Assembly (NCBI GenBank): GCA_035546235.1
Contig: DASZWK010000398.1
Location: forward strand, 3,372 to 67,371
Reading direction: 5' to 3'
Source of the DNA: Xanthobacteraceae bacterium
GTDB lineage: Bacteria > Pseudomonadota > Alphaproteobacteria > Rhizobiales > Xanthobacteraceae
Length of the DNA stretch: 64,000 nucleotides
Position numbers and translations under genes: made by a program. How positions within the stretch are numbered: the stretch's first letter is position 1; every line of letters begins with the position of its first letter. Under the pieces are notes generated by a model. It made no database searches and was not told the DNA's origin. It saw only the letters and a list, made by a program, of their open reading frames with translations. Positions 1-64,000 of this stretch are shown piece by piece.

Positions 1-417
1 ATGAGCTGGCAGGAACTGGCCGAGCTTGCCGCCGATCCACTCGTGACCATCGGGGCCCATACCGTCACCCATCCGATGCTGGCAAAGCTGCCAGAGAAAG
101 GCGTGCGCTCCGAGATCGACCTGAGCCGGTCAGTGATCGAAGCGGCACTGGGCCAGCGCCCGGAACATCTGGCATTTCCGGTCGGCGACCGGACCTCGGC
201 TGGACCGCGCGAATTCGCCATCGCCGCGGAACTCGGTTTCAAGACCGCGGTGACGACGCACCCGGGCGTGCTGTTTCCCGGCCATCGCGATCGTCTCACG
301 GCGCTGCCGCGTATTTCGCTCAACGGTGAATATCAGCGCATGCGCTACGTGCGTGTGCTGCTGTCAGGCTCGGCGACCGCGGTGTGGAACGGCTTTCGCG
401 GCTTGGAAGCGGCGTGA
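1..417 (+). CDS. polysaccharide deacetylase family protein, C-terminal part (5' end outside window)
   Basis: ORF is open from the window edge to TGA 415-417. The HTVTHPML and LAFPVGD segments resemble a NodB-type deacetylase domain. Confidence 0.65.
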   Translation: MSWQELAELAADPLVTIGAHTVTHPMLAKLPEKGVRSEIDLSRSVIEAALGQRPEHLAFPVGDRTSAGPREFAIAAELGFKTAVTTHPGVLFPGHRDRLTALPRISLNGEYQRMRYVRVLLSGSATAVWNGFRGLEAA

Positions 418-432
418 GCCGAAACGTTGGAG

Positions 433-669
433 TCAGGCGCCAGGCTTTCCAGCTTCGGAATCTTGCCTCGGGCTCATCCACGCTACGATCGGCATGGCGG
501 GCAAGACCCAACCGATGCCGGCAATCACATAATAGGCGATGGACGCGACGGTGCTGTCGTGGATCGCGGGCGACTGCGCCAGCGCCATGGCGACAAGGGC
601 CCACACGATCACCAGCACGAACAGGGCTATGGTGCCGAGAAATTTTCGCAAGCGGATCGGCATGGCCAT
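433..669 (-). CDS. small two-TM membrane protein (DUF2842-like)
   Basis: 78-aa ORF with two hydrophobic helices. It sits divergently next to ctaA, as I recall for this family in alphaproteobacteria. Confidence 0.55.
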   Translation of the reverse strand: MAMPIRLRKFLGTIALFVLVIVWALVAMALAQSPAIHDSTVASIAYYVIAGIGWVLPAMPIVAWMSPRQDSEAGKPGA

Positions 670-781
670 AGGTCGTCAGCGGCTTGTGGTTTCTTGGGTG
701 CGGCGTTGCCGCTCGCAATGACGTGATTGCGGGGCAGGGGGCAGCACTATATGGTCCGCCCGTCCCACACAAGCGAGCGGC

Positions 782-1888
782 ATGACGGATATCGTTTCAG
801 CCGACGCCCGCAAGGGTGTCCAACAAACACGTGCCGTGCGGCTGTGGCTTTACGCGGTGGCCGCCATGGTGGCGGCCATGGTGCTGGTCGGCGGCGCCAC
901 GCGGCTGACCGAGTCCGGACTGTCGATCACCGAATGGCAGCCGGTGATGGGAGTTCTGCCTCCGCTGAGCCAAGCGCAGTGGCTGACCGAGTTCCACCGC
1001 TATCAGCAGATTCCGCAGTACCACGAGCTCAATTCCGGCATGAGCCTCGATGCCTTCAAGACAATATTCTGGTGGGAGTGGACGCACCGCCTGCTCGGCC
1101 GTTTGATCGGCGTCGTCTTTGCGGTCCCGTTGTTGTGGTTTCTGTGGCGCGGCTGGATCGAGCCTGGATTGCGGACGCGGCTGTGGCTGATCTTCGGGCT
1201 TGGCGCACTGCAGGGCGCCGTCGGCTGGTGGATGGTCGCTTCCGGTCTCGTGCATCGCGTCGAGGTGTCGCAATATCGGCTGGCGACGCACCTTGTGCTC
1301 GCTTGCGTCATCTACATAGCCATTCTTTGGACGGCGTTGCGGCTTGGCGAAGAACAACGGCAGGCGCCGCCCGCGCGAATTCGCGCGGCGGCTGTTGCGT
1401 TGCTCATCCTGGTGCTCGGACAGATTTATCTCGGGGCGCTCGTCGCCGGTCTGCGCGCCGGCTACGTCTACAACACCTGGCCGCTGATTGATGGCGGGCT
1501 CGTGCCTGACGCGTCGCGGCTCCTTCTTACAAAGCCGGTGTGGCGCAATTTCTTCGAGAACGCGCTCACGGTTCAGTTTGATCATCGCATGCTGGCCTAT
1601 GCGATCTGGATCGTGGCGGGATGGCATTGCGTCGATGCGCTATGGACGGCGCGGCGCGGAACGGCATGGCGCGGGGCGCTGGCGCTGTTTGTTGCCGTTA
1701 CGCTTCAAGCCTCGCTCGGCATCACGACGCTGCTGCTGGTGGTGCCGCTCCCTCTGGCGATGCTGCACCAGGCAATGGCCATCGTGGTGCTGACAATCGC
1801 CGTGGTGCATGCGGCGCGGGCGATGCAGCAGCGGGAGCGATCGGCGTTCGATGCCGCGCTGCCGTTGCCGAGGTCGTCGCGGGCTTGA
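782..1888 (+). CDS. ctaA: heme A synthase (COX15/CtaA)
   Basis: 368-aa polytopic membrane protein. The N-terminal [18 protein letters not shown] segment and His-containing helices are typical of COX15/CtaA. Confidence 0.85.
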
Positions 1889-1915
1889 GCGAAACTGCGC
1901 GAAGGGAGAGGGCGC

Positions 1916-3199
1916 TCACGCCTCCGCCAGCGCCTCTTCCAGATCGGCGATGATATCTTCCTTGTCCTCGATGCCGATGGAGAGCCGCACCACGTCCGGG
2001 CCGGCGCCGGCCGCTGTCTTTTGCGCATCGGATAGCTGCCGGTGCGTGGTCGAGGCGGGATGGATGATCAGCGAGCGCGTGTCGCCGATATTGGCGAGGT
2101 GGGAGAACAGCTTGACGTTGGAGACGAGCTTGACGCCGGCCTCGTAGCCGCCCTTGAGACCGAAAGTGAAAACCGCGCCGGCGCCGTTCGGGCAGTATTT
2201 CTTGGCGAGATTGTAATAACGGTCACCGGCCAGCCCCGGATAGCTGACCCAGGCAACCTTGGGATGGTTGGAGATCCATTCGGCGACCGCAAACGCGTTC
2301 TCGCAGTGTTTTTGCATGCGCAGCGGCAGCGTTTCGATGCCGGTGAGAATGAGGAAGGCGTTGAACGGCGACAGTGCCGAGCCGATGTCGCGCAGCGCCA
2401 GCACCCGGCAGGCGATGGCGAAGGCGAAATTGCCGAACGTCTCGTGCAACACGATGCCTTGATATTCGGGCCGCGGCTCGCACAGCATCGGATAGCGCTT
2501 TTCGCGCGACCAGTTGAAGGTGCCGCCGTCGACGATCATGCCGCCGATCGAATTGCCGTGACCGCCGAGAAATTTTGTCAGCGAATGTACGACAATGTCG
2601 GCGCCGAACTTGAACGGCTTGCACAGATACGGCGTGGCGAGCGTATTGTCGACGATGTAGGGCACGCCGGCACGGCGCGCGATCTCGGCGACCGCCGCCA
2701 TATCGGTGACGACGCCCCCCGGATTGGCGATCGACTCGGTGAAGATTGCTTTGGTCTTTGGCGAAATCGCGCGCTCAAAGGAAGATATGTCGTCGGGGTC
2801 GGCCCACACCACGTTCCAGCCGAAGTTTTTGAACGCGTGATTGAATTGATTGATCGAGCCGCCATAGAGCTTTTTCGAGGCGACGAATTCGTCGCCCGGC
2901 TGCAGGAGGCAGTGAAACACCATGACCTGAGCCGCGTGACCCGACGCGGTGGCGAGCCCCGCGGTGCCGCCCTCGAGCGCGGCGACGCGTTCTTCCAGCA
3001 CCGCACAAGTTGGATTGCCGATCCGTGTGTAGATGTTGCCGAAGGTCTGCAGCCCGAACAGCGACGCGGCGTGGTCGACGCTTTCGAACACGAATGATGT
3101 GGTCTGATAGATCGGCGTGGCGCGGGCGCCGGTGGTCGGATCCGGCTGCGCCCCGGCGTGGACCGCAAGCGTCGAAAACCCCGGTATGCGTTCGGTCAT
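1916..3199 (-). CDS. metY: O-acetylhomoserine aminocarboxypropyltransferase (sulfhydrylase), PLP-dependent
   Basis: Cys/Met-metabolism PLP enzyme with the Lys motif SLTKFLGGHG. I prefer ATG 3199 (MTERIPGF), which has an AAGGAA SD, over the track start at 3235. Confidence 0.85.
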   Translation of the reverse strand: MTERIPGFSTLAVHAGAQPDPTTGARATPIYQTTSFVFESVDHAASLFGLQTFGNIYTRIGNPTCAVLEERVAALEGGTAGLATASGHAAQVMVFHCLLQPGDEFVASKKLYGGSINQFNHAFKNFGWNVVWADPDDISSFERAISPKTKAIFTESIANPGGVVTDMAAVAEIARRAGVPYIVDNTLATPYLCKPFKFGADIVVHSLTKFLGGHGNSIGGMIVDGGTFNWSREKRYPMLCEPRPEYQGIVLHETFGNFAFAIACRVLALRDIGSALSPFNAFLILTGIETLPLRMQKHCENAFAVAEWISNHPKVAWVSYPGLAGDRYYNLAKKYCPNGAGAVFTFGLKGGYEAGVKLVSNVKLFSHLANIGDTRSLIIHPASTTHRQLSDAQKTAAGAGPDVVRLSIGIEDKEDIIADLEEALAEA

Positions 3200-3355
3200 G
3201 TCGCCGTTCCTTTTGCTCGGATGCGCGGGATGCACGCGCGCGCACCAACGTGCGTCCGGTTTATAGGACGTGCCAGGGCCGTCAAGGCGCCGGAAAGGGT
3301 TGGCGTTGAAGCGGAACGGTCGCGCTAAACAAGTCCCGCAACGCGGAAAATCCTG

Positions 3356-3592
3356 CTACCGCTTCTCTTTGAAATGGGACAGCGCGACGCGGCAGGCCTT
3401 CGAAATGACCCGCCGATTGCTCTGCAGACAATGGGCGACTCGTTCGCGGTCAGGAAAGAATTGCGAGCAGTGCGTCTGTGCGTCCTGCATACAGGCGTCG
3501 CGGTCCGCTTGCTCGTCGGCGCGCGCCGCGGCGGGCGCGAATGCGAGGCCAATGAGACCGAGAAACACCAAGGCACGAAGTTGTGCGGCCAA
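3356..3592 (-). CDS. small secreted Cys-containing protein, function unknown
   Basis: 78-aa ORF with signal peptide (LAFAPAAARA/DE) and 4 Cys. I recognise no family. Confidence 0.4.
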   Translation of the reverse strand: MAAQLRALVFLGLIGLAFAPAAARADEQADRDACMQDAQTHCSQFFPDRERVAHCLQSNRRVISKACRVALSHFKEKR

Positions 3593-3688
3593 GACCAGCC
3601 CCCTTTTTTGCGTTGATCAAGAACAGCCCATAGTGGCCGTACCGAGGGGTGATGGCCGATTTGCGGCAGCCTGTGGAGGGCACTGAGC

Positions 3689-4276
3689 CTACCGGCCGGT
3701 CTCCTTGCGCTGGGCCTGGTCGGCGGCCTCGGTGGTGCCGCCCTGGGCGGTGGTATGATTGAGCGTCATGCGCTGGACGCCGCCGATCGTCGCCTTCCTT
3801 GAGCTGATGGTGCGGGTGTTGACCCCCATCCAGGCGATTTCCGACGACAGCCGGCCGTATTCGATCTTAGGGCACCGGTTCATCACGACTTTCATGCCGT
3901 TGGCCTCGGCCAACGCCGCCGCCTCGTCATTGCGGATGCCCAGTTGCATCCAGACCACTTGCGGCCTTGGATTGAGCGCCAACGCTTCCTGCACGACGGG
4001 CAGCGCGTATTGCGAGGCGCGGAAGATATCCACCATGTCGACGGCTTCGGAGATGTCGGACAGCCGCGCGTAAATGCGCTGACCGAGCATCTGTTCGCCG
4101 GCATGGCCGGGATTGACCGGGATCATCTTGTAGCCGCGCTCGAGCAGATATTTGAAAGCGAAATAGCTCGGGCGGTTTTCTTTCTCCGAGGCGCCGACCA
4201 TGGCGATGGTCTTTACCGTGTTGAGGATGCCGCGGATGTAAGTATCGGGATAGGAGTCGTGGTTGATCGCGGTCAT
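3689..4276 (-). CDS. CoA-binding domain protein (YccU-like)
   Basis: The IAMVGASEKENRPSYF...GYKMIPVNP segment is a Rossmann-like CoA-binding domain signature. Confidence 0.75.
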   Translation of the reverse strand: MTAINHDSYPDTYIRGILNTVKTIAMVGASEKENRPSYFAFKYLLERGYKMIPVNPGHAGEQMLGQRIYARLSDISEAVDMVDIFRASQYALPVVQEALALNPRPQVVWMQLGIRNDEAAALAEANGMKVVMNRCPKIEYGRLSSEIAWMGVNTRTISSRKATIGGVQRMTLNHTTAQGGTTEAADQAQRKETGR

Positions 4277-4280
4277 AGAC

Positions 4281-5195
4281 TCAGCGGTTTTCCCAGTTCG
4301 GCCGGCGCTTGTCGATGAAGGCTGAAATTCCTTCCTCGGCGTCGCGCGCCATCATGTTCTCGACCATGACTTCGGACGCATATTTGTACGCTTCGGCGAG
4401 CGGCATTTCGATCTGCTGGTAAAACGCCTGCTTGCCGATCTTGAGCGTGAGGGCGGATTTGGCGGTGATTTTCTTCGCCAGATCGAGCGCGGCTTCGCGC
4501 TCGCTGCCCGGTTCGACCACGTGATTGACGAGGCCGAAACGGGCTGCATCTTCAGCAGAGATCGGCTCGCCGGTAAGCAGCATCTCCATGGCTTGCTTGC
4601 GCGCCACGTTGCGTGACAGCGCGACCATCGGGGTTGAACAGAACAGCCCGATATTGACGCCGGGGGTGGCGAATTTCGATGCGCGCGAGGCGACCGCGAG
4701 ATCACAGCTCGCCACGAGTTGGCAGCCGGCCGCGGTCGCTGTGCCTTGCACAGCCGCGATAACGGGCTGCGGCAGCATGACGATCTGCTGCATCACCCCG
4801 CTGCACAGCCCCATGATGTGCTTGAAATAAGCGCGCCCGCGGTCCGGATCGGTTCGGCGCGCATTGAGCTCCTTGAGATCATGGCCGGCCGAAAAAGCGG
4901 GTCCGTTGGCCGTGACGACCACGGCGCGAACGTTTCGGTCTTGCGCGACTGCGGAGAGGGCGTCGCTAAGGGCCTTGAGCATCCCTTCGGAGAGGCTGTT
5001 GCGGGCTGCCGGCCGGTTCAGCGTCAGCACGACAACGCCTGAAATATCCTCGCGAATTAAGATTTGTTCGGGGGCATTTGCAGCGAGGGCAGCAGAGCCG
5101 GGAGCCTTGGCGGAATTCACGGTGCGCATCCGGGGTTTTGGCGATTGCTCGCGGACATTGTATCTGATCAGGCGAGCCAGAGGAGCATTGGCCAT
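4281..5195 (-). CDS. enoyl-CoA hydratase/isomerase family protein
   Basis: Crotonase fold motifs (LNRPAARNSL, FSAGHDLKE, GTATAAGCQL). The start is uncertain because of an N-terminal extension. Confidence 0.8.
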   Translation of the reverse strand: MANAPLARLIRYNVREQSPKPRMRTVNSAKAPGSAALAANAPEQILIREDISGVVVLTLNRPAARNSLSEGMLKALSDALSAVAQDRNVRAVVVTANGPAFSAGHDLKELNARRTDPDRGRAYFKHIMGLCSGVMQQIVMLPQPVIAAVQGTATAAGCQLVASCDLAVASRASKFATPGVNIGLFCSTPMVALSRNVARKQAMEMLLTGEPISAEDAARFGLVNHVVEPGSEREAALDLAKKITAKSALTLKIGKQAFYQQIEMPLAEAYKYASEVMVENMMARDAEEGISAFIDKRRPNWENR

Positions 5196-5664
5196 GTCAA
5201 GACAGGAGATGGCGGGGAAGGGGACATTTCACGACATGGCGCCGCCGAAGCTCACGCGCAAGGCGCTTGAGGAGCGCCTGCGCGCCGAATTTCCCGAAAT
5301 GTTCAATGCCGAGAGCGGCTATACGCTCGAAAAGTTGTGGTTCGGTGGCTGCCGGGCGCGCCGGCACTATCACCCGAGGACGCTGCGCCCAGGCGGCACG
5401 GTTTCCGGCCCGATCATGATGGCGCTGGCCGATTTCACCATGTATCTCGCCGTGCTTTCGGCCATCGGCTGGGTGCCGCTCGCGGTCACAACGAATTTTT
5501 CCATCAATTTCCTGCGAAAACCCGCGCCGCGCGATGTCTTCGCGGAGGCCCGGCTGATCAAACTTGGCAAGCGGCTGGTGGTCGGCGAAATCGGCCTTTA
5601 CTCGGACGGCGACGACGACATGGTGGCCCATGCCACCTCCACCTATTCAATCCCGGTAAAATAA
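5194..5664 (+). CDS. PaaI-family hotdog thioesterase
   Basis: The internal ATG 5194 gives a 156-aa protein. The [15 protein letters not shown]...GKRLVVGE pattern is typical of PaaI/YdiI thioesterases. The longer track ORF overlaps the antisense gene. Confidence 0.7.
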
Positions 5665-5813
5665 TACCTCTAACGCAAACATCTGAATTAATGCGAAAAT
5701 CGCCGCTCTATTGCATTGACGCTCAAGGGCCGCCCCGCTACATAGCAGCCGCGGCGCCGCTCAGAGCAGGCCGAATTCCGCACAGGGATATTGTTTCCAA
5801 ACGGGTGCTGACG

Positions 5814-6278
5814 ATGAAAACCTTTTCGGCCAAGCCCGCCGAGGTCGACAAGAAATGGGTCATGATCGACGCCGAGGGGCTCGTCGTCGGTCGTCTTGCG
5901 TCGATCGTGGCGTTACGGCTGCGAGGCAAGCATAAGCCGACATTTACCCCGCACGTCGACTGCGGCGACAACGTCATCGTCGTCAACGCCGCCAAGGCGG
6001 TGCTGACCGGGCGCAAGGTCGAACAGAAAGTCTACTACAAACACACCGGCTACATCGGCGGCATCAAGGAGCGCACGGCAAAATCGATCCTGGCCGGCCG
6101 CTTCCCCGAGCGCATTGTCGAAAAGGCGGTGGAGCGCATGCTGCCGCGCGGCCCGCTCGGTCGCCGTCAGCTCGCGAATTTGCGGGTTTATCCGCAGGCC
6201 GAACATCCGCATGCGGCGCAACAGCCGGAAAAGGTCGATGTTGCCGCGATGAACCGCAAGAACAAGAGGACCGCGTGA
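5814..6278 (+). CDS. rplM: 50S ribosomal protein L13
   Basis: [18 protein letters not shown]...[10 protein letters not shown] is unmistakably L13. ATG 5814. Confidence 0.95.
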
Positions 6279-6757
6279 TGGCGGAGACGATTCAAACGCT
6301 CGAAGAGCTATCCACGCTCAAGCCCGCGGCGGCGCCGGCGGCGCCCAAATACGTACAGAAGCTCGACAAACAAGGCCGCGCCTACGCGACCGGCAAGCGC
6401 AAGGACGCCGTGGCGCGCGTGTGGGTCAAGATGGGCGCCGGCCAGATCGTCATCAACAACAAGCCGGTGGAAACCTATTTCGCCCGGCCTGTGCTGCGCA
6501 TGCTGATCCAGCAGCCGCTGGTCACCGCCAACCGCCAGGGTCAGTACGATGTCTATTGCACGGTTTCAGGCGGCGGGCTGTCAGGCCAGGCCGGTGCGGT
6601 GCGCCACGGCCTTTCAAAAGCGCTGACGCGCTACGAGCCGGACCTGCGCGGCCCGCTTAAGCACGGCGGCTTCTTGACTCGTGACGCGCGCGTGGTCGAG
6701 CGCAAAAAGTACGGCAAGGCCAAAGCGCGGCGCAGCTTCCAGTTCTCGAAGCGGTAA
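6275..6757 (+). CDS. rpsI: 30S ribosomal protein S9
   Basis: [17 protein letters not shown]...[16 protein letters not shown]. The start overlaps the rplM stop (ATGA). Confidence 0.95.
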
Positions 6758-6765
6758 TTTGCACG

Positions 6766-6839
6766 GTCATGCCGGGTCACGGGCGAAGCCCGTGGGCCCG
6801 GAATGCATATTTGCCGCTGCCGCGGCAATCCGGAATGAC
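6766..6839. repeat. short inverted-repeat element, possibly a truncated relative of the GTCATTCCGG...CCGGAATGAC family
   Basis: GTCATGCCGGG..GAAGC..CCCGGAATGCAT...TCCGGAATGAC lies directly after the rpsI stop. It resembles the termini of the copies at 45284 and 56057. Confidence 0.35.
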
Positions 6840-6859
6840 GATGAGAAAATGCGCGCCGC

Positions 6860-7429
6860 CTATCTGGCGAACAGCGCCATTGCCTCGTCCGCCAGAACGC
6901 CGCCGGTAATGTCGATCGGCGCGAAGGGCGCCTTGGCCGCCAGATCTTTACTCGAAAGCATGATCTGGTCGATCCTGGTTGCAAGCTGCGCCACCGAGGC
7001 GGCAAAGACGAGCCGGCCAACATGGCACCACAGGATTGCGCCCATGCACATCGCGCACGGTTCGCCCGATGTGTAGAGCGTGCTGCCCTTGAGCGACGCT
7101 CTGCCGTGCGTGGCAAGACAGCGGTGGATCGCAACCATCTCGCCGTGCGCGGTCGGATCGTCGGTTTGACGGCCGAGATTGCGCCCGCGGGCAAGAACAT
7201 GGCCGCCACGCACGATCACGGCGCCGAATGGAAAATCCGCGCGCCGGGCCTCGGCGATGGCAATGCGCATGAAGCGTTCGTCTTCGGCGTTCGAGGGCGC
7301 CGTAACCGTCGCCCGCGTCTCGGCCCGTATCGGCGCCGGCAGCAACGTCGCGCCCGCAAGCGCGGTCACGACCGCGCGGCGGTTTGGCCGGTAGCCCACG
7401 CAGTCTTCATCGCACTGCCCGTGCGTCAT
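6860..7429 (-). CDS. CMP/dCMP-type zinc deaminase (nucleoside/guanine deaminase-like) with Tat-like N-terminus
   Basis: HGEMVAI and PCAMC zinc-binding motifs. The N-terminus NRRAVVTALAGATLLPAPIRA resembles a twin-arginine signal. Confidence 0.75.
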   Translation of the reverse strand: MTHGQCDEDCVGYRPNRRAVVTALAGATLLPAPIRAETRATVTAPSNAEDERFMRIAIAEARRADFPFGAVIVRGGHVLARGRNLGRQTDDPTAHGEMVAIHRCLATHGRASLKGSTLYTSGEPCAMCMGAILWCHVGRLVFAASVAQLATRIDQIMLSSKDLAAKAPFAPIDITGGVLADEAMALFAR

Positions 7430-7450
7430 GCGGTCAACTCATCAGTGGGA

Positions 7451-8284
7451 TCAGAAAAACGCCAAGGTGCGGATTTCGATGCTTTCGCGCGGGCGTGCGT
7501 GCGGCGGCGTGGTCGGGTCTTCGAACGCGGTGTGCGCTGTCCAGCGGGCGCGGCCATCTTTCATCGAGTCGAACACCTTGAACACGTAGGCTTCCTCGCG
7601 GCGCATGCGCGGGAACCAGAACCATTTGTGCGCCGGGTTGTATTTGATTGCGTAGGTCTGGCCGATACGTCCGGGCGCTCGCCGCTCAGAGATGATCATG
7701 TCGGCGGGAGACAGCGTCCGCGCATCCGCCATGGCGAGCGGGTAGGTTTCGACCGGATACCGGATCGGGCGCCAAGCCTGGATGATGGCGAAGCGGCGCT
7801 GCAACAGATCCTCGGCTTCGTCAGGCAAGATGTCCCGGACGCGCTGCGGCGCCGACCATTCAGTGTAGTCGTTATGGACGCGGCGCACGACTTCGCGAAT
7901 TTGCTTCGACTCGCGCAGCTCATCGTCTGCAGTGCGCAACGTGTGATCGAACACGACGACGCGTTTGGCGCCGCTCTCGGCTTTGATCAGCTCGACCATT
8001 TCCGGGTAGTAGACGCGCTTGATCTCGTCCTCATCGTAGAAATCGGCAACCTTGGTGTCGTGGCGTACGAAGCGGAAGCCGTTCTTCTCCAGCACGAAGT
8101 CGTTGGCGTGCGGTCGGCCGTTGTGGATCGTGACGCGGTGCGGGTCGGGCGTGGCCCCGGAGCGCGTGTCGCTGCCGCCGGGTGCGGCCACGATGGTGAA
8201 GACAGGCTTGCCGTCGTCGACGATGTAATTGAGTGTCGCTTCGATCGTATCCGGTGCGACATCGAGTTCTGCGGTTTGGGCCAT
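7451..8284 (-). CDS. CmcJ/NvfI-like oxygenase family protein (tentative)
   Basis: 277-aa soluble protein. The family call rests on my recollection of similar sequences and was not verified. Confidence 0.45.
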   Translation of the reverse strand: MAQTAELDVAPDTIEATLNYIVDDGKPVFTIVAAPGGSDTRSGATPDPHRVTIHNGRPHANDFVLEKNGFRFVRHDTKVADFYDEDEIKRVYYPEMVELIKAESGAKRVVVFDHTLRTADDELRESKQIREVVRRVHNDYTEWSAPQRVRDILPDEAEDLLQRRFAIIQAWRPIRYPVETYPLAMADARTLSPADMIISERRAPGRIGQTYAIKYNPAHKWFWFPRMRREEAYVFKVFDSMKDGRARWTAHTAFEDPTTPPHARPRESIEIRTLAFF

Positions 8285-8477
8285 CGAGGCACTCCACTGT
8301 CTGTCGCAACAATCTAGGCGCGGCCGGCAGTCAAGTGAAGGGCCGCTTAGGCCGATCGCTCAAATTCAGGGCTCCGCTTTTACCCGCCGGCAGTCCTGAT
8401 CGCGGAAACGATTCCGAAGTAACCCCTACGGAACGCTTGACCCATAGCGTGCGCCGGTCAATTTCGGTGGGCGATCC

Positions 8478-8699
8478 ATGCATCTCGACATGCAAACCCT
8501 CTCTGTGGTGACGGTCTTTGTTACGGCACTGCTGGGGGCTCTGCTGATCTTTGCCGGATTGCAGAACCGGAGCATTCTTGCCCCGATGTGGTGGGCATTG
8601 ATGCCGCTGGCGCACTGCGTCCTGAGCCTTCACGGCCGGCGCAATGTCCAAGTGCGGCTGCGCCGAAGAATGCATGGCCGGCAATTTCCGGCAGGGTGA
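8478..8699 (+). pseudogene. decayed N-terminal fragment paralogous to the downstream GGDEF membrane protein
   Basis: The fragment LDMQTLSVVTVFVTALLGALLIFAGLQNRSILAPMWW aligns at roughly half identity with LDIGTLFVIATCVTSLLGVFLLFAYLQDRITALAWW of the 8843 gene. It stops after 73 codons. Confidence 0.4.
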
Positions 8700-8842
8700 T
8701 TGGCGACATTTGCAATTTTCCGGAATTTTCACAAAAAATCGCTGCTTGCCTCGAATGTTTGGCAAAGCCTGAATTGAGAACGCCCACTACGGCGCGGCGA
8801 TCGGTGATAGGTAGTTTTGCGTAGTGCTGGTGAGGAGCACCT

Positions 8843-10135
8843 ATGCTGCCCCGTCTCGCCGAAGCGTCGAGTTCGCTCGACATCGGAACGCTATTCGTCA
8901 TCGCCACCTGCGTGACGTCGCTGCTCGGCGTGTTCCTGCTATTTGCTTACCTGCAGGATCGTATCACGGCCCTCGCCTGGTGGGGCGCAGCCTATCTGAT
9001 CGGCGCCTCGTCAGGCGCGATCTGGCGGCTGGGCGATCAGATTTCGCCGCCCGTGCCGCAAGGTACCGCCAATATTCTTCTGTTTGTCGCAGTCGGCATG
9101 ATCTGGAGCGCCGCGCGATTGTTTCACGGCCGCCGCATCTCCTGGCCCGGCATGTTCGCCGGCGCGGGCGCGTGGCTTGCGGCATGCAGCGCTCCGGATA
9201 TCGCGAATTCGCCCGGTTACCGGGTGATCGTCAGTTCTCTGATCGTTGCCACCTATACATTCATGATCGCGGCCGAGCTGTGGCGCGAACGGCGCAAGCC
9301 ACTGATCAAGCGCTGGCCGGCGATCTTCGTGCCGATGCTGCATGGCGCCATCTTTCTGTTCCCGATGGCGCTCGCCAGCTTGTCGTTCGATCTCGACGGC
9401 AGCCGCAATCCCGCCACGGGATGGGCCGCGGTGTTCGCCATCGAGGTGGTGCTTTACGTCGTCGGCGCCGCCTTCATCGTGCTGGTGTTGGCCAAGGACC
9501 GTGCGGTGCGCGCCTACAAGGTGGCGGCGGCGACCGACATGCTGACAGGCCTGCTCAACCGCCGGGGATTCTTCGAATCGGCCGCCGATGTCGTATCGGT
9601 CAGCAAGTCCTCAAAGCGGCCGGTGAGCGTGCTCGCCTTCGATCTCGATCATTTCAAGTCGATCAACGACAATTTCGGCCATGCCATGGGCGACACGATG
9701 CTGCAACTGTTTGCAAGCGTCGCGCGCAAGACCATGCGGTCGAACGACGTGATCGGCCGGCTGGGCGGCGAGGAGTTCGTCGCGGTATTGTCGGGCACGC
9801 AGGCCGAGGCCGGTATCGCCGCCGAACGCGTGCGCGCCGCATTCGAGACGGCTACGCTCGATCCCAAGAGCCAGGGCGTTCGGGCAACCGTCAGCATCGG
9901 GGTGGCGTGCGGCACGACCGATACTGCCATCGACCAGCTCATCACGCGTGCCGACGCGGCGCTTTACCGGGCCAAAGCGAACGGCCGCAATCGCATCGAA
10001 TTTGCCGATGAAACGCAGCAGGGTTCGCGGGCCTCGGCGCCAGTCGTCAGCCTCCAGGCCGTTCGCGACCGGCTCACGCAGTCGCTTTCGGACCAGCCTC
10101 AGCCGGCCCCGATCGTCGTGCGGCGGGGCAGCTAA
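8843..10135 (+). CDS. diguanylate cyclase (GGDEF) with N-terminal multi-TM sensor domain
   Basis: The C-terminus carries DHFKSINDNFGH...RLGGEEF (GGEEF active site). The N-terminal 200 aa are hydrophobic helices. Confidence 0.85.
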   Translation: MLPRLAEASSSLDIGTLFVIATCVTSLLGVFLLFAYLQDRITALAWWGAAYLIGASSGAIWRLGDQISPPVPQGTANILLFVAVGMIWSAARLFHGRRISWPGMFAGAGAWLAACSAPDIANSPGYRVIVSSLIVATYTFMIAAELWRERRKPLIKRWPAIFVPMLHGAIFLFPMALASLSFDLDGSRNPATGWAAVFAIEVVLYVVGAAFIVLVLAKDRAVRAYKVAAATDMLTGLLNRRGFFESAADVVSVSKSSKRPVSVLAFDLDHFKSINDNFGHAMGDTMLQLFASVARKTMRSNDVIGRLGGEEFVAVLSGTQAEAGIAAERVRAAFETATLDPKSQGVRATVSIGVACGTTDTAIDQLITRADAALYRAKANGRNRIEFADETQQGSRASAPVVSLQAVRDRLTQSLSDQPQPAPIVVRRGS

Positions 10136-10181
10136 GGCCTGCCTCGATCGAGGCTGCAATCTTCCGCAAGATCCTTGCAAG

Positions 10182-10208
10182 AAAAAGGGCGCCGACAGTG
10201 CGGCGCCC
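10182..10208 (-). terminator. intrinsic terminator downstream of glnA (possibly bidirectional)
   Basis: GGGCGCCG-loop-CGGCGCCC hairpin followed on the minus strand by TTTTT. It lies between the convergent GGDEF gene and glnA. A second perfect 10-bp palindrome, TTGCATTGCC-TGA-GGCAATGCAA, sits at 10214-10236. Confidence 0.6.
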
Positions 10209-10253
10209 GAAGTTTGCATTGCCTGAGGCAATGCAAGGGAGGATACGCAGACG

Positions 10254-11663
10254 CTACGCCGAGTAATACATCTCGAACTCGACCGGGTGCGGAGTGTGCT
10301 CGAAGCGGATGATCTCCTGCATCTTCAGCTCGATGTAGCTGTCGATGAAGTCGTCGTCGAACACGCCGCCGACTTTGAGGAAGTCACGGTCCTTGTCGAG
10401 GTTGCTGAGTGCTTCGCGCAGGCTGCCGCACACCGTCGGGATTTTTTTCAGTTCCTTGGGCGGCAGATCGTAGAGGTCCTTATCGATCGCCTCGCCCGGA
10501 TCGAGCTTGTTCTTCACGCCATCGAGGCCGGCCATCAGCATGGCGGCAAAGGCGAGATACGGGTTTGCCAGCGGATCGGGGAAGCGGACCTCAACGCGCT
10601 TGGCCTTGGGATTCGTTGTGTACGGAATGCGGCACGATGCCGAACGGTTGCGCGCCGAATAGGCGAGCAGCACCGGGGCTTCGAAGCCCGGAACGAGCCG
10701 CTTGTACGAGTTGGTCGTCGGGTTGCTGAAGGCGTTGATTGCCTTGGCGTGCTTGATGATGCCGGCGATGTAGGACAGGCAGGTATCCGAAAGGTCGGAA
10801 TATTTGTTGCCGGCGAACACCGGCTTGCCGCCTTTCCAGATCGACTGATGACAGTGCATGCCGGAGCCGTTGTCGCCGTAGATGGGCTTCGGCATGAAGG
10901 TCGCGGTTTTGCCGTAGACCTGCGCGACCTGCTGGATGCAGTATTTATAGATTTGCATCTGGTCGGCCATCATGGTCAGCGGCGAGAACTTCATGCCAAG
11001 TTCGTGCTGGGCCGACGCCACCTCGTGGTGGTGCTTCTCGACCTTGACTCCCATGCGCGCCATGGCGGCCAACATTTCCGAGCGCATGTCCTGCACTGAG
11101 TCCTGCGGCGGTACCGGGAAATAGCCCTTCTTGGTCCAGACCCGGTGGCCGAGGTTGCCGCCTTCGTAGTCGGTGTCGGAATTGGTCGGGAATTCCACGG
11201 AGTCGAGCTTGAATCCGGTGTTGTAGGGTTGCGCGGAATATTTCACGTCGTCGAAAATGAAGAACTCCGCCTCCGGTCCGAAATAGACCGTGTCGCCGAT
11301 GCCCATCGACTTGACCATGCCCTCGGCCCTTTTGGCGATGCCGCGCGGATCACGGTTGTAAGGCTCGCCGGTGGTCGGTTCGAGCACGTCGCAAACCAGA
11401 ACCAGCGTCGTCTCGGCAAAGAACGGATCAATGCAGGCTGACGCCGGATCAGGCATCAGGCACATGTCGGATTCGTTGATCGCCTTCCAGCCCGCGATCG
11501 AGGAGCCGTCGAACATCTGGCCTTCGGCGAACGTTTCTTCCTCGATCATGCTGATGTCGAAGGTGACGTGCTGCCATTTGCCGCGCGGATCGGTAAATCG
11601 GAAATCGGCGTATTTGACGTCGTTGTCCTTGATCATCTTCATGACAGTCTTCGGCGTCGTCAT
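10254..11663 (-). CDS. glnA: glutamine synthetase type I
   Basis: 469 aa from ATG 11663 ([14 protein letters not shown]). Classic GSI motifs are present, including the adenylylation-region DLYDLP. Confidence 0.95.
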
Positions 11664-11755
11664 GGCATGCGTACCTTTCGTGGTGTTGGTGGATAGCTGA
11701 TAGGCGCCCGCCGGACTGCGCTCTCGCCGCCGGAGCAAGCAGTCAGATTGGCAGT

Positions 11756-12100
<345 letters not shown>

Positions 12101-12154
12101 TCATCTCCCGGCTCCAAGGCGGGCACCTTGAGCCTCGGAACCGTCGACATGTTT

Positions 12155-12170
12155 AGCAGGTCCCGTGCCA
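12155..12170 (-). promoter_or_regulatory. sigma-54 (-24/-12) type promoter upstream of glnB
   Basis: The minus strand reads TGGCAC-GGGAC-CTGCT, which has GG-N10-GC spacing. It lies about 60 nt upstream of the glnB ATG. Confidence 0.55.
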
Positions 12171-12365
12171 AGCCTGCGGCGGTGCGGATAAGCAAGTAGG
12201 ATCAGGGTTATAAGGTACTTTTGTGGGCGTCGTCCGGAATCTGTGGAGCGGGCAACGCCTAAGAAATAGGCATAGTGCCTCTTATCTCGTCAATAGGTCC
12301 GATTGGTACCGTTGCGCCGTTGAAGGTAGGCGCACCTTGCCCATTTCGTTATCTTCGTGGCGCCG

Positions 12366-13853
12366 ATGCTTGAGCTCTTGAACACAACCGAAATGGCCGA
12401 GGCCGATCGCCTGACGATTGCGGGCGGGGTGCCTGGTATCGACCTCATGGAGCGGGCGGGCGCCGCCGTTGCGGCGGCTGTGATCGCCCGCCATCCTGTC
12501 GGCAGCCGGGTCGCTGTCGTAGCCGGGCCGGGGAATAACGGCGGAGATGGCTTCGTTGCCGCTCGCCACTTGGCCGACCAGGGGTATAGCGTCGAGGTGG
12601 TGCTGGTCGGGGAGGCGAGCCGGCTGAAAGGCGATGCCGCCCAGGCGGCCGTCAAATGGAAGGGTGTGGTCGCGCCCGCCGAAGCGCGCCGGCTCCAGGG
12701 TGCGCAAGTTGTGATCGATGCGCTGTTCGGCGCAGGTCTCGATCGGCCGGTCGAAGGCGACGCGCTCACCCTGATCCGGGCGATGAACGCGCAGCCGGCG
12801 CCAATCGTCGCGGTCGATCTGCCCAGCGGCATTAACGGCACGTCCGGTGTCGTGATGGGAACGGCGGTCAACGCCACGCAGACCGTAACCTTTTTTCGCA
12901 AAAAGCCCGGCCATCTCCTTCTGCCGGGCCGGCTTCATTGCGGCGCCGTCTCCGTCGCCGAGATCGGCATCCCGGGTTCGGTGCTGAAGGCGATCGGTCC
13001 GAAAACTTACGAAAACGTGCCGCTTGTGTGGCAATCACAGTTTCCAGTGCCGCGGCTGACAGGTCACAAATACGATCGCGGGCATGCGGTCGTGGTTTCA
13101 GGGCCGGCTTGGTCGACGGGGGCCGCGCGGCTTGCTGCGCGCGGTGCGCTACGCGCCGGCGCTGGCCTTGTCACCATCGCCAGCCCGCGTGACGCGCTCG
13201 CCATCAACGCAGCGGCAAGCCTCGCCGTCATGGTGCGGCCTGTCGACGGTACCGACGAGCTCAATGCGTTTTTGAGCGATCGGCGGCTCAATGTGGTCGC
13301 GCTTGGCCCGGGTCTGGGCGTCGGCGACGCGACCTGTTCGCTGGTCCTGACGGCGCTTGCCGGGGACCGGTCGGTGGTGCTCGACGCCGACGCCATCACG
13401 AGCTTTGCGGCCGCGCCCCAACGCCTGGCGCAAGCGCTCATGGCGCGCGCTGGCCGCGCCACCGTCCTGACGCCGCACGAAGGTGAATTTTCGCGGTTTT
13501 TCTGGGCCTTGGACGAACGAACCAAGGTGGGTTCGAAGCTCCAAAGGGCTCGCCTCGCCGCTACCTTGACCGGTGCGACCGTGCTCCTGAAGGGCGGTGA
13601 CACCGTGGTTGCCGCGCCCGACGGCCGTGCCAGTATTGCGGAGAATGCGCCGGCCTACCTCGCCACCGCTGGTGCGGGCGATGTCCTTACCGGGATCGCG
13701 GCGGGCCTGTTGGCCCAGGGTATGCCGGCCTTCGAGGCGGCATCGGCCGCCGTTTGGCTGCATGGCGAAGCCGCCGCGGCGGTCGGTCCTGGCCTGATCT
13801 CGGAGGATCTACCCGAGGCGTTGCCGCGCGTGTACCGCCGTATGCTGGCATGA
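12366..13853 (+). CDS. nnr: bifunctional NAD(P)H-hydrate repair enzyme (epimerase/ADP-dependent dehydratase)
   Basis: N-terminal YjeF_N (GPGNNGGDG) plus C-terminal carbohydrate-kinase-like domain (GAGDVLTG). The start is either ATG 12366 or GTG 12357. Confidence 0.85.
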   Translation: MLELLNTTEMAEADRLTIAGGVPGIDLMERAGAAVAAAVIARHPVGSRVAVVAGPGNNGGDGFVAARHLADQGYSVEVVLVGEASRLKGDAAQAAVKWKGVVAPAEARRLQGAQVVIDALFGAGLDRPVEGDALTLIRAMNAQPAPIVAVDLPSGINGTSGVVMGTAVNATQTVTFFRKKPGHLLLPGRLHCGAVSVAEIGIPGSVLKAIGPKTYENVPLVWQSQFPVPRLTGHKYDRGHAVVVSGPAWSTGAARLAARGALRAGAGLVTIASPRDALAINAAASLAVMVRPVDGTDELNAFLSDRRLNVVALGPGLGVGDATCSLVLTALAGDRSVVLDADAITSFAAAPQRLAQALMARAGRATVLTPHEGEFSRFFWALDERTKVGSKLQRARLAATLTGATVLLKGGDTVVAAPDGRASIAENAPAYLATAGAGDVLTGIAAGLLAQGMPAFEAASAAVWLHGEAAAAVGPGLISEDLPEALPRVYRRMLA

Positions 13854-13976
13854 TGGGCGGACGCCAGGGTGCCGGCGCGGCCTTCCGCGTTGCAAACTCT
13901 TGTTCAGCGGCTATTTTTCTAGTGGCCAACGCGGCCTGCGTGATATAAGCCGCGCCTCCGGGCCGCCTTGCGCGCA

Positions 13977-14061
13977 GCGGGCGTGGCGGAATTGGTAGAC
14001 GCGCGGGATTTAGGTTCCCGTGACGCAAGTCGTGGGGGTTCGAGCCCCTCCGCCCGCACCA
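13977..14061 (+). tRNA. tRNA-Leu (anticodon UAG)
   Basis: I folded it by hand. It has a 7-bp acceptor GCGGGCG/CGCCCGC, an anticodon stem CGGGA/TCCCG with loop TTTAGGT, a long variable arm (class II), a T-loop TTCGAGC, and an encoded CCA. Confidence 0.9.
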
Positions 14062-14104
14062 ACCGGGCGGTCCCTTGGCACTATGCCGTCAAAGAGATTT
14101 TTCG

Positions 14105-15445
14105 ATGCAGGTCACTGAAACTTCCACCGCGGGCCTTAAGCGGGAATACAAAGTTGTCGTCCCGGCCACCGATCTCGAGGCGAAGGTCAAGGAACGGCTC
14201 GATGACCTCAAGGGTCGCGTTCAATTGCGTGGCTTCCGGCCCGGCAAGGTTCCCGTCGCCCACCTCAAGCGTATCTACGGCAAATCCGCCATGGCGGAAG
14301 TGATCGAGAACGCCGTGCGCGAGGCCAACGACAAGATCGTCAGCGATCATGGCTTTAAGCTTGCCACCGAACCGAAAGTCGTGCTGCCGACCGAGGAAGG
14401 CGTCGTTGACGGCGTCATCGAAGGCAGATCCGACCTTGCCTACACGGTCGAGATGGAGATCGTGCCGCCGATTGCGCTGACCGACTTTAAGGCGCTCAAG
14501 CTTGAACGCCTGACTGCGGAGGTCAGCGATTCCGAGGTCGATGAGGCCGTGCAGGTGCTGGCCGACCAGAACCGCCCCTACAGCGCGAAGGATGGCCCTG
14601 CCGATAAAAGCGATCGGGTCACGATCTCGTTCCAGGGCACGATCGATGGCCAGCCATTTGACGGCGGTTCCGCCGAGGACGTGCCAATTCTGCTTGGCTC
14701 CGGTCGATTTCTTCCGGGCTTTGAGGACAACCTGATCGGCGCCAAGGCCGGTGAAAGCCGTACCTTTGATATCAAGTTTCCCGACGAGTATCCGGCGCCA
14801 GCCATAGCCGGGAAGACCGCTCAGTTTGCCGTCACAGTGAAAATGGTTGATGCGCCGGGGACGGTGACGGTCGACGACGATTTTGCCAAGACGCTTGGCC
14901 TGGAGTCACTCGGAAAATTGCGTGACGCGATCCGCGACCGCATTCAGCGCGAGCACGCGGCAGCGTCGCGTCAGAAGGTCAAGCGCGCGCTGCTCGACCA
15001 GCTCGACGAGCGGCATAAATTCGAGCCGCCGCCGAGCCTCGTCGAACAGGAATTCAACAACGTCTGGTCGGCCATCGAAGGCGACCTCAAGCAGCAGGGC
15101 CGCACCTTTGCGGACGAGGGTACGACCGAGGAAAAGGCGCGCGCCGACTATCGGGCGATTGCCGAACGCCGCGTGCGGCTTGGTCTGGTGATTGCCGAAA
15201 TCGGTGAGAAGAACAACATCACGGTCAGCGAGGACCAGTTGAAGGCCGCGGTGATGGAGCAGGTGCGCCAGATGCCGGGGCGCGAACAGCAGGTTTATGA
15301 CTATTATCGCAATAACCCGGGCGCGCTCGCGACGCTCCGCGCGCCGCTATTCGAGGAAAAGGTGGTCGATTTCGTGCTGGAGCTCGCCGATGTCACGGAC
15401 AAGCCGGTCTCCCGCGACGAGCTCTTCAAGGAAGACGCGGAATGA
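14105..15445 (+). CDS. tig: trigger factor
   Basis: MQVTETSTAGLKREYKVVVPA...FRPGKVP. 446 aa from ATG 14105. Confidence 0.9.
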   Translation: MQVTETSTAGLKREYKVVVPATDLEAKVKERLDDLKGRVQLRGFRPGKVPVAHLKRIYGKSAMAEVIENAVREANDKIVSDHGFKLATEPKVVLPTEEGVVDGVIEGRSDLAYTVEMEIVPPIALTDFKALKLERLTAEVSDSEVDEAVQVLADQNRPYSAKDGPADKSDRVTISFQGTIDGQPFDGGSAEDVPILLGSGRFLPGFEDNLIGAKAGESRTFDIKFPDEYPAPAIAGKTAQFAVTVKMVDAPGTVTVDDDFAKTLGLESLGKLRDAIRDRIQREHAAASRQKVKRALLDQLDERHKFEPPPSLVEQEFNNVWSAIEGDLKQQGRTFADEGTTEEKARADYRAIAERRVRLGLVIAEIGEKNNITVSEDQLKAAVMEQVRQMPGREQQVYDYYRNNPGALATLRAPLFEEKVVDFVLELADVTDKPVSRDELFKEDAE

Positions 15446-15617
15446 GGCTGCCGGCGGCGGAGGCTTGATACCCGTCTTGTCGCCACAAGTTTTGCGCATA
15501 TCTGCTGTAGTCGCAGGCTGCCTTAAAGTAATACATCTCGGCTTCGATGCCTCGCCCGACTCAGACAGACTGAGCGGGTAGCCGGAGCCGGCCCGCCAAC
15601 GCCCCAACAGGTGATCC

Positions 15618-16274
15618 ATGCGCGACCCACGCGAGACCCACATGAACTATCTCGTTCCCATGGTGGTCGAACAGACCAACCGCGGCGAGCGGGCCTACGA
15701 CATCTATTCGCGGCTGCTCAAGGAGCGGATCATCTTCATCACCGGCCCGATCGAGGACGGCATGGCCTCGCTCGTGGTGGCCCAGCTCCTGTTCCTGGAG
15801 GCGGATAATCCGAAAAAAGAAATCTCCATGTACATCAACTCGCCGGGCGGTATCGTCACGTCGGGACTGGCGGTCTACGATACCATGCAGTTCATTCGCC
15901 CGGCGGTATCGACGCTGTGCACCGGGCAGGCGGCCTCGATGGGCTCGCTTCTGCTGGCTGCCGGCGCCAAAGACCTGCGCTTTGCGCTGCCGAATGCCCG
16001 CATCATGGTTCACCAGCCGTCGGGTGGCTTCCAAGGCCAGGCGACCGATATCATGTTACATGCCCAAGAAATCCTGAACCTGAAGCGGCGGTTGAACGAA
16101 ATCTACGTCAAGCATACCGGCCAGCCGCTGAAGAAGATCGAGGACGCGCTGGAACGCGACATGTTCCTGACCTCCGAGATGGCCAGGGAATTCGGCCTGA
16201 TCGACAAGGTGATCGAGAAGCGGCCGGAGGAACCGTCGCTCAAGGCGGTGGAACCGGCGTCGATTAAGGGGTGA
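15618..16274 (+). CDS. clpP: ATP-dependent Clp protease proteolytic subunit
   Basis: [22 protein letters not shown], catalytic GQAASMG and MVHQP motifs. Confidence 0.95.
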
Positions 16275-16642
16275 CCCCGTCGGGGGTTGCCCGGATTGGC
16301 TCGCTCGGCCCCAGCGAGCGCCATCAAATGGGCCGATTCGACCCCGCAAAAGCGGTTGGCAGCCCGGCCGTCAAGTGCCGTTTTCTGGGTGTGATCCGGA
16401 AAACACACTGGTACAAAGTCGCGTTATCGTTAATGGATTCTTGAATGGCACGCCGTTAGCATACGCGCTTGTGCTGGATGGGGCCGGTTGCCACTGTGCG
16501 GTCCCCGGTGGGCCAGTGCTACGGAATGTTAGCGCAGAGTTTCGTAGAGTCCGTAAGAGCGGATTGCGGCAGGGCGGGGCGGGGTAAGACGGCTCCGGGC
16601 GGCATCCGGGTTTAAGACTGAAGGACGGGTACGGAGACTGGA

Positions 16643-17920
16643 ATGAGCAAAGTTGGCGGCGGCGACTCCAAGAATACGCTCTACTGCTCGTTCTGCGGCA
16701 AGAGCCAGCACGAGGTGCGCAAGCTCATCGCCGGGCCGACCGTTTTCATCTGCGACGAATGCGTCGAACTGTGCATGGACATCATCCGCGAGGAGAACAA
16801 GTCCTCGCTGGTGAAGTCGCGCGACGGCATTCCCACGCCGCGCGAGATCCGCAAGGTGCTGGACGACTACGTCATCGGCCAGGACTACGCCAAGAAGGTG
16901 CTCTCGGTCGCCGTCCACAATCACTACAAGCGGCTCAATCACCAGAGCAAGCACAACGACGTTGAGTTGGCGAAATCAAATATCCTGCTGATCGGACCGA
17001 CTGGTTCGGGCAAGACGCTGCTGGCGCAGACGCTGGCGCGCATCCTCGACGTGCCGTTCACGATGGCGGACGCGACCACGCTGACGGAAGCCGGCTACGT
17101 TGGCGAGGACGTCGAAAACATCATCCTGAAGCTGTTGCAGTCGGCCGACTACAACGTCGAGCGCGCGCAGCGCGGCATCGTCTACATCGACGAGATCGAC
17201 AAGATTTCGCGCAAGTCCGACAATCCTTCCATCACCCGCGACGTGTCGGGCGAGGGCGTGCAACAGGCGCTCCTCAAGATCATGGAAGGCACGATCGCAA
17301 GCGTGCCGCCGCAGGGCGGCCGCAAGCATCCGCAGCAGGAGTTCCTGCAGGTCGACACCACCAATATCCTGTTCGTCTGCGGCGGCGCCTTCTCGGGCCT
17401 GGAAAAGATCATCTCGGCCCGTGGCCGCTCCACCTCGATCGGCTTCGGGGCCAGGGTGATGGCGCCGGAGGATCGCAAGCAGGGCGAAATCTTCCGCGAG
17501 GTCGAGCCGGAGGATTTGCTCAAATACGGGCTCATTCCTGAGTTCGTCGGCCGCCTGCCGGTCGTCGCCACCTTGGAAGACCTGGATGAGGCTTCGCTTA
17601 AGCGCATCCTCACCGAGCCGAAGAACGCGCTGGTGAAGCAGTATCAGCGCATGTTCGAAATGGAGACTGTGGACTTAAAGTTCACCGACGATGCGCTCGC
17701 CGCCATTGCGCGCAAGGCCATCGACCGCAAGACCGGCGCGCGGGGCCTGCGCTCGATCATGGAAAGCATCCTGCTCGAGACCATGTTCGATCTGCCGAGC
17801 CTCGAAGGCGTGGTGCGCGTGGAGATTTTCCGCGAGGTCGTCGACGGCAGCAAGCGGCCGCTCTACATCTACGCCGACCGCTCGGACCGGGCGAGCGACG
17901 CCGGCGGTGCGAGCGCCTGA
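16643..17920 (+). CDS. clpX: ATP-dependent Clp protease ATP-binding subunit ClpX
   Basis: Zinc finger CSFCGK...CDEC and Walker A GPTGSGKT. Confidence 0.97.
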
Positions 17921-18208
17921 GTGGAATCGGGCCCGCATTTGCGGCCCGATTCGCTGCGCGAACCGCGAGCGCGAGTTCGCTACGTGGCGATTTGCCGCCT
18001 GAATTGGGCTTTCTTGACACGCTCGCGGCGCAACGCCACCTATAATGACGGAATGTATCGAGACTTCTATAGGCCTATCCGGGTAGAATTTCGCGCTCGG
18101 CCTTCAAAGCCCGGGCGTACCACTGCCTGCGAAACTCTCCCGGCTCATTTGCAGTCCGTCGCGACAGCGCATCCTGCGGGTCGTAGTGGAAGTGCACAGC
18201 AATAAGGA

Positions 18209-20653
18209 ATGGGGCCAATGACAAGTGCCGCCAAGCCCAAAGCAGTTCCAGCAGTCGGCGAGAGCCGCGCCTACCCGGTGCTGCCACTTCGCGACATCGT
18301 CGTCTTTCCGCACATGATCGTTCCGCTCTTCGTCGGGCGTGAGAAGTCGATCAAGGCGCTGGAAGAGGTGATGCGCTCGGACACGTTCATCATGCTGGCG
18401 ACACAGAAGAACGCCTCCGATGACGATCCGGCGCCCGACTCGATCTACAGCGTCGGCACGCTGGCGAGCGTGCTGCAACTCCTCAAGCTGCCGGACGGCA
18501 CCGTCAAGGTCCTGGTTGAGGGCGCCGCGCGCGCGCGTGTGAAGGACTATACCGACCGGGCCGATTATTACGAGGCCAACGCAGTCGTGCTCGCCGATGA
18601 CGGTGGCGATCAGGTCGAGGCCGAAGCGCTGGCACGCTCGGTCATCAACGAATTCGAAGGCTACGTGAAACTCAACAAGAAGGTGTCGCCGGAAGTTATC
18701 GGCGTTGTCCAGCAGATCGAGGATTACGCCAAGCTCGCCGACGCCGTCGCCTCGCATCTCGCCGTCAAGATTCCGGACAAGCAGATCATCCTGGAGACGC
18801 CGAGCGTCACCGAGCGGCTGGAGAAAGTGCTCGGACTGATGGAGAGTGAAATCTCCGTTCTGCAGGTGGAAAAGCGCATCCGCACCCGCGTCAAACGCCA
18901 GATGGAGAAGACGCAGCGCGAGTACTACCTCAACGAGCAAATGAAGGCGATTCAAAAGGAGCTGGGTGACGAGGACGGCAAGGACGAGGTCGCCGAGCTC
19001 GAAGAGAAAATCAAGCAGACCAAGCTGTCGAAGGAGGCGCGTGAAAAGGCGCAGCACGAGCTCAAGAAGCTGCGTCAGATGTCGCCGATGTCGGCGGAAG
19101 CGACCGTTGTGCGCAACTATCTCGATTGGCTGTTGTCGATCCCGTGGAACAAAAAGTCCAAGGTCAAGAAGGATCTGGTGCTGGCCGAACAGATTCTCGA
19201 GGCCGATCATTACGGCCTCGAGAAGGTCAAGGAGCGCATCGTCGAGTACCTTGCGGTGCAGCAGCGTGCCAACAAGCTGACCGGGCCGATCCTGTGCCTG
19301 GTCGGTCCGCCCGGCGTCGGCAAGACGTCGCTCGGGAAGTCGATCGCCAAGGCGACGGGCCGCGAATTCGTGCGCGTGTCGCTCGGCGGCGTGCGCGACG
19401 AGGCGGAGATCCGCGGCCATCGGCGAACCTATATCGGTTCGATGCCGGGCAAGGTCATCCAGTCGATGCGCAAGGCCAAGTCGTCGAACCCGCTATTCCT
19501 GCTCGACGAGGTCGACAAGATGGGCGCCGACTTCCGCGGCGATCCATCGTCGGCGCTGCTCGAAGTGCTCGACCCGGAGCAGAACCACGCGTTCAACGAT
19601 CATTATCTCGAAGTCGACTACGACCTGTCTCACGTGATGTTCATCACCACGGCGAACACGCTCAATATTCCGCCGCCCTTGATGGATCGCATGGAGATCA
19701 TTCGGATCGCCGGCTACACCGAGGACGAAAAACTTGAGATCGCGCGCAAGCACCTGATCCCGCACGCGATCGTCAAGCACGGCCTGCGGCCCGACGAATG
19801 GTCGATCGACGACGACGCGCTGCTGACCATGATCCGCCGCTACACGCGGGAAGCGGGCGTTCGTAATCTTGAGCGCGAGTTGTCGACGCTGATCCGCAAG
19901 GCGGTGAAAGAACTCACGATCAAGAAGACCAAGTCGGTGCAAGTCACTGCCAAGAACATCTCCGATTATCTCGGCGTGCCGAAGTTCCGCTACGGCGAGG
20001 TTGAGGACGAGGATCAGATCGGCGTGGTGACGGGTCTCGCCTGGACCGACGTGGGCGGCGAGCTGCTCACCATCGAGGCCGCCATGATGCCCGGCAAGGG
20101 CAAGATGACCGTCACCGGGAACCTGCGCGATGTCATGAAGGAGTCGATCTCGGCGGCGGCATCCTATGTCCGCATGCGCTCGGCTGCCTTTGGCATTGAG
20201 CCGCCGATGTTCGACAAGCGCGACATTCACGTCCACGTGCCGGAAGGGGCGACCCCCAAGGATGGACCGTCGGCCGGCGTCGCCATGGTGACCGCCATCG
20301 TCTCGGTGATGACCGGGATCGCGGTGCATCGTGATGTGGCGATGACCGGCGAAATTACCCTGCGCGGACGGGTGCTGCCGATCGGCGGCCTGAAGGAGAA
20401 GCTGCTTGCCGCTCTGCGCGGCGGCATCAAGACTGTGCTGATCCCGGAAGAGAACGCGAAGGACCTGGTCGAGATCAACGACTCGATCAAGAGCGGGCTC
20501 GATATCATTCCGGTGTCGCGCATGGACGAGGTGCTGGCCCGCGCACTGGTGCGCAAGCCCGAGCCGATCGTTTGGGAAGAGCAGGCGGCCAAGCCTGTCG
20601 ATGTTCCCGAGCCGGTGGTCGAGGACGATGCCTCCAACCTGACCGCGCACTGA
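18209..20653 (+). CDS. lon: Lon protease
   Basis: Walker A GPPGVGKT and catalytic DGPSAG. 814 aa. Confidence 0.97.
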
Positions 20654-20677
20654 GCGGCAACTCTGATAGAGCACGGT

Positions 20678-20712
20678 CATGCGGCGCCCCACGGGGCGCC
20701 GCATGCGTTTTT
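20678..20712 (+). terminator. intrinsic terminator of lon
   Basis: CATGCGGCGCCCC-AC-GGGGCGCCGCATG followed by CGTTTTT. Confidence 0.7.
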
Positions 20713-20780
20713 GGATCCGGCGGGCGTTAAGCTGCCACAATATGCGGCAATACAGCGATCCCGTTCGCGCAAGAGCGGCC

Positions 20781-20822
20781 AGAGTCTTGACCAATTAGAG
20801 TCTTGACCAATCAGAGTCTTGG
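20781..20822. repeat. tandem direct repeat, 16-bp unit AGAGTCTTGACCAAT(T/C), 2.6 copies
   Basis: Read directly: agagtcttgaccaatt agagtcttgaccaatc agagtcttgg. Confidence 0.85.
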
Positions 20823-20891
20823 CTCTCCATTACGTCGCTGTGGCGCCGCCGTTATGCGGCGGCGCGGCTCAATCAGCAGATCGAGGACTTC

Positions 20892-21272
20892 GTGCTAAAT
20901 ATCGTTCGTGCAAGCATCGCGCTGGCGTCAGTCGTATGGGTGGTCGGGCCGGCAAACGCCGAAACTGCATCGGCGGCGGATTTTCCGATCGCCGGGACCT
21001 ACATGCAGAATGTCGCATGCAAGGGCGACGGCAGCGACAACGTGGTGCTCAAGGTCGTCATCACGCCAAAGGAGATCGACTCCAATAGCGGGGTCTGCAC
21101 CATTCTCGACAACAAGAAGGATGGCGCCGCTTTCAAGCTGCACGTCGAGTGCAAGTTTCCTGCGGGGCCGATGGTCGGCGACCTGACCTTTACGCCGATG
21201 CCCGACAAGACGATCAAATTTGTCGATCGCGACAATACCTACCACGGTGTCCTGCACCGCTGCCCGAACTGA
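20892..21272 (+). CDS. secreted hypothetical protein
   Basis: 126 aa with a GTG start, signal peptide (VVGPANA/ET) and 4 Cys. I recognise no family. Confidence 0.45.
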   Translation: MLNIVRASIALASVVWVVGPANAETASAADFPIAGTYMQNVACKGDGSDNVVLKVVITPKEIDSNSGVCTILDNKKDGAAFKLHVECKFPAGPMVGDLTFTPMPDKTIKFVDRDNTYHGVLHRCPN

Positions 21273-21412
21273 GCGTACCGGGGCGCAAAGTCGAGAAGAG
21301 CTGCTCGGCGATCGGCGCTTTCTCCGCCGCTCGGAGCGCGGCTGTTGCTGCACTCTTGTTGTGCTATGAATGCCCTCCCCAAAGGCGAGCGTGAACAACA
21401 AGGGAGCGCACG

Positions 21413-22195
21413 ATGAGTTACTACCAGGGCCTGCACGCCGACGTGGTTTCGTTCCGCGGGCACAATAACGACCAGGGCGAGGCCTACTACGCGCGGCCGA
21501 CCCGCGCGGGCAAATTCCCCGGCATCGTCGTCATTCATCACATTCCCGGCTGGTGCGAGTGGACGACCGAGGTCGTGCGCAAGATGGCTCACCACGGCTA
21601 TGCGGCGATCTCGCCGCACCTGTATTTCCGCGAAGGCGGCCCGGAGGAAAGTCCCGACGATCTCGGCGCGCGCATCCGCGCGGCCGGCGGCGTCGCCGAC
21701 GCTCAAGTGATGGGCGATGTAGCGGGCGCCATGGCCTATCTGCGCGCCCAGCCGAACGCGACCGGCAAGATCGGCGTCATCGGCTTCTGCTCCGGCGGCC
21801 GCCACACCTACCTCGCCGCCTGCACGCTCAAGGACATCGACGCCGCGGTCGATTGCTGGGGCGGTAATGTGGTCGTCGACAATCCGAAAGACCTCAACGC
21901 CAAGCGCCCGGTCGCGCCGATCGATCTGACGGACAAGATGTCATGCCCGTTGCTCGGCATTTTTGGCAACGACGACGCCAATCCGACCGCCGATCAGGTC
22001 AATCGCACCGAAGCTCTGCTCAAGAAACTCGGCAAGAACTACGAATTCCATCGCTATAACGGCGCCGGCCACGCCTTCTTCAACTGGCAACGCGACGCTT
22101 ACAGGCCCGATCAGGCAATGGACGGCTGGCGCAAGGTGTTCGAGTTCTTCAATCGCAATCTGGCGACGTCGGCTTCCAGCGTCGCCGCCGAGTAA
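21413..22195 (+). CDS. dienelactone hydrolase family protein
   Basis: Alpha/beta hydrolase with the nucleophile motif GFCSGG, and a length typical of DLH. Confidence 0.8.
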   Translation: MSYYQGLHADVVSFRGHNNDQGEAYYARPTRAGKFPGIVVIHHIPGWCEWTTEVVRKMAHHGYAAISPHLYFREGGPEESPDDLGARIRAAGGVADAQVMGDVAGAMAYLRAQPNATGKIGVIGFCSGGRHTYLAACTLKDIDAAVDCWGGNVVVDNPKDLNAKRPVAPIDLTDKMSCPLLGIFGNDDANPTADQVNRTEALLKKLGKNYEFHRYNGAGHAFFNWQRDAYRPDQAMDGWRKVFEFFNRNLATSASSVAAE

Positions 22196-22206
22196 CGGAG
22201 ACCGCC

Positions 22207-22494
22207 ATGTGCTCCTACATTGTTGAAAAAGCGGCCCTCGTCGGCAGCGCCAAAGGCCGCAAGGGCTGGATGAAGATCGACACTGCGAACGTTTATTTCG
22301 ATCACCCGTTCTACTCGACGCTCGATCACGTGCTCGCCATCGACTTCACTAATGAAGGCGAGGGCGGCCGCGACCGCGTGGCCGTCGAATTGAGCGCGGA
22401 GTCTGCGCGCGCTTTGGTCGATCGCATCCTGGCCGCGCTCGCGAGCGGCGAGGCGGCGCACATCCCCACGCAAGTGCCAGTCGCTGCCGAGTGA
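22207..22494 (+). CDS. small conserved hypothetical protein (possibly DUF6295-like)
   Basis: 95 aa, starting 12 nt after the DLH stop. The family assignment is from memory only. Confidence 0.45.
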   Translation: MCSYIVEKAALVGSAKGRKGWMKIDTANVYFDHPFYSTLDHVLAIDFTNEGEGGRDRVAVELSAESARALVDRILAALASGEAAHIPTQVPVAAE

Positions 22495-22603
22495 GGCGTG
22501 GGCGGTGAGGCGGGCGTCCGATCGCCTGGCCTTACCGTTTGAAAAATCCATCGCAATCGGCGGCGTACTTTGACGCCGCCATAAACCGCGGGGGAGGAAA
22601 CAG

Positions 22604-23482
22604 ATGAACGTTGCTGTGAAGCCGAAGGCCACGAGCGGGTCGTTCGAGATCGTCCCGCTGACCAAGCATATCGGCGCGGAAATCCGCGGCATCGATCTGC
22701 GGGAAAAGCCCAGCGTCGAAACCGTGCGGGCGATCTATCAGGCTTGGCTCGATCACCTCGTGCTGATCTTTCCCGGCCAAGAACTCTCCCAGGAAGATCT
22801 GATCCGCGCCACCGGCTTTTTTGGTGAAATGGGCGCACTATCGCGGCCGCCGAAATATTTCCCGAAGGGCTATTCGAAGCTTTTGCCGGGCATCATGATG
22901 ATCTCCAACATACGCGAGAACGGCGAGCCGATCGGGGCGCTGCCGGACGGCGAGATGATGTTCCATCACGACATGATTCATGCCGAAGTGCCGAGCAAGG
23001 CGACGCTGCTCTATTCGGTGGAGATTCCGTCAGCCGGCGGCAACACGCTGTTCGCCAGTGGCTATGCGGCCTATGACACGCTCGATCCTGCGATTCGCGA
23101 ACGGCTCGAAGGCAAGAAGGCGCTGCATCACTACAACTACGGCTCGACCATCCGCGGCGATAACCGCGGTACGGAAGCATTTGCCGAGCGGGAGCATCCA
23201 GTGTTTCGCACCCATGAGGACACCGGCAGGAAAGCGGTCTACGTCAATCGGCTGATGACGGTGAAAGTGCTTGATATCCCCGAGGACGAAAGTGGGCGGC
23301 TGCTCAACGCGGTATACGACCACGCGGAGAAGCGCGAGTTCGTCTACGAGCACGCTTGGCGCGTCGGCGATCTCCTGTTGTGGGACAACCGCTGCTCCTC
23401 GCACGCGCGCACTGATTTCCCTTCGACCGAACGCCGGCTGATGCTGCGAACCACGGTACAGGGCACGGTCCGGCCGTATTGA
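22604..23482 (+). CDS. TauD/TfdA family Fe(II)/2-oxoglutarate dioxygenase
   Basis: The HHDMIH (H-x-D) metal motif and C-terminal WDNRCSSHAR are typical of TauD/TfdA. Confidence 0.85.
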   Translation: MNVAVKPKATSGSFEIVPLTKHIGAEIRGIDLREKPSVETVRAIYQAWLDHLVLIFPGQELSQEDLIRATGFFGEMGALSRPPKYFPKGYSKLLPGIMMISNIRENGEPIGALPDGEMMFHHDMIHAEVPSKATLLYSVEIPSAGGNTLFASGYAAYDTLDPAIRERLEGKKALHHYNYGSTIRGDNRGTEAFAEREHPVFRTHEDTGRKAVYVNRLMTVKVLDIPEDESGRLLNAVYDHAEKREFVYEHAWRVGDLLLWDNRCSSHARTDFPSTERRLMLRTTVQGTVRPY

Positions 23483-23590
23483 AGGCGGGCTGCCGGTGCG
23501 CAAATTTCCTGTTGAGCGTATCTTCGTTGCAACAGCCAAAGCCGTCAGCCTCGCTACAATAGGCCACGACGCCATGCGGGATTCGTGGTC

Positions 23591-24496
23591 ATGATCCAAT
23601 CACTTCTCAAGACAACACTGCTGAAGGTCGTGCTGCTCGGCGCCTGCGCCGCCGCCCTGGTGCCGTTCTGGAGTGCTCCCGCGCACACCGCAGATTTGAC
23701 GCCGCTCTACAAGGCGCCACCGCCTGTCTATTCAAGCTGGACTGGCTTTTATGTGGGCGGCGAACTCGGGGGCACATGGGGCGACGGCACCTGGACGGCG
23801 ACGTCACTGCGTGATCCTCCGGGAATCCCGCCGACGATCGGCATCGTGCTGCCGATCGACGCTTCCTCGCCCACCGACTACCGGCCGGGTTCGCTCCGCT
23901 ATGGCGGTTATGTCGGTTACAATTGGCAATTCGATCCGAAATGGGTCGCCGGCATCGAGGGCGATCTGGCATACGCCAATGGCAGCGCAAGCTTTTCCGG
24001 GTTTCCCGGTTGCGCGCTCGGGCCCTGCACGTTCCCCGGCAGCGGCTTCAACGCTCCGGTCGATAGCACGTCGCTTCGACTGCAGGGCGACGGCAGCCTG
24101 CGTCCGCGGCTTGGATATTTGGTGCGGCCGAACCTGATGCTGTTCGGAACCGGCGGCGTTGCGTGGCAGCGGATTCAGACGAGCGGCACCTGCGGCCCGC
24201 TGATCGCGTCGGATTATTGCAATGGCATCAAGCCGCTGGTGCCGAGCTCAATCACCAACACAAACACGCTGGTCGGCTGGACCGCGGGCCTGGGGGCCGA
24301 ATGGATGTTCGCGCCGCACTGGCTCGCTCGCGTCGAATACCGCTACGCCGATTTTGGCACGATCAGTGAGGTCTTCCCGTTCGGCTTTTCGCCGATTGCG
24401 GGCGACAACACCTATCGCTTCCGCATGGCGGTGCAGACGCAAATGCTTTCGCTCGGCGTCGCCTATAAATTCGATGCTTTCGGCGGGATGCGGTAG
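23591..24496 (+). CDS. outer-membrane beta-barrel protein (Omp25/RopB/porin-family-like)
   Basis: Signal peptide ending APAHTA, alternating aromatic beta-strand pattern, and a C-terminal ...GVAYKF segment. Confidence 0.7.
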   Translation: MIQSLLKTTLLKVVLLGACAAALVPFWSAPAHTADLTPLYKAPPPVYSSWTGFYVGGELGGTWGDGTWTATSLRDPPGIPPTIGIVLPIDASSPTDYRPGSLRYGGYVGYNWQFDPKWVAGIEGDLAYANGSASFSGFPGCALGPCTFPGSGFNAPVDSTSLRLQGDGSLRPRLGYLVRPNLMLFGTGGVAWQRIQTSGTCGPLIASDYCNGIKPLVPSSITNTNTLVGWTAGLGAEWMFAPHWLARVEYRYADFGTISEVFPFGFSPIAGDNTYRFRMAVQTQMLSLGVAYKFDAFGGMR

Positions 24497-24515
24497 GCTA
24501 CGGTAGCCCCGCAGC

Positions 24516-25565
24516 TCAGCGTACGCCGCCAGCGTTGACGATCGGCCCGCTGTAGCCTTCGAAGCGCTTGCGCAACGCTGCGACCTGGGTCTGGTCGGTG
24601 AGGAAGGCGACGTAATCGTTGGCGACGTTGTAGGACAGGATCGGTTTCTCGCCGGCCGGCGGCGGTACGTCGCTGCGCGGCGACCAGGTCGGCAGCTTCG
24701 ATTGCTGTTCCGGCTCCAACAGCCATGACAGGAACAGTTTCGCTGCGTTCGGATGCGGCGCACCCTTGAAGATCGCTCCGGTGAGCGGCCAGATCGGCAG
24801 CGCATCCACCGTCGGGATATGAGAATCTACCGGCATGCCTTGCCGCTTCAAACCGCTGGTAATGTCGAGAATGGAATCGAAGGTGACGAGGTTCTGCCCG
24901 GAACCGATGCTGCGCTGTTCGCCGAGATGGCCCTGGATGAAGGTCGGCTTGGCGGCCATGTACTTGTCCATGTAGCCCCAGCCGTATTTTTGCACGATGT
25001 GATAAAATACCCACAGCGTCACGTCGTCGTCGGCCGGATAGGCGGTAACGATCTTACCGTGAAATTGCGGCTTCAGGAAATCCATCGCCGAATTCGGAAT
25101 GTCGGCCGCCGCCACCTTCTGCGTGTTGTACATGTACGGCACGACGTTGATCATCGTCGCCCAGTACGCGCCGTCGGCGTCCTTGAAAGCGGCGTCCATC
25201 TTGTCGAAGCCGGGCGGCTTGAATGTCACCAGCCGGCCTTCGCGCTTCCAGCGCACGTAGTCGGCGGCGGTTTGCAGAATGGCGGCGTCGACCTCAAGCT
25301 TCTTGGCCGCGATCTGCTGATCGATCTTCTGATCGAGCACATTGGAAAAGCCGCCACCGATCGACACTTTGATGCCCGGATACTTTTCCTCAAAAGCTTT
25401 TGTCCGAGCCTCCCAGGGCGCGGTCGGCCCGCCGACATAGAAGGCGAAGGCGCCTTCCGGCTTGGCCTTGGCGTAAAGTTCGTCGAGCGACTGCGCCTGC
25501 GCGGCAAGCGTCGCCGAAGCCATCAATCCGAGCGTGGCCAGTGCTGTCGCCAACCGGTTCGCCAT
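24516..25565 (-). CDS. ABC-transporter periplasmic solute-binding protein (iron(III)/extracellular solute-binding family), orphan
   Basis: ATG 25565 gives MANRLATALATLGLMASATLAAQAQ, a signal peptide. No permease or ATPase gene is adjacent. Confidence 0.7.
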   Translation of the reverse strand: MANRLATALATLGLMASATLAAQAQSLDELYAKAKPEGAFAFYVGGPTAPWEARTKAFEEKYPGIKVSIGGGFSNVLDQKIDQQIAAKKLEVDAAILQTAADYVRWKREGRLVTFKPPGFDKMDAAFKDADGAYWATMINVVPYMYNTQKVAAADIPNSAMDFLKPQFHGKIVTAYPADDDVTLWVFYHIVQKYGWGYMDKYMAAKPTFIQGHLGEQRSIGSGQNLVTFDSILDITSGLKRQGMPVDSHIPTVDALPIWPLTGAIFKGAPHPNAAKLFLSWLLEPEQQSKLPTWSPRSDVPPPAGEKPILSYNVANDYVAFLTDQTQVAALRKRFEGYSGPIVNAGGVR

Positions 25566-25742
25566 CGTCTTCTCCCTCGACCTGGTTTTTCGATCATCGC
25601 CGCCGCCGTGCGCGAACGCAAGCGGCGAGAAAGGCGGATGACTTGTGCGTGCGTGAGGGTGCCGTCTCGCCAAAACTAGCACCGTCATGCTAACTGAGGC
25701 GAATCGCCGTCACGCCGTTTATCGCAAATAGGGACGTATCCA

Positions 25743-25952
25743 ATGCGAATGCTCGCTTATGTGCTTGCCATCATCTGCATTATTGTCGCGGTGATGTATT
25801 ACACGATGCAGGCTGGCCAATTGCCGACATTCATGCCGGGCTACGCGGCGGGTTCGACGCACGTTCACCACACTCATGCGCTCGCGGCGGCCGTGGCGGC
25901 CGTGGTGCTGTTTGGTCTCGGCTGGTTTATGGGACGTTCACGCGCGGCGTAG
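25743..25952 (+). CDS. small two-TM membrane protein with His-rich loop
   Basis: 69 aa with two hydrophobic helices flanking GSTHVHHTH. Confidence 0.4.
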   Translation: MRMLAYVLAIICIIVAVMYYTMQAGQLPTFMPGYAAGSTHVHHTHALAAAVAAVVLFGLGWFMGRSRAA

Positions 25953-25963
25953 CTAGGCACCGC

Positions 25964-26416
25964 TCACCGCTCGCCACGAATCTTGCGCTGCACCCGTTCG
26001 TCGAAGCGTGCGACGCTGACCACGACCCGCTGGTGCGTGCCTCCGCCGATCCGCTCGTAATCGTCGCGCGCTTCGACGTTAAAGGTCACGGTGCGGCCCT
26101 CGACGTGCACGACCTCGGCGGTTGCGGTGACGCGGAGCCCGATTGGCGTCGCCGCCACGTGGCTGACATCGAGGTGGATGCCGAGGCTCTGGTGCCCCTC
26201 GGGCAAAAGGTGCTCGATCGCCGCCAGCGCCGCGGCTTCGATGACGTTGATCATCACCGGCGTCGCCAGCACGGCGATTCGCCCCGAACCGACGAAAGGT
26301 GCGGTGTGCTCCGGGCCGACGACAAGGTCCGAACTGCCGCGCATGCCGGGCGTGATGCGGGCGAGGACGGCGCTGACCTTTCCGGCCTTGGATGCTTCAC
26401 TCGAAGGCATAAGCAC
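25964..26416 (-). CDS. hotdog-fold thioesterase (FlK-like)
   Basis: 150 aa. The VLATPVMINVIEAAA...GRTVTFNVEARD pattern resembles fluoroacetyl-CoA-thioesterase-type hotdog proteins. Confidence 0.6.
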   Translation of the reverse strand: MLMPSSEASKAGKVSAVLARITPGMRGSSDLVVGPEHTAPFVGSGRIAVLATPVMINVIEAAALAAIEHLLPEGHQSLGIHLDVSHVAATPIGLRVTATAEVVHVEGRTVTFNVEARDDYERIGGGTHQRVVVSVARFDERVQRKIRGER

Positions 26417-26578
26417 TGACTCGCTGGCCCTGTCCGGGAATCATGCCATAACCCCCGCGCGCCCGCCTGCCGCCCCAGTTTCGGCGATCAGCGGCCGCAA
26501 TCGGCGCTCACGAACAATGCCCGTTCCGCAGCAAAGCCACAAAATGCTAGGCTCTGTCCAGCAGCGAGGAGGTCCGCA

Positions 26579-26866
26579 ATGCATCGACATGTCGCCGTAG
26601 TCGCAAGTGTGCTTGCTCTGTCGCTCGGGATGCTGCTGCCAAGTGCGCCGGCTTCCGCGATCACCAAGGCACAGAAGCTCAAGACCTGCGAATTCGGCGC
26701 CGATCATCCTGAAGGCGGCGGTGCGAAGCTCGTTGGCGGAAAGCGCAAGCAGTTCGTCGACCGGTGCATGTCGGGTAAGAACGACCCGCGCGGTCCTGCC
26801 GTCGGAACGCCTGGCACAGCGCGAGGCTCGGAGGCCGAGCCTCCGGATCAGCCGGAGCCGAAATAG
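26579..26866 (+). CDS. PsiF-repeat-like secreted protein
   Basis: Signal peptide, then KAQKLKTCEF...GKRKQFVDRCMSG, which resembles the PsiF motif. Confidence 0.5.
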   Translation: MHRHVAVVASVLALSLGMLLPSAPASAITKAQKLKTCEFGADHPEGGGAKLVGGKRKQFVDRCMSGKNDPRGPAVGTPGTARGSEAEPPDQPEPK

Positions 26867-26964
26867 ACGCACCATCGCGGACGGCCGCCTGCGCTATCCG
26901 GTGGTCGGGCCTGATCGAGGGCCGTGCTAAACGGTCCCGAGTACAATCGAAGGGGGAGGGGAGC

Positions 26965-28278
26965 ATGAGCACGCAGACGGGCGCGCAGCCCGCTACGCAC
27001 TTCCGGCGCGGTTGGATTTACGTTCTGCTGCTGGCGCTGGTCACGATCAACTACATGGACCGGTCGGCGCTGGGTGTGGTCGCTCAGGCGGTGCGCGGCG
27101 AGTTCAAGCTGTCGCCGGTGCAGATGGGCTACCTGTTTTCGTCGTTCCTGTGGACCTACGCGCTGTGCGTCCTGCCCGTCGGCATTCTGCTGGATCGCTT
27201 CTCGGCGCGGAACATCAATTCGACCGGCATTGCGCTGTGGTCGCTGGTCATGGCCGCGACCGCCGCCGTTTCAAGTTTCACCGGCCTGATGGCGACCCGT
27301 CTCCTCATGGGAGCGTTCGAAGCGACGTCGATTCCCTCCAGCGGCCGCATCGTGCGCGAATGGATGCCGGCGCGCGAGCGCGGCGTCGCCAACGTCTTCT
27401 GGAGCGCGGGCAGCTTCGTCGGTCCCGCCATCGGCGCCGTCATCACCGCGTCGATTGCCAGCGCCTATGGCTGGCGCGGTGCCTTCGTCGTCCTCGGTGC
27501 GCTCGGCTTCGTCTGGCTGATCTGCAATCTGGTCTGGTTCGACCGGCCAGAAAAGGTCAAATGGCTCAGCGACGACGAGCGCCGCAAGATTTTGACTGAA
27601 CGGTCGGCCGGCTCGCCCGACGAGATCGGAACGCCCGGCAGCGCCGGCGTCGTGTTGGAGCTGTTGCGGTCGCCGTCGATGTGGGGCGCGATGATCGCGC
27701 AGGCAGCCGGCATCTATGCGCTTTATCTGCTCTTGTTCTGGCTGCCGAGCTATCTGCAGGAAACCAAGCATCTGACCATCATGAAGACCGGTCTCTACAC
27801 GGCGGTACCGTGGGCGATCGCGGTGCCGGTCAGTATCGTGATCGGCATTGTCAGCGATCGCGTCTTGGCCTCGCATACGCTGCTGGCCGGCGGCCGGCGC
27901 GGCATGGTCATCGTCTGCGTGCTGCTCGCGGCCGTTATGGTGTTCGTGCCTTTCACCGACAACACCAGCCTGATCCTCGCGCTGTTCGCGCTGTCGCTGT
28001 CCGGCATCAATGCGGCCATTTCGCTCAACGTCACGCTGGTGACCGATCTCGTCCATCGCGTGCGCGATGTCGGCAAGGCCATCAGTCTGACGATCCTGGC
28101 CGGCAACGTGTGTGGCCTTTTGGCGCCGATCGTTACCGGCTATGTGGTGGCCGGACTGCACTCGTACGATTGGGCCTTGTGGATCGCCGGTATTCTCCTG
28201 GTCATCGGCGCGATAGCGCTCGGCACCATGACTCGCGGGGTGATCCTGCCGGCCAATGGCGCCCGACAGGGTGGTTGA
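26965..28278 (+). CDS. MFS transporter (anion:cation symporter-like)
   Basis: 437 aa with about 12 TM helices, the NYMDRSALG motif and a central loop. Confidence 0.85.
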   Translation: MSTQTGAQPATHFRRGWIYVLLLALVTINYMDRSALGVVAQAVRGEFKLSPVQMGYLFSSFLWTYALCVLPVGILLDRFSARNINSTGIALWSLVMAATAAVSSFTGLMATRLLMGAFEATSIPSSGRIVREWMPARERGVANVFWSAGSFVGPAIGAVITASIASAYGWRGAFVVLGALGFVWLICNLVWFDRPEKVKWLSDDERRKILTERSAGSPDEIGTPGSAGVVLELLRSPSMWGAMIAQAAGIYALYLLLFWLPSYLQETKHLTIMKTGLYTAVPWAIAVPVSIVIGIVSDRVLASHTLLAGGRRGMVIVCVLLAAVMVFVPFTDNTSLILALFALSLSGINAAISLNVTLVTDLVHRVRDVGKAISLTILAGNVCGLLAPIVTGYVVAGLHSYDWALWIAGILLVIGAIALGTMTRGVILPANGARQGG

Positions 28279-28359
28279 GCACGGCCAAGGCTAGCTTTAG
28301 ACTCCGCCCACGAAGGATCTTCGCCAGTCCCATCCATCCGCGTTGAAGGACTTTTCGAC

Positions 28360-29256
28360 ATGAGCACCGTCACCCTGGAAGCCAAACCCGCCGCATTCGA
28401 CGTGACTGAGGTCGAGTACCTCCGCCACGGCAACAAGCCGCTGTTGGCGCGCATCTATAAGCCGGCCGGGGAAGGCCCATTCCCCGCCATGGTCGAGTGC
28501 CACGGCGGCGCCTGGTGCATGAGCGACCGGATGTCCGAGCGTCAGCGCCACGAATACATGGCGTCTCACGGCGTGGTGTCGATCGCGCTCGATTTCCGTT
28601 CCGGCAACGAGGATCCGTATCCGGCCTCGGTGCAGGACATCAATTACGCGGTCCGCTGGGCCAAGGCGAACGCCCGCAGCCTGAAGACCCGTCCCGAACT
28701 GATCGGCCTGTCCGGACAGTCGAGCGGCGGCCATCTGGCAATGCTGGTCGCCATGCGGCCGAACGATCCGCGCTACACTGCAATCGCGCTGCCGGCAGGC
28801 ACGCCGGCGCAGGACGCCAGCGTCCGCTGCGTGATCATGTCATGGCCGGTGATCAATCCGCTGAGCCGCTATCGCCACGCCAAGCACGATCTGGCGAGCG
28901 GCAAGGCATGGGGCAAGGACATCATTCCGCGGCATGACTCCTACTGGGGCACGGAAGCCAACATGGCGGAAGGCAACCCCATGCTGGCGCTCGAGCGCGG
29001 CGAGAAAGTTTCGCTGCCGCCGGCGATCTGGTTCCAGGGCAAGAACGACACTCAGCACGATTACAAGGATGCGGATTCCGATTTTCCGGGCAACGAGCCG
29101 GTGCGCTTCTGCGCCAACTACAAGAAGGCCGGCGGAGATATTATCCTTGAGCGTATCGACATGGATCGCAGCGCCACGCACACGCCCGACCTGAGCAAGA
29201 CCGGCGACATGTTTGCCCACATGGTGCAATTCATCGGCAAGCACATAAAGGCGTAA
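28360..29256 (+). CDS. alpha/beta hydrolase (esterase/lipase family)
   Basis: HGGAW oxyanion motif and GQSSGGH nucleophile elbow. Confidence 0.75.
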   Translation: MSTVTLEAKPAAFDVTEVEYLRHGNKPLLARIYKPAGEGPFPAMVECHGGAWCMSDRMSERQRHEYMASHGVVSIALDFRSGNEDPYPASVQDINYAVRWAKANARSLKTRPELIGLSGQSSGGHLAMLVAMRPNDPRYTAIALPAGTPAQDASVRCVIMSWPVINPLSRYRHAKHDLASGKAWGKDIIPRHDSYWGTEANMAEGNPMLALERGEKVSLPPAIWFQGKNDTQHDYKDADSDFPGNEPVRFCANYKKAGGDIILERIDMDRSATHTPDLSKTGDMFAHMVQFIGKHIKA

Positions 29257-29408
29257 GAGCCGCGGGCGCGACCATAGGGCGCGCAACCAGGCCCGTCGCC
29301 GACGATGGGCGGAAATACCGCAGTGGCCCACGCGGATATTCGGCGTAGCCGAAGCGCGTGGGCTTTGTCTGTCGGTGCGGCCTTGTCCGCGAGCGATGGA
29401 GTTATCCG

Positions 29409-29639
29409 ATGAGCGATTGTCTGCACTGCGACATCAACGAACTGGTGCGCGAGCGTATTGAAGGCCAGGAGAGCGTGGATCTCGCGGACATGGTGGCCCG
29501 GATCTCGGAGAGTCTCGCCGAGACGATCATGCTCGGGCCGAAGGAACAGTGGGCCGCCTTGATGGCGGAAGCGATCCGTCATCTCGGACAGGTCGTCATT
29601 GAGGAGATCGACGGTGTCGAGAGCAGCACGGCGCATTAG
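29409..29639 (+). CDS. hypothetical small protein
   Basis: ATG 29409 preceded by GGAG. 76 aa, acidic, no family recognised. Confidence 0.35.
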   Translation: MSDCLHCDINELVRERIEGQESVDLADMVARISESLAETIMLGPKEQWAALMAEAIRHLGQVVIEEIDGVESSTAH

Positions 29640-29651
29640 CCGTGCGAGCAT

Positions 29652-29912
29652 TTATTGCCTGCGAGACCGCGCGAACGCCAGAGGCCGGCCGGCGGTGATG
29701 AATGCCAGACCGACGAACAACAGCGTCAATACAATGAAGATCATTGGCGACGGCGGATTGTCGCCCGTCAACGCCACTTTCAGCAGCACGACCGCGCACA
29801 GCACCAGGCTCGCCGCGTTGCTCGCCAAGCCCCAGCGCAGCCAATGCTTCTTCTGATTGTCCTGCTGCCGTCGCAGCATGGCGATTTCGGCTTCGAGTTG
29901 TTCCAGAGTCAT
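29652..29912 (-). CDS. hypothetical membrane protein
   Basis: 86 aa from ATG 29912, with a coiled N-terminus followed by two TM helices. Confidence 0.35.
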   Translation of the reverse strand: MTLEQLEAEIAMLRRQQDNQKKHWLRWGLASNAASLVLCAVVLLKVALTGDNPPSPMIFIVLTLLFVGLAFITAGRPLAFARSRRQ

Positions 29913-30013
29913 GGCAGCGTCTGCCCTGCCTTGGGTGATAATTGCTATCGCTGTGTCGTGGCCGCCTGGGCTAAGGTTCAACGCATTTTTGTGGCAAACA
30001 GGACCGTCTCAAT

Positions 30014-30811
30014 ATGGAACAGCAGGCAACGGCGACTGAGGACCTTCTTTTCGAGCTCCGCGACGGCATCGGCAGGATAACCTTCAACCGGCCGCAGGCC
30101 CGCAACGCCTTCACTTTCGCCATGTACGAGCGGCTGGCGCAGATCTGCGGTCAGGCGAATGAGGACCGCGCGATCAAGGTGCTGGTGCTGCAGGGCGCGG
30201 GCGACAAGGCGTTCGCCTCCGGCACCGACATCAATCAGTTCCGTGCCTTCAAAAGCCCGCAGGACGCGCTCGAATACGAGGCCCGCATCGATCGGGTTCA
30301 GACCGCGCTCGAGCAGTGCCGGGTGCCCACTATTGCGGCGATCAGCGGCGCCTGTACGGGCGGTGGTGGTGCGATTGCCGCCTGCTGCGATCTGCGCGTC
30401 GGCACCAAGACCACGCGGATCGGCTTTCCCATCGCCCGCACGCTCGGCAATTGCTTGTCGATGGCGAGCATCAGCCGGCTCACCGCCTTGATTGGGCCAG
30501 CGCGGGTCAAAGACCTGATTTTCTCCGCCCGGCTGGTCGGCGCCGAGGAGGCTTTCCACATCGGCCTGCTCACCGAAGTGGTGGAGGACCTCGACGCCCT
30601 GAACAAGCGCGCCGGCGAGCTTGCCGCAACGGTCGCCGCCAACGCGCCGCTGACGCTGGCGGCGACCAAGCAGGCGCTGGCGCGCCTGATGCGGCGGTTG
30701 ACGCGCGAGGAGGGCGAGGACCTGATCCTGATGTGCTACATGAGCCGCGATTTCCGCGAAGGCATGGATGCCTTCCTCAACAAGCGTGCGCCGCATTGGA
30801 GCGGCGAGTAG
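30014..30811 (+). CDS. enoyl-CoA hydratase/isomerase family protein
   Basis: Crotonase motifs FNRPQARNAF, AFASGTDI and GACTGGG. Confidence 0.8.
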   Translation: MEQQATATEDLLFELRDGIGRITFNRPQARNAFTFAMYERLAQICGQANEDRAIKVLVLQGAGDKAFASGTDINQFRAFKSPQDALEYEARIDRVQTALEQCRVPTIAAISGACTGGGGAIAACCDLRVGTKTTRIGFPIARTLGNCLSMASISRLTALIGPARVKDLIFSARLVGAEEAFHIGLLTEVVEDLDALNKRAGELAATVAANAPLTLAATKQALARLMRRLTREEGEDLILMCYMSRDFREGMDAFLNKRAPHWSGE

Positions 30812-30916
30812 GTCAAGCGCTTCATTGAACGTCGGTGGACCTGCCGGCGACTAACCTGAGCCTGCGCTGCGGTCGACGTTCGTACCGCGGCCGCGTGTAT
30901 TGGCTCGGACTGTCGC

Positions 30917-31456
30917 ATGGACCTGCCGGTCTTTCGTTATCATCCCGATCCGATTGCGAGCGGCAGCATTGTCCGCTCCGATGCCGAGTGCGTGTGCTGC
31001 AACGCGCGCCGCGGCTTTATCTATACGGGTCCGGCCTATTGCGTGACCGAATTGGATGATGCGCTTTGTCCGTGGTGTATCGCGGACGGTTCAGCATACG
31101 AGACATTCGACGCAAACTTCGCCGATCCGGCCGGTTTTCCCGACGCTGTACCGCGCGGCGTCATTGAGGAGATTGCCTACCGGACGCCCGGTTTTAATTC
31201 GTGGCAGGAGGGTAAATGGCTCACCTGCTGTGGCGATGCGGCGTTATTCCTCGAACCGGTCGGCCTCGCCGAGCTACGCGCCCGTTACCCGCAACTCGAG
31301 GGCGCGCTGATGACGTACATCGTACACGAGCTTGGGATATCGGGCAGCGCGGCCGTTCGCTTGCTGCAGGCGCTTGATCGGGACCACGGTCCAACGGCCT
31401 ACGTCTTTGCGTGCCGCCACTGCGACGCGAAGCCAGCCTATGTCGATTATCTGTAG
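30917..31456 (+). CDS. CbrC (UPF0167) family protein
   Basis: FRYHPDP...C-x-CC...CPWCIADG is the pattern I associate with the CbrC/UPF0167 family. Confidence 0.6.
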   Translation: MDLPVFRYHPDPIASGSIVRSDAECVCCNARRGFIYTGPAYCVTELDDALCPWCIADGSAYETFDANFADPAGFPDAVPRGVIEEIAYRTPGFNSWQEGKWLTCCGDAALFLEPVGLAELRARYPQLEGALMTYIVHELGISGSAAVRLLQALDRDHGPTAYVFACRHCDAKPAYVDYL

Positions 31457-31476
31457 ATAGCCCGCGGGGCAAAATC

Positions 31477-31847
31477 ATGAAACTTATTCTGCTTGGCGGC
31501 CTGGTCTGCCTCGCCGAGCTGCCGTTCGTGCTGCCGAAAAAGGGCGGCGACGACATCGTTCATCGCTGGCTCTACACCGCCGATATCGATCGCATGCCCG
31601 ACGGCGATTGCAGTACGGACGATCTGGATGATGTTTATGAGGCCGGTGTTGACGGCCGATTCAGCAAGCTCATCGGCACCAACGCGCGGGGCCGAATTTC
31701 AACACGGCGGTCGACGGCTGGCAGCTTTCAGGCGCCGGCTATCAGTTGTGGGAGTTCATGCTCGAGCCTGACAAAGCCGACACCGCGGGGCAGCACTGGC
31801 ACTTGAAGCTTGCGATTAAGCGAAGACCGGAGCCGGTGCTGCCATAG
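31477..31847 (+). pseudogene. hypothetical gene with an apparent 1-nt frameshift near 31685-31692
   Basis: Frame 1 (MKLILLGG...GTNAR) has good GC3 up to a GCGCGGGGCC run. After that run, the stop-free frame reading PNFNTAVDGWQLSGAGYQLWEFMLEPDKADTAGQHWHLKLAIKRRPEPVLP* has clearly better GC3 than the continuing frame. Confidence 0.4.
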
Positions 31848-31858
31848 GGGTCGGTGCA

Positions 31859-32392
31859 TCAAAGCTGCGGCAGCATTCGCTGCATGACGCCGTCACGGTA
31901 GTAGAACAGGTGCAGGAATGCGGCGGCGACGTGAACGCCGATCAGGATCAGAAGCGCCCATTCGAAATCCTGATGCCAGCCGTCGAGGGTATGCACCAGT
32001 GATTGGCTTCCCGAAGTCAACATCGGAAATGGCGCCAGGAAAAACCACGAGACGTGCCAGCCTCGTGCTGAGGCAAACAGCCACCCCGAAACGGTCGTGG
32101 CCAGCACCAGCAGATAAAGCAGCCAATGCACTGCCCCCGAGGTGAGCCTCTGGTATGGCCGCAACGAGCTTTCCGGCGCTACCGGATGAGTCAACCGCCA
32201 CACCAATCGTGCAACAATCAGTGCGAGAATGACGGTGCCGATCGAGATGTGCCACGTCATGGCAATGCCGGGCGACATGTTGCGCCTGATGTTGGGCATC
32301 AGCCAGCCGATCAGATATTGTGTGAGCAGAAGAGCGACCACGATCCAGTGCAAAATCTTGGCCGTGGTTCCGTAACGCGTTTGCATTTTCAT
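31859..32392 (-). CDS. cytochrome b561 family protein
   Basis: 177 aa with 4 TM helices. Conserved His residues are in TAKILHW and WHIS, as in the CybB family. Confidence 0.8.
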   Translation of the reverse strand: MKMQTRYGTTAKILHWIVVALLLTQYLIGWLMPNIRRNMSPGIAMTWHISIGTVILALIVARLVWRLTHPVAPESSLRPYQRLTSGAVHWLLYLLVLATTVSGWLFASARGWHVSWFFLAPFPMLTSGSQSLVHTLDGWHQDFEWALLILIGVHVAAAFLHLFYYRDGVMQRMLPQL

Positions 32393-32423
32393 CCGTCATA
32401 GCTCGCGGCTGGAGCTATGCATG

Positions 32424-33203
32424 TCAAGTGCGCGCCAGATGGTAATCGGTCAGTGCCGCGCCGAAGGCCTCGAAGATCTTGCGATTGATCGGATTGCGGG
32501 CGGCGTCATGTTCGGCGTGCCATTGCACGCCGAGCGCAAAGCCCGGCGCGTCGGCAATGCGGATCGCCTCGATGGTGCCGTCCTCGGCCACGCCTTCGAC
32601 CACGACACGTTCGCCGAGCTGTAAAATGCCCTGGCCGTGGAGCGAATTGACCCGGATGGTGTTGCAGCCAAGAAGCTTGCCGAACACGCCGTCCGGCGTC
32701 AGCGTGATGTCGTGGCGGTCGGCGAAGATCACGGCGAGATCGGGATGCGGCTCCCCGTTCGGCAGCCGCGGCATGCGGTGGTTCATGCGGCCAGGCAGAT
32801 CGCGGATTTCCGGGTGCAGCGAGCCGCCAAAAGCGACGTTCATCTCCTGGAAGCCGCGGCAGATGCCCAAGAGCGGCACGCCGCGCGCCACGCAGACTTT
32901 GATCAGGCCTAGCGCCAGCGCGTCGCGGTCGCGGTCGTACGGCTCGTAGCGCGGGTCCTCCTGCGCACCGAAATGGGTGGGATGCACATTGGCGCGCGCC
33001 CCGGTGAGCAGGATGCCGTCAACGGTCTCCAGCAATGCGCCGGCCTCGGTGATTTCCGGCGTGGCGGCAAACATCAAGGGCAAAGCGCCCGCGACCTCGG
33101 CGACCGCGCGCAGATTGCGCTCGCCGACGCGTTGCGCCGTGAAGCGGCCCTCGACGCGATGCGGGCCGCCGATCACGCCGACGACAGGTCGCTTTGTCCT
33201 CAC
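32424..33203 (-). CDS. gamma-glutamyl-gamma-aminobutyrate hydrolase family protein (peptidase C26, class I GATase)
   Basis: GICRGFQ nucleophile elbow and a C-terminal VQWHAE segment. Confidence 0.8.
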   Translation of the reverse strand: MRTKRPVVGVIGGPHRVEGRFTAQRVGERNLRAVAEVAGALPLMFAATPEITEAGALLETVDGILLTGARANVHPTHFGAQEDPRYEPYDRDRDALALGLIKVCVARGVPLLGICRGFQEMNVAFGGSLHPEIRDLPGRMNHRMPRLPNGEPHPDLAVIFADRHDITLTPDGVFGKLLGCNTIRVNSLHGQGILQLGERVVVEGVAEDGTIEAIRIADAPGFALGVQWHAEHDAARNPINRKIFEAFGAALTDYHLART

Positions 33204-33326
33204 TGTACGGCCCCAACATCGCTCATGCCCTCGTTATAGCAGGGGCGGGCGACCGGAGACTCTCGATAGGCGGGATGCTGCATTGAGATGACTGTTACCG
33301 GGCCCGGGCGCCGCGCAAGGCCGCTC

Positions 33327-33923
33327 TCAGCCCACTGCCGCACGCCGGCGCAGATACGGCATCACGAACAGGGCCGCTACGGGGACATGCAGGAGAATGC
33401 CGGCGACGACGATCAGGCCGATGTCGGTGCCCGACAGCGTCCCGCGTTGCGCCTCCAGCGCCAGCACGAAGATCGTGAACGGCAGGAACAAGACGATCGA
33501 TGTGATCAGACCCGGGTTATAGATGCGCAATCGGATCGTGCTGACGATGTGCGTCAGGGCGTTGATGAGCGTGAGGCCGATCCAGCCGAGGCCGACCCAG
33601 CGCAACGCCTCGGGATAGAGGACGGCAAGGCTGACCGGCAGCCAGACAAAGCCGATGTTGATGAGCGCAACACCGCCGATATCGACCGGCCAATTGTCGT
33701 TTCCGCTCTTGAAGACGTGCGCGTTGGTGAACTGGCGGAAGCCGCCCGGCCACAGGTGCTCCTCGATCTGGTGCAGCATGTAGATGATCAGCAAGCCGAG
33801 CCACAGTGCCCGCTCGCTCAATGGGTCGGAGCGAAAAAATACGATCCAAGCGAGAATGGCGAGTACGCTCAGATAGGGCAGGGCTTTCTGCCAATTGGCA
33901 GCAATGCAGGATAAGAGCCGCAT
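33327..33923 (-). CDS. HXXEE-motif membrane protein
   Basis: 198 aa from ATG 33923 with multiple TM helices and the HQIEEH motif. The 467-aa track ORF is a composite with the antisense of the next gene. Confidence 0.55.
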   Translation of the reverse strand: MRLLSCIAANWQKALPYLSVLAILAWIVFFRSDPLSERALWLGLLIIYMLHQIEEHLWPGGFRQFTNAHVFKSGNDNWPVDIGGVALINIGFVWLPVSLAVLYPEALRWVGLGWIGLTLINALTHIVSTIRLRIYNPGLITSIVLFLPFTIFVLALEAQRGTLSGTDIGLIVVAGILLHVPVAALFVMPYLRRRAAVG

Positions 33924-34050
33924 CGGCGGAATCCTCATACGGCGGCAGGTCGCCGGCGTCGGATGCCGATGAATGGGCGCACTGACCGGCCGCGTGCTTC
34001 GAGCGGAAATTACGGCCGATTCGCCCGGCTCCTGCAAGCGGGGCGGGCGG

Positions 34051-34770
34051 CTACTCCGCTGCCTCGACGCGCGACCCACGCAAACCCGCAAGGATGGCGC
34101 GTGCTTGCCCCATCGAGAATTCCCGCTTGGCGGCGTCAAAAGCATGCCGGCTGTGAGGCAGCATGTAACCGTGGTCGACGCCGGGGAAGACGTGCAGGTC
34201 GATGTTCTTCTGCCGCGCCGCCGCCGCGCGGTAGGCGTCTCGCACGTTGGGCGGCGCTGCAAAATCCAGATCGCCCCACATGATGCAAACTGGGGCGGTA
34301 AGCCCATCGAGCTCCTGGATAAAGTCCAGGAGTTGGGTGCCGTGGCAGGAGAGGCCGGCGTCGTAGCCGAGCCGCTTCGGACCGAGAATGGCGTAGGGGC
34401 CGCCGTAGCAGAAGCCCATGACGGCAGCGCGGCCGTTGTGCTGCGGCAACGTGCGCACGTATTTGAGCGTGTCGGCCATATCGGCTTCGCCCGTCTTGAT
34501 CTTCTCCAGCCGCGGCTGGCCGCGCGGGGCGGTGCGCGGATCGTCATGGGGGAGCGGCCCGGGCACCGAGCGCCAGAACAGGTCGGGCGCCGCCGCAATG
34601 TACCCGGAAGCGGCGAATTCGTCGGCGATCCCGCGTAAATCCTCATCGACCCCAAGAATGGCATTCGCCAGCACGATGGCGGCCGTCGGGGCAGCCGCCG
34701 CCGGGAGCGCCAGGTAACAGTCAAATACACCGCCCGACGAAGAGGGCACTTTCACAGTGTTCGCGGGCAT
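34051..34770 (-). CDS. dienelactone hydrolase family protein
   Basis: GFCYGG nucleophile motif and DLH-like length and order. Confidence 0.8.
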   Translation of the reverse strand: MPANTVKVPSSSGGVFDCYLALPAAAAPTAAIVLANAILGVDEDLRGIADEFAASGYIAAAPDLFWRSVPGPLPHDDPRTAPRGQPRLEKIKTGEADMADTLKYVRTLPQHNGRAAVMGFCYGGPYAILGPKRLGYDAGLSCHGTQLLDFIQELDGLTAPVCIMWGDLDFAAPPNVRDAYRAAAARQKNIDLHVFPGVDHGYMLPHSRHAFDAAKREFSMGQARAILAGLRGSRVEAAE

Positions 34771-34975
34771 GGCGGACCTCCGAAAATGGGATGGGCCCTT
34801 TCAGCCTAGCGGCCGCACCGCTTTCGGCCAAGTCCCGTCGAACGTGCTCACGCGGTTTCGGTCCCTGGCAATATTTATCCTAATAAGATTTTTGCGCTGC
34901 AAAAGCTGCGTTTAACTGGACTCGCCGCAGGAGAATCGAGCACAACCCCAGCATTAGATTGGCTGGAGGGCCTCC

Positions 34976-35269
34976 ATGAAAATCCTCGCGACTGCATTTG
35001 CCTTCGGACTATTCATCTCCTGCAACAGCGCCTTTGCCGCAGATATCGATCTGTCGACATGGACTTGCAAGAAATTCCAGGCGGCGGACAAAGACGATAT
35101 CGGCATCATCCTCGCTTGGCTCGATGGCTATTATCGTGACGAAGACGATCCGCCGGTCATCAACACCGATCGGTTCGTCGCCAACGCCAAGAAACTCGGC
35201 GCCTACTGCGCTGAGCATCCGGATCAAGGGTTGATTACCGCGACGGACGCGGTGTTCAAGAAGAAGTAA
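34976..35269 (+). CDS. HdeA/HdeB-like periplasmic protein
   Basis: Signal peptide followed by WTCKKF...ILAWLDGYY...YCAEHP, a pattern seen in HdeA-family proteins. Confidence 0.5.
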   Translation: MKILATAFAFGLFISCNSAFAADIDLSTWTCKKFQAADKDDIGIILAWLDGYYRDEDDPPVINTDRFVANAKKLGAYCAEHPDQGLITATDAVFKKK

Positions 35270-35316
35270 TTCTGTTCAAAGAGCGAGCTTTGAGCGGCGG
35301 GGGTGCCGCTCAATCC

Positions 35317-37383
35317 TCAAACGTCGAGTGCGTCTTCGTCGGCAAATTCGGCGCGCTCCTGGATGAAGGCGAAGCGAGCCTCGGGTTTCGTCCCCATCAG
35401 TCGTTCGACCGCTTTCTCTGTGGCTTTCTGATCGTCCGGCAAGAGCGTCACGCGCAGCAGCGTGCGTTTGCGCGGATCCATGGTCGTTTCCTTCAGTTGC
35501 GCGGCCATCATTTCGCCGAGCCCCTTAAAGCGGCTCACTTCCACCTTGGCGTTGGCGTGAAACTCCTTCTTTAATATCTCATCGCGGTGCTTGTCGTTGC
35601 GGGCATAGAAAATCTTGCCGCCATGCGACAGGCGGAACAGCGGCGGCACCGCGAGATAGAGGTGGCCGTTGTCGATCAGGTGCGGCATTTGCCGGTAAAA
35701 GAAGGTGATCAGCAATGACGCGATATGGGCGCCGTCGACGTCGGCGTCGGTCATGATGATGACCCGGCCGTAGCGCAAATCCTCGTCACGATAATGCGCG
35801 CCGCTGCCGCAGCCGAGCGCCTGCACCAGATCGGCGAGCTGTTGGTTCTGCGCAAGCTTGTCCTTGCCGGCCGAGGCAACGTTGAGGATCTTTCCGCGCA
35901 ACGGCAATACGGCTTGTGAGGCGCGATCGCGTGCCTGCTTGGCCGACCCGCCGGCGGAATCGCCTTCCACCACGAAAAGCTCGGCGCCTGCGGCGGCGCT
36001 GTTGGTGCAATCGGCGAGTTTGCCGGGCAGCCGCAGCTTGCGGACCGCGCTCTTGCGCGCGATGTCTTTTTCCTGCTTGCGGCGCAGGCGCTCCTCGGCG
36101 CGCTCGACCACGAATTCGAACAGCTTGCTGGCCGCCGCCGGATTGCCGGCGAGCCAATGGTCGAACGGGTCCTTGATGGCCTGCTCGACGATCTTCTGCG
36201 CCTCGGCGGTGGCGAGGCGATCCTTGGTCTGGCCCTGGAATTCCGGTTCGCGGATGAACACCGAGAGCATCGCGCCGGCGCCGGTCATGACGTCATCGGA
36301 GGTGATCGCGGCACCGCGCTTGCCCTGGTTCATGCGCTCGGCATGATCCTTGAGCCCGCGCAAGAGTGCGGTCCGCAACCCGGATTCGTGGGTGCCGCCA
36401 TCCGGCGTCGGAATTGTATTGCAGTAGGAGTTCAGGAAGCCGTCGGCGTCGGCGGTCCACGCCACCGCCCATTGGACGCCGCCGTGGATGCCGATCTTGC
36501 CCGCGGTGCCGGTGAAGATGTCGGGATGGACGAGTGTCGCCGAAGACAGCGTCTCCGACAGATAATCCTTCAAGCCGTCGGCGAAATGGAACGTCGCCTT
36601 TTCGGGCACGTCCTCGACGCCGCGCAACAGCTCCTTGGCGCATGACCAGCGCAGTTCGACGCCGCCGAACAGATAGGCCTTTGAGCGCGTCATCTTGAAT
36701 ACGCGCTCGGGCTTAAAGCGGGCCTGTTCGCCGAAAATCTGCGGGTCGGGGAGAAAGCGCACCCTGGTGCCGCGGCGGTTGGGCGCCTTGCCGACCTCCT
36801 GCAGTTTGGTCTTCGGCTTGCCGCGCTCGAAAATCATCCGATAGAGTTTTTGGCCGCGCGCGACCTCGACTTCCATGCGCTCGGACAGCGCGTTGGCGAC
36901 CGATACGCCGACACCGTGCAGGCCGCCCGAGGTCTCGTAGACCTTGGAGTCGAATTTGCCGCCGGCGTGCAGCGTGCACATGATCACTTCAAGGGCGGAT
37001 TTTTTCGGGAATTTCGGATGCGGGTCGATCGGAATGCCGCGGCCGTTGTCGTTGACCGTGATGAAGCCGTCGGCCTCCATCTCGACCTCGATCCAGTCGG
37101 CGTGGCCGGCCAGCGCCTCATCCATGGCATTGTCGATGACTTCGGCAAACAGGTGGTGCAGCGCCTTCTCGTCCGTGCCGCCGATATACATGCCGGGACG
37201 GCGCCGGACCGGCTCGAGGCCCTCCAGAACCTCGATGTGTTTCGCCGTATAGCCGGCCTCGGCCGACGAGCCACGCCCGGCCGCCGGGCTCGACCGCCGG
37301 GGGCTGCCGCGGCGCGCCGCGGCCGAGCCGGAGAACAGATCTGGGGAATCTTGTGCCGGTGATTTTTTTGCTGACTTTCCCAA
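35317..37383 (-). CDS. parE: DNA topoisomerase IV subunit B
   Basis: GHKL ATPase (RRRPGMYIGG) and Toprim EGDSAGG motifs. It has a long Ala/Ser/Arg-rich N-terminal extension. The start is uncertain because the track start is TTG. Confidence 0.88.
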   Translation of the reverse strand: MGKSAKKSPAQDSPDLFSGSAAARRGSPRRSSPAAGRGSSAEAGYTAKHIEVLEGLEPVRRRPGMYIGGTDEKALHHLFAEVIDNAMDEALAGHADWIEVEMEADGFITVNDNGRGIPIDPHPKFPKKSALEVIMCTLHAGGKFDSKVYETSGGLHGVGVSVANALSERMEVEVARGQKLYRMIFERGKPKTKLQEVGKAPNRRGTRVRFLPDPQIFGEQARFKPERVFKMTRSKAYLFGGVELRWSCAKELLRGVEDVPEKATFHFADGLKDYLSETLSSATLVHPDIFTGTAGKIGIHGGVQWAVAWTADADGFLNSYCNTIPTPDGGTHESGLRTALLRGLKDHAERMNQGKRGAAITSDDVMTGAGAMLSVFIREPEFQGQTKDRLATAEAQKIVEQAIKDPFDHWLAGNPAAASKLFEFVVERAEERLRRKQEKDIARKSAVRKLRLPGKLADCTNSAAAGAELFVVEGDSAGGSAKQARDRASQAVLPLRGKILNVASAGKDKLAQNQQLADLVQALGCGSGAHYRDEDLRYGRVIIMTDADVDGAHIASLLITFFYRQMPHLIDNGHLYLAVPPLFRLSHGGKIFYARNDKHRDEILKKEFHANAKVEVSRFKGLGEMMAAQLKETTMDPRKRTLLRVTLLPDDQKATEKAVERLMGTKPEARFAFIQERAEFADEDALDV

Positions 37384-37738
37384 GATTTACCCCAGCCTCT
37401 TATGGTGGTTTCTCTGCCGATGTGGCGGTTTGACAGCCCCCGCGCAACGGCTCGGCGAATCAGCCCTGACTATAGGCTCGACTATGCCATTTAGGGGGCG
37501 ACCCCAGCAGCGCATTTGACGCTATCGGGACCGCGCACTATATCGCCGCCATGCCAAGGATGTTTCGAAGCATTTTCGCATCCGCCGTCCTGACCGAGCG
37601 CAGCCGCCGCCGCTCTCGCGATACGGCACGGGCGCGCCTTGGCGTATAGCAAGCCCTCGTGCCGCCGGTTCCGCGGCACCGACCCCGATAGACTTGCTGC
37701 GGATTCGGCCTGATCGTTAAAAGGCGAAAGGTTGAATC

Positions 37739-38806
37739 ATGTCCGCGCAGACTGACAAGGCCAAGATCGGCATCCTCGGCGCGTCCGGCTATACGGGCGC
37801 GGAGTTGCTGCGGCTGCTCATTCGCCACCCGCGCGTCGAGATTGCGCTGCTGACGGCTGACCGGCGCGCCGGCAAGCCGATGGCCGATGTATTTCCGCAA
37901 TTCGCGCCTTACGCGTTGCCGACGCTCACCGCGCTCGATGTCGCCGATTGGGCGGCGCTCGGCCTCGATGTTGCTTTCTGCGCACTGCCGCACGGCACGA
38001 CACAAAAAGTCATCGCCGATTTGCTGACCCGTGCACCGGCAACGAAAGTCGTCGATCTGTCTGCCGATTTCCGACTCGCCGATCCTGCCGCCTATGCACA
38101 CTGGTACGGCCACGAGCATTTCGCGCCGGCACTGCAGCGAGAGGCCGTCTATGGCCTTACCGAAGTCTACCGGCACAAGATCAAAGCGGCACGTCTTGTC
38201 GCCAACCCGGGCTGTTACACGACCTGTGCGCAGCTTGCGCTCATTCCGTTGCTCAAGGCCAAGGCGATCGATCCGGACGAGATTGTCGTCGACGCCAAAT
38301 CCGGCATGACCGGGGCGGGCAGGGCCGCGAAAGAGGAAATGCTGTTTTCCGAGGTGTCGGAGGGTTTCCACGCCTATGGCGTTGGCCACCATCGCCACAT
38401 GTCCGAACTCGATCAGGAGTTTTCGCTCGCTGCCGGCCGCCAAGTGACGGTCAGTTTCACGCCGCATCTGGTGCCGATGAACCGTGGCATCCTCTCGACG
38501 ATTTACGTCCGGGGTCTCGACAAGGCAGCGCCGGAGGATCTCCATGCGCTGCTCGCGAAGGCTTACGCCAACGAGCCGTTCGTCCATGTGCTGCCGTTCC
38601 GCACCATGCCGCAGACCCGGCACGTGCGCGGTTCCAATATGACCTTCATCGGCGTCGCCGCCGACCGCATCGCCGGCCGCGCCATCATCTGCTCGGCGCT
38701 CGATAACCTGACCAAAGGCGCTTCCGGTCAGGCCGTGCAGAACATGAACGTGATGCTCGGCTATCCGGAGGCTATGGGGATCGATCAGGTCGCGATGTTT
38801 CCGTAA
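37739..38806 (+). CDS. argC: N-acetyl-gamma-glutamyl-phosphate reductase
   Basis: GASGYTGAELLRLL and the active-site ANPGCYTT motif. Confidence 0.92.
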   Translation: MSAQTDKAKIGILGASGYTGAELLRLLIRHPRVEIALLTADRRAGKPMADVFPQFAPYALPTLTALDVADWAALGLDVAFCALPHGTTQKVIADLLTRAPATKVVDLSADFRLADPAAYAHWYGHEHFAPALQREAVYGLTEVYRHKIKAARLVANPGCYTTCAQLALIPLLKAKAIDPDEIVVDAKSGMTGAGRAAKEEMLFSEVSEGFHAYGVGHHRHMSELDQEFSLAAGRQVTVSFTPHLVPMNRGILSTIYVRGLDKAAPEDLHALLAKAYANEPFVHVLPFRTMPQTRHVRGSNMTFIGVAADRIAGRAIICSALDNLTKGASGQAVQNMNVMLGYPEAMGIDQVAMFP

Positions 38807-38935
38807 CCTGCCGCGAATACCAGCCCGCTCAGAAGGCTCCATCGGGTTCCTGGGTCGTTCTCCTCCGAATGGAGGACGCGCGCGCTGGAGCTGATGCTGC
38901 ATCGTGAGCTTCGCCACAAACCGTGGAGAGGCCCA

Positions 38936-39169
38936 ATGCGTTATCCCTTGTTCATTTTCTTTCCGCTCGTTCTTGCAGCGGCGCGATCCCTGGCATTCGG
39001 CATTCAAACGCCGGGACCGTCTGAAGAGCGGACAACGATATCGGCCGAGACTGAATACAGGTTTCTTCTCATCGCAATATTCTGTCTGACTGGCTTGCTG
39101 CTCACTCTCAGTGCCACGGTGTTTTTCCCCGATCTCGGCGCGGTGATCGCGGAATACAATCAAATCTGA
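38936..39169 (+). CDS. hypothetical small membrane protein
   Basis: 77 aa with two hydrophobic segments, in a region with GC visibly lower than its surroundings. Weak call. Confidence 0.3.
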   Translation: MRYPLFIFFPLVLAAARSLAFGIQTPGPSEERTTISAETEYRFLLIAIFCLTGLLLTLSATVFFPDLGAVIAEYNQI

Positions 39170-39173
39170 CGTC

Positions 39174-40979
39174 CTAATCCCGCAATCGCACATAGCTTCC
39201 GGGCGCATCTTCAATCGGTGTGAGTACGCCGCCGCCGGGCTCGCGTGCCGGTACCTCGGTTGCGTCCTGGTCCTTGAGCCAGGCGAGCCAATCCGGCCAC
39301 CATGAGCCCGGATGCTCGGTGGCCTTGGCGAGCCACTTGTCGAGGTCGGCGCTGCGCGGCCGCGGCCCGGTCCAGTATTGATACTTCTTGCGGTCCGGCG
39401 GGTTGACGACGCCGGCGATATGGCCGGAACCGGCCAGCACGAAGCGCACCGGGCCGCCGAAGAACTTGCTGCCGAGCAGCACCGATTTCGGTGGCGCGAT
39501 ATGGTCCTCGCGCGTCGCCAGATTGTAGATCGGCACTTTGACTGATTTGAGATCGATCGGCGTGTTGCTGATCGTCATCTTGCCTTGAGCGAGCCTGTTT
39601 TCCAGGTAGCAGGAGCGCACGTAGAAGGCATGATTGGCGGCGGGCATGCGCGTCGCATCGGAATTCCAGTACAGCAGATCGAACGGGAACGGCGCCTTGC
39701 CCTTGAGATAATTGTTGATCACATAGGGCCAGATCAGATCGTTCGAGCGCATCAGATTGAACACGGTCGCCATCTTGCGGCCTTCAAGATAGCCGCGCTC
39801 GGTCATGCGCTGCTCGAGTGCCTCGACCTGCTTCTCGTCGACGAACACTTTCAGGTCGCCGGCGAAGGTGAAATCGACCTGCGCGGCGAACAGCGTTGCC
39901 GACATGATCCGCTCGTCGCGCCACGCCGCCATGGCGGCGAGCGTGACCGAGAGGAGCGTGCCCCCGACGCAATAACCGATGGTGTGGACGCGATCCTCGC
40001 CCGTGACCTTTTGGATGGCGTCCAGCGCGGCGATGGGACCTTGGCGCATGTAATCTTCAAACGTCTTTTGCGCCAAATGGGAGTCAGGATTGACCCAGGA
40101 AATACAGAAAACCGTCACGCCCTGATCGACGCACCACTTGATGAAGGATTTTTCCGGCGTCAGATCGAGTACGTAGAATTTGTTGATCCAGGGCGGCACG
40201 ATCAGGACCGGGCGCTTGAGTACATTCGGTGTCGAGGGGGCGTACTGGATCAGCTGCATCAGGTCGTTTTGAAAAATGATCTTGCCGGGGGTGGTCGCCA
40301 GGTTGCGGCCGACCTCGAACATCGATGAATCGGATTGCCGGATGCGCAGGTGGCCACCGCCGGCCTCGATATCCTCGGCCAGCATCTTCATGCCGCGCAC
40401 CAGATTGTCTGCGTTGCTGGTAACTGTCTCGCGCAGCAATTCCGGATTGGTCAGAATAAAGTTCGACGGCGACAGCGCATTGCCGATCTGCCGCACATAG
40501 AACTCGGCTTTTTGTCTGGTGTGCGCGTCCAGGCCGGAAGCGTCGCTCACCAATTGGTTCGCCCATTGGGTGGTGAGCAGATAGCCCTGTTTGAGAAAGT
40601 CATAGAATTGGTTCGAGCTCCATTCCGGATCGGCAAAGCGCTTGTCGGCGGGGGTAGCGGCGACGACGGGGCTGGATTCCTGGCCGGCGAGGCGCTTGGC
40701 GGCCGCGGCCCACAGATCGAGGTAGGCCTTGCCCAGCCGGGTTTGCAGTTCGACCGCGCGCTGCGGGTCTCCGAGCCAGTACTCGGCGACTTGGCCAAGA
40801 GTTTTGACCACCTCGGCGACCTCGTCGGCCATTTCGCGATCGTTTTCGCCCTGTTCGCGGGGCTTCAGGTACGCCGCCAGCGCCCGGCCGCCATTTTCGA
40901 TCAGGTGGGCCAGATTGCGCGACAAGGCCTCGACATCAATCGTGCCGATCTTCACCTGCTGTTGCGATGGAGGCTGCAC
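39174..40979 (-). CDS. phaC: class I poly(R)-hydroxyalkanoate synthase
   Basis: 601 aa with the lipase-box GYCVGG and a conserved PhaC N-domain. Confidence 0.92.
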
Positions 40980-41322
40980 CGGCGTTCCTCAGCGGCCACG
41001 GGAAAATTCAACAGGACGATCCCGACTCTTTTCACAGAAATGGCTTTTCATACTGACGCGCACAAGACGTAGCCGATCACTTGGCTTTTCGCCGTGTCGG
41101 TCCCGAATGCGCCGTTGGGGCCGCAGCCGGGGCGGCCCGTGCTGGTGTCCTTGTTTGGACATATTACCGGGGTACGAAAACTTAGGGTGGTCGTTCAATT
41201 GGTCACCGTAAGTATTGGATTGGTAAACAATTTAACGGCACAAGATCGGGCGAGGGGCCGCCCGAAAGCAGCATGGATGCGGCTGGAAGGGCCCGGCGAG
41301 GTTGGGCTGGGGACAAGCCTGT

Positions 41323-41634
41323 ATGACGTTGGCTCGCGGCACGCGAAGGCGAATATGCGCCGCAGTAGCTGTTGCAGCCATTGCGGCGCTGCTATCGGCC
41401 TGTTCATCCTCGTCCGGAACCTATCCGTCACTGTTTACCGAGCCCCCGCCGCGGGGCGATACCCCGCTGACGCCCGACGAAGTCAAGCAGGCGACCGACA
41501 CGCTTCTGACCGACCGCCAGCACCTGTGCGCCGAAGCGATCGCCAATGTGCCGCCGGGCGGTCCGCCGCCGGACTGTGCGGCCCAAACCGGAACCGCCGG
41601 CAAACCAACCGGTGGCACCGCCGGCAAGCCGTGA
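41323..41634 (+). CDS. putative lipoprotein, Pro/Gly-rich
   Basis: Lipobox LLSAC after a basic N-terminus. ATG 41323. Confidence 0.45.
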   Translation: MTLARGTRRRICAAVAVAAIAALLSACSSSSGTYPSLFTEPPPRGDTPLTPDEVKQATDTLLTDRQHLCAEAIANVPPGGPPPDCAAQTGTAGKPTGGTAGKP

Positions 41635-41679
41635 TACAAACGCTGAATCACTGCACTTTCGAACCCCGCCGAGACCGTC

Positions 41680-42897
41680 ATGGAAGACTTTTATCGCATT
41701 CGCCGCCTGCCGCCGTACGTCTTTGAGGTCGTCAACCGGGCCAAGGCGGCTGCACGCAACGGCGGCGCCGATATCATCGACCTCGGCATGGGCAACCCCG
41801 ATCTGCCGGCACCGGCGCATGTCATCGAAAAGATGAAGGAGACGATCGGCAAGCCGCGCACCGATCGCTATTCCGCTTCCAAGGGCATTGCGGGGCTGCG
41901 CCGCGCCCAGGCGGCATATTACGCGCGCCGCTTCGGGGTGAAGCTCAATCCCGAAACCCAGATCGTTACGACGCTCGGCTCCAAGGAAGGCTTCGCCAAC
42001 GTCGCCCAAGCGATCATCGCGCCGGGCGACGTCATTATCGTCCCCAATCCAACCTATCCGATCCATGCCTTCGGCTTTCTCATGGCGGGAGGCACCACTC
42101 GCGCCGTGCCGGTCGAGGCCAACAGCACGTTCTTCGCAGCGCTCGAGCGCGCGGTCCTGCATTCGATCCCCAAGCCGATCGCCGTCGTCGTCTGCTATCC
42201 GTCGAATCCGACGGCCTGCACCGCCGATCTCGACTTCTATCGCGACCTCGTCGCGTTTGCGAAGAAGCACGGCATCCTGGTGTTGTCCGATCTCGCTTAC
42301 GCCGAAGTCTATTTCGACGGCCATCCGCCGCCGTCGGTACTCCAGGTCCCGGGCGCCATGGATGTAGCGGTCGAGTTCACCTCGATGTCGAAGACCTATT
42401 CGATGCCCGGCTGGCGTATCGGCTTTGCGGTCGGCAACGAACGCATCATCGCCGCGCTGGCGCGGGTGAAATCCTATCTCGATTACGGCGCCTTCACGCC
42501 GCTTCAAGTCGCCGCAACAGCCGCGCTCAACGGTCCGGACGACTGCATTCATGAAATGCGCGCGACCTACTGGCGGCGGCGCGATGCGCTGGTTGATTCG
42601 TTCGGCCGGGCCGGCTGGCACATACCGCCGCCGTCGGCCTCGATGTTTGCCTGGGCGCCGATTCCCGAGCCGTTCCAGCCGCTCGGCAGCGTCGAGTTCT
42701 CGACACTCCTGGTCGAGAAGGCGAGTGTCGCGGTGGCGCCTGGCGCCGGTTTTGGCGAATACGGCGAAGGCCACGTTCGCATCGCGCTCGTCGAGAACGA
42801 GCAGCGCATCCGCCAGGCGGCGCGCAACATCCGCCGCTTTCTTGAAACTGGGCCGGAAATGCTGCACAACGTCGTCCCGCTCGCGACGCGACGCTGA
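41680..42897 (+). CDS. class I/II PLP aminotransferase (LL-diaminopimelate/alanine aminotransferase-like)
   Basis: NPTYP, the SMSKTYSMPGWRIG Lys motif, and a conserved position upstream of hom. Confidence 0.85.
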   Translation: MEDFYRIRRLPPYVFEVVNRAKAAARNGGADIIDLGMGNPDLPAPAHVIEKMKETIGKPRTDRYSASKGIAGLRRAQAAYYARRFGVKLNPETQIVTTLGSKEGFANVAQAIIAPGDVIIVPNPTYPIHAFGFLMAGGTTRAVPVEANSTFFAALERAVLHSIPKPIAVVVCYPSNPTACTADLDFYRDLVAFAKKHGILVLSDLAYAEVYFDGHPPPSVLQVPGAMDVAVEFTSMSKTYSMPGWRIGFAVGNERIIAALARVKSYLDYGAFTPLQVAATAALNGPDDCIHEMRATYWRRRDALVDSFGRAGWHIPPPSASMFAWAPIPEPFQPLGSVEFSTLLVEKASVAVAPGAGFGEYGEGHVRIALVENEQRIRQAARNIRRFLETGPEMLHNVVPLATRR

Positions 42898-42924
42898 TCG
42901 CGCTTCCATTTTTGGCGACGTTTC

Positions 42925-44247
42925 ATGGCGCAACCGCTGAAAGTCGGTCTTGCCGGACTGGGGACCGTCGGCGCCTCCGTGGTTCAGTTGCTGGAACGCG
43001 GTCGCGACAAGATCATTGCGCGCTGCGGCCGGCCGGTGGAGATCGTCGCGGTCTCCGCCCGCTCGCGGAGCAAGAAGCGTGACGTCGACCTCAGAAAATT
43101 CCGCTGGGTCGCCGATCCGGTCGAACTCGCGCGCGATCCGGCGATCGACGTCTTGGTTGAGGTGATCGGCGGCGCCGGCGATCCCGCCAAGGCGGCGGTC
43201 GAGGCCGCGCTGTCTTCCGGCAAGTCGGTCGTGACCGCGAACAAGGCGCTGCTCGCCCGTCATGGCCAGAAGCTCGCGGCGCTCGCGGAGCGGCAGGGTG
43301 TCGCGCTGAATTTCGAGGCCTCGGTCGGCGGCGGTATTCCGATCATCAAGACCTTGCGCGAAGGGCTCAACGGCAACGCCTTTGCGCGCGTCTACGGCAT
43401 TCTCAACGGGACCTGCAATTACATCCTGTCGCGCATGGAGCAGGATCGTCTGGCTTTCGCGGACTGCCTGCGCGAGGCGCAGCGTCTGGGCTATGCCGAG
43501 GCCGATCCGTCGTTCGACGTGGAGGGTCACGATACCGCGCAAAAGCTGTCGATCCTGGCGAGCCTCGCCTTCGGCACCAAGCTCGATCCCGACGCTATCT
43601 ACGTCGAAGGCATTTCTTCGATCTCGCTCGCCGATCTCGATGCCGCGGACGAACTCGGCTACCGCGTCAAGCTTTTGGGCGTCGCGGTCAAAACCGAGGC
43701 CGGCATCGAGCAGCGCGTTCACCCGACCATGGTGCCGAAGGATTCGGCCATCGCCCAGGTCATGGGCGTGACCAATGCGGTCACGCTCGATGCCGAGGGG
43801 CTTTCGCCGATCACGCTGGTTGGACCCGGCGCCGGCGGCCTGGCGACCGCGTCGTCCGTGGTATCCGACCTCGCCGATATCGCCCGCGGCGTGCGCAATG
43901 CACCGTTTGGGCGTCCGGCGGCGCGGATGACCGCGACCCGCAAGGCGCCGATGCAGCACCATGAGGGCGGCTATTACATCCGGCTGTTGGCCCGCGACCG
44001 GCCCGGCACCGCGGCGACCATCGCGCGGCGCCTCGCCCAGCAGGGCATTTCGCTGGAGTCGATCGTGCAGCGTCACGGCAGCGGCGCCCACGGCGCGTCG
44101 CCGTCCGGGCGCTCGGGCGAAGCCGTTCCGGTCATCATGATTACCTACGCGACCAGTGAGGACGCTGTGCGCAAAGCGCTTTCCGCGGTGCGGCGCGACC
44201 GTGTAATCTCCGGCCAGCCGCAAGTTATTCGCATTGAGAAGAATTAG
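42925..44247 (+). CDS. hom: homoserine dehydrogenase
   Basis: N-terminal GLGTVG Rossmann fold, a catalytic domain and a C-terminal ACT-like domain. Confidence 0.92.
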   Translation: MAQPLKVGLAGLGTVGASVVQLLERGRDKIIARCGRPVEIVAVSARSRSKKRDVDLRKFRWVADPVELARDPAIDVLVEVIGGAGDPAKAAVEAALSSGKSVVTANKALLARHGQKLAALAERQGVALNFEASVGGGIPIIKTLREGLNGNAFARVYGILNGTCNYILSRMEQDRLAFADCLREAQRLGYAEADPSFDVEGHDTAQKLSILASLAFGTKLDPDAIYVEGISSISLADLDAADELGYRVKLLGVAVKTEAGIEQRVHPTMVPKDSAIAQVMGVTNAVTLDAEGLSPITLVGPGAGGLATASSVVSDLADIARGVRNAPFGRPAARMTATRKAPMQHHEGGYYIRLLARDRPGTAATIARRLAQQGISLESIVQRHGSGAHGASPSGRSGEAVPVIMITYATSEDAVRKALSAVRRDRVISGQPQVIRIEKN

Positions 44248-44283
44248 GCCGCGCCGGTCTTGCGCGGGTGTTTTGGGGAAGAA

Positions 44284-45273
44284 ATGATGGCGTCGATCAG
44301 TGTGCCGCAGACCTCGATGATTGAGCGCATCTTCTCGATCGAGCTCGCGCGTGTGACCGAGCGGGCCGCGGTCGCGGCGGCGCGGCTGCGCGGGCGCGGC
44401 GCCGAGAAGAAATCCGACCAGGCCGCGGTTGACGCCATGCGGCGTGAACTCGGCAAGCTTTTGATCGACGGCACGGTTGTGATCGGCGAGGGCGAGATGG
44501 ACGAAGCGCCGATGCTGTTCATCGGCGAGAAGGTCGGCTGCAAGGGCGGCCCGAAGGTCGATATCGCGGTCGATCCTCTCGAAGGCACGACGCTGTGCGC
44601 CAAGAACATGCCGGGCGCGATCGCTACGCTCGCCATGGCCGACGAGGGCGCATTGCTGCACGCCCCCGACATCTACATGGATAAGATCGCGATTGGCCCG
44701 GGCTACCCGAATGGCGTTGTCGACCTCGATGCGCCGGCCGAAGAAAACATCCGCAATCTCGCCAAGGCCAAGGGCGTGCCGCCCGAGGCGATTACCGCAA
44801 TGGTCCTCGACCGGCCGCGCCACGCCGACATCATCGCAGGGGTGCGCAAAGCCGGCGCCGCAGTCAGCCTGATTAGCGATGGCGACGTCGCCGGCGTCAT
44901 CCACACCGCGCAGCCGGACAAGACCGGCATCGACATTTATCTCGGCATCGGCGGTGCACCCGAAGGCGTCCTCGCCGCCGCCGCGCTCCGCTGCACCGGC
45001 GGGCAGATGCAGACGCGGCTCATCATCGATACCGACGAGAAGCGCGAACGCGCGACCCGCATGGGCATCAAGGACCATCGCAAGAAATACCAGATCGCCG
45101 ACATGGTCCGGGGCGACTGCCTTTTCGCCGCGACCGGGGTCACCGACGGCCCGATGCTGGCCGGCGTGCGGTTCGGCCACGACGTGATTGAGACGGAAAC
45201 TGTCGTGATGCGTTCGGTCAGCGGTACGGTGCGCTGGATCAGGGCCGAACACCGGCAGCTTGACAAGTTTTAG
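44284..45273 (+). CDS. glpX: class II fructose-1,6-bisphosphatase
   Basis: The LARVTERAAVAAA...DAMR...IGEGEMDEAPML...DPLEGTT pattern is typical of GlpX. ATG 44284 follows GGGGAAG. Confidence 0.9.
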   Translation: MMASISVPQTSMIERIFSIELARVTERAAVAAARLRGRGAEKKSDQAAVDAMRRELGKLLIDGTVVIGEGEMDEAPMLFIGEKVGCKGGPKVDIAVDPLEGTTLCAKNMPGAIATLAMADEGALLHAPDIYMDKIAIGPGYPNGVVDLDAPAEENIRNLAKAKGVPPEAITAMVLDRPRHADIIAGVRKAGAAVSLISDGDVAGVIHTAQPDKTGIDIYLGIGGAPEGVLAAAALRCTGGQMQTRLIIDTDEKRERATRMGIKDHRKKYQIADMVRGDCLFAATGVTDGPMLAGVRFGHDVIETETVVMRSVSGTVRWIRAEHRQLDKF

Positions 45274-45283
45274 TTCGTCGAGC

Positions 45284-45402
45284 GTCATTCCGGATCGCCG
45301 CGAAGCGGCGAGTCCGGAATCCATAGACACGGCCGCGCAAATCTCGCGTAGTCTGTGACTATGGATTCCGGGCTCGCGCCTGATGGCGCGCCCCGGAATG
45401 AC
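45284..45402. repeat. MITE/REP-like inverted-repeat element, family B (GTCATTCCGG...CCGGAATGAC), copy 1
   Basis: Terminal inverted repeats plus an internal TCCGGAATCCATA / TATGGATTCCGGG palindrome. Near-identical arms recur at 56057-56181. Confidence 0.7.
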
Positions 45403-45411
45403 GACCGGACA

Positions 45412-47223
45412 ATGCCCGATCACAATCGCCTGTTCCTCGGCGTCGAAAATTCCGCGACCGGCCGCGCTTGGCGCGACCGGCTCGACGAGCGCGCCGCGGC
45501 GCGGGCGCTGGCGATCACACAGCGCCACGAACTGCCCGAATTGCTGGCGCGCATTATTGCCGGCCGCAATATCGAGATCGACGCCGTCGAGGCCTTTCTC
45601 GATCCGGCGATCCGGCGCGCGATGCCCGATCCGGACGTGCTCGCCGGCATGAAGGAGGCGGCGGCGCGCCTCGCCGACGCCATCACGCGCGGCGAGACCA
45701 TCGCGATCTTCGGCGATTACGATGTCGATGGCGCGACGTCGGCGGCGCTCTTGGCGCGATTTCTGCGCCAGTGCGGCGTCGAGCCGCTGATCCACATTCC
45801 CGACCGGCTGTTTGAAGGCTACGGCCCGAATGTCGAGGCGGTGCGCGCGCTCGCCGATCGCGGGGCGAGCCTCCTCGTCACCGTCGATTGCGGCACCACC
45901 AGCATCGATCCGCTGATCGAAGCGGGCGCCTGCGGCATGGACGTCGTCGTCATCGACCACCATCAGGCCGACGAGGTGCTGCCGCCGGCTGTCGCGGTCG
46001 TCAATCCGAACCGGCGCGACGATCTCTCCGGGCTCGGTCACCTGGCGGCTGTCGGTCTTGTGTTCATGGCGGTGGTGGCGGTGAACCGAGAGCTGCGCCG
46101 CCGCGGCTTCTGGGACGCGGGACGCAGTGAACCCGATCTGATGTCCTTTCTCGACGATGTCGCGCTCGGCACCGTCGCCGACGTGGTGCCGCTGACCGGC
46201 CTGAACCGCGCCTTCGTTGCCAAGGGCCTCGTGGCGCTGCGCCGGCGCGAGCGGGCGGGGCACACGAGCCTGATGGACGTGGCGCGGCTCGCGGGCCCGC
46301 CGGAGGCCTGGCATCTCGGCTTCCTGCTCGGCCCGCGCATCAATGCGGGCGGCCGCATCGGCCGCGCCGATCTCGGTGTGCGGCTTCTGATCGAAGACGA
46401 TCCGACGGAGGCGGCCAAGATTGCCGCAGAACTCGATCGGCTGAACCGCGAGCGCCAGACCATCGAACTTGACACGCTCGCTCAGGCCGAGGCTGAAGCA
46501 ATGGCGGCGCTCGGCATCGAAGAAAAGGGCGCGGTCGTCGTCACCGCCGCCGAAGGCTGGCACCCGGGCATTGTCGGGCTCGTCGCCGCGCGGCTTAAGG
46601 AAAAATTCGGCCGGCCGGCCTTCGCTATCGCGCTCGAGCCTGGCGGCATCGGCACCGGCTCCGGCCGCTCCATCACCGGCGTCGATATCGGCCGCGCGGT
46701 GCGGCGCGCGGTGGCCGAAGGCTTGCTGCTCAAAGGCGGCGGCCACGCCATGGCGGCGGGCGTGACCTTGCGCAAGGGCGCGCTGGCCGAGTGGCGCGCG
46801 TATCTGGAATCCGTGCTCGCCGCCGATGTCGAAACGGCGCGGCGCGCGAGCGGCCTCATGATCGATGGCGCGGTCACCGCTGCTGCCGCGAACGCGGACC
46901 TTGTCGCAATGATCGGCCGCGCCGGTCCGTTCGGCGCCGGAAACCCTGAGCCGGTCATTGCGCTGCCGGCGCACACGATCGCCTTCGCCGAAGAGGTAGG
47001 CCAGGCGCACATGCGCGTGCGGCTCAAATCCGGCGACGGCTCCGGCGTCAATGCCATCGCGTTTCGCGTCGCGGGACAAAAGCTCGGGCAAGCTCTCCTC
47101 CATAACCGCGGCCACCAGGTTCATGCCGCCGGCACATTTTCGCTTGACCGCTGGCAGGGCGAAGAGCGCGTGCAGTTCAAGATCACCGACATCGCGCCCG
47201 CGGAGCCGTTCGCCGGGCACTGA
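45412..47223 (+). CDS. recJ: single-stranded-DNA-specific exonuclease RecJ
   Basis: DHH motifs (GDYDVDG, VVIDHHQ). I prefer ATG 45412 because the track start at 45355 lies inside the repeat element. Confidence 0.9.
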   Translation: MPDHNRLFLGVENSATGRAWRDRLDERAAARALAITQRHELPELLARIIAGRNIEIDAVEAFLDPAIRRAMPDPDVLAGMKEAAARLADAITRGETIAIFGDYDVDGATSAALLARFLRQCGVEPLIHIPDRLFEGYGPNVEAVRALADRGASLLVTVDCGTTSIDPLIEAGACGMDVVVIDHHQADEVLPPAVAVVNPNRRDDLSGLGHLAAVGLVFMAVVAVNRELRRRGFWDAGRSEPDLMSFLDDVALGTVADVVPLTGLNRAFVAKGLVALRRRERAGHTSLMDVARLAGPPEAWHLGFLLGPRINAGGRIGRADLGVRLLIEDDPTEAAKIAAELDRLNRERQTIELDTLAQAEAEAMAALGIEEKGAVVVTAAEGWHPGIVGLVAARLKEKFGRPAFAIALEPGGIGTGSGRSITGVDIGRAVRRAVAEGLLLKGGGHAMAAGVTLRKGALAEWRAYLESVLAADVETARRASGLMIDGAVTAAAANADLVAMIGRAGPFGAGNPEPVIALPAHTIAFAEEVGQAHMRVRLKSGDGSGVNAIAFRVAGQKLGQALLHNRGHQVHAAGTFSLDRWQGEERVQFKITDIAPAEPFAGH

Positions 47224-47233
47224 AGAACACGAG

Positions 47234-47446
47234 TCACAGATCCGTCGGCGTCAGGCCGGTGTGTTTGGCAATGCGAGCCAGCATGCGCGGGCCGATTTCA
47301 TCACCATCATGGAACGCGAAAACGTAATCAGGCGAGCCGGCCTTGGTAAGGACGCGATGCGACCCGGTTTGTCGTTTGATTGTTCAGCCTCGACGCAACA
47401 ACGCCGCGAGAACACGTTGCGCCCTGCAGGAAGGCCACGGGCTCAT
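47234..47446 (-). pseudogene. hicA: HicA-family (YcfA-like) toxin gene interrupted by an in-frame TGA
   Basis: The minus strand reads MSPWPSCRAQRVLAALLRRG*TIKRQTGSHRVLTKAGSPDYVFAFHDGDEIGPRMLARIAKHTGLTPTDL*. The TGA at 47386-47384 sits where the family has GW. The ATG overlaps the hicB stop (ATGA). Confidence 0.6.
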
Positions 47447-47646
47447 GCCGCTTCAAAAACGTCAGCGATCTCCCGGGGCAAAGGCTCACCGTTTTCTACC
47501 CGGTCTGCAATCACCCGTAATGCCAAGACCTTAGCCTTCGCGCTCGCATCGGATTTAGTCGCGCCGTAGGCCATGACGCCCGGCAAAGCAGGAATTTCGG
47601 CAATCCAGCGGCCATCTGCCTCTTGTTCGCTCTCGACTTTCAGCAT
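47443..47646 (-). CDS. hicB: HicB-family (UPF0150) antitoxin
   Basis: 67 aa. ADGRWIAEIPALPGVMAYGATKSDA matches the small HicB-like fold pattern. Confidence 0.7.
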   Translation of the reverse strand: MLKVESEQEADGRWIAEIPALPGVMAYGATKSDASAKAKVLALRVIADRVENGEPLPREIADVFEAA

Positions 47647-47741
47647 GGTTTACCCGTTCGCTGCACGACCGCGACCTTACGACATTTATAGACCGGCGGC
47701 CGATCTCTCAATAGCCGTTGTTCGATTGTTTCTTAATCCTC

Positions 47742-48527
47742 TCACACCGTTATTTTTCCCTCCAGATAAAGCACCGTGCGGCCGCCGATGGCGACGCGGT
47801 CGCCGTTGAGCGCGCAGGTGAGCGTGCCGACGCGGCGCGACAATTGCCGCGCCTGCAGTTCGCGCTTGCCGAGGCGCGCGGCCCAATACGGCACCAGCGT
47901 GCAATGCGAGGAGCCGGTCGCCGGATCTTCGTCGATGCCCTGGCGCGGCGCGAAGAAGCGCGAGACGAAATCGGTGCCATCCTCGCCCGGCGCGGTGGCG
48001 ATCGCGGCCCAGCAATCGAGCCTGCCGAGCGCCGCAAAATCCGGCTTCAGCGCCGCGACTTCCGCGGCGCTGCCATAGACCACCATGTGGTCGCGCGCTT
48101 TCAAAACCTCGCGCGGCGAACCGCCGAGCGCTGCGAGCAAACCCGGCGGCGGATCAACTGCCGTGGCGGGCCGCGCCGGGAAATCCATCATCAGCATGTC
48201 GCCGCGCCGCGCCACCGTGAGCGTGCCGGCTTTGAGCGTGCGGAAATTCACGCGTTCGCGTCCCGGTTCGAGAAACGAGAACACGACGTGCGCGGAGGCA
48301 AGCGTCGCATGCCCGCACAGATCGACTTCGACCGCGGGCGTGAACCAGCGCAGTGCGTAGTCTGCGCCCTCACGCACGAAGAAAGCGGTCTCGGCGAGAT
48401 TATTCTCTGCCGCGATCGCCTGCATGGTGGCGTCGGGCAGCCATTCGGTCAGCGGGCAGATCGCGGCCGGATTACCGCCGAACAGCTTTTCGGCGAACGC
48501 ATCGACCTGATAGATCGGCAGGTGCAT
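47742..48527 (-). CDS. PhzF family isomerase
   Basis: YQVDAFAEKLFGGNPAA...ETAF...HATLASAH, typical of PhzF/YddE. Confidence 0.85.
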   Translation of the reverse strand: MHLPIYQVDAFAEKLFGGNPAAICPLTEWLPDATMQAIAAENNLAETAFFVREGADYALRWFTPAVEVDLCGHATLASAHVVFSFLEPGRERVNFRTLKAGTLTVARRGDMLMMDFPARPATAVDPPPGLLAALGGSPREVLKARDHMVVYGSAAEVAALKPDFAALGRLDCWAAIATAPGEDGTDFVSRFFAPRQGIDEDPATGSSHCTLVPYWAARLGKRELQARQLSRRVGTLTCALNGDRVAIGGRTVLYLEGKITV

Positions 48528-48557
48528 GGCAATGACCCTTCTTCAAATTGATAGGCG

Positions 48558-49292
48558 CTATTTGCACCACTCCTTGTGCGCCGCCTTGGCCATCGCGTCG
48601 GGGCCGTCAAATTCGCCGAGCGGGCCAAGCTCTTTCTTTCCGGACGCATCGTAGAGCCAGTACCAGTCGTAGCTGCCGCCGAATACCAAATACCGGTGCT
48701 GCTGAATAGCGAGCGCGTCGCGATATTGGCCGGTACAGAAATTCAGCACCAGGAGATCGTTGGCCGGCTGCACGAAGCGCTGCTCGCGCGTACGCCTGTC
48801 GTAGACATGCAGTGCGCCCGAGGTGGTCCAGCCCGGTGTCAGAAAATAGAGCCGCGTGCCGTCGGCGGAGAACTGCTTGGCGCGAAAGTCGCAGAGCTGC
48901 GCCTGGCCGTCGCCCTTGCGGCCCTCGAGCAGCAGCCGGTCGCCGCCGCCGGCGGCGTTGACGCGGCGCAGCTCGTCGGGCTTGGGCGCCGCGGTGCAGA
49001 ACTGACCGAGATCGTAGCCTGGCAGACCGTGTCCGCGTCCCTTGCGTGTGTACACCACATAGCTGCCGTCGGGCGCGAGCACCGGGTCGCTGTCCTGCTC
49101 GGAACTGGTGAGCCGGGTTTTGACACCGCCGCGTTCGATGACGATGTTGCCGGCGTCGACAGAAACGCGCGGGCCCGCCGCCGCGGCCGGAGGCTGGGGT
49201 GACGGCACAGCCGGCGGGGTAGGGGGCTTCGGCTGCGCCGCGGCGGCGGCAGTTGCGAAGACAAAGACGAGCGCGACAAGGCGAAGCAGCAT
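48558..49292 (-). CDS. secreted hypothetical protein with Pro-rich linker
   Basis: ATG 49292 gives MLLRLVALVFVFATAAAAAQ (signal peptide) followed by PKPPTPPAVPSPQPP. The 788-aa track ORF is composite. Confidence 0.5.
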   Translation of the reverse strand: MLLRLVALVFVFATAAAAAQPKPPTPPAVPSPQPPAAAAGPRVSVDAGNIVIERGGVKTRLTSSEQDSDPVLAPDGSYVVYTRKGRGHGLPGYDLGQFCTAAPKPDELRRVNAAGGGDRLLLEGRKGDGQAQLCDFRAKQFSADGTRLYFLTPGWTTSGALHVYDRRTREQRFVQPANDLLVLNFCTGQYRDALAIQQHRYLVFGGSYDWYWLYDASGKKELGPLGEFDGPDAMAKAAHKEWCK

Positions 49293-49574
49293 CGGGCAAA
49301 CGACCTCAGGAAAAGACGCGGCGCCGTCCGTCCGGCGCCGCGCGCCACGATACCATCTTGGCAGCGCCCCGCGCACGCGGCTATGTGGACACGCAAAAAG
49401 CCGCGTTTCCCGGACGCGGTGCAGCGCGACAGCGGTGCATCGCTGATCGGGGATCGTCCCGAACTCGACGTTTTCGGCGATCCCGGGTCTGCAGCGCACC
49501 ATTGCGCTTCGCTGCATGCTGCGCTGCGCCCGGGAAACGCGACTTGTTTGTTGCGCAGGTAGAGGAAATACGAC

Positions 49575-50564
49575 ATGCCCAAGCTGCAACTTTCCGTCGC
49601 CGTCGGCGACTACGACCGCACCCGCGCGCTGATCGACGGCGCCGTGCAGATCGACGGCGTCGACCCCGTGTTCATGACGCTGGTGCCGGAGGAAATCTTC
49701 TTCCGCGCCTTCCGCGCCGCCGAATTCGACATCTGCGAAGTCTCGCTGTCGAGCTATTCGGTCAAGACCGCGGCCGGCAACTCGCCCTATATCGCGGTGC
49801 CGGCTTTCGTGTCGCGCGCCTTCCGTCACACCTCGATCTATGTGCGCACCGACCGCATCAAGACACCGGCCGACCTGAAGGGCCGCAAGGTCGGCGTGCC
49901 GGAATATCAACTCACCGCGAATGTGTGGGCGCGCTCCTTTCTCGAAGACGATTACGGCGTCAAGCGTTCCGACATCCACTGGATCCGCGGCGGCATCGAG
50001 CACGCCGGGCGGCCGGAAAAGATCACCATCAAGCTGCCGCCGGGCGTGCGGCTCGACAACGCGCCCGAGGGCAAGACCATCTCGGCGCTGCTCGCCGAGG
50101 GCGAGATCGACGGCTTCATCGCGCCGCGCCCGCCGACGCTGGTGGAAAAAGGCCACCCGCATATCGGCTGGCTGTTTCCCGACCCCACCGCCGTCGCCAA
50201 GGACTATTTCAAGCGCACCGGCTATTTCCCGATCATGCATGCGGTCGGCATCCGCCGCGAACTCGCCGAAAAACATCCGTGGCTGCCGGGCGCGGTGCTG
50301 AAAGCGTTCGAGGCGTCGAAAGAGGCGGGGCTGGCGAAATTGTCCGACACCTCCGCCACCAAGGTGACGCTGCCGTTCGTCGAGGAGCGGCTCGCCGAAG
50401 CGCGCGCGCTGATGGGCCACGACTTCTGGTCTTACGGCGTCGAGCCGAACCGCAAGGTGCTGGATTATTTCCTCGCCCAGCATCATGCCGAAGGCCTGTC
50501 GTCGCGGCGGCTGTCGGTCGACGAACTGTTTCATCCGGCCACCTACGAGACGTTCAAGTTGTAG
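49575..50564 (+). CDS. 4,5-dihydroxyphthalate decarboxylase-like / periplasmic-binding-fold protein
   Basis: 329 aa with no signal peptide and a PBP type-2 fold pattern. The family call is from memory. Confidence 0.55.
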   Translation: MPKLQLSVAVGDYDRTRALIDGAVQIDGVDPVFMTLVPEEIFFRAFRAAEFDICEVSLSSYSVKTAAGNSPYIAVPAFVSRAFRHTSIYVRTDRIKTPADLKGRKVGVPEYQLTANVWARSFLEDDYGVKRSDIHWIRGGIEHAGRPEKITIKLPPGVRLDNAPEGKTISALLAEGEIDGFIAPRPPTLVEKGHPHIGWLFPDPTAVAKDYFKRTGYFPIMHAVGIRRELAEKHPWLPGAVLKAFEASKEAGLAKLSDTSATKVTLPFVEERLAEARALMGHDFWSYGVEPNRKVLDYFLAQHHAEGLSSRRLSVDELFHPATYETFKL

Positions 50565-50566
50565 TT

Positions 50567-50752
50567 TCTCCTTCTCCCCGCGTGCGGGGAGAAGGTCGGG
50601 ATGAGGGGGCCTTAGAGCTGCCTGAGCGCAGATTATTGTCTGTTGCGCTGGTGTTTGACTGGAACGCTCAGAATCGCGGCACCGCCCCCTCACCCGGATT
50701 GCTTCGCTAACGCTCGCAATCGCGACCTCTCCCCGCACGCGGGGAGAGGTGA
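50567..50752. repeat. MITE/REP-like inverted-repeat element, family A (CTCCCCGC-NN-GCGGGGAG hairpins at both ends), copy 1
   Basis: Left arm TCTCCTTCTCCCCGCGTGCGGGGAGAAGGTCGGGATGAGGGGGCC. Right arm GCCCCCTCACCC...GACCTCTCCCCGCACGCGGGGAGAGGTGA. It starts 2 nt after the TAG stop of the upstream gene. Confidence 0.7.
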
Positions 50753-51487
50753 ATAAATGCTCCCGTTCCCGCCCCGCGATTTTTGCTTCGCGCTGCGAGT
50801 TGAAAAGCCTGGACTCCGTTTTCCACCGATCCGGAGTGTTGTTTGCCTCCCTTCGCCACTGCCAGCAAAGAGAAGAGCAAGAAAGGAGGCAGAACGCCGA
50901 CAGACGCGTAACCAACTGCTGCACCTGCCGGCGCAGCGCGCACCCTGCGGGGCGCGCTCGCCTGTCGGCGTTCCACCGCGGCTCTTGCCAGGGAGACAGC
51001 TGGTCCCCAAGGCTCAGCGTCAGGCCATGCTTCGGGAGACAGTCCGGAGCGTTCGATCCTGTACGGCCGCCTCGACCGGGAGGCGGAGACCTCGCGCTTC
51101 TCCGCGGGCATTACCCGCGCCGGAACAACGAACGAAACAAACTGTCCCCGTACAGTGAGCACCTCACACGCCGGTCATAGTGCCGGCGGGCTGATGCCCG
51201 ACGCCGCCCGAGACCGGGTGGTAAGCCCGCCCGCGGGTACCGCACTCGCTCCGCTTTCGGTTTTACCTTCGGCCGAAGGCGTCCTTAGTGAGCGAGATTG
51301 TCGCGGTTTATGACAAAAATGGAGACATGTGTCAATACGTTGTCTCCGAAAAGAGACAAATCATTGATTCTACGAAGTTGTTTTCTGGCGTCGTTGTTTC
51401 GTGTCGGCGATGCCATTGGATGGATTTGAGCGAATCAAATGGGCCTATGGTGGTTGGAGCCATCATTGCGCCGCCGAATTGCGTCGG

Positions 51488-51889
51488 TTAGTCCGCGCTG
51501 ACACCTAACTCCCTCAGCCGCCGCTCGCGATCGGCGATCTGCCATTCGATCAGTTCGGCCTCGCTGCGGGCGTGCGGGTGTGGCGCGCGGCCGGGCGGGG
51601 CGAAATAGCGATTGTAGATGTAGTCCGGCGACTGCGACACGACGTCGATCCAGCGCAAATCGAGCGCGTAGCCGAGCAGGGCGGCAAGAACGATCGCCAG
51701 CGTCAGGACAAAGAACGCGCCGTAGAGCATGTCGAACAGGGCGACCTTGAGGAACACGACCAGGGCGGCAACCGGGAAGAAGCTGGCGAGGATCGATACG
51801 ATCGCGGCCGAGAACGCATAGCCGGCGTAGCGGGTGCGCAGCCTCGCAAGCTCGCGATTGATCTCGCCGATATCGGTGCCGCGGTCCAT
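51488..51889 (-). CDS. hypothetical membrane protein
   Basis: 133 aa with two long TM helices and a charged C-terminal tail. Confidence 0.45.
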   Translation of the reverse strand: MDRGTDIGEINRELARLRTRYAGYAFSAAIVSILASFFPVAALVVFLKVALFDMLYGAFFVLTLAIVLAALLGYALDLRWIDVVSQSPDYIYNRYFAPPGRAPHPHARSEAELIEWQIADRERRLRELGVSAD

Positions 51890-52215
51890 TGCCGGCTCTC
51901 CGGAGAAGGTTGTCGCCTGTATTGGTCGCCGGGACGCCGGGAAGGTTCAGGCCGGGGGCGGCGTTGATCGTTGGCGGCGCCGGTCATCCGGGCGAACCCA
52001 GAGGATGCTTCTCGACGCTAAGATTCGGGTCTAACTCTTCCAGCCACGGCCGAGTCGCCGGAGCGAGCCTCGAAGGACGCCGCTCCGGCCTTGGCTGTCG
52101 TCCTGAGGTGGCCGCGGCGTCGCGGGGCCACCTCAAGGCAGTGGTGAAGATTTGGAATGAAGGCCAGTCTGCGGTGTTAGCCCCGAAAGATGAAAAGACA
52201 GGTGAGGGAGAAAAC

Positions 52216-52680
52216 ATGCCAACGGGTATCGTCGACCGATCGCGATTGATCTTTCCTGGCCTCGCTGGGCTCTACGACACTTTCGCTCCTGCGAGCTATT
52301 CGTTCATGCGGTTTGCGACTGGCGCGGTGCTGGTGCCGCATGGCATTCAGAAGATCATGGCCGGCACGGCCATGGCGCTGGCGCCCAACATCGAGAAGAA
52401 GATGGGCGTACCGGCGCCGCTGCTGTGGGCCTGGCTCGCCGTTTTCGCCGAGTCGGCCGCCGCAATCTGCCTCGCCATCGGGCTTTTCACCCGGCTTGCC
52501 GCGCTGATCATCTGGATCGAGATGGGCGTCATCATTGTCTTTTTTCAATGGCAGTTCGGCTATTTCTGGACCTCCAAGGGCATCGAATATGCGCTTCTGT
52601 GGTGGCTGCTCTGCCTGGCAATTTTCTTTCGCGGCGGCGGCCGGTATTCGGTGGATCGGCTGATCGGCCGGGAATTTTAG
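52216..52680 (+). CDS. DoxX family membrane protein
   Basis: ATG 52216 follows GAGGGAG. 154 aa with 4 TM helices and RFATGAVLVPHGIQK, typical of DoxX. Confidence 0.8.
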   Translation: MPTGIVDRSRLIFPGLAGLYDTFAPASYSFMRFATGAVLVPHGIQKIMAGTAMALAPNIEKKMGVPAPLLWAWLAVFAESAAAICLAIGLFTRLAALIIWIEMGVIIVFFQWQFGYFWTSKGIEYALLWWLLCLAIFFRGGGRYSVDRLIGREF

Positions 52681-52851
52681 TCTCCTTCTCCCCGCGTGCG
52701 GGGAGAAGGTCGGGATGTGGGGGCCTTTCCACCAGGCTGAGCATCGCGGTGTTGTCTAAAACGCCGCGGCTCGTCCCGAAGGCTCAGAATCGCGGAGAGG
52801 CCCCCTCACCCTCGCTCCGCTCGACCTCTCCCCGCGCGCGGGGAGAGGTGA
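52681..52851. repeat. MITE/REP-like inverted-repeat element, family A, copy 2
   Basis: The terminal arms match copy 1 closely. It begins immediately after the doxX TAG and ends 4 nt before the stop codon of the convergent cytochrome c gene. Confidence 0.7.
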
Positions 52852-52855
52852 GCAA

Positions 52856-53398
52856 TCAGATCCGCCCCGGGAACTTGATGATGAAGTTGTCGCGGTTCGG
52901 CATCTTCACTTTGGGCAAGGTCTGCGCGTTCATCGGCTCGTCTTGCGGAATGATGTTGTTGCCGGCGAGCAGATAGGCGCACAGCGCGTAGACCTCGTCG
53001 TCGGAGAGCGTGTGCGGCGTCGGCCACGGCATGGCGCGGCGGATGTAGTCGAACAAGGTCGAGGCCTGGCCCCAGAAATTGGCGATGGTCTTGTTGGCGT
53101 CGATACCGGGTTCGGTCAGCGATGGATTGCCGATCAGCTCGTTGGACTTGCCGCCGCGCGCATCCTTGCCGTGGCAGATCGAACAGCCCTTGTCGTCGAA
53201 CAGTTTTGCACCCTGCGCGGCGGTGCCGCTGCCGGGCGGCAGGCCGGTGCCGTCGGGCAGAATGGTGATGTCCCAGGCCTTGATGTCGTTCTCGGTCACC
53301 GGCTTGCCGAGGTTCGGCGTGTTGGCGGCGAGCGCGGCGGATGAGGCGAGAACGAACACGAGCGCGGCGGAGGAGGCGAGGAGCTTAAGCGTAGACAT
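52856..53398 (-). CDS. sorB: cytochrome c subunit of sulfite dehydrogenase (SorB/SoxD-like)
   Basis: ATG 53398 gives a signal peptide (ASSAALA/AN). One CSICH heme-binding site. It overlaps the upstream Mo-enzyme gene by 14 nt. Confidence 0.7.
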   Translation of the reverse strand: MSTLKLLASSAALVFVLASSAALAANTPNLGKPVTENDIKAWDITILPDGTGLPPGSGTAAQGAKLFDDKGCSICHGKDARGGKSNELIGNPSLTEPGIDANKTIANFWGQASTLFDYIRRAMPWPTPHTLSDDEVYALCAYLLAGNNIIPQDEPMNAQTLPKVKMPNRDNFIIKFPGRI

Positions 53399-54701
53399 GT
53401 TTGATCTCCCCCTTGGCGTCGATGCCCCAGGCGGTGAGGCTGTTGTAGTGCTGGTTGGCGAAGGCATAGGGGCTCTTCACCGGCTTTTTGGTCTCGCCGC
53501 GCAGTTTGACAAAATCGGCGCGCAGCGGCTGCACCGCGCCGGAATCGTCCCAGGCGCGGCTGGTGATGGTGACCGGCTGGCCGTTCCAGCGCCACGGCAT
53601 GCGGAAACGCGTGAACGCCTTCGGCACCGCCGGGCCTTCCACCGCGGCCTCGCCCCAGCTCTGGCCGCCGTCGGCGGAAACCAGAACCTTGGTGATGGTG
53701 CCGGTGCCCGAATAGGCGATGCCGGAGATTTCGTAATAGCCCGGCGCCTTCAGGCTCATGCCGAACGACGGCTTGGTGATGAAGGATTTCACCTCGTTGA
53801 CGAAGTAGAAGCGGTAGGCCTTGCCGTCGGGCAAGAGCGGCGAGTAGTTGCGCGTCTCGTAGAAGGTCATGGCCGGCTGGTCGATGATGTAGAGCCGGCG
53901 CAGGAATTTGATGTTCATGTTGCCTTCGAAGCCCGGCAGCAGGAGCCGCATCGGATAGCCGTTGCCGGGCATCAGCCGCTCGCCGTTCTGATAGAATGCG
54001 ATCAGCGCATCTTCGTAGCCCTTCTTCAGCGGCACGCTGCGGGCGACCAGAAGGTCGTCGGCGCCTTCGGCCATCATCCATACCGCCTTCGGATCGACGC
54101 CGGCTTCGTCGAGGATGACCGACAGCGGCACGCCGGTCCATTCGGCGCAGGAAACAAGGCCGTGCAGCTGCTGCACCGTCGCCTGCAACGGCACGTTGGA
54201 GAACATGGCGGCGCTGTTGCCGCCGCACTCGACGAAATGTTTGCGCGTGACCATCGGGTAGCGCAGCAGATCCTCGACGGTGAATTCGAGCGTGCGCTTC
54301 ACCATGCCATGGACGATGAGGCGGTGCTGCGCCGGGTCGATGTCGGGAATGCCCGAATGCAGGATGGTGAAATGCAGCGGGTTCGGCGTGATGGTGCCGT
54401 CGAGCATCTGCAGCGGCGCGCGGGCGTGCTGGGTGCGCGCCTCGCCCTTGGGGTTGGACAGGATGCGCACCACGTTCTTTTCGAAGCGCGACGGCGTCTG
54501 CATGACCGGCGTGACAATGCCGGGCATGTTGGTCCAAGGGGGATTGGTCAGCGGCTCGGCTGCGGCGCTGCTGGCGGCGGCGCCGGTGGTCATTGCGCCG
54601 GCAAAGGCGATGCCGCCGCCCAAGAGCGCGCGGCGGTGCAGAAGGCCGTTGCCGGCGACTTCTTCCAGCGGCGCGGGGCCGCCGGTCAGGCGTTTCCTCA
54701 T
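53385..54701 (-). CDS. sorA: molybdopterin-dependent sulfite dehydrogenase catalytic subunit (SorA/SoxC-like)
   Basis: Tat signal HRRALLGGG, plus sulfite-oxidase-type Moco and dimerisation domains. ATG 54701 is preceded by GGAG. Confidence 0.8.
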   Translation of the reverse strand: MRKRLTGGPAPLEEVAGNGLLHRRALLGGGIAFAGAMTTGAAASSAAAEPLTNPPWTNMPGIVTPVMQTPSRFEKNVVRILSNPKGEARTQHARAPLQMLDGTITPNPLHFTILHSGIPDIDPAQHRLIVHGMVKRTLEFTVEDLLRYPMVTRKHFVECGGNSAAMFSNVPLQATVQQLHGLVSCAEWTGVPLSVILDEAGVDPKAVWMMAEGADDLLVARSVPLKKGYEDALIAFYQNGERLMPGNGYPMRLLLPGFEGNMNIKFLRRLYIIDQPAMTFYETRNYSPLLPDGKAYRFYFVNEVKSFITKPSFGMSLKAPGYYEISGIAYSGTGTITKVLVSADGGQSWGEAAVEGPAVPKAFTRFRMPWRWNGQPVTITSRAWDDSGAVQPLRADFVKLRGETKKPVKSPYAFANQHYNSLTAWGIDAKGEIKHVYA

Positions 54702-54831
54702 TGGTGTCACTCCGGGCTTTCCGGCATCCATCGACGCCGTCGCCATGGTCTATCCGTTGGAGCGGGTGGGACTTCTCCCGCGCGCATGTTGCGTCATTCG
54801 GGGGGGAATGTGAAGGGCGCTATGTGCGTGT

Positions 54832-54931
54832 GTCATCATCCGCGAAAGCGGATGATCCAGTAATCGCTGCGTCCGAGGAAAAGGACAGAGAGTCGTTGAC
54901 TACTGGATGCTCCGCCTTCGCGGAGCATGAC
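54832..54931. repeat. inverted-repeat element, family C (GTCATCATCCGCGAAAGCGGATGATCCAGTA ... TACTGGATGCTCCGCCTTCGCGGAGCATGAC)
   Basis: An imperfect terminal inverted repeat of about 31 bp, read directly. Only a single copy occurs in the window. Confidence 0.5.
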
Positions 54932-54953
54932 AGGTCGGCGGTTGGCGTCGCAC

Positions 54954-56036
54954 CTACGCCTTCAATCTTGGCAGCAGCGCGAGCGCGTTGGTGCGGTCGA
55001 TGGCGGCGCGGGCGGTATCCGACAGGCCGTCATCGGAGAGATGTTTTTCGCCGGCGGCGACGCTGACGAACGGGTAGTCGGTGCCGAACAGGATGTGGGA
55101 GAGCGGCGCCATCGCCCGCAGCGCCGCCATCGACGGCGCGGTGTCGGCGCTTGCGGTGTCGTAATAGAGCTTGCGCAATTCGGCGAGCACGCCGTCCGGC
55201 ATAAATTTCTTTGCGTTCGGATGGTGGCCGAGCGTCTCGACCATGCGGCCCGCCATCATCGGCGTGGCGCCGCCGCCATGCGAAAAGATCCAGCGGATGT
55301 CCGGATTGTTATGGACGGTGCCGTTGACCAGGATGCTTGCGATCGTGCGCGTGGTCTCGAAGGGGTATTCGATCGCCTGCGGCGGCAGGCCGGGCTGCAC
55401 CGCGCTGCAACACGCCGACGTGGTCGGGTGCGTGTAGACCACCGCCTTGCGGCGATTGAGTTCGGCGAACACCGGCGCGAAGGCCGGATCGCCGAGATAC
55501 TTGCCATCGTAGGACGACAAGAGCCCGATGCCGTCGGCGTGCAGCGTGTCGAGCGCGTATTCGATTTCCTTCAGGCTGCCGTCGGTGTCGGGCAGGGGGA
55601 TCACGGCGAACAGGCCGTAGCGGCCTTTAAAAGTGCGGATCTGCTCGGCGGCGAAGTCGTTCCACATCCGCGATAGCCGCCGGCCGGCCGGTACGTCGCC
55701 GAACCACGGGCCGGGTGTCGACACTGAGACGATGGCGGTCTCGACGCCGTTGCCGTCCATGGCTTCGAGCGAAAATTCAGGCTTCCAGGACAAGAGGCGA
55801 TCAGTCGACACGCCGCCGTGTTTGAAGCTGATGCGCTCGTGCTCTTCCTTCATGTAAGCCGGCGGCAGGAAGTGATGATGCACGTCGATGCGGGTGCCGG
55901 GCTTCTTGATCGCGGGGGCCATCGGCGATTGGGCGCGCACGGCGGGCGCGGCGAGGCCGGTCGCCGCCGCGGCAAGGCCGCCCAGGAGGAATCCCCGGCG
56001 TCCGACGCAGCAGGTGCATCCCGAGAACAGGGCCAT
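54954..56036 (-). CDS. amidohydrolase-2 family (ACMSD-like) protein with Tat signal
   Basis: GRRGFLLGGLAAAATGLAAPAVRA signal and a DVHHHFLPP metal motif. Confidence 0.8.
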   Translation of the reverse strand: MALFSGCTCCVGRRGFLLGGLAAAATGLAAPAVRAQSPMAPAIKKPGTRIDVHHHFLPPAYMKEEHERISFKHGGVSTDRLLSWKPEFSLEAMDGNGVETAIVSVSTPGPWFGDVPAGRRLSRMWNDFAAEQIRTFKGRYGLFAVIPLPDTDGSLKEIEYALDTLHADGIGLLSSYDGKYLGDPAFAPVFAELNRRKAVVYTHPTTSACCSAVQPGLPPQAIEYPFETTRTIASILVNGTVHNNPDIRWIFSHGGGATPMMAGRMVETLGHHPNAKKFMPDGVLAELRKLYYDTASADTAPSMAALRAMAPLSHILFGTDYPFVSVAAGEKHLSDDGLSDTARAAIDRTNALALLPRLKA

Positions 56037-56056
56037 GTTTTCCTCCCCGGCTTTTT

Positions 56057-56181
56057 GTCATTCCGGAAGCCGCGAAGCGGCTGTCCGGAATCCATAACCA
56101 CAGGTCGCGCAGAACGCTTGCCGCGCCGCCGGTGGTTATGGATTCCGGGCTCGCGGGCTCTCGCCCGCGCCCCGGAATGAC
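56057..56181. repeat. MITE/REP-like inverted-repeat element, family B, copy 2
   Basis: GTCATTCCGGAAGCCGCGAAGCGGCTGTCCGGAATCCATA...TATGGATTCCGGGCTCGCG...CCCCGGAATGAC. It fills the gap between the TPP-enzyme stop and the amidohydrolase start. Confidence 0.7.
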
Positions 56182-56184
56182 AGA

Positions 56185-57993
56185 TCAATTCCCCGCGCGC
56201 GTCATCGCCTGGGTCATGACCGCGGTATAGCCCGGCTCGACGCGTACATCGACGACGGCGACCCTGCCGGCATCGACTTCGGCGATGGCCTTCTTCAGGG
56301 CCGGGCCGAGATCGGCGGGCGAGGTGATCGGACCGAAGCCGACGGCGCCCTGGGCGCGGCCCATGGCGGCGAGGTCGACTTCCGGCTCGGACATGCGCTG
56401 GCCGATCCACTTGTTCTCGATCGGCCGGTTACGCGCGCGCGCCATCCGCTCCTGATGCAGTTCGTCGTTATAGAACGAGCGGTTGTTGGCGAGCACGAAG
56501 AGGAGCGGGATTTTGTAATGCACCGCGGTCCACACCGCGGTGACGCCCATCAGAAAGTCGCCATCGCCGCAGATCGCGATCGGCAGCCGGCCTGAACCCT
56601 TGAGCGCCAGCGCCGCGCCGACCGAAATGCCCGGGCCGCCGCCGACGCCGCCGCCGCCATCGGAGCCGAGATAATCGAGCGGGTGCTTGAATGCGACCCA
56701 ATTCTCATCCCACGACAGCGGCAGATGCGTGTACGTCACCGCCCGATCGCCGACGAGCTTTTTCAGCTCGCGCGCGATGACCTCGTTGGTGAAGCCGGTC
56801 GGCTCCTTTGCGGCGACCTTGCGCGCGCTCGGCACCGCGTGCGGCTTTGTGCTCTTGCCGACTTCTTTGACCAGCTCCGGCACCACGAGGTCCGGATCGG
56901 CGGAGAGCAGAATATCGACCGCCGGCAGCGCCTGGTGGTCCATGCTCCAGCCGTTGTGGATGCGGTGGTCGAGCGACACCTGGATCACCTTGACGGACGG
57001 TGACGGACCCCAGTGGCGCAGCGCGCCGGCGAGATCGACCCAGTCGAGGCTGAGCACGACATCGACGTCCTTGAGACCCTCGACGGCCTCCGGGGTCGGC
57101 GCGCGCGGCGCACCGGCATAGAGCGCGTGATCGGTCGGGAAGGTGGCGCCGATTTTCAGATCGGTCAGGACGCGGGCGCCGAGCGCTTCGGCGAGCGCGA
57201 CGCGGGCGTTCCAGGCCTCCTCGCTGCGCGAGGCGCGGCCGGCGAGGATGAGCACCTGCCGGGCGCCCTTGAGCATCGCGGCGGCCTGCTTGACGAGCTC
57301 CGGGGGCGCCGCGGTCGAGACCTGCGGCATGTAGCGCGCCGGATCGATCGTCGGCAGTGGATCGGAGACCTTCATCTCCTGCAGTTCGGCATCGAAATTG
57401 ATGTAGACCGGACCCTGCGGCACGGTGTTGGCGATCCAGTTGCCGCGCATGATCGCTTCGCGCGCAGCGCCGGGCGAGGCCGGCTGGTCGTCCCACTTGG
57501 TATATTCGCGCACCAGCGCGCCCTGATCGCGCGCGGTGTGAATCCAGTCGATCCAGGGCCGGCGCTTGACGGCATCGACCGGGCCGGTGGCGCCGAGCAC
57601 CACGACGGGCATGCGATCGCACCAGGCGTTGAACAGCGCCATCGAGGCGTGCATCAGCCCGACATTGGAATGCACCGCGGTGACCATCGCCTTGCCGGTG
57701 ACCTTGGCGTAGCCCTGAGCGATGGCGACGGCGGCCTCTTCGTGCAGGCAGAGCAGCATCTGCGGCCTGGAATTGCCGAGATAGTTGACGATCGAGTCAT
57801 GCAGGCCGCGATAGCTCGCGCCGGGAGTGAGCGCGATGTAGGGCACGTCGAGCGAGCGCAATGCGTCGGCGATCACGTCCGAGCCGAAACCGGGCGCGTT
57901 GGCGCCGGCGGGCGTCGGCCGTTCGATCTTCGAGACCGTGGGATCGGCGGCGCTGGGGTTGACGCGAGCGGTCGCGGATTGGGGAGGCGTCAT
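56185..57993 (-). CDS. thiamine-pyrophosphate-dependent enzyme (acetolactate synthase/benzoylformate decarboxylase superfamily)
   Basis: Three-domain TPP enzyme with a C-terminal GDGDF...NN TPP-binding motif. I prefer ATG 57993. Confidence 0.8.
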   Translation of the reverse strand: MTPPQSATARVNPSAADPTVSKIERPTPAGANAPGFGSDVIADALRSLDVPYIALTPGASYRGLHDSIVNYLGNSRPQMLLCLHEEAAVAIAQGYAKVTGKAMVTAVHSNVGLMHASMALFNAWCDRMPVVVLGATGPVDAVKRRPWIDWIHTARDQGALVREYTKWDDQPASPGAAREAIMRGNWIANTVPQGPVYINFDAELQEMKVSDPLPTIDPARYMPQVSTAAPPELVKQAAAMLKGARQVLILAGRASRSEEAWNARVALAEALGARVLTDLKIGATFPTDHALYAGAPRAPTPEAVEGLKDVDVVLSLDWVDLAGALRHWGPSPSVKVIQVSLDHRIHNGWSMDHQALPAVDILLSADPDLVVPELVKEVGKSTKPHAVPSARKVAAKEPTGFTNEVIARELKKLVGDRAVTYTHLPLSWDENWVAFKHPLDYLGSDGGGGVGGGPGISVGAALALKGSGRLPIAICGDGDFLMGVTAVWTAVHYKIPLLFVLANNRSFYNDELHQERMARARNRPIENKWIGQRMSEPEVDLAAMGRAQGAVGFGPITSPADLGPALKKAIAEVDAGRVAVVDVRVEPGYTAVMTQAMTRAGN

Positions 57994-58072
57994 ACAGGCA
58001 TTTCCTCTTATGGGTTGGCAGGGGGTGGCTGGATCGGAACGTGGGCCGCATCCAACCGGATCATGAGCCAAA

Positions 58073-59335
58073 TCACAAGCCAGCGCGCAAGCGGGTGAGA
58101 AGTCCCACTCCGGCATAGCCGTCGGCCGGCTCAATGCCGATTTTGCGCTGGTAGGCCTGCACGGCCAGCATGGTCTGGGTGCCGACGCGGCCATCGGCGC
58201 CGCCGGTGTCGAAGCCGAGCGCGGTCAGACGGCGCTGGATTTCTTCGATGTCGGCGAGCGTCGGCGCCGGCTCGCCGCCTGGGAATTGTTGCACGAACGG
58301 CTCGCCGCCGACGCAGCGGTCGCCCAGATGGCAGAGCGCGAGCGCATAGCTGGTCGACGGATTGTAGCTTTTGACCGCAAAGAAATTGGCGCCGAGCAGG
58401 AACGCCGGGCCGCCGGGTTCCGGCAGCCACGGCCGCGCCGTGTCGTTCAGCCGCTGAAACGCCGCGCCGTCGGCGCGCGTGACGCCGGCCGCCTCCCAGG
58501 CCGCATAGCTGCGCGCGCCGCCGCGGGCGAGCTTTTGCGGCATGCGCACCTCGTAGCCCCATTGCTCGCCGCGGCGGTAATGGCCGCGCTCGACGAAAAA
58601 ACGCGCAGTGGTGGCCAACGCATCGTCCGGCCGGCCGTACGGCGAAATTTTTCCGTCGTGATCGTAATCGAGGCCGAGATGCAGCCACACCTCGGGCATC
58701 CACTGGGTGTGGCCCATGGCGCCGGCCCAGGAGCCGGTCATCGCTTCGGGCGTGCTCCAGCCGCGTTGCACGATGGTGAGCGCGTTGATCAGTTCGCTTT
58801 CCCAATAGGCGCGCCGCCGCGGCTCGGCCCAGGACAACGCGGCGAGCGACGGAATGACCGGCTTCATGTGGTTCTTTTCGACCAGCGGATCGCCGAATGT
58901 CGACTCGACGCCCCAGACGCCGAGCATGATCGCCGGCGAAACGCCGTAATCCTTCTCGATGCGCGCGAGCAGCGGCGCATAGTCCTTGGCGACCTTGCGG
59001 CCAGTGACAATGCGCCAGTCAGAGACGCGGCGATTGAGGTACTGCCAGAGTTGCTCGCGGAATTCGGGCTGGTTGCGGATTTCCTTGAGCCCGGTCATGT
59101 CGGGTTTGAGCCCGGTCATGACGCGCGTGTAGGTCGCTTCCGTGATGCCGTGCGCTTGCGCCTTGGCGCGGAACGCGGCGACCCAGCGATCGAACGTTAT
59201 TTCTTTGCTTGGCTTGGGCCGCGCTGCGGCGTGCTTCGTGTGTCGCGCTGCGCTTGCGCCATTCGGAAAAATCGCAGCGGCGCCGCCGGCGAGCGCTGTC
59301 AGGACGCGTCGTCTGTCGATCCCCGCCCGTGCCAA
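58073..59335 (-). CDS. lytic murein transglycosylase (MltB-like) with C-terminal peptidoglycan-binding domain
   Basis: Tat/Sec-like N-terminus, the GVESTFG catalytic region, and a C-terminal IQRRLTALGFDTGGADG PG_binding_1 repeat. Confidence 0.85.
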   Translation of the reverse strand: MARAGIDRRRVLTALAGGAAAIFPNGASAARHTKHAAARPKPSKEITFDRWVAAFRAKAQAHGITEATYTRVMTGLKPDMTGLKEIRNQPEFREQLWQYLNRRVSDWRIVTGRKVAKDYAPLLARIEKDYGVSPAIMLGVWGVESTFGDPLVEKNHMKPVIPSLAALSWAEPRRRAYWESELINALTIVQRGWSTPEAMTGSWAGAMGHTQWMPEVWLHLGLDYDHDGKISPYGRPDDALATTARFFVERGHYRRGEQWGYEVRMPQKLARGGARSYAAWEAAGVTRADGAAFQRLNDTARPWLPEPGGPAFLLGANFFAVKSYNPSTSYALALCHLGDRCVGGEPFVQQFPGGEPAPTLADIEEIQRRLTALGFDTGGADGRVGTQTMLAVQAYQRKIGIEPADGYAGVGLLTRLRAGL

Positions 59336-59343
59336 GTGCTGTG

Positions 59344-59910
59344 TTAGTCCTTCGCGCGCTCGATGTAGCTGCCGTCGTCGGTATTGACGACGATCCTGGT
59401 GCCCGTGGTGACGAACGGCGGCACCATGGTGCGCACCCCGTTCGACAGTACCGCCGGTTTGTAGGACGACGATGCGGTCTGCCCCTTCATGGTCGGCTCG
59501 GTCTCCGTCACTTCAAGGGTGGCGCGTGGCGCAATCTCGATCGCGACGGGTGTGCCTTCATGCAGGCTGATGGTGACCTCCATCTCCGGGTGCAGATAGG
59601 CGGCCGCGTCGCCGATGATGTCGGCCGGCACCGCGACCTGGTCGTAGCTCTCCATGTTCATGAAATGGAAGCCGTCGCTGTCCTGGTACATGAACTGGTG
59701 TTTGCGGTCCTCGACGAACGCGCGTTCCACCTGGTCGGTGGTCTTGAAACGCAGCGCCAGCTTCACGCCGTCGGCGATGCGGCGCACGTCCATCTGCGTG
59801 ACCGGGGTGCCCTTGCCGGGATGGATGTTCTCGGTGGTCACGATGACCGCGAGCTTGCCGTCGATATCGACGATATTGCCTTTGCGTAAGCTACTGGCGA
59901 TGACTTTCAC
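59344..59910 (-). CDS. efp: elongation factor P
   Basis: 188 aa with a loop HPGKGTP (Lys33). Confidence 0.95.
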
Positions 59911-60043
59911 GGGAAAACGTTCCTTGCCTGATGACGCCCGGAGCCGAATGGCGCCCAGAGCCTAATGGTGCCCAGATTCGGCGCAACATACCGATCCTGA
60001 AGCTAATCGCTAGTTATTTCCGCAAAGTACTGCCGACAAGGTT

Positions 60044-61099
60044 ATGACGGACAAAGTGCCCGATTCTTCGCCCTTTTGGGCCCCACACGTCCATGCCGAC
60101 CGGCGTCCGGCGCTGCTGGCGCGCATGCGCATCACGGCCGCCCTGCGACGCTGGTTCGGAGCGAACGATTTCGTCGAGGTCGAGACCGGGGCGCTCGCGG
60201 TTTCGCCCGGCAACGAAACCCATCTGCACGCCTTCGCCACTGCGCTGGCCGCGCCCGACGGAACCGCGGCCCCCCTCTATCTGCGCACGTCGCCGGAATT
60301 CGCCTGCAAGAAGCTGCTCGCCGCCGGCGAGCGTCGCATCGTCGAGTTTGCCAAGGTTTTTCGCAACCGCGAGCGCGGCGCGCTGCATGCGCCCGAATTC
60401 ACGATGGTCGAATGGTATCGCTCAGGCGAGCCCTACACGGTCCTGATGGCGGACTGCGCGGCGCTGCTGGCCGAGGCGGCGCAGGCCGCCGGCACTTGGC
60501 ATTTTTCCTCCCGGGGCCGCTCGGCCGATCCGTCGGCAAAGCCGGAGCGGCTGTCCGTTGCCGAGGCATTCGGCCGTTATGCCGGCATCGATCTCTTGGC
60601 GACGCTCGATCGCGGGCAGGGCGACCGCGACAGCCTTGCGCGCGCGGCGCAAATCGCGGGAATCCGCATTGCCGACGACGATACCTGGGGCGATATTTTC
60701 AGCCGCGTGCTGGTGGAGAAAATCGAGCCGAAACTCGGCATCGGCCGCGCTACCATCCTGGACGAATACCCGGCAGAGCAGGCGGCGCTGGCGCGGCCGT
60801 CGCCGCACGATCCGCGCGTCGCCGAGCGCTTCGAGCTTTACGTCTGCGGCGTCGAACTCGCCAACGGCTTTGCCGAACTCACCGACGCGCGCGAGCAGCG
60901 GCGGCGCCTCGAACGCGAGATGGCGGAAAAACAGCGCCGCTACGGCGAGCGCTATCCGCTCGATGAGGATTTTTTGGCGGCGCTCGCACACATGCCGGAC
61001 GCGAGCGGCATCGCGCTCGGGCTCGATCGCCTGGTGATGTTGGCGACCGGCGCCGCGCGCATCGATCAGGTGCTGTGGGTGCCGCCGTCAGGCCCATGA
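60044..61099 (+). CDS. epmA: EF-P lysine aminoacylase (class II LysRS paralog, GenX/PoxA)
   Basis: Class II aaRS motifs (LRTSPEF, FRNRERGALHAPEFTMVEWY). It has no anticodon-binding domain and is divergent from efp. Confidence 0.85.
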   Translation: MTDKVPDSSPFWAPHVHADRRPALLARMRITAALRRWFGANDFVEVETGALAVSPGNETHLHAFATALAAPDGTAAPLYLRTSPEFACKKLLAAGERRIVEFAKVFRNRERGALHAPEFTMVEWYRSGEPYTVLMADCAALLAEAAQAAGTWHFSSRGRSADPSAKPERLSVAEAFGRYAGIDLLATLDRGQGDRDSLARAAQIAGIRIADDDTWGDIFSRVLVEKIEPKLGIGRATILDEYPAEQAALARPSPHDPRVAERFELYVCGVELANGFAELTDAREQRRRLEREMAEKQRRYGERYPLDEDFLAALAHMPDASGIALGLDRLVMLATGAARIDQVLWVPPSGP

Positions 61100-61127
61100 A
61101 CGGCCGCCGCTCGCTGAGACTGGCGGT

Positions 61128-62249
61128 TCACATCCCGGCGACCAGTTTCACCAGATCGCTCTGTCGCTTCTTTCCGGTTTTTCGGAAGACATTGTGCAAA
61201 TGCGTCTTCACTGTCGATTGTGTCACGCCGAGCCGGTCGGCGATCGCCTTGACGCCGTTGACTTTGAGTAGCGCGTCAAACACCCGCACCTCGCTCGCGG
61301 TCAGCTTGTGGAGTTTGGCGATCTCCTCCAACGGAGACAACGCATTCGGCGCCGTCTTGCGTATGAATACGGCGGCCACGGCAGCATGCTTGTCGCCGGC
61401 TCGCCGTCGTCTTCCGGACGTTAATGGCAGCACATGCGCATACCATCGCTCGTTTGACGCATCTTCGAGCGGCACTGCGACGCCGCGCACGCCAACGGAC
61501 GCATCTCCCTTTCCGGCCGCAACAAAGAGGTTCCGCAGGGTGCGGTCGGCGTTTGACGCGACGGCGCGCAGCGCATTACGGTCCATCCGCACCAAGCTTG
61601 CCTCGCCGAGCATTTTTTTTGCAGTGCCGTTTGTGAACGCGATCTGCGCCTTGGCGTCGACCAAAAAAACCGCCGCTTCGACGTGATCGAGCGTTTCCGT
61701 GAGCGCCTGCTCGGTTGCTTTGCTTTGATCAAACAGTCTGCCGATCGCCACCGCACGCTGCAAATGCGGCACAAGCAGGCCGAGGCGGCGCCGCATCCGG
61801 TCTTTCAGCGGCGCCGTCATGCGCACGTTGATCATTGACGTGCGCAGGAGCCCTTTCTCCAGGTTCACGGAAAGTGCGGCCAGGGTGCCTTGCGGCTTGA
61901 TCCACTCCTTGTAGAAGCGCGTCTTGTTCAACTCGGCGCGCGGCATGATATCTTCGTCGGCGACGACGACGCCCTCATCGACAAAACTTGCGGCCGGGAA
62001 CATCGGGTTGAGCGGCAGATACTTCTCAAAATAAAGTCGAAGGTAATACGGATCGAAGTTATATAAATGCACGGCTTCGGAACGCTCCAGCGCCGAATCG
62101 TGCCACAGGAGCGCGGCCGACGAGCCGCCGACAAAGGCGCAGATGTTCCCGAGTGCCTGGTTCCAAAGCGTCGGATCGATCGCCGCGTCGTAGATATCGC
62201 CGATGACAGCCGAGAGTTCGGCCGCTTCTGACGCCATTTGCCGCCCCAA
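61128..62249 (-). CDS. LuxR-family transcriptional regulator
   Basis: C-terminal HTH LTASEVRVFDALLKVNGVKAIADRLGVTQSTVKTHLHNVFRK. The N-terminal sensor domain of about 300 aa is of unknown type. Confidence 0.75.
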   Translation of the reverse strand: MGRQMASEAAELSAVIGDIYDAAIDPTLWNQALGNICAFVGGSSAALLWHDSALERSEAVHLYNFDPYYLRLYFEKYLPLNPMFPAASFVDEGVVVADEDIMPRAELNKTRFYKEWIKPQGTLAALSVNLEKGLLRTSMINVRMTAPLKDRMRRRLGLLVPHLQRAVAIGRLFDQSKATEQALTETLDHVEAAVFLVDAKAQIAFTNGTAKKMLGEASLVRMDRNALRAVASNADRTLRNLFVAAGKGDASVGVRGVAVPLEDASNERWYAHVLPLTSGRRRRAGDKHAAVAAVFIRKTAPNALSPLEEIAKLHKLTASEVRVFDALLKVNGVKAIADRLGVTQSTVKTHLHNVFRKTGKKRQSDLVKLVAGM

Positions 62250-62454
62250 AATCCGGCGAAAATTCCAACATCAATCGCGCGCCGGATCAACAGAAAAACG
62301 CATAAAACCTTCGGAGCGGTATTGCTGCCAATCGGGGTGTGCAATGCGATTGGCGCCGGCCGCGGCCAGAGTGACGAAAGCGCGAGCGCGCGGGGCATTC
62401 GGCGCGTCGTGTGGCGCGATGTCCAGGGGGGCTCTCGGGCCCGCTGAGCGGACC

Positions 62455-63675
62455 TTATTGGGCCGCCTGACGATTCTCGGCGGCTTCGATCTCGACCGAA
62501 AGGGTGGGCGAGATGCGCGCCCAAATGTGCCCGAAAATGCGCTTCCAGCTCTCGCAATAGACGCTCGGATTGTCGTAACGGCGTTCGCGCGACCAGCGCT
62601 GCGCCAGATGGCCGCCGCCGCAGGAATCCAGATACTCGCAACTCATGCAGGTGTCGCACAGATGCGTGCTGGCCTCGAAGGCCTCGCGCCATATCGGATC
62701 GGTCCGCACTTCCTTGATGGCATTGCTGCTGACGTTGAGCTTCGAGGCCGTGGAGCCATTGCCGGCGATGCGCAGCACGTCGAGCGGCTCGAGCGAACCG
62801 TCGGCCATCAGCGTCACAGTCTCGATCGGGCCAAGCCCGATGGTGTCGGACAGCGATAATTTGCCGACCAAACCACGGATCATGGCGTCGAGCGTGGCGA
62901 TGCGGACACCGCGCGCCGCGTATTTGTCGAGCCAGACGTCGAACAGTCTGATGAAATACGCGTCGATCGCCGGCGGATTGTCGGCGTGCGTCGCATCCGG
63001 CGGCAGGATGTCGAATTCGAGAGTGCCGAGTTCGTCGACCACGAAGGCCAAGACTTTTTCCGGATCGGTGCCCGGATTGCACACCGAGATCAGGCCAGGG
63101 TCGATGCCGTTCCTGCGCAGGCATTCAATGCCCTTGAGCGTCTCCGCGAGCGTGCCGCGACCCTTGAAGTCGATGCGGTACTTGTCGTTGATTTCCTCAG
63201 GCCCGTCGATGCTGACGGTGACGCTGATGTCGTGGGCCTTGAACAGCTCGACCCAAGCGTCGTCGACCAGAATGCCGTTGGTGGTGATGCCGCGCGCGAT
63301 GAAGCAGCCGGTGCGTTCCTCGATCGCGCGCAGCTTTTTCATGAACGCGTCGAACCTGTGCTTGGGAAACAGCAGCGGTTCGCCGCCGTGAAACACCACC
63401 AGAAAATACTCGAGGTTGAATTCGCGAATGTGCTCTTCGAGGCGGGCGCAGAACGCATCCTCGGAATCGCGTGTCAGCACCGCGGGCTTTTTGTAGACGT
63501 CGGCGTCGCGAAACCAGTAGCAGTAGGTGCACTTGATGTTGCAGCGCGAGGCGAGCTTGATCAGAACGAAGCTGAACGCTTCAGGCTCATGCGCAATGCG
63601 TGGGCCGTGCATCAGGCTTTCCGGACCGGGCGCGGGGATTTCGACCCCTGCGGCTTGCGTGTCGGAGTTGGGCAT
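62455..63675 (-). CDS. radical SAM/SPASM-type peptide maturase-like protein (FxsB/cyclophane-forming-like)
   Basis: CNIKCTYC (CX3CX2C) near the N-terminus and a C-terminal Cys cluster CDTCMSCEYLDSCGGG...YC. ATG 63675 is preceded by AAGGAAGGA. Confidence 0.8.
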   Translation of the reverse strand: MPNSDTQAAGVEIPAPGPESLMHGPRIAHEPEAFSFVLIKLASRCNIKCTYCYWFRDADVYKKPAVLTRDSEDAFCARLEEHIREFNLEYFLVVFHGGEPLLFPKHRFDAFMKKLRAIEERTGCFIARGITTNGILVDDAWVELFKAHDISVTVSIDGPEEINDKYRIDFKGRGTLAETLKGIECLRRNGIDPGLISVCNPGTDPEKVLAFVVDELGTLEFDILPPDATHADNPPAIDAYFIRLFDVWLDKYAARGVRIATLDAMIRGLVGKLSLSDTIGLGPIETVTLMADGSLEPLDVLRIAGNGSTASKLNVSSNAIKEVRTDPIWREAFEASTHLCDTCMSCEYLDSCGGGHLAQRWSRERRYDNPSVYCESWKRIFGHIWARISPTLSVEIEAAENRQAAQ

Positions 63676-63824
63676 GGCTCGTCCTTCCTTCGACGGTTGC
63701 CGCCGCGCAATCGCGCTGGCTCGCATTCGCAGTCTTAGCTGCTGATTCTCAGCTTCCGGTTTCTTGGCTGCCGCCTCTCGACTGCCGATCAGGGCTGGCG
63801 TTGAGGCGCGCTGTAAGCCGAGCT

Positions 63825-63857
63825 GAAAACGGCGCGCCGGCAAAGCACCGGCGCGCC
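63825..63857 (-). terminator. terminator/attenuator-like hairpin between the small ORF and the radical SAM gene
   Basis: The minus strand has GGCGCGCCGG-TGCTTTG-CCGGCGCGCC (a perfect 10-bp stem) followed by GTTTTC. Confidence 0.5.
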
Positions 63858-63867
63858 GCCAAAGCGC

Positions 63868-64000
63868 CTAGTAGCGGGCGTAGGTGCGGAAGTAATTACG
63901 GTGATAGTAGTAACGATTGTAGAAGCGGCGGAACCAGCGGCGGAACCAAGCCGTCTTCTCCATCGGCGTGCCGACGGCAGCGGCCGGCACCTGCGGGCCT
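63868..64000 (-). CDS. aromatic/Arg-rich small ORF (5' end outside window), candidate RiPP precursor
   Basis: My manual translation gives ...GPQVPAAAVGTPMEKTAWFRRWFRRFYNRYYYHRNYFRTYARY* with TAG at 63870-63868. It is not in the ORF track because fewer than 60 codons lie in the window. Confidence 0.5.
   Translation of the reverse strand, partial: GPQVPAAAVGTPMEKTAWFRRWFRRFYNRYYYHRNYFRTYARY

Follow-up and report, generated by a model that had tools for sequence, protein, structure and literature searches.

A two-gene cassette pairing an aromatic/arginine-rich peptide bearing an export-signal-type N-terminus with a radical SAM enzyme: a probable, undescribed variant within the triceptides

The window considered here is a 64,000-nucleotide stretch of DNA from a Xanthobacteraceae bacterium (contig DASZWK010000398.1), and its far edge cuts through a small minus-strand gene, rich in aromatic residues and arginine, that lies directly upstream of a radical SAM enzyme gene; the question raised by this locus is whether the two genes form a peptide-modification system, and of which kind. 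Triceptides are modified peptides of a young class that is growing fast, and the cassette, made up of the gene for a 109-residue peptide and the adjoining radical SAM enzyme gene, is best read as an undescribed variant within this known class. Taken as a whole, the locus is probably, though by no means certainly, a two-gene RiPP system in which Tyr or Phe would be joined to Arg as cyclophanes in the cytoplasm, followed by general export. So far the family has turned up in uncultured Alphaproteobacteria from soil and nowhere else, which is perhaps why it is missing from annotation.

Only the 3′ end of the precursor gene (63868..64000, minus strand; 44 codons plus the stop) falls within the window. 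Minus-strand translation of 63999-63868 gives GPQVPAAAVGTPMEKTAWFRRWFRRFYNRYYYHRNYFRTYARY and a stop at 63870-63868, exactly the tail that a first-pass annotation had reported for an ORF running off the window with the stop codon TAG; this ORF proves to be a genuine gene, and the full-length precursor of 109 aa was recovered from the near-identical contigs L002 and L001. L002 shares 99.8% identity with the window over 53001-64000 (window 64000 corresponds to L002 9397); the precursor start codon is located 197 nt past the window edge, with a ribosome-binding site, GGAG, ahead of the ATG. Homologs of the precursor form at least 299 sequence clusters, every one 84-160 aa in length; a search for a Pfam or NCBIfam family to which the window precursor belongs gave no match even at E = 10. 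The protein is laid out as a polar N-region, a predicted signal peptide, an LKSTN box, a variable linker ending in Ala, and the 26-residue core. The box has the consensus V-x-LKSTN-x-x-I/L-x-x-II and probably docks the enzyme. The linker, the visible part of which spans 63949..64000 (minus strand), ends in ...EKTA directly before the Trp that opens the core; alignment of 23 precursors features an Ala almost invariant right before the core, within a conserved junction of Q-x-A followed by W or Y. The leader is conserved across the family, and the core varies in length from 13 to 62 residues.

The core peptide WFRRWFRRFYNRYYYHRNYFRTYARY (26 residues; 63871..63948, minus strand) carries a net charge near +8 and contains no Lys, Asp, Glu or Cys; the translation bears out the composition counted earlier, with 13 W/F/Y, 1 His and 8 Arg in the last 26-27 residues of the precursor. 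An aromatic residue (W/F/Y) is found at the -2 position of all eight Arg, against a mean of 3.84 when the same 26 residues are shuffled (0.06% of 200,000 shuffles reach 8; P = 6e-4); in 83 related cores this holds for 787 of 844 Arg, compared to 327 ± 12 in shuffles. At the last Arg of each run in these 83 cores the -2 residue is Tyr in 86% and Phe in 13%; because the two together make up 99%, the repeat unit is taken to be (Y/F)-x-R, and the conserved residue at -2 is in no case Trp. Family comparison therefore replaces the parse first offered, into the triplets WFR, WFR, FYN and onwards, with (Y/F)-x-R units containing an invariant Arg, and the window core has six such candidate sites: FRR, FRR, YNR, YHR, YFR and YAR. 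Cores of the family are built almost solely from Tyr, Phe, Trp and Arg and carry 6 to about 20 motifs. The C-terminal residue is aromatic in 79 of the 83 cores and lies outside every (Y/F)-x-R unit; this near-invariant residue and the conserved Q-x-A junction are left unaccounted for by the favored model.

Linkage between the two genes is strict. When loci are collected by enzyme, both genes are paired in 26 of 26, the enzyme homologs being consistently preceded by aromatic-x-Arg peptides; when collected by precursor, the enzyme is paired in 31 of 32 testable metagenome loci with gaps of 73-314 nt, and the single unpaired precursor copy is decayed, having lost its core. The suggestion that the small ORF is the partner of the adjoining enzyme is thus borne out from both sides, and the opposing case, that of a larger Sec-exported protein whose homologs occur away from any radical SAM gene, does not agree with homologs of 84-160 aa and one decayed orphan. 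A leader HMM gave one match per locus, only beside enzymes at least 59% identical to that of the window; tandem extra precursor copies, considered for the large gaps in L019 and L014, were dismissed on the same result. The first-pass annotation had suggested looking for further genes such as a protease or exporter beyond the window edge, but neither a protease nor an ABC exporter is conserved beside the cassette in the 26 enzyme-first loci, and within these loci the precursor is the only conserved neighbor of the enzyme.

The enzyme is a 406 aa radical SAM peptide maturase (62455..63675, minus strand), assigned to the three-residue-cyclophane type from NCBIfam, Pfam and PDB matches; its ATG is 192 nt downstream of the precursor stop and is preceded by a AAGGAAGGA ribosome-binding site. 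The ORF list includes a longer version of 462 aa starting from TTG; the ATG is preferred since it fits both the 406-aa product in public gene calls of the exact sequence and the point at which homolog alignments start. The description of the protein in the first-pass annotation, with its CNIKCTYC motif and Cys-rich C-terminal block, is confirmed: the former is a CX3CX2C motif at Cys45/49/52 (Pfam Radical_SAM, E = 1.3e-15), and the latter, LCDTCMSCEYLDSCGGG...C, contributes C340, C343, C346, C352 and C374, with all of these Cys invariant in 15 homologs. The Pfam SPASM model does not match the enzyme, and the lack of any Cys between residues 199 and 340 rules out a complete SPASM motif of seven Cys. 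The enzyme also has neither a signal peptide nor an RRE domain. An AlphaFold2 model built on the 15-sequence alignment has a mean pLDDT of 58, falling under 50 in the C-terminal third, and the auxiliary cluster sites are unreadable in it.

NCBIfam scores the enzyme highest against YhhB (NF041707; 288 bits, curated cut-off 445), followed by FxsB (TIGR04269; 257 vs 370), XyeB (TIGR04496; 192 vs 450), DynA (128 vs 450), anSME (TIGR03942; 127 vs 349), DarW (100 vs 650), PapB (87) and DarE (83 vs 650). As it scores below every curated cut-off the enzyme is a member of no named family, and related enzyme clades likewise fall below the named-family cut-offs. The check proposed earlier, of FxsB and XyeB models against those for anSME, comes out for the former, with YhhB higher still; a PDB search agrees, the best match being ChlB (204 bits, E = 2.8e-59, residues 36-389) compared to 83 bits for anSME 4K36. 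These comparisons support placing the enzyme in the triceptide clade, apart from the sulfatase maturases and cofactor enzymes that the first pass had named as the opposing case. A darobactin- or dynobactin-type maturase was also rejected, the DynA, DarE and DarW scores being below their cut-offs and the unit being (Y/F)-x-R, not aromatic-x-aromatic.

A G+C-rich hairpin with a 14-bp stem followed by UUUUC is found by folding between the precursor and enzyme genes (63828..63860, minus strand); the 66-nt hairpin stretch has a folding energy of -37.6 kcal/mol (z = -3.3), upholding the hairpin noted previously. Scanning 62200-64000 for consensus terminators and promoters gave no call, the U-run being too short for the terminator rule. 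About 14 of 25 related loci have a stem of 10 bp or more downstream of the precursor stop, the stem sequences being unrelated; the hairpin probably serves as a partial terminator or stabilises the mRNA. The LuxR/GerE-type regulator (61128..62249, minus strand; public-record gene call beginning at 62237) is present as first described, with a C-terminal GerE domain (E = 8e-8), but it lies outside the conserved unit and is a neighbor only: it occurs in all contigs with an identical enzyme that reach far enough downstream, is absent from 25 other related loci, and represents an indel relative to L011, and as a gene confined to the window's own lineage it was rejected as a cassette member. Also rejected were an upstream TPP enzyme, present in 5 of 26 loci only, and a second radical SAM gene just past the window edge, which resembles EpmB/KamA (LAM_C domain) and goes together with the genes for EpmA and EF-P rather than with the peptide.

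Amongst known systems, the YhhA/YhhB triceptides, the work of Sugiyama et al. 2022 as recounted in PMC11002830 and PMC11499958, provide the best family model, which aligns with the enzyme over its full length, and aromatic-x-Arg logic is common to both. However, the score falls well short of the YhhB cut-off, the window precursor is unrelated and without an NCBIfam match, the cassette lacks a YhhC-type hydroxylase, and precursors of the window family have an export-signal-type N-terminus with 6 to about 20 motifs. PMC11002830 gives YhhB as joining Tyr-C3 and His-C2 to Arg-C-beta in three-residue cyclophanes; the same source has the FxsB/XyeB enzymes joining Phe or Trp to Ser, Asn or Arg. FxsA/FxsB and XyeA/XyeB (XncB) resemble the window system in enzyme architecture and in their precursor-then-enzyme gene order, but their precursor families are other and short, and the window enzyme is below both cut-offs. 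The radical SAM domain of ChlB (PDB 9GM3/9GMC) is the closest solved structure; its CX3CX2C motif, its C-x2-C-x5-C-GGG (C343, C346 and C352 in the window enzyme) and its downstream Cys (C374) all align, and its native motif is YDR, i.e. Tyr-x-Arg (PMC11499958). ChlB is a fused rSAM/alpha-KG-HExxH triceptide synthase, whereas the window enzyme is stand-alone, and at C340, an additional Cys that never varies in the window enzyme family, ChlB has Ala. A leader of signal-peptide type was found reported solely for MNIO-modified peptides, where it is called highly unusual; in bufferins and other MNIO-modified RiPPs, a general-secretion signal replaces the classical leader (PMC12452194, PMC13056109). 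The window family is predicted to share with these a signal-bearing precursor, cytoplasmic modification and export independent of a dedicated transporter. The MNIO systems differ in using an MNIO plus a partner protein to form Cys-derived heterocycles, while the window core lacks Cys, and in having Sec or lipoprotein signals and a copper-binding role, while the signals of the window family are mostly predicted to be of twin-arginine type. anSME enzymes modify signal-peptide-bearing substrates in the cytoplasm ahead of export, and are homologous stand-alone radical SAM enzymes of similar length; their substrate motif is wholly other.

In the proposed mechanism the cytoplasmic radical SAM enzyme would take a hydrogen from the Arg side chain of each motif, most likely at C-beta by analogy with YhhB, and the Arg carbon would bond to the ring of the Tyr or Phe at -2; the product would contain up to six three-residue cyclophanes in a string, each with a mass change of -2 Da. 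This chemistry is inferred from homology, and the type, position and number of crosslinks are extrapolated from families whose cut-offs the enzyme misses. It is worth weighing whether the same gene pair and substrate could follow another chemistry, whether at Arg C-gamma/C-delta like that of WprB or of the ryptide synthase RrrB, by ether or C-N formation as in darobactin or dynobactin, or in the Arg-x-aromatic direction. An enzyme under the trusted cut-off of all named families does not allow its specificity to be safely transferred, the DynA and DarW models also reach 100-128 bits, and the aromatic last residue of almost all cores fits an R-x-aromatic or R-aromatic reading; furthermore, WprB links Trp-C5 to Arg-C-gamma on a W-P-R motif, according to PMC11851443. 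Nonetheless such chemistry is considered unlikely: every one of the three highest-scoring matches, like the best solved structure, is a three-residue cyclophane synthase that bonds an aromatic ring to C-beta, two of these enzymes use Y-x-R motifs, and Trp is never conserved at -2. RRE-bearing maturases align to the radical SAM core only (residues about 38-190), and with the first Cys motif already at residue 45 there is no space for an N-terminal RRE of the RrrB/WprB type. It is very improbable that the enzyme is instead a sulfatase-maturase-like or cofactor SPASM protein acting on another protein, with the aromatic/Arg ORF unrelated or spurious; the anSME models do align over the full length, reflecting common ancestry, but their score is far under the cut-off and under those of the triceptide synthases, and no sulfatase or other conserved gene is found beside the enzyme, grounds on which an anaerobic sulfatase maturase identity was rejected. 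The small gene has its own ribosome-binding site and a conserved leader, and its 1:1 coupling with the enzyme clade, with a lone orphan that has no core, effectively refutes this possibility.

Following cyclophane formation, the favored model has the modified peptide leaving by the general export machinery, as the cassette has no protease or transporter gene of its own; signal peptidase I would cut after AQA, and what ends up outside the cytoplasm would be a rigid peptide of strong positive charge. The putative signal of the window precursor consists of LSRRGLADRLK, the hydrophobic VLGLGFGAAFALGVTG and an AQA end; a leader had earlier been set against a Sec signal and a larger exported protein, and the N-terminus does resemble an export signal of Tat/Sec type, but the protein is a small one. 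Across the family there is conservation of the n-region, of the RR motif, of an h-region rich in Gly and Ala, and of A-x-A; SRRx(F/L) occurs in 98 of 120 representatives (SRRxF 54, SRRxL 44). Tat-signal models are the sole specific NCBIfam matches of the precursor family (TIGR01409 TAT_signal_seq in 6 of 23 members, best E = 0.0076; formate_TAT in 5 of 23); the window precursor itself is matched by no Tat-signal model in NCBIfam, nor in Pfam. The window copy keeps RR, with Leu instead of Phe and no basic c-region residue. A basic c-region residue is a Sec-avoidance feature of Tat signals, and in this family it co-varies with the canonical motif (39/50 vs 0/19; Fisher P = 1e-9). The window's subclade lacks this residue and holds all 16 of the 120 representatives in which the second Arg is lost (RG, RS, RH or RA), making Tat export of the window copy doubtful; the proposed route is Tat for most members, with Sec a possibility in this subclade. 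The loss of the second Arg, with the failure of the Tat-signal HMMs on the window copy, would suit a hydrophobic segment that acts as a leader or anchors the protein in the membrane, so that the modified peptide remains cytoplasmic, tethered to the inner membrane, or freed at Q-x-A by an unlinked protease. The Q-x-A junction before W/Y is conserved as a leader protease site would be, and characterised triceptides are all cleaved right before the first cyclophane motif (PMC12912966). This alternative is rated a little less likely than a change in chemistry, however, as the signal architecture is kept family-wide, its only specific matches are Tat-signal models, linked proteases or ABC exporters are found in 0 of 26 loci, and the co-variation of the c-region residue with RRxF is hard to explain for a mere docking leader.

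Should the favored model of cytoplasmic crosslinking and general export hold, the cassette would be a radical SAM cyclophane system that uses a general export signal as its leader; no Tat- or signal-peptide radical SAM RiPP system was found in the literature searched, and the characterised triceptides known to us use classical leaders and dedicated processing. Some members of the family may already sit unnamed in the published triceptide similarity network. A bolder reading, offered tentatively as a possibility, is that a cyclophane synthase matures a Tat-targeted mini-protein whose signal is the RiPP leader, with export awaiting stapling, the product acting in the producer's own envelope, and a Tat-to-Sec switch under way in the window's subclade. 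If this were true, maturation before export would parallel cofactor insertion in classical Tat substrates, and the product would be a rigid, protease-resistant polycation with up to about 20 rings and an obligatory aromatic C-terminus; it would be sited in the producer's periplasm or outer membrane rather than secreted as an antibiotic, with anionic envelope polymers, or outer-membrane assembly or quality-control factors that read aromatic C-termini, as possible targets. The favored model itself would provide a natural library, its 299 or more sequence clusters having cores 13-62 residues long, suited to the study of one enzyme acting on many tandem sites and as a source of stapled cationic scaffolds; as only two genes are needed, heterologous testing would be simple. 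It would also provide an evolutionary series, with Tat features eroding inside one subclade, making the question of whether stapling dictates the export route directly testable.

The precursor is an aromatic- and Arg-rich peptide whose gene is cut by the window edge; read on the minus strand, positions 63999-63868 translate to GPQVPAAAVGTPMEKTAWFRRWFRRFYNRYYYHRNYFRTYARY followed by the stop codon, identical to the tail written in the first-pass annotation. The exact sequence of the adjoining radical SAM enzyme is present on 18 public contigs, one of which (L002, 99.8% identity over the window's final 11 kb) reaches 9.4 kb further. Near-identical contigs of this kind recover the N-terminus beyond 64000: in 10/10 retrieved contigs with the exact enzyme sequence the gene upstream encodes 109 aa (MDVSEISRELSEGKLSRRGLADRLKVLGLGFGAAFALGVTGAQAATTPDASVALKSTNVSIDSIIKGPQVPAAAVGTPMEKTAWFRRWFRRFYNRYYYHRNYFRTYARY), and the precursor is therefore a small protein. 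Its ATG is preceded by a GGAG site, and its N-terminal sequence is arranged like an export signal: a polar n-region, then SRR, then a hydrophobic stretch rich in Gly and Ala, and finally AQA.

The enzyme is a 406-aa radical SAM protein encoded on the minus strand from 63675, 192 nt after the precursor stop and behind the ribosome-binding site AAGGAAGGA; both CNIKCTYC and the Cys-rich C-terminal block (LCDTCMSCEYLDSCGGG) noticed at first reading are seen on translation. YhhB is the best-scoring NCBIfam model for the enzyme (288 bits), yet the score falls below the YhhB cut-off of 445, as do those for FxsB (257; cut-off 370) and XyeB (192; cut-off 450), so that no curated cut-off is reached. Models outside the cyclophane group score 128 (DynA), 127 (anaerobic sulfatase maturase, anSME) and 83 (DarE); the YhhB, FxsB and XyeB scores stand well above all of these, which places the cyclophane-forming maturases nearest to the enzyme, as first proposed. 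Among solved structures the triceptide synthase ChlB (9GM3) comes closest (E = 2.8e-59 across residues 36-389), with anSME far below it at 83 bits. C343-x2-C346-x5-C352-GGG and C374 line up with Cys of ChlB; the Pfam SPASM model has no match in the enzyme, no Cys occurs between residues 199 and 340, and there is probably one auxiliary cluster. With its Cys motif beginning as early as residue 45, and with matches to RRE-bearing maturases confined to the core, the enzyme carries neither an N-terminal RRE nor a signal peptide. YhhB is known to link Tyr-C3 to Arg-C-beta and His-C2 to Arg-C-beta (PMC11002830), and YDR is the native ChlB motif (PMC11499958). NCBI names the Xanthobacteraceae pair "hypothetical protein" and "radical SAM protein"; on these comparisons the enzyme is predicted to work like a triceptide synthase and is a member of no named family.

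An enzyme-first scan of one genome per species gave 79 loci; those with an enzyme of at least 59% identity, together with the window-type contig L001, form a 26-locus set. Loci above this threshold are all metagenome-assembled Alphaproteobacteria (Xanthobacteraceae, Beijerinckiaceae, and bins labelled Methylocapsa, Methylovirgula or Rhizobium), and a homologous 100-160-aa gene lies immediately upstream of the enzyme in 26/26, bearing out the predicted neighborhood. The precursors align through a conserved S-R-R-x-F/L-x-D-R-L-K, then L-G-x-G-F-G-A-A and A-x-A, followed by the box V-x-L-K-S-T-N-P-A-L-x-x-I-I, a variable acidic linker and an Ala directly before the core. A leader-only profile matches 299 clusters in a large protein database, all of 84-160 aa and annotated hypothetical; neither Pfam nor NCBIfam has a model for these precursors, and public records give them no functional annotation. 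A precursor-first metagenome scan seeded by the leader alone gave 35 loci, 32 with enough downstream DNA, and in 31 of these the enzyme begins 73-314 nt after the precursor stop. The exception (L123:690-1184) keeps its leader intact (LSRRLLLNHLRGLGIGFGAAF...LRSTNPALNKII), ends in a non-aromatic, decayed tail and lacks a downstream enzyme; apparently a decayed precursor copy, it is the sole unpaired homolog among the 32, a class raised at first reading as possible evidence against the pairing. The leader HMM gives one match per locus and never one beside more distant enzyme clades. The RiPP-type cassette is real and well supported.

At L047:4001-4633 the C-terminal half of the enzyme stands alone (residues 196-406, 65% identity) with no leader match nearby; this may be a truncated pseudogene. 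Distant enzyme clades carry their own, different precursors: those of about 40% identity in L044-L075 (Bradyrhizobium and relatives), L041/L042 and L040 (Filimonas) adjoin other unannotated types, such as MPITTLKVLASLLQLHGPGATIQSDHQGI...FRRGGFVRG...FRRGGFVRGY from Bradyrhizobium, ...YYYGKGDYAKYVKGKYAKAA and FDRCFNKFDRCFNKFDRCFNKFERN, in none of which was a signal-like N-terminus or NCBIfam model found. Enzymes of about 50% identity occur outside Proteobacteria (L035, L036, L039; Thermomicrobiales, Microbacterium, Microbispora), where a crude scan upstream of the enzyme turned up no ORF rich in aromatic residues and Arg.

The core comprises the last 26 residues of the window precursor, and all 8 of its Arg have W, F or Y at -2; shuffles of the same residues average 3.84, with 0.06% reaching 8, so the pattern exceeds composition alone. 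Across 83 distinct cores, scored at the final Arg of every Arg run, -2 is Tyr (86%) or Phe (13%), -1 varies freely (R, A, S, G, H, N) and -3 is unconserved; Trp occurs at -3, never -2. For Arg overall, 787/844 have an aromatic at -2, versus 327 +/- 12 in shuffles. The conserved unit, as read from these alignments, is (Y/F)-x-R, plain to see in YRRVSYRRLPYGRVIYKRIPYLRGPYGRIPY (L029) and (YSR/YAR)n (L017); the WFR/FYN parse of the first-pass annotation gives way to six units in the window (FRR, FRR, YNR, YHR, YFR, YAR). The 91%-identical relative L034 differs by four core substitutions (Y to F, Y to F, N to H, A to G), all at free positions with every motif retained. Cores range from 13 to 62 residues and consist almost exclusively of Arg (34%), Tyr (26%), Phe (10%), small residues, His and Trp; Lys, Asp, Glu and Cys are absent.

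Between precursor and enzyme lies the hairpin described at first reading (63860-63828, minus strand), with a 14-bp G+C-rich stem and UUUUC after it; the folding energy of the 66-nt stretch is -37.6 kcal/mol (z = -3.3). Strong hairpins of unrelated sequence follow the precursor stop in about 14/25 loci, a recurrence consistent with precursor and enzyme being expressed at different levels. The GerE/LuxR-type regulator next to the enzyme (61128-62249, minus strand) is present as annotated but is no conserved cassette member, being confined to the window's lineage; it is an insertion/deletion relative to the 88%-identical L011, where an EpmA-like gene directly follows the enzyme. Genes for EF-P and an EpmA-like lysyl-tRNA-synthetase paralog (59344-59910, minus strand; 60044-61099, plus strand) flank the cassette, and an EpmB/KamA-like radical SAM gene with Radical_SAM and LAM_C domains lies just past the window edge (L002:5966-7051), so that the RiPP block is located between EF-P lysylation genes. 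This second radical SAM gene was considered as a peptide partner and rejected, as it belongs to the EF-P lysylation set and is unrelated to the peptide. These genes and a TPP enzyme are common to the closest relatives only, and no other gene is conserved beside precursor and enzyme in the 26 loci. Directly 3' of the enzyme in 8/26 loci, and absent from the window, is a ~340-aa carbon-nitrogen hydrolase (PF00795, E = 1e-39 to 1e-42; L019:5368-6480, L021:5221-6249, L024:5252-6289, L079:5238-6260, and L025, L030, L031 and L033), mostly in loci whose (Y-R-R-F)n cores are long; this hydrolase may have an accessory role in tailoring or processing.

SRRx[F/L] is kept in 98/120 precursor representatives, and the only specific NCBIfam matches of the family are Tat-signal models (TIGR01409 in 6/23, best E = 0.0076; formate_TAT in 5/23), neither matching the window precursor. 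A c-region Lys or Arg is a Sec-avoidance feature of Tat signals; it occurs in 39/50 SRRxF members, 11/43 SRRxL members and 0/19 of those in which the second Arg is lost (Fisher P = 1e-9). Taken together, these features make the family look ancestrally Tat-targeted, a sensible route for a peptide that has to be modified in the cytoplasm by an Fe-S enzyme before it leaves. The window subclade has SRRGL and no basic c-region residue, and may be shifting toward Sec or less stringent targeting. RiPP precursors bearing signal peptides are documented in MNIO systems and termed highly unusual there (PMC12452194; PMC13056109); none was found in the literature for radical SAM cyclophane systems, and some family members may already be listed, unnamed, in the triceptide landscape of Sugiyama 2022.

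From the gene structure, motif, homology and linkage we infer a route of binding, cyclophane formation, export and cleavage. The enzyme would bind the precursor, probably via the LKSTN box, and, by analogy with triceptide synthases, form up to six Tyr/Phe-to-Arg three-residue cyclophanes on the window core (total -12 Da). General machinery would then export the peptide, with a cut after AQA giving a predicted 65-residue product (pI about 10.3) that may undergo another cut at the conserved A|W junction; the aromatic C-terminal residue of 79/83 cores is not accounted for by this mechanism. The cassette pairs a precursor family with a predicted export-signal leader and a triceptide-synthase-like enzyme of no named family.
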